From an uncultured Pseudomonadota bacterium (lineage in GTDB: Bacteria > Babelota > Babeliae > Babelales > Vermiphilaceae), in NCBI GenBank assembly GCA_964533545.1, contig CAZHJT010000003.1, positions 7,190-20,548 on the forward strand: 13,359 nt of DNA. Reading direction: 5' to 3'. The notes beneath the pieces are model-generated. The model was not told where the DNA came from. It did not search any database and saw only the letters and a list, made by a program, of their open reading frames with translations. The translations under genes were made by a program, and so were the position numbers. Positions 1-13,359 of this stretch are shown here, piece by piece (positions within the stretch are counted from its first letter, which is position 1; the number at the start of each line of letters is the position of its first letter).

Positions 1-52
1 GCGCGCATTTCGTGCGTGGTGCTTTAAATGTATAAAAATAGAATCATTAATC

Positions 53-1060
53 TTGGATGCTGGTGCTAGCAAAGGTAAACTTCTACCCATTATGTATGAT
101 GCTGCTATCATGTGGCCAATGATGGAAATGGGTGGCACGCACACGCAGTTTATTCCTGACATTTTTTTAACGCGTACTATTACACCGTTAAATGATTTTC
201 AGGTTTCTAGCGATGATCTAAAAAAAGCGGTACGCCGTGTGTTACGAAATCAAAAAGTATATCCAACCGTGCAACATCGTGATGATGCTGCAACCGTGCA
301 TGATCGCCAAGAAAACCGAGGATCTGCGGTGCTTCTGATTTCACATTCTCCAGAGCATACGCGGCATCTGCTTGATTTTATGCATACGCAAACGGTGAAA
401 AAAAATCGTAGCAAAACGGCAAGACCTTCATCATGTTGTGTGCTTTGTGATGCAAACAGTAACCAAGCATCTGCGTATGCTGCATTAGCACAGCAGTATT
501 CAACGGCAACCTTTTTACGTGCAGATACAAAGGGAAGCAATCTATTAAGCTCCCAACTGGCAGCCTATCTGCAATCGATACCAGAAAACCATGTGGTTGT
601 TCTGTCCGATGTTATGGCGGCCGAGCTGGAAGATTCACTTGATAGCCTGTTGGATACTAACGATGATTTTGACACCATACTTGGTCAGGAGACTATTAAA
701 GCTGTCGATACATCTGGTAGGAACCATGATGCACTCTACGATTCTATTAATGAACTTGAGCGCACCTATGCCTATGCGCTCTATTTTGGTTTGACGAGTG
801 ATGATTTTGTTCAGCATCCTGATCAGCCCGAGCCACAGCGTCCATTTGAGCTGCTCAATAACGGTTTGGGGGTTTGGCAGTTTAAATGTTGCACGCCGGC
901 GCACTGGCAGGAGCAGAATGTTGCTCCGGTGCTGTATCGCGTGACCGACCTGGTAAAGCTGCTCAAACGTATACCATCAAATTCTCTTGATCAGTTGATT
1001 GATCAATGGAAGCTTGCGGCGATTGCACCAGAGCGCGTCGGACTCTTTTATGCGCGATAG
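53..1060 (+). CDS. Hypothetical protein of 335 aa; no domain recognised. The 5' end is uncertain: the frame is open back to nt 2, with TTG at 53 and the first ATG at 92, so the gene may start upstream of the window.
   Basis: Long ORF with no internal stops. An acidic stretch DSLDSLLDTNDDFD sits mid-protein. The AT-rich sequence just upstream (TTTAAATGTATAAAAATAG) looks promoter-like. No family recognised from the sequence. Confidence 0.45.
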   Translation: MDAGASKGKLLPIMYDAAIMWPMMEMGGTHTQFIPDIFLTRTITPLNDFQVSSDDLKKAVRRVLRNQKVYPTVQHRDDAATVHDRQENRGSAVLLISHSPEHTRHLLDFMHTQTVKKNRSKTARPSSCCVLCDANSNQASAYAALAQQYSTATFLRADTKGSNLLSSQLAAYLQSIPENHVVVLSDVMAAELEDSLDSLLDTNDDFDTILGQETIKAVDTSGRNHDALYDSINELERTYAYALYFGLTSDDFVQHPDQPEPQRPFELLNNGLGVWQFKCCTPAHWQEQNVAPVLYRVTDLVKLLKRIPSNSLDQLIDQWKLAAIAPERVGLFYAR

Positions 1061-1212
1061 ACAACAAGTAATCATGGACTTTATGACATACAGGAGCAAT
1101 CACTGTGTGCCATGTTTATTTTGAAAGAGGTTTTTGGAAAAAGAAAGAGTGGCACTACTACGCCCTGCGGACTTCGACTTGTTCTACGTAGTTTTAACGA
1201 AGTAGAAAGTGC

Positions 1213-1251
1213 ATGGCCTGCCATACGAAGCTCCGTAGGAGCGAAGTATGG
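1213..1251 (-). repeat. Copy 1 of a conserved tRNA 3' trailer element (TGGCCTGCCATACGAAGC..GCGAAGTATGGTG). It carries a 9-nt insertion, CCGTAGGAG, that forms an extra GCTCC/GGAGC hairpin.
   Basis: Near-identical sequence lies next to tRNA-Ser (1376-1411) and tmRNA (11794-11826). It overlaps the encoded CCA. In the RNA sense, CCAUAC...GUAUGG forms a stem. Confidence 0.6.
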
Positions 1252-1325
1252 TGCGCCCAAAAGGAGTTGAACCTTTAACCTCCAGATCCGTAGTCTGACG
1301 CTCTATCCAATTGAGCTATGGGCGC
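1248..1325 (-). tRNA. tRNA-Arg, anticodon ACG.
   Basis: The reverse complement folds as a cloverleaf. Acceptor stem GCGCCCA pairs with TGGGCGC. D stem is GCTC/GAGC. Anticodon stem TCAGA/TCTGG with loop CTACGGA. T arm is AAAGG-TTCAACT-CCTTT. CCA is encoded. Confidence 0.85.
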
Positions 1326-1375
1326 ATGAGATATCAAAAAATTTTTTTGCTTCTCGAAAATCGAGTTAGCGAAGA

Positions 1376-1411
1376 TTGGCCTGCCATACGAAGCTTTATG
1401 CGAAGTATGGT
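1376..1411 (-). repeat. Copy 2 of the conserved tRNA 3' trailer element.
   Basis: GGCCTGCCATACGAAGCTTTATGCGAAGTATGGTGG lies immediately 3' of tRNA-Ser, overlapping its CCA. It differs from copy 3 at one position (T/C). Confidence 0.6.
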
Positions 1412-1500
1412 GGAGAGAGAGGGATTCGAACCCTCGCGTCCGGTATAACCCAAACTCTTGCTTAGCAGGCAAGCGCTTTAAACCACTCAGCCATCTCTCC
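1408..1500 (-). tRNA. tRNA-Ser, anticodon GCU, a type II tRNA with a long variable arm.
   Basis: Reverse complement reads GGAGAGATGGCTGAGTGGTTTAAAGCGCTTGCCTGCTAAGCAAG...GAGGGTTCGAATCCCTCTCTCTCCACCA. Anticodon stem is CTTGC/GCAAG with loop CTGCTAA. T arm is GAGGG-TTCGAAT-CCCTC. CCA is encoded. Confidence 0.85.
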
Positions 1501-1600
1501 CTAATAGGCTTTGTATAAAAAGCTCTGCTAGGACTTTGAAAAGGATACGTGATTTAGCAATTTATGCAAGTAGTTCTACGTTATTTTGATCTATAGGCTA

Positions 1601-2065
1601 TTATCGTTGTAAAAGAGCGTTGATTACAGTCCATGGCCCAAGGTAAGCGAGCGTCATGGCAGTAACTTGCGTTATTCCTGATTTCAAGCTTACTTCATGA
1701 GTATCGCAGGCCTTGCTTGTCAAGGAACTTCCTACCAATGTCGTACCCATAGTAAACCCAACAAAAAGAGCCATTTCGCGGTTGTTAGGCATGCATAAGG
1801 TTGTAATTTCTTCCGCCGCCAGGCCAATTAAGCCAGCCTTGGCGCCATGTATGATATCGGTCTTAATAGTTGAAGGGATTTGGTCGCTGAGACCTCTTGC
1901 GCGTGTCATGATACTTTCACGTTTTTCTGGAGAGAGCACTTTATTTGTTATAGGCAAGCCATGTTGATTCCAAAGATCTTTTGATGGCTTGTCTTGCGAG
2001 CTGCATAATGAGACTGACAGCAACGATGCGCATGCAAAGATCAAGACATGTTTGTAGGTGAACAT
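1601..2065 (-). CDS. Small secreted protein with an N-terminal signal peptide; member P1 of the paralogous Gly/Ala-rich family.
   Basis: Hydrophobic N-terminus MFTYKHVLIFACASLLSVSLCSSQD. The motifs GAKAGLIGLAAEEI and EMALFVGFTMGTTLVGSSL align with P4 and P5 (KKAFFVGMATTSVASLIG). A TTGAAA box sits 73 nt upstream of the start codon. Confidence 0.6.
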   Translation of the reverse strand: MFTYKHVLIFACASLLSVSLCSSQDKPSKDLWNQHGLPITNKVLSPEKRESIMTRARGLSDQIPSTIKTDIIHGAKAGLIGLAAEEITTLCMPNNREMALFVGFTMGTTLVGSSLTSKACDTHEVSLKSGITQVTAMTLAYLGPWTVINALLQR

Positions 2066-2113
2066 ACAGTAATTCTTTCGATAAAAGGTGGAGTTCCTAT
2101 TATTTCACCGAAC

Positions 2114-2143
2114 AACATACTTTCGTTGAGTATAAAATTTCAA
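2114..2143 (-). promoter_or_regulatory. Putative sigma70-type promoter for P1: TTGAAA, an 18-nt spacer, then TATGTT.
   Basis: The same TTGAAA(AT) box recurs 68-73 nt upstream of the start codons of P1, P3, P4 and P5, on the minus strand at 2138-2143, 3091-3096, 4397-4402 and 5281-5286. Confidence 0.35.
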
Positions 2144-2179
2144 CAAAAAAAGCCCCGCCTTTTTTATCAGGCAGGGCTT
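2143..2179 (-). terminator. Rho-independent terminator downstream of P2. It looks the same read from either strand.
   Basis: In the minus-strand RNA the stem is GCCCUGCC / GGCGGGGC: 8 bp including one G-U pair, with a 10-nt loop, followed by a U7 tract. It lies 24 nt after the P2 stop. Confidence 0.65.
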
Positions 2180-2202
2180 TATGGGAGCGATTTTTCACTG
2201 GG

Positions 2203-2616
2203 TTAATTTTTGGTGTGGCGAGACAACTCGAATTCTGGAAGTTTAGACTTTTTAGCTTCAGCGTCTCTTACTTCTTTGATTGGGTTGTCGTGCAAAGTCC
2301 ATATCGCGCCAATAGCTTCGCCTACCAAGGCTATTGCTATGTTTGCAGGATTCAGTTCCCCTTCGGCGACGTAATCAATAGCGCCAGTAGCTACTGCTGC
2401 CAAAAGAGCAGTTGCAGCAACCGACTTCTTAGCAGAAATATCCGCGTTTTCGTGTAGCTGTTGAGATGTGTAGCGCACAAGGGTTTTGCCCGCTGCAAAA
2501 CCAGCAACGCCACTAACGGCTAACTTGAGGCGACTGTTATCTTGTGCAAACGTGGTACCTGCGCTCGTCAATACCACAAGGCTCATCAGAGAGATAAGGC
2601 TATTAGTTCTTTTCAT
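2203..2616 (-). CDS. Small secreted Gly/Ala-rich protein, family member P2. I take the start as MKRTNSLIS at 2616, not the longer ORF beginning at 2646.
   Basis: Signal-like sequence MKRTNSLISLMSLVVLTSAGTTFAQD. It contains the family motifs LAVSGVAGFAAGK and AKKSVAATALLAAVATGAI. The start overlaps the last 14 nt of P3 (ATGAAAAGAACTAA), which suggests translational coupling. Confidence 0.5.
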   Translation of the reverse strand: MKRTNSLISLMSLVVLTSAGTTFAQDNSRLKLAVSGVAGFAAGKTLVRYTSQQLHENADISAKKSVAATALLAAVATGAIDYVAEGELNPANIAIALVGEAIGAIWTLHDNPIKEVRDAEAKKSKLPEFELSRHTKN

Positions 2617-3022
2617 TAGTTGTTCCAGGGATGTAAGATGCTGCAAATGCTACGATTTGTTTGATAGCAAGATCGGTGCCAACATAGGTAGCAATGGTTG
2701 ATAGAACTTGTACCGCTTGAGACTGTAAGCTTGAGTCTTTTATTTTTTCAGCAGCTTCGCCGTTCTTTGTAACCAAAACGATAGCGCTTACGGGTATTTG
2801 TGCTGTGGTTATTGCGCTTGCAACACCAGGAGCGATAGGCGTTAGTTTGTTAGAAGCTGCTTTTGCAACCATCCCGCCACCAGTGAAAATGACTGCTGTG
2901 CCAGCGCCAAGCTTTGCACCAGCTACGACATCTTTTTTAAGCTGTTTTAAGGTGTCATGTGCGCAACTTGTACTAAGCATAGTTAATGCAGAAAGTGCTA
3001 CTACTGAAAAAGTACGTTTCAT
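2603..3022 (-). CDS. Small secreted Gly/Ala-rich protein, possibly a lipoprotein; family member P3.
   Basis: N-terminus is MKRTFSVVALSALTMLSTSCAHD. Gly-zipper-like segment VVAGAKLGAGTAVIFTGGGMVAKAAS. Strong Shine-Dalgarno AAGGAG 8 nt before the ATG. TTGAAA box 69 nt upstream. Confidence 0.6.
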   Translation of the reverse strand: MKRTFSVVALSALTMLSTSCAHDTLKQLKKDVVAGAKLGAGTAVIFTGGGMVAKAASNKLTPIAPGVASAITTAQIPVSAIVLVTKNGEAAEKIKDSSLQSQAVQVLSTIATYVGTDLAIKQIVAFAASYIPGTTNEKN

Positions 3023-3124
3023 GAAAAAGGCTCCTTAATAAGGTGAGGCTATATATTACCAGCGCATAAGCCTATTCTTTTTCATATGATTTTCAACAAA
3101 ACGTACAACAATTGCTCAGAGCGC

Positions 3125-3172
3125 CAAAAATGAGCTCAAAAGCAAAAACGGCCCTGTTTTTTAGACAAGGCC
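3125..3172 (-). terminator. Rho-independent terminator downstream of P4. It sits inside a ~50-nt block that is repeated at 4562-4603.
   Basis: In the minus-strand RNA the stem is GGCCUUG / CAGGGCC: 7 bp including one G-U pair, with a 9-nt loop, followed by GUUUUUGCUUUUG. Confidence 0.6.
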
Positions 3173-3204
3173 GCTTTTATTGTAATCGCTATTTCAGGAG
3201 TTTT

Positions 3205-4329
3205 TTATTTGCGAGAAGTGAGGATTGTTGAGCGCAGCCAAGAGGTTACAGGGCAGCCCTTTTTTTCGACCAGTTTTGGCTGTACAGTTTCTGTGGTTTG
3301 CGTTGCTGCTTCTGGCAAAATTTCTGTTGGAGTTTCGCTTGTTTTTTGCTTTGGCCAGACATAGGCGATTACATAATGACCTATAGTATAGGTAGCCAAG
3401 TCAGCAGCAAGCTGTTTAGCGGTTGTTTCAGGTGTGCGTTCGCCTTGTTGCCCGAGGAGTGATGTAGCACCTGTTGCGACTAGGCCTTTTGCAAATGCTT
3501 TCTTTTCGGTGTCACCATTTTTTTTAGCTATCTGTTCGAGCGTTAAGCCAGCACCAGCAGCGCCAATGGTGATGATAGGATTGTAGCGAACGACCGTAGG
3601 GACAGGAGTTATTGCAGCGGCAACATTACCGAGCGGTTGAATAGGTTGAGCAGAAGACCGTGTGCTTGTAGGGATCAGGGGAGCTTGATTGAGTTGAGCA
3701 GGAGTCGCTGGATTATCAGAGATAGAGCTACTACTACTACTACTGCTGGTGATTGTTGTTGTAGAACTCGCAGAAGCTTGCGTGTGTGGAATAAGGGGTA
3801 ATGTTGTTGAGGCAACTGAGTGGCCTGGGCGAGGCGATGGTGGCGAGCCGAGATGAGTTGTTGTAGTTGTAGTAGTGGTGGTAGTTGAATTACCTGAGAC
3901 AGGCGGTTGTTGGTTGTTTTGTGGCGTAGCTAGAGGAGCTGGTGTAGTTGTAGTGCTAGCGCTAGTTTGAACGTGTTCAGTAGAAGGCAATGTGAGAGTC
4001 TGGCTGGTAGAAGATGTTCCCGCAGTCGCCATTGCCGCTATGGGCTGTTGCTGTTTCGTTGCGTCGATCAGTTTGAGAACCAACGGTTTGCCCAAAATTT
4101 CAGACGTAGACTCAGTTTTTGCGATACAATATATGACCTTACCCTGACCTGTTGAGAAGAAGTAAATGGGTTTTGAATTGTGGTATACAGGCGTGTCGTT
4201 TATCAAAAGAGGATGACGAGTATAATCGCTTGCAAGGCTGGTGCTCACTATAGTCAATGTAGCAAACGCCAAGAAAAGGGTATTCAATCGCTTGCGTCCA
4301 CAAGAGCTTTGTACAGAGTGCATGTGCAT
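3205..4329 (-). CDS. Secreted protein of 374 aa; family member P4. It has an N-terminal extra domain, a long Ser/Thr/Pro mucin-like linker, and a C-terminal module homologous to P5. The start may instead be the Met two codons in, at 4323.
   Basis: Signal peptide MHSVQSSCGRKRLNTLFLAFATLTIVSTSLASD parallels the P5 N-terminus. Low-complexity runs T10 and S9, and TTPAPLATPQNNQQPP. The C-terminus YNPIITIGAAGAGLTLEQIAKKNGDTEKKAFAKGLVATGATSLLGQ aligns with P5. Confidence 0.6.
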   Translation of the reverse strand: MHMHSVQSSCGRKRLNTLFLAFATLTIVSTSLASDYTRHPLLINDTPVYHNSKPIYFFSTGQGKVIYCIAKTESTSEILGKPLVLKLIDATKQQQPIAAMATAGTSSTSQTLTLPSTEHVQTSASTTTTPAPLATPQNNQQPPVSGNSTTTTTTTTTTHLGSPPSPRPGHSVASTTLPLIPHTQASASSTTTITSSSSSSSSISDNPATPAQLNQAPLIPTSTRSSAQPIQPLGNVAAAITPVPTVVRYNPIITIGAAGAGLTLEQIAKKNGDTEKKAFAKGLVATGATSLLGQQGERTPETTAKQLAADLATYTIGHYVIAYVWPKQKTSETPTEILPEAATQTTETVQPKLVEKKGCPVTSWLRSTILTSRK

Positions 4330-4561
4330 CCCCTTATAAAAAAGTGCCAGACCTTATACGTTTTTACATGATTAAGCATACCTTTTTGCGCATTATTTTC
4401 AATGAGAAGTGCTGCTGTGTATCGTGAAGAATGTTGTCAAATGAGAGACTTTACGGTGTTGGTATTCGAATAGAAAAGTTTTTCTGCTGTCTGCGACGCA
4501 CTATTGACCCTGTTCCCCCTCTGTTGGCGTGTGCTTAAAGGGCTGTTGTGAGAACAAAAAA

Positions 4562-4603
4562 TGGGCTCAGAAGCAAAAGTGGCCCTGTTTTTTAGACAAG
4601 GCC
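4562..4603 (-). terminator. Rho-independent terminator downstream of P5. It is a duplicate of the 3125-3172 module.
   Basis: The block ATGGGCTCAGAAGCAAAAGTGGCCCTGTTTTTTAGACAAGGCC is near-identical to 3129-3172: the same GGCCCTG...CAAGGCC hairpin and U-rich 3' side in the minus sense. Confidence 0.6.
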
Positions 4604-4639
4604 CCTTTGAATGTGAAAGTTCACTGTGTCAGGAATCTT

Positions 4640-5209
4640 TTACCCGCGAGCTTTGAGCAATGAGGGTGCCGTCAAGTCCGCTCTTGATGCATTAGGTACT
4701 GGCAAAGCAGGGGTTGTTGGGGCGCTAGTTGCTTCTGGGTTGGGTGTTGTGTTTTGCGCTGCTTTTTTCTTGTTTGCTGGTGGGCAGAAAAAATTGATCG
4801 TATGGTGGATTGCAACATAGAAAAAATTGTCTAAAGCAAGCTGCGTGAAGATTGTTCCAGCAGTATGATCGCCTTGTTGTAATCTCTGTCCGATGAGTGA
4901 TGCTACGCTGGTTGTGGCCATGCCGACAAAAAAAGCCTTCTTTTCGCTCATTTCACATTTTCTTTTTGCTATTTGCTTGGTCAGTGTGCCAACAGTGGCA
5001 GCTGAAATGGTGATGGCAGGGCTGTAGTGAGCGCGTTTATCTAACTGCTGGAGTATTGTTCTGCCGGTAGCATGCAAATTGCTCGTTGCGCGTTGCGCTG
5101 CATTAGTCTGATCGCTTGCAAGGCATGCCTGTGTCGCCGTCAGTGCGGCAAACGTCAAGAACAAGATATTCAATTTCGCGCGGGCAAAAGCGCTTTGTGT
5201 AGAATGCAT
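4640..5209 (-). CDS. Secreted protein of 189 aa; family member P5.
   Basis: Signal peptide MHSTQSAFARAKLNILFLTFAALTATQACLASDQ. Core sequence YSPAITISAATVGTLTKQIAKRK..EKKAFFVGMATTSVASLIGQ is homologous to the P4 C-terminus. The upstream block AAAAAAGTG(C/T)CAGAC(C/G)TTATACG and the ATTTTCAAT box are shared with P4. Confidence 0.6.
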   Translation of the reverse strand: MHSTQSAFARAKLNILFLTFAALTATQACLASDQTNAAQRATSNLHATGRTILQQLDKRAHYSPAITISAATVGTLTKQIAKRKCEMSEKKAFFVGMATTSVASLIGQRLQQGDHTAGTIFTQLALDNFFYVAIHHTINFFCPPANKKKAAQNTTPNPEATSAPTTPALPVPNASRADLTAPSLLKARG

Positions 5210-5297
5210 GTATATGCCTCTGTAAAAAAGTGTCAGACGTTATACGATCTATACAATAAGTGTAATTTGTTGCGTACTATTTTCAATAAGGGGTCAC

Positions 5298-5612
5298 ATG
5301 GCATACAGTGAGGCTGCAACGCAGCGGTCTGTCATTGAAATTCGTGTCGCGCCTAGCTCAGGCAAACAATATTTCGCGCTCGACAAAGCGGGGCGCTTGA
5401 AATGTTACCTCCTTGCCGCACCAGAAAAAGGACAGGCTAACAAAGAGCTGGTGAAGCTGCTTGCCAAGGCGCTTGGTGTAACACAGGCTGACGTGACGAT
5501 TATTGCTGGTGCAACGGGTCGCACCAAATATGTCCGTATACCACTAACGCTTGCGCATGATGAGCTGCTGCAAAAGCTTGGTATACCAAAACAGCTTACT
5601 ATTGCGGGTTAA
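5298..5612 (+). CDS. DUF167 / YggU-family protein (UPF0235), 104 aa.
   Basis: IRVAPSSGKQ...LKCYLLAAPEKGQANKELVKLLAKALGV...VTIIAGATGRTKYVRI matches the YggU pattern (V.P.A....G...V...APP.DG.AN..L...L....V..G..R.K.I). Confidence 0.7.
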   Translation: MAYSEAATQRSVIEIRVAPSSGKQYFALDKAGRLKCYLLAAPEKGQANKELVKLLAKALGVTQADVTIIAGATGRTKYVRIPLTLAHDELLQKLGIPKQLTIAG

Positions 5613-5631
5613 CAAAAAAAGGGGAGTTCTC

Positions 5632-6843
5632 ATGCCGTATTACGCATGGAAAGGGGTTACTCTAACGGGAGATCTGCGCAAAGGCAGCTTGTGTGCTCGA
5701 TCACAAGAGGACCTCGAGCATCAGTTGCTTGCGCGTGACATTGCGGTTATGTACAGCCGCCAGAAAAGTATACCGTGGTGGCATAGATTGCAGGCGGATA
5801 ATCAGTTTAAGATCGCTTTCTTCAGGCAGCTTACGTCACTTTTGTCGTCGGGCATTTTTTTATCAGAAGCACTGACGTTGATGAGTCAGCAGCTGCAGGG
5901 CAAGCCACGTGTACAAGAGATGATCATCGCAATAGTGGAGCATGTACAGCAGGGAACGCCATTGAGCATAGCCTTGGCGGCCTACCCGCAGATCTTTGAC
6001 CCGTTGACGATTCAGATGGCGGCCGTTGGTGGTGATACTGGCAGCCTGGCACAGGCGCTCGGTGCGTTGTGTGATGATCTTGAAATGAAGCAGGATATAC
6101 GCTCTCGTATGCGATCGGCAGCATTGTTGCCCGGCATTACTTTCCTATTTTTTATAACGATTGCAGCAGCCTTGGTGCTCCTTATTTTGCCCCGCTTTAC
6201 CGCTATTTTTTCGATGCATGGGGCAGAGGTTCCCTGGGCTACCAAGCAGTTGCTGTTGTTGAGTGACGTTCTGCGCAGCTGGGTGTCAGTGGCTGTTGTG
6301 GCGACAACGATTGTGTGCGGGGTGCTGGTGCGTTGGTATAGCAAAAGTGTGCAGGGCAAACCGATTATTGATCGCCTTGTGATGCGCTTGCCGTTTATCG
6401 GGGCGATCATGCGTCGCTATGTGATGGGCAATGCATTGCGCTCGGTCAGTATGTTGGTTGGCAGTGGCATGCCTTTAGTGAAAGCCTTGCATGTTGTTGC
6501 AAGAAACAGCAGCAATAGTCAAGTGCGGCAGCAGTTTCTGTATGTTGAACAGCAGGTTGTTGCCGGGGCATCAATGAGCCAGGCTATGCAGCAGATACAT
6601 GAAAGCATGTTCGATCCCGCTTTGATCGCCGCTATACGTCTGGCTGAAAGCTCGGCCGACCTAGCACCTGTGCTGGCACGCATCGCGGATATCTATTATG
6701 CGCAGGTGAAGAAGGATCTGCTATTGGTGACGACGCTGCTGAACCCGTGTTTGACCATTATCTTGGGGCTGATGATTACGGCACTTATCATGGCGGTGTA
6801 TGTACCGATTTTCAGTATGTCCACTATTATTGGGCAGCAATAG
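5632..6843 (+). CDS. pilC: Type IV pilus / type II secretion inner-membrane platform protein of the PilC/GspF family. I place the start at MPYYAWKG (5632), not the longer ORF from 5551 that would overlap the upstream gene.
   Basis: About 400 aa with the usual two-repeat GspF architecture and three hydrophobic transmembrane segments (ITFLFFITIAAALVLLIL, WVSVAVVATTIVCGVLV, LTIILGLMITALIMAVYVPIF). Conserved motifs LLSSGI.L.EAL and LAPVL..I. An RBS AAAGGGGAG precedes 5632. Confidence 0.8.
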   Translation: MPYYAWKGVTLTGDLRKGSLCARSQEDLEHQLLARDIAVMYSRQKSIPWWHRLQADNQFKIAFFRQLTSLLSSGIFLSEALTLMSQQLQGKPRVQEMIIAIVEHVQQGTPLSIALAAYPQIFDPLTIQMAAVGGDTGSLAQALGALCDDLEMKQDIRSRMRSAALLPGITFLFFITIAAALVLLILPRFTAIFSMHGAEVPWATKQLLLLSDVLRSWVSVAVVATTIVCGVLVRWYSKSVQGKPIIDRLVMRLPFIGAIMRRYVMGNALRSVSMLVGSGMPLVKALHVVARNSSNSQVRQQFLYVEQQVVAGASMSQAMQQIHESMFDPALIAAIRLAESSADLAPVLARIADIYYAQVKKDLLLVTTLLNPCLTIILGLMITALIMAVYVPIFSMSTIIGQQ

Positions 6844-6919
6844 TTGTTATTGACGCAAAGGAGCATTTCAAGTACCTTATAGCAAGGAGATTCCTTTATG
6901 GGCGCTCTTTATTTGATAG

Positions 6920-7006
6920 GCCGGGATGGCGGAATTGGTAGACGCACGGGACTCAAAATCCCGCGATGGTAACATTGTGTCGGTTCGAGTCCGACTCCCG
7001 GCACCA
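6920..7006 (+). tRNA. tRNA-Leu, anticodon CAA, a type II tRNA.
   Basis: GCCGGGATGGCGGAATTGGTAGACGCACGGGACTCAAAATCCCG...GTCGGTTCGAGTCCGACTCCCGGCACCA. Acceptor stem GCCGGGA/TCCCGGC. Anticodon stem CGGGA/TCCCG with loop CTCAAAA. Long variable arm. T arm GTCGG-TTCGAGT-CCGAC. CCA is encoded. Confidence 0.85.
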
Positions 7007-7183
7007 GTCATTTCATAGCATGGAACTGGATGTTCTATGTTGGCATAGTCCAACAGTATAAGAATATTTTCTGGGTTGCTTTGAGAAATGACTGGCAGGC
7101 CTGCATCTTTAGAGCACACCCCTGTCGCATATCTGCAAAAAATCCAATTCAAAAAACAGTTTTAATGTTGAAGGAGCCCAATC

Positions 7184-7963
7184 ATGGAAGAGCATAAGCT
7201 ACCATTTGTTCTGCTTGGTGCCATGGCGCTAGCGGCAGGCTTTTATTTTCTGAGGCCTTTTTATATCGTAGAGCCCGGTTTTACGGCAATTCATTTGCGT
7301 ATGGGTAAAATCATCGCCGTGGAAAAAGAGGGCGGGATATACTTCAAGGCGCCCGTTATTGATTCGGTGGTAACGATGCCAAACGGTATCATCAAAGCGT
7401 CCATCGAGACAAGCGCATTGTCAAAAGACTTGCAGGCGATATCGATCGGTATCGATGTTAACTACAAATACACCGACGAAGCCGAGCTGTATAAAACGAC
7501 ACGCGGACGGGCTGAAGATATTATTCTGGTGCCATTCTGCCACGAAAGTATAAAAGCGGTTATTGCCTGTTACACAGCAGAAGATCTGATACAAAATAGA
7601 CATGCAGCCAAAGAGCGCATTTATGTTGATTTGAAAGAGCGTTTGCGGCCACACTTTATCGATTTTATCGAAGTGAACTTTTCACATGCCGACTTTTCTG
7701 AAGATTTTATAAAAGCGGTTGAAAGCAAGCAGATTGCGTTGCAAGAATCGATGAAAGCGAAGAACCTTACCGATAAGGTCAAAGAAACGGCAATACAGAC
7801 TAAGTTAACGGCGGATGCAGAAGCCTACTCTCAACAAGTAAAAAAACAGTCTGCAACCAAAGAGCTTGCTCAATTGAAAGCGATTGAAAAATGGGACGGT
7901 GTGTTGCCACGCGTGGTGACCGGGAGCGTTCCGTTCATTTCACTAGAGGAAGCTTCGAAATAG
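7184..7963 (+). CDS. SPFH / band-7 (prohibitin-like) membrane protein, 259 aa.
   Basis: N-terminal transmembrane helix LPFVLLGAMALAAGFYFL, followed by YIVEPGFTAIHLRMGKI, which is typical of SPFH domains. C-terminal coiled-coil-like region ending IEKWDGVLPRVVTGS, the prohibitin-type tail. RBS AAGGAG. Confidence 0.8.
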   Translation: MEEHKLPFVLLGAMALAAGFYFLRPFYIVEPGFTAIHLRMGKIIAVEKEGGIYFKAPVIDSVVTMPNGIIKASIETSALSKDLQAISIGIDVNYKYTDEAELYKTTRGRAEDIILVPFCHESIKAVIACYTAEDLIQNRHAAKERIYVDLKERLRPHFIDFIEVNFSHADFSEDFIKAVESKQIALQESMKAKNLTDKVKETAIQTKLTADAEAYSQQVKKQSATKELAQLKAIEKWDGVLPRVVTGSVPFISLEEASK

Positions 7964-7979
7964 AGACAAATATCTCATT

Positions 7980-8181
7980 GGGGTCATCCCCGCGTAGGCG
8001 GGGATCCATGCGTGCATTACGATGTATTTGCTCTAGATGTTATTGATTTTCGATGAGAGATGCAAAACTCTAGATGCTTTTCTGTGATATAAATACTGGA
8101 TCCCCGCCTTCCAGCCTTCACTTATCCACGCCTTCAGGCTTGGCAAGTTACGGCGGACAGGGCGCTGGGATGACCCGGAGA
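7980..8181. other. Structured intergenic element with nested inverted repeats. Sequences matching GGGTCATCCCCGC, or close variants of it, occur three times, and GGCGGGGATCC occurs in both orientations.
   Basis: 7981-7993 GGGTCATCCCCGC, then a GTAG loop, then 7997-8007 GGCGGGGATCC, which makes a perfect local 8-bp hairpin. 8098-8108 GGATCCCCGCC is the reverse complement of 7997-8007. 8168-8177 GGGATGACCC is the reverse complement of 7981-7990. CTCTAGATG is directly repeated at 8033 and 8070. Confidence 0.5.
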
Positions 8182-8235
8182 GAGCGCTTTGTGAAAATAC
8201 GTAACTTTACGTAAGCTCTGAGCGAGTGGTTGTAA

Positions 8236-8264
8236 CTATTGCCACTATAGGTATACTTCGGGTG
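8236..8264 (+). promoter_or_regulatory. Possible glyA promoter: TTGTAA, a 16-nt spacer, then TATACT.
   Basis: Fits the sigma70 pattern about 35 nt upstream of the glyA start codon. It is only one of several possible readings. Confidence 0.25.
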
Positions 8265-8292
8265 TTTTTAGGCACTTAGGTAATGAAAGGCA

Positions 8293-9585
8293 TTGAACAT
8301 GCACAGTCAATCGGAAAATACGCACAATAAACAGCTACTGCAAGAAACAGGCACTCCTGCAGCCTCCGTTGCCGATACGCTTATAGCGGATCTTGTATCG
8401 GCCGAGCAGGTGCGTCAGCAGCAGAGCATGAGCTTTATTGCTTCAGAAAACCATACCTCGCAGCAGATCATGCGTATAACTGGTTCAGTGCTGACCAACA
8501 AGTATGCCGAAGGGTACCCTGGCAAGCGGTATTATGCTGGCTGTGCCGTTGTTGACGAGATTGAAACGGTTGCTATTGAGCGCTGCAAAAGACTCTTTGG
8601 TGCAGAGCATGCCAACGTGCAGCCTCATGCTGGCTGCCAAGCAAATTTTGCTGTATACCAAGCAGTGTTGAAGCCGGGCGACACGATTATGGGCATGAGT
8701 CTTGATGCGGGAGGACATTTGACCCATGGGCATGGTGTCAACGCCTCAGGCTCATTGTATAAAGCGGTACAATATGCCGTTGACCGTGATACGCAGCTGC
8801 TCGATTATGATGCAATTGAGCGTTTGGCACATGAGCATAAACCAAAATTGATTATAGCAGGCGCCTCTTCCTATTCACGTTTTATAGATTTTGAGCGCTT
8901 TGCCGTCATTGCTCGCAACGCAGGCGCGTTGCTGATGGCCGATATTGCGCACATAGCAGGTTTTGTTGCCACTGGGCTGCATTCGAGTCCGCTTGGCGTG
9001 GCAGATTTTGTGACCAGCACAACGCATAAAACATTACGTGGACCACGTGGTGGACTTATTATGTGTAAAGCACAGTACGCGCAGCATCTTGATCGGGCTA
9101 TTATTCCTGGCACGCAAGGTGGTCCATTGTTGCATGCTATTGCTGCAAAAGCGGTCGCTTTTCATGAGGCGATGCAGCCTGATTTTACGGTATACCAACA
9201 ACAGGTGCTGCTCAATGCTCGCACTATGGCCGCTACGTTTGCTGACCTTGGGTATGCAATCGTATCGGGTGGTACCGATAACCATATGTTTACACTCGAT
9301 CTGCGTTCAAAAAATATCACCGGTCTGGTGGCGCAACAGGTGCTTGAAGCGATTGGTATTACCGTCAGCCGTAGTTGCATACCGTTTGATACGCAAAAGC
9401 CTTGGATTACGAGCGGGATACGCATCGGTACGCCAGCGATGACTACGCGTGGTATGACGTCAAATACGGCAATTGAGCTCGCTCATCTTATTGATGAAGC
9501 CTTGCGCCATGCTGATGATGCAGCCTTTTTGAAACGGCTTGCAGATCAAGTACAGCATGTAGCGCTTGCTCACCGATTACCGTAG
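8293..9585 (+). CDS. glyA: Serine hydroxymethyltransferase.
   Basis: Hallmark motifs are present: IASENHTS, VLTNKYAEGYPGKRYY.GC, ANVQPH.G.QAN, LTHGH, the PLP-lysine region TSTTHKTLRGPRGGLI, and SGGTDNH. It is colinear with E. coli GlyA over its whole length. Confidence 0.9.
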   Translation: MNMHSQSENTHNKQLLQETGTPAASVADTLIADLVSAEQVRQQQSMSFIASENHTSQQIMRITGSVLTNKYAEGYPGKRYYAGCAVVDEIETVAIERCKRLFGAEHANVQPHAGCQANFAVYQAVLKPGDTIMGMSLDAGGHLTHGHGVNASGSLYKAVQYAVDRDTQLLDYDAIERLAHEHKPKLIIAGASSYSRFIDFERFAVIARNAGALLMADIAHIAGFVATGLHSSPLGVADFVTSTTHKTLRGPRGGLIMCKAQYAQHLDRAIIPGTQGGPLLHAIAAKAVAFHEAMQPDFTVYQQQVLLNARTMAATFADLGYAIVSGGTDNHMFTLDLRSKNITGLVAQQVLEAIGITVSRSCIPFDTQKPWITSGIRIGTPAMTTRGMTSNTAIELAHLIDEALRHADDAAFLKRLADQVQHVALAHRLP

Positions 9586-10476
9586 AAAGCCTTTGAGGAA
9601 ATCGAGGTTGAGCGGTTTAGGCTCCTTTTTTGGGTTGCTGGGGTTACTGTAGATTGGTGTATAGCCGGCAGATTGCAAAATCTCTTGCACGCGCGCAATG
9701 TGTGACCCGCCGGTTACTGCAATGATAGTGGCACACTCATCTGCGTCAAGAATGCTTTGAGCAAGCTTAAGATCGAGTAAGGCGCTATCAAAGATCAAAA
9801 GCCGTTTTAAGAGTTGCAAGCGATTATTGGTTAAGCAGCCTTGATGTACATAGTCGGCCATCGATCGCTTTGGTTCTTTCATCAAATTAAGTTCCTGCAT
9901 ATGTGGGTGAATCTTTTTCAAGATTCTTTCGCGGTAGGCTCTCAGCGCTGCACAACATTTTCTATATTTCACAATGTCGGCAATGGCTGTATTGATTTCA
10001 TCGACAATGTCGCCAACCATGAGACCGCACGTTGAGGGGAAATCATGAATTTTTTTATGTGCATTGTTGAGTAGAGGTCCTAATGCCGCAACGCGGCAGT
10101 AACGATATTCAACGTTGTCCACTTGAAGACCTTTGCGAGAGCAGCTTTGAGCAAGTCCGCCTAAAATGCCCCCTCGTGAATTGATTTGAAATCGCCTATA
10201 GCCCCCATTGGCGCCAGTTTTTGTGCTACTTAAATCTTCAAGAATAATTTTTGAAGCTGTTTTGTCTTGTTTGTGGAGGAAATCTTTTACACAAAATAGT
10301 TGGGCAGCATTGGCGCTATTTTTTTTGTCATGAAAGTCACTGAGCCCAATAAAGCGTTGCTTTTTGCCAGAAGCAGGGTTGATGCGCTCAAGTACAATAA
10401 CTTGGTAAATAAAGGTGTAGAGTGGCCGATTGCACAGCAGGGCACACAGGAGTAGGCAACCTATACTCTTTTTCAT
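9577..10476 (-). CDS. Secreted hypothetical protein, 299 aa. It may belong to the TraB/GumN/Tiki-like fold, but that is weak.
   Basis: Signal peptide MKKSIGCLLLCALLC. An N-terminal motif FIGLSDFHD and a C-terminal motif IIAVTGGSHI resemble the GxxH and GxGH signature pair of that superfamily. RBS GGAGAGG. Its 3' end overlaps the glyA stop by 9 nt, convergently. Confidence 0.5.
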   Translation of the reverse strand: MKKSIGCLLLCALLCNRPLYTFIYQVIVLERINPASGKKQRFIGLSDFHDKKNSANAAQLFCVKDFLHKQDKTASKIILEDLSSTKTGANGGYRRFQINSRGGILGGLAQSCSRKGLQVDNVEYRYCRVAALGPLLNNAHKKIHDFPSTCGLMVGDIVDEINTAIADIVKYRKCCAALRAYRERILKKIHPHMQELNLMKEPKRSMADYVHQGCLTNNRLQLLKRLLIFDSALLDLKLAQSILDADECATIIAVTGGSHIARVQEILQSAGYTPIYSNPSNPKKEPKPLNLDFLKGFLR

Positions 10477-10649
10477 GACCTCTCCGAACTATCTTAAAGC
10501 AAGACCTTTTTGTAACGATCATCTCGTTATGGTGTCTTCTTTAAAATAATTCACATAGGCAATAATTAGCAATATGTTGCTTTGAAACAAGAAAAAAGAG
10601 CAGGTTGGTAGCTATTCAGATGAAAAATTTCCTGTTAAAAGATGGCATC

Positions 10650-10685
10650 AGCCTGGACAGCTGTAGTATCAACAGTGGCCAGGCT
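10650..10685 (-). terminator. Possible terminator hairpin after the 10719..11321 gene.
   Basis: AGCCTGG...CCAGGCT forms a 7-bp stem with a 22-nt loop, followed in the minus sense by a moderately U-rich sequence. A weak candidate. Confidence 0.25.
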
Positions 10686-10718
10686 AGGTTTGTTACTGGA
10701 AAATAGAGCTATGCCGGA

Positions 10719-11321
10719 TTATTCTTTGCCTTCAGTACTTTTCTCTGTTGATGGGGTTCTTGTGCCAACAAGTCTGCGCGTTTCGCCCATAAAGTGAAAT
10801 AGGCCATATGAACCAGGGATTAGCGTTTCAGCGGTCGCTTGGGTAATAGTTGCATTTGCTTCTAAAAAGGCTTTGTGTCCTACGACGTTGTTGCCACATC
10901 TGTCGGTGTAACGGACGCCCATAGGGGTAAGTAGGTCTTTAAGTTTGAGAGCTGCTGCTTTGGTAAGTAATTTCGCTTTTTCTTCGCTGTATGTTGTTTT
11001 TGTCATAGAGGTTATAAGCGCATCATGAGCACTTCTATACTCGTTTGAGTTTTTGGTGTGCTGAACAAGGACTGCAATGTTTTTTGCGGTTGTAGAGTCA
11101 AAGCCAAAGTTGGGTTCTTTGAAAGCGGCTAAGCGTTTTTCTTCTGTGCGGTATGTTGCCAGAGCTTGGTTTTTGTCAGCATGTTCTAAATCTTTACCTG
11201 CTTCGACCATTTGGCTGATGCCCACTTTATAGGCTGCTAGATCTTGCTGATCAAGTAGGATGGCGGCAGCGTTTGCTGAAACAATGCAGGCAACGAGCGT
11301 TGCTTTGCGTAACAATGACAT
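10719..11321 (-). CDS. Secreted hypothetical protein, 200 aa.
   Basis: Signal peptide MSLLRKATLVACIVSANAAA. Lys/Ala-rich with predicted helical segments. No family recognised. Confidence 0.5.
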   Translation of the reverse strand: MSLLRKATLVACIVSANAAAILLDQQDLAAYKVGISQMVEAGKDLEHADKNQALATYRTEEKRLAAFKEPNFGFDSTTAKNIAVLVQHTKNSNEYRSAHDALITSMTKTTYSEEKAKLLTKAAALKLKDLLTPMGVRYTDRCGNNVVGHKAFLEANATITQATAETLIPGSYGLFHFMGETRRLVGTRTPSTEKSTEGKE

Positions 11322-11418
11322 ACTATCTCTCCTGTGATTAAAGTAATATTAGGCCGACGGCCGAAATATAGTTCTGATCATAGAGATAGTCAACGCTGAG
11401 TTTTTTGCCTGCACATCA

Positions 11419-11661
11419 TCACCATAATCTTTTTTTTGCGAATGCATGGCCAGATCCTATTTTAACATATCTCTCAAAATCTATAGCCGTTTGTTCCACA
11501 GAAAATGCTACATAGGTAATAATTGCCCAAGGCCTGTCTTTTTGGGTGTGGGGTGATCCACCAGAATTATGTCGAACTAATCGTTCTTCAAGATTATTGG
11601 TATAACCGACATATGTTGCCGCTGGATTTTTAATGGATCTCAAAAAATATACATAGTACAT
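11419..11661 (-). CDS. Small GIY-YIG nuclease-family protein (UPF0213-like), 80 aa.
   Basis: MYYVYFLRS...YVGYTNNLEERLVRHNSG...KDRPW matches the GIY-(10-11)-YIG core and the NLxxRLxxHN motif. Confidence 0.7.
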   Translation of the reverse strand: MYYVYFLRSIKNPAATYVGYTNNLEERLVRHNSGGSPHTQKDRPWAIITYVAFSVEQTAIDFERYVKIGSGHAFAKKRLW

Positions 11662-11793
11662 AATTTATCTTAAGAAGCCCTACTTCGCCAACCCTATTAC
11701 GCTAAAGCTTCAAAGGGTAAGGCTACGAAGGGCATACTTCGCTTTTTCTTATAAAGGTTGATTTAATTGTTAAGCCAATCCGGTTAAGAGACT

Positions 11794-11826
11794 GGCCTGC
11801 CATACGAAGCTTTACGCGAAGTATGG
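11794..11826 (-). repeat. Copy 3 of the conserved tRNA 3' trailer element, here following tmRNA.
   Basis: GGCCTGCCATACGAAGCTTTACGCGAAGTATGG overlaps the tmRNA CCA end. Confidence 0.6.
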
Positions 11827-12248
11827 TGGAGGCGACGGGAATCGAACCCGTGTCCGCATTATCTCAAATTACTGGTACTCCATGCACAGTCTTTGCTAGT
11901 TCCTGACAACGGCTTCAAAGACAACGCATCGCTATCAGATCGGTTTTGTGATACTAACCACGTTACAGAACCAAAAAACCTTATGTGGCAGTCCCATTTG
12001 GGTAATACGAGTTACAGCAACTAATAGGCACGTCACTGTAACAAGCAATCAAACTAGAACTAGCTAGATTTAAGCGAAAGCCACCATTGAAGATGAGTTT
12101 GCTGAGAATCCAGAAGCTACTAAGTTTGAAATTGCATCTCTTGTAGAGTTTGCATTTACTGTTTTAACCAATTCTTTAACGAGCACTCAGTCAACGCTCG
12201 GCATGCCCCTATAACTCTCAACAACACGTCGAAACCATGTACGCCCCC
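11824..12248 (-). ncRNA. ssrA: tmRNA (SsrA), about 425 nt.
   Basis: In the minus sense the 5' end reads GGGGGCGTACATGGTTTCGACG and the 3' end reads GGACACGGGTTCGATTCCCGTCGCCTCCACCA, a tRNA-like T arm plus acceptor. The acceptor stem GGGGGCG/CGCCUCC contains a G3:U pair, the alanine identity element. The conserved GGGCATGCCGAG matches the region around pseudoknot 1. The tag ORF begins at GCAAAC and ends TAA, giving ...ANSSSMVAFA. smpB is adjacent. Confidence 0.85.
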
Positions 12249-12361
12249 AAAAATTTCAAAGTTTTGGACTTGATGAGTGTTAGGTCTCCCCAGGGGAGTC
12301 TCATCAGTAGTCATACTGTAAGAATACCATGCTCTACCGGTATTGCATAGAGCTTGGGCCG

Positions 12362-12820
12362 TTAGTACTTATAAACACCCTTGATCTCGCGCCTTGTCTC
12401 GCGGTCAATATCGCGATCCTTGATTGCCTGCTTTTTGCCAGCCGCTTTTTTAGCCTTACAGACGCCCAGCTCAACCTTGACCAGATTCTTGTCGTTGAAA
12501 TAAAGCTTCAGAGGGACCATAGTGATACCCTTTTGGGCAATATCGCCAACAATACGATTTAATTCACGTTTTTTCAGCAAAAGCTTACGTGAACGTTCAG
12601 CTTGGTCATCACGCTTGCTGTACGCCTGTTGGTAAGGGCTGATTTTACAATTTATGAGAAACAGCTCGCCTTGCTTGATGGTCGCAAAGGCAGCGATAAG
12701 AGATACTTGGCCGGCGCGCAAAGATTTTACCTCATCGCCAGTGAGCACGATGCCTGCTTCTAGCTTGTCGAGAATCTCGTATTCGAAAAATGCTTTTTTG
12801 TTCTGCGCAATAACTTTCAT
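12362..12820 (-). CDS. smpB: SsrA-binding protein SmpB. I place the start at MKVIAQNKK (12820), not the longer ORF from 12865.
   Basis: IAQNKKAFFEYEILDKLEAGIVLTGDEVKSLRAG matches the SmpB N-terminal consensus. The C-terminal basic tail is DRDIDRETRREIKG. It lies next to ssrA. Confidence 0.85.
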   Translation of the reverse strand: MKVIAQNKKAFFEYEILDKLEAGIVLTGDEVKSLRAGQVSLIAAFATIKQGELFLINCKISPYQQAYSKRDDQAERSRKLLLKKRELNRIVGDIAQKGITMVPLKLYFNDKNLVKVELGVCKAKKAAGKKQAIKDRDIDRETRREIKGVYKY

Positions 12821-12824
12821 GTTT

Positions 12825-13307
12825 CTATAGATCCTTTTGTTCTTGTTCTCGAATAAACTTTTCAAAGAGAGACTTTACCAGGGGGTAGAGTAGGCAGGCA
12901 ACGCATAGACCCACTATATTACCGCCAACAATGAAAGACCAAATCGAAATATTTGATGCGCCCAGTAAGCTTGCCACTCGGGTAGTTATTGGCTCTATAA
13001 AGCTAGGGTTGCAGGCAGCCGTATCGATGCCACCGAGCCTGCAGAGGAGAAATTGACCGGCATGGTAATCGAGAGCGTAGATGGGCAGCATAGTCCATGG
13101 ATTGTTGATAAGCCATGCAGCAGCAAATACCGCTGCGCATTCAAGCCCTAGAAGCCATGACAAGGTAAATATCATAACCGTATGCAGCCCTACAAAAGGG
13201 GAGAAGGCTATAAAGGTGCCTATGCAGAATGAACGGGCCAGTTTTTTTGGCGATTTACCTGGTTGCACCAACCGCGAAAGGTTGTTTTTTAAGCGCTGTT
13301 TTATCAT
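12825..13307 (-). CDS. DUF2062-family membrane protein, 160 aa.
   Basis: KSPKKLARSFCIGTFIAFSPFVGLHTVMIFTLSWLL...NNPWTMLPIYALDYHAGQ matches the DUF2062 pattern (P..LA.S.A.G.F....P..G.......NPWT.....Y). RBS TAGGGAAA. Its stop is 5 nt from the smpB start, so the two are probably in one operon. Confidence 0.6.
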   Translation of the reverse strand: MIKQRLKNNLSRLVQPGKSPKKLARSFCIGTFIAFSPFVGLHTVMIFTLSWLLGLECAAVFAAAWLINNPWTMLPIYALDYHAGQFLLCRLGGIDTAACNPSFIEPITTRVASLLGASNISIWSFIVGGNIVGLCVACLLYPLVKSLFEKFIREQEQKDL

Positions 13308-13359
13308 ATATTTCCCTAGCAGGATCCCTTTACCTTTTGGCTTGTTTTTCGGTTTTGAA

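Follow-up and report, generated by a model that had tools for sequence, protein, structure and literature searches.

Our analysis suggests that five consecutive minus-strand open reading frames (P1 to P5) in a 13,359-nucleotide stretch of DNA, hereafter the window, form a gene array, restricted to one clade and evolving rapidly, whose products are exported and which would have grown, in a host-dependent Dependentiae (TM6) bacterium, within an otherwise gene-free gap between tRNA-Ser(GCT) and the DUF167-T2SSF gene pair. We put the probability of this reading at about 0.55. The MAG that contains the window belongs to Candidatus Dependentiae (TM6), and the window's T2SSF shares 91% identity with the counterpart in Candidatus Dependentiae SZAS-2. 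The array would represent a new, clade-specific protein family in a gap that is normally empty and about 150 bp long, of a genre that is itself frequent, arrays of exported ORFans being common in the Dependentiae phylum.

P1 (positions 1601-2065, minus strand, 154 aa), P2 (2203-2616, minus strand, 137 aa from the ATG at 2616) and P3 (2603-3022, minus strand, 139 aa) are ORF calls for predicted exported ORFans; P4 (3205-4323, minus strand, 372 aa, counted from the ATG aligned to the P5 start) and P5 (4640-5209, minus strand, 189 aa) are likewise ORF calls. Identical products are present in a public protein collection. All five N-termini have a K/R-containing start followed by a hydrophobic core (best 19-residue Kyte-Doolittle mean 1.26-1.66) and, read heuristically, have A-x-D-type signal-peptide-like ends, in order from P1 to P5, of CSS/QD, TFA/QD, SCA/HD, LA/SD and LA/SD. 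This agrees with a previous sequence-only reading of the window, which gave each protein a signal peptide ending in (S/Q/H)D, and we infer from it that P1 to P5 probably cross the inner membrane via Sec. The same reading called the proteins small and Gly/Ala-rich; both terms are overstated, P4 having 372 aa and Gly and Ala making up a modest share of the residues (G+A 14-15% in P1 and P4, 21-24% in P2, P3 and P5).

The array is bounded by tRNA-Ser(GCT) (1408..1500, minus strand; ARAGORN and Rfam) on one side and by the DUF167/YggU gene (5298..5612, plus strand; Pfam), followed by T2SSF (5632-6843), on the other. This backbone, tRNA-Arg/tRNA-Ser opposite DUF167-T2SSF, is conserved, and the DUF167-T2SSF pair is kept in 29 loci. 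The distance from tRNA-Ser(GCT) to DUF167 is 81-321 bp in 14 of 15 more distant Dependentiae loci, and an HMM of the C-terminal domain described below, run on 2044 ORFs, found no family member encoded in the outgroup Dependentiae loci. Within the array clade, the same gap is occupied by an array of 2.3-3.8 kb with 3-5 genes for exported proteins, and the locus was recovered in related contigs (L001, L002, L003 and L009-L012). A search of 1.84 billion proteins gave 7 representatives of the P4/P5 domain, each located member lying at this locus, a second protein search gave 2 matches in 5.8 billion proteins, and no homolog of the array proteins was found outside this locus or clade, as expected of the lineage-specific family that had been proposed. 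A comparison of copy number between strains had been proposed as a check, and the number does vary: the P2-P1 pair, a presence/absence unit of about 1 kb, is missing from L001 and L003. The genes also evolve fast, with dN/dS values of 0.46-0.64 for P3-P5 (0.51-0.54 for P3), about five times those of the flanking DUF167 and T2SSF genes (0.09-0.13); a dN/dS below 1 fits relaxed constraint as much as diversifying selection. P2 is the sole slowly evolving member (0.115 versus L009).

Promoter and terminator signals show the array to be organised in four predicted transcription units, P5, P4, P3-P2 and P1, each apparently driven by a sigma-70-type promoter of one and the same form (TTGAAA-N16-18-TAnnnT), whose spacing from the start codon is constant. 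The boxes, all on the minus strand, lie at 2114..2143 for P1 (TTGAAA-N18-TATGTT), 3069..3096 for P3 (TTGAAA-N16-TAGGCT), 4375..4402 for P4 (TTGAAA-N16-TATGCT) and 5259..5286 for P5 (TTGAAA-N16-TACACT), the last being back-to-back with the DUF167 start. All four are 68-73 nt upstream of the start codons, as had been noticed before, and TTGAAA-N15-18-TAnnnT occurs four times on both strands of the whole 13.4-kb window against 0.95 expected. A ribosome-binding site is present for each unit, and three of the four units appear to be closed by hairpin terminators, folding analysis giving a hairpin and U-tract after P5, P4 and P2 (81- or 66-nt folds, -24 to -27 kcal/mol, z -3.2 to -4.7). The intrinsic terminator of the P3-P2 operon (2149..2180, minus strand; 12-bp stem, U7 tract; -25.4 kcal/mol, z -4.7) is conserved in L009; the P4 terminator module (3119..3183, minus strand; -27.3 kcal/mol, z -4.1) is duplicated after P5 (4550..4614, minus strand; -24.3 kcal/mol, z -3.2). 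No terminator was found between P3 and P2, which matches the original assignment, nor any hairpin downstream of P1, before tRNA-Ser. Since P3 and P2 overlap by 14 nt, the P2 ATG lying within the final P3 codons, the two would be co-transcribed and are probably translationally coupled. The intergenic signals are conserved at 74-92%, and the P4-P3 spacer, 89-92% identical to L003 and L001, exceeds the conservation of the flanking coding sequences.

By alignment, P4 and P5 are shown to be tandem paralogs, forming the sole significant blastp pair among the five (7e-15 over the C-domain, 5e-8 over the N-terminus). Their 5' regions (76% identity over 108 nt) and terminator modules (85% over 65 nt; repeat family D2) confirm the suggested tandem duplication, which includes promoter, leader and terminator. 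The C-domain of about 95 residues is predicted to be a previously undescribed up-down-up three-helix bundle, modelled by AF2 from 9 sequences with pLDDT 78.9 and pTM 0.66 (helices 13-32, 38-59 and 66-90). Fourteen columns are invariant across the 9 sequences, with a small-residue stripe, A-x3-G-x3-T-x3-S, in helix 2 and a polar stripe, Q-x3-D-x3-Y, in helix 3. No relatives of this domain were found in Pfam, NCBIfam, PHROG or PDB, and the array genes match no known family, in keeping with the failure to recognise one at first reading. Its helices are moderately hydrophobic (19-residue Kyte-Doolittle mean at most 1.14 in P5 and below 1.0 in P4 helices 2 and 3), so that a membrane-embedded anchor is unsupported by hydropathy.

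P4 is composed of a signal peptide, an N-domain (~4039-4227), a poly-Thr/Ser/Pro linker (~3616-4038), the C-domain (3325-3615) and a tail. In P5 a short spacer separates the signal peptide from the C-domain (4754-5056), and the tail is rich in Lys and in Pro/Thr. It had been proposed that P4 acquired its N-domain and linker after the duplication; the comparison with relatives reverses this polarity. An N-terminal region and a Ser/Thr/Pro-rich linker are present in the single-copy outgroup members P0015-17 and in the L003 P5 ortholog, and the window P5 is therefore a truncated form that lost both. The ancestral form reconstructed in this way has a signal peptide, a variable N-domain, a Ser/Thr/Pro-rich linker, the C-domain and a Lys-rich tail. 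The P4 N-domain is common to L003 P4' (SW z 34.6) and L001 P4' carries unrelated sequence instead; between genomes, N-domains are replaced or lost.

P1 is probably related, remotely, to the P4/P5 C-domain. In hhalign it matches the 9-sequence C-domain profile over 68 columns (E 9e-4, probability 23%), with z 8.5 by column shuffling, which is lenient as a null for proteins rich in helices (reversed control 11.6), and it is the best non-member match of the C-domain HMM among the 2044 ORFs (E 0.012). P1 has an ortholog in L009, and P3 in L001, L003 and L009 (phmmer 1e-45). P3 is connected to P1 only via a 132-aa protein of the related genome L010, which hhalign links both to P1 (E 1.8e-3, z 7.6) and to the P3 (F3) profile (E 1.4e-3, z 7.8), and the C-domain profile is linked in the same way to a 137-aa L010 protein (E 7e-3, z 3.6). 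The SW z-scores of the remote links are 6.1, 5.2 and 4.2, and their hhalign probabilities are low (5-23%), from thin profiles of 1-9 sequences. The C-domain profile gave no significance against P3, the reversed control scoring higher, and profile and shuffle comparisons gave no significant link of P2 to any other mature family (z no higher than 2.4-3.0). The description of the five as paralogs holds for P4 and P5, is plausible through weak profile links for P1 and P3 and is unsupported for P2, and the shared (E/K)KKAF.. block stands in P4 and P5, is recognisable in P1 and is statistically unsupported in P2 and P3.

A tentative alternative, the fullest form of the earlier reading, traces all five genes, and with them P2, to a single founder that underwent tandem duplication several times over; the copies would have kept their promoter and signal peptide while the mature parts diverged beyond recognition. 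Every gene lies inside one formerly empty gap, promoter architecture and the A-x-D signal-peptide end are common to all, and weak links form a chain from P3 through the L010 132-aa protein, P1 and the C-domain to the L010 137-aa protein. In L010, moreover, the upstream regions of the two small genes are 78% identical (null 51 +/- 4%), although no similarity can be recognised between their mature proteins. These links, however, are transitive and each is weak; the similarity of the P2 and P3 N-termini (blastp E 1e-3 to 2e-2, five-protein database) is limited to the signal peptide, with P3 versus P2 beaten by 80 of 100 shuffles, and the best P2 score (z 3.0, with the L010 132-aa protein) is exceeded by its reversed control (18.2 versus 16.5). 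Slightly less likely is a mixed origin, in which the P4/P5 family, perhaps with P1, was joined in a permissive gap by unrelated small envelope proteins, P2 and P3, their likeness being one of composition (exported, helical, Ala/Gly/Ser/Thr-rich). The noise-level scores of P2 and P3 against the P4/P5 domain, pairwise and by profile, would fit this, as would the different constraint on P2 (dN/dS 0.115, against 0.5) and the behaviour of P2-P1 as a separate unit. Against it, P3 and the small L010 genes have the same promoter and leader, there are links from the L010 132-aa protein to P3 as well as to P1, and no homolog was found elsewhere that could be an import source for any array protein.

As to function, it seems unlikely that the proteins are secreted membrane-active effectors or toxins that insert into host or competitor membranes, like Inc proteins or glycine-zipper pore formers, and are perhaps exported onward by the neighbouring type II/type IV-pilus machinery. 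The phylum is host-dependent (PMC6561590), the helices measure 20-25 residues and carry small-xxx-small stripes, Lys and Arg are abundant in the helix 1-2 loop and just after helix 3 but the helix 2-3 loop is neutral (9 of 9 members in the alignment), and small members have segments at transmembrane-level hydropathy (1.63-1.73). The P4/P5 helices nevertheless fall below that level, there are zero matches to pore-former or Inc families, and an immunity-like partner pattern is not conserved, P3 occurring without P2 in L001 and L003. The adjacent T2SSF belongs to the conserved backbone and occurs without the array in at least 20 loci, and this adjacency is therefore not evidence of a functional link. 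That the ORFs are non-functional, as annotation noise or decaying pseudogenes, might be suspected of ORFans with raised dN/dS, but this is effectively refuted: the reading frames remain open in 3-7 independent genomes (dS 0.3-0.9, dN/dS 0.12-0.64), each unit has a conserved promoter, a ribosome-binding site and a terminator, and the C-domain combines its invariant columns with a confident AF2 model. Because the ORFs are kept across at least 6 related contigs with dN/dS below 1, we regard P1 to P5 as real genes.

Under the preferred reading of a clade-restricted array, the products are most likely exported envelope or host-interface proteins; the adhesin or host-interaction role suggested at first reading is a conjecture. 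The three-helix module would be the constant part, an anchor or oligomerisation unit, possibly in a membrane, with a flexible stalk to carry a variable head at the cell envelope or host interface, and P1 and P3 would be headless, highly diverged descendants of the C-domain founder gene.

Several known systems resemble the array in part. Like tRNA-associated genomic islands, it is a variable, clade-specific block adjoining tRNA genes, with content that differs by strain; unlike them, it occupies a divergent promoter gap 5' of tRNA-Ser (the promoter side), its GC content matches that of the flanks, and neither an integrase nor flanking direct repeats of the tRNA 3' end were found at the array. 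Glycine-zipper outer-membrane lipoproteins (Gly-zipper_YMGG, Gly-zipper_Omp, Rick_17kDa_Anti) are also small and have helical segments rich in Gly/Ala behind a signal peptide, but the conserved stripe here, A-x3-G-x3-T-x3-S, lies in a three-helix bundle and is not a GxxxGxxxG zipper, and the glycine-zipper Pfam families suggested as candidates gave no HMM match even at E up to 10. No conserved lipobox Cys was found in the array: LSTSC occurs in P3, but the L001 ortholog shows Y at this position, and that of L009, which lacks its N-terminus because the contig ends there, has the downstream TND of L001, not the AHD of the window. Chlamydial Inc proteins share with the array the features of lineage-specific, fast-evolving, often tandem-duplicated small proteins of intracellular bacteria, with paired adjacent hydrophobic helices; they are, however, exported by type III secretion, lack Sec signal peptides and contain a bilobed domain of strong hydrophobicity, whereas the array N-termini are Sec-like, the P4/P5 helices are less hydrophobic and there is no sequence similarity. 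P4 and most members resemble stalked surface proteins or adhesins with mucin-like Ser/Thr/Pro linkers in that a low-complexity poly-Thr/Ser/Pro linker joins a variable head to a C-terminal module that is constant, although this module is no known anchor (no LPXTG, beta-barrel, T9SS CTD or lipobox) and surface exposure is putative. The signal-peptide ORFans of other Dependentiae differ in having no sequence relationship to the array family, which is limited to one genus- or family-level clade and one locus, but they belong to the same phylum and share Sec-type N-termini, a lack of recognisable domains and presumed envelope or host-interaction roles in a bacterium that depends obligately on its host; in Chromulinavorax destructans, 44% of CDS have predicted signal peptides and this subset is enriched in ORFans (PMC6561590).

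The array comprises five consecutive minus-strand open reading frames, P1 (1601-2065), P2 (2203-2616), P3 (2603-3022), P4 (3205-4323) and P5 (4640-5209), as the sequence-only reading had proposed, and the products of all five are deposited publicly with the same start codons. The physical description of the array in that reading was correct. The window also contains tRNA-Arg(ACG) and tRNA-Ser(GCT) (1249-1500), the genes for a DUF167/YggU protein and a T2SSF/PilC-type platform protein, tRNA-Leu, an SPFH protein gene, glyA, two more ORFans, a GIY-YIG protein gene, tmRNA, smpB and a DUF2062 gene. The T2SSF protein is 91% identical to its counterpart in Candidatus Dependentiae bacterium SZAS-2 (contig L003), its remaining matches being four MAGs at 30-35% identity and one at 26%, which places the source organism in the Dependentiae (TM6). 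The two additional ORFans, at 9577-10476 (minus strand, 299 aa) and 10719-11321 (minus strand, 200 aa), match nothing in Pfam and begin with hydrophobic segments resembling signal peptides; close relatives of the 299-aa protein were found in Logan assemblies only. The tmRNA (11824-12248, minus strand) encodes an unusually long 27-residue tag, ANSTRDAISNLVASGFSANSSSMVAFA, which differs by one residue in L003, and is adjoined by smpB (12362-12865, minus strand). The first ORF of the window (53-1060, plus strand) corresponds to the C-terminal part of a 550-aa protein of L003 (L003 4480-6132), and the TTG start listed for it is probably internal; the N-terminal half of the L003 protein and the preceding ORF resemble a family-2 glycosyltransferase, by eye only.

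Four of the five genes were said to carry a promoter box, and this is borne out: TTGAAA-N15-18-TAnnnT occurs exactly four times on the two strands of the window, against 0.95 expected, and all four sit 68-73 nt upstream of the start codons of P1, P3, P4 and P5. P2 has no promoter of its own; its start lies within the last codons of P3, the two genes overlapping by 14 nt. The box, with a spacing of N16-18, precedes 19 of 19 independently promoted P-type genes on eight contigs, and an alignment of ten upstream regions shows little or no variation in TTGAAA and in the T, A and T of the -10 hexamer. The same box is scattered through other loci and also precedes an IS630-like transposase ORF (344 aa; L003 18825-19912, just past the window-homologous region), there as TTGAAA-N16-TAnnCT. 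It is a generic sigma-70-like promoter, from which each unit would be expressed independently and probably strongly, and it is not evidence for an array-specific regulator. Upstream of the P4 -35 box, some 80-100 nt are well conserved in three genomes (window 4403-4500; L003 8560-8650; contig L001, about 2760-2856) and read AAACTTTTCTATT..TCTCATTTGA..CATTCTTCACGA.ACAC..CAGCACTTCT; this stretch may be an upstream regulatory element. The hairpin and U-tract terminators noted after P5, P4 and P2 were recovered by folding (-24 to -27 kcal/mol, z -3.2 to -4.7), and no terminator hairpin was found after P1. A promoter-like sequence, cTTGCATAAA...N...ATCCTTT, lies upstream of tRNA-Ser(GCT) (window 1501-1600; L003 6624-6720; L010, a further contig with the locus, about 4010-4086; L013, a locus with a short gap here, 6830-6905) and is kept from the window to an outgroup at 59% identity. 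As P1 has no terminator before this sequence, its transcripts may read into the tRNA genes.

The N-termini of P1-P5 each have a basic stretch, a hydrophobic core and a small-x-small motif followed by x-Asp. The proposed signal-peptide-like ends with an [S/Q/H]D motif were confirmed heuristically, by inspection and hydropathy, as CSS-QD, TFA-QD, SCA-HD, LA-SD and LA-SD, the hyphen marking the end of the segment. Lys or Arg occurs within the first 5-13 residues, the 19-residue Kyte-Doolittle peaks are 1.26-1.66 within residues 4-31, and the residues at -3/-1 are C/S, T/A, S/A, S/A and C/A; thus, by heuristic criteria, all five have the basic n-region, 10-15-residue h-region and small -3/-1 residues of Sec type I signal peptidase substrates. 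In P1, P4 and P5 no other 19-residue stretch is as hydrophobic as this N-terminal segment, and P2 and P3 each have one internal segment that is slightly more hydrophobic. We infer that P1-P5 are exported through Sec. The conserved lipobox Cys of the Rick_17kDa/YMGG type is not a feature of the set, since P2, P4 and P5 have no Cys at that position; LSTSC-A in P3 is a loose fit to a lipobox, with Tyr in the L001 ortholog. The P3 ortholog of contig L009, which is N-terminally truncated at the contig end, has TND like that of L001 and not the AHD of the window.

The claim that these are five paralogs stands in part. P4 and P5 are certainly paralogs at the sequence level: they are the sole significant blastp pair (7e-15 over about 100 C-terminal residues, 5e-8 over the N-terminus), and the tandem duplication inferred earlier is visible in the DNA, where the leader and 5' coding sequence are 76% identical over 108 nt and a terminator module is 85% identical over 65 nt. 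P2 and P3 match each other by blastp at E 1e-3 to 2e-2 in a five-protein database, the match being confined to the signal peptide; similarity is gone from the mature regions, where 80 of 100 shuffles score equally well. Mature regions were compared by hhalign of family profiles, built with relatives from other genomes, against column-shuffled and reversed controls. The profile of the C-domain, the three-helix C-terminal domain of P4 and P5 (nine sequences), gives a 68-column alignment with P1 (E 9e-4, probability 23%, z 8.5) with the reversed control at background, and inclusion of more distant members of the family raised the score from 22.3 to 25.0. P1 has kept about nine of the fourteen positions that are invariant in the family, and when 2044 ORFs from 93 loci were scanned with the C-domain HMM, it was also the best match outside the family (E 0.012). 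A small 132-aa protein of the L010 locus, for which a protein database search returned only itself, matches both P1 (E 1.8e-3, z 7.6, SW z 6.1) and P3 (E 1.4e-3, z 7.8, SW z 5.2), the latter being the sole link of P3, and the 137-aa protein of the same locus matches the C-domain weakly (E 7e-3, z 3.6, SW z 4.2). P1 and P3 are thus probable remote paralogs of P4/P5, and P2 showed no link to the other families by profile or pairwise comparison (z <= 2.4). Upstream of the two small L010 genes, 95 nt share 78% identity, against 51 +/- 4% for a shuffled null, and the mature proteins are mutually unrecognisable, indicating that duplicates at this locus can lose detectable protein similarity.

With P5 as query, a word-indexed search covering 5.8 billion proteins returned only P5 itself and one 70%-identical protein, and the C-domain profile, run exhaustively with HMMER against 1.84 billion representatives, returned seven proteins in all; every family member with a readable contig adjoins DUF167-T2SSF. 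Members consist of a signal peptide, a variable N-terminal region, a Ser/Thr/Pro-rich linker (with poly-T and poly-S runs in P4), the domain of about 95 residues, a Lys-rich stretch and a low-complexity tail. A GC-skew spike of +0.39 at 3501-4000 coincides with the poly-Thr/Ser/Pro linker of P4 and is a codon-composition effect of this low-complexity region, not a replication signal. Scans of P1-P5, the L010 proteins and the outgroup protein P0016 against Pfam, NCBIfam and PHROGs gave nothing meaningful, a sequence-profile search of PDB with the C-domain gave only noise (E >= 0.19), and a viral contig scan with P5 gave no match. AlphaFold2 predicts three long helices in the C-domain (residues 13-32, 38-59 and 66-90; nine sequences, pLDDT 78.9, pTM 0.66), and the model of full-length P5 (3 sequences, pLDDT 39.9) was unusable. 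The invariant residues of the C-domain lie in two stripes, one of small residues on helix 2 (A41, G45, T49, S53) and one of polar residues on helix 3 (Q72, D76, Y80). The charge pattern, with the helix 1-2 loop and the region after helix 3 basic and the helix 2-3 loop neutral, would be compatible with a topology of three membrane passes, which is not supported by hydropathy: the 19-residue means are 1.14 and 1.07 for helices 2 and 3 of P5 and below 1.0 for those of P4, under the threshold usual for transmembrane segments. One segment at 1.6-1.7 is present in each of P2, P3 and the small L010 proteins.

The order of events within the P4/P5 pair proved to be the reverse of that first proposed, namely that P4 gained its N-terminal domain and mucin-like linker after duplication. 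In the C-domain tree, the P4 orthologs group together, the P5 orthologs group together and the single-copy outgroup proteins P0015-17 fall outside, implying that the duplication is older than the split between the window, L001 and L003. This topology also rules out gene conversion between the C-domains of P4 and P5. Since an N-terminal region and linker are present in all three outgroup proteins and in the P5 ortholog of L003 (270 aa), the long form is ancestral, and P5 of the window has lost its head and stalk. The N-domain of P4 is related to those of the P4 and P5 orthologs of L003 (z 34.6 and 3.3) and of P0017 (z 4.0), and has been replaced with an unrelated sequence in the P4 ortholog of L001. 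The 3' ends of the two L003 genes (L003 7370-7450 and 8740-8830), comprising the last codons (..PRG and ..ARG before the stop) and about 75 nt downstream including the terminator, are nearly identical, unlike their C-domains, which share only 41% identity, and this points to local gene conversion at the 3' ends.

Against L003 and L001, dN/dS is 0.46-0.64 for P3, P4 and P5 versus 0.09-0.13 for DUF167 and T2SSF, and their dN is 5-10 times that of these two flanking genes. Only P2 departs from this, with a dN/dS of 0.115 against L009. Between genomes, the spacer from P4 to P3, which holds a terminator, promoter and leader, is 89-92% identical, a level equal to that of housekeeping coding sequence and above that of the P genes themselves (73-83%). 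Copy number varies between strains, as was to be checked, from three genes (L001, L003, L010) to five (the window). The P2-P1 pair represents a presence/absence difference of roughly 1 kb, being present in the window and L009 and absent from L003 and L001; in these two, another terminator comes after P3, and the conserved sequence upstream of tRNA-Ser comes next. Comparison of these genomes shows the P genes to be real and constrained and, as read from their signals, independently transcribed and export-tagged, forming a clade-restricted family with a predicted new three-helix module and exchangeable heads.

A DUF167-seeded metagenome scan yielded 80 loci, none closer than 59% identity and none encoding a family member. 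T2SSF directly follows DUF167 in 29 of them, which are all of the loci that have sufficient flank and a DUF167 of at least about 43% identity. The order tRNA-Ser(TGA), tRNA-Arg(ACG), tRNA-Ser(GCT), a gap of 81-321 bp and DUF167-T2SSF is found in 14 of 15 tRNA-scanned loci (L013, L016, L024, L027, L028, L029, L032, L036, L040, L042, L044, L046, L006 and L008), and the conserved backbone of distant Dependentiae-like contigs also takes in tRNA-Leu(CAA). In the clade of the window the same gap measures 3797 bp (window 1501-5297), 3043 bp in L003, about 2.7 kb in L001 and about 2.3 kb in L010. The short, memberless gap of the outgroups and the filled gap of this clade indicate that the array is a clade-specific gain in a divergent promoter gap. 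Its position beside tRNA genes could recall a tRNA-linked integrative island, but the window has no integrase ORF, the array lies on the 5' side of tRNA-Ser and there is no direct repeat of a tRNA 3' end; nor does composition single the array out as horizontally transferred, its GC content (0.43-0.49) lying within that of the flanks (0.41-0.53). The neighbouring T2SSF gene might likewise suggest that P1-P5 serve a secretion or pilus system. However, DUF167 and T2SSF are adjacent in at least 20 other loci that have no array, so that the pair is an inherited backbone giving no evidence for T2SS or pilus substrates, and a functional link to T2SSF was rejected on this ground. The most far-reaching interpretation is the birth of a gene family in place, to which we assign a probability of only about 0.2: in one Dependentiae lineage a founder, de novo or of untraceable source, would have arisen in the divergent promoter gap of about 150 bp separating tRNA-Ser(GCT) from DUF167 and been copied in tandem together with its promoter and signal peptide, after which the mature parts diverged past recognition, giving a new three-helix module, possibly membrane-inserting, with swappable heads directed toward a protist host.

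Members of the phylum Dependentiae (TM6) depend obligately on protists, as parasites or symbionts, and to our knowledge their host-interaction proteins are almost entirely unknown. The constant C-domain could anchor the proteins at the envelope or mediate their oligomerisation there, with the variable heads on their Ser/Thr/Pro stalks facing the periplasm, the cell surface or the host. If the proteins do sit at the host interface, they would be candidate determinants of host range. The locus is in any case a clean comparative one, with a phylum-wide backbone and a gap that is empty in most lineages and filled in one clade, and is tractable for studying how an ORFan family originates and diverges; this cleanly bounded origin in an otherwise empty, conserved gap is its most attractive aspect.

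P1-P5 were also compared with known protein families. The suggested glycine-zipper families, Gly-zipper_YMGG, Gly-zipper_Omp and Rick_17kDa_Anti, were unmatched by hmmscan of Pfam-A at E up to 10 (best noise E >= 0.013). Type IV pilins and T2SS pseudopilins carry a class III signal, in which a short basic leader and G-F/M-x-x-x-E precede about 20 hydrophobic residues, a motif absent from all five N-termini, and an identity of this kind was rejected accordingly. Chlamydial Inc proteins have a bilobed domain of two transmembrane-grade helices, in contrast to the P4/P5 helices at 1.14 or below, and leave by type III secretion, whereas the N-termini of P1-P5 are Sec-like and no T3SS genes occur within the window. 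In Chromulinavorax destructans, signal peptides are found on 44% of CDS, a subset enriched in ORFans (PMC6561590), which makes an array of this sort typical for the phylum. Nothing here points to a new mechanism; P1-P5 are a new protein family at a familiar kind of locus, arrays of secreted ORFans being expected in Dependentiae.
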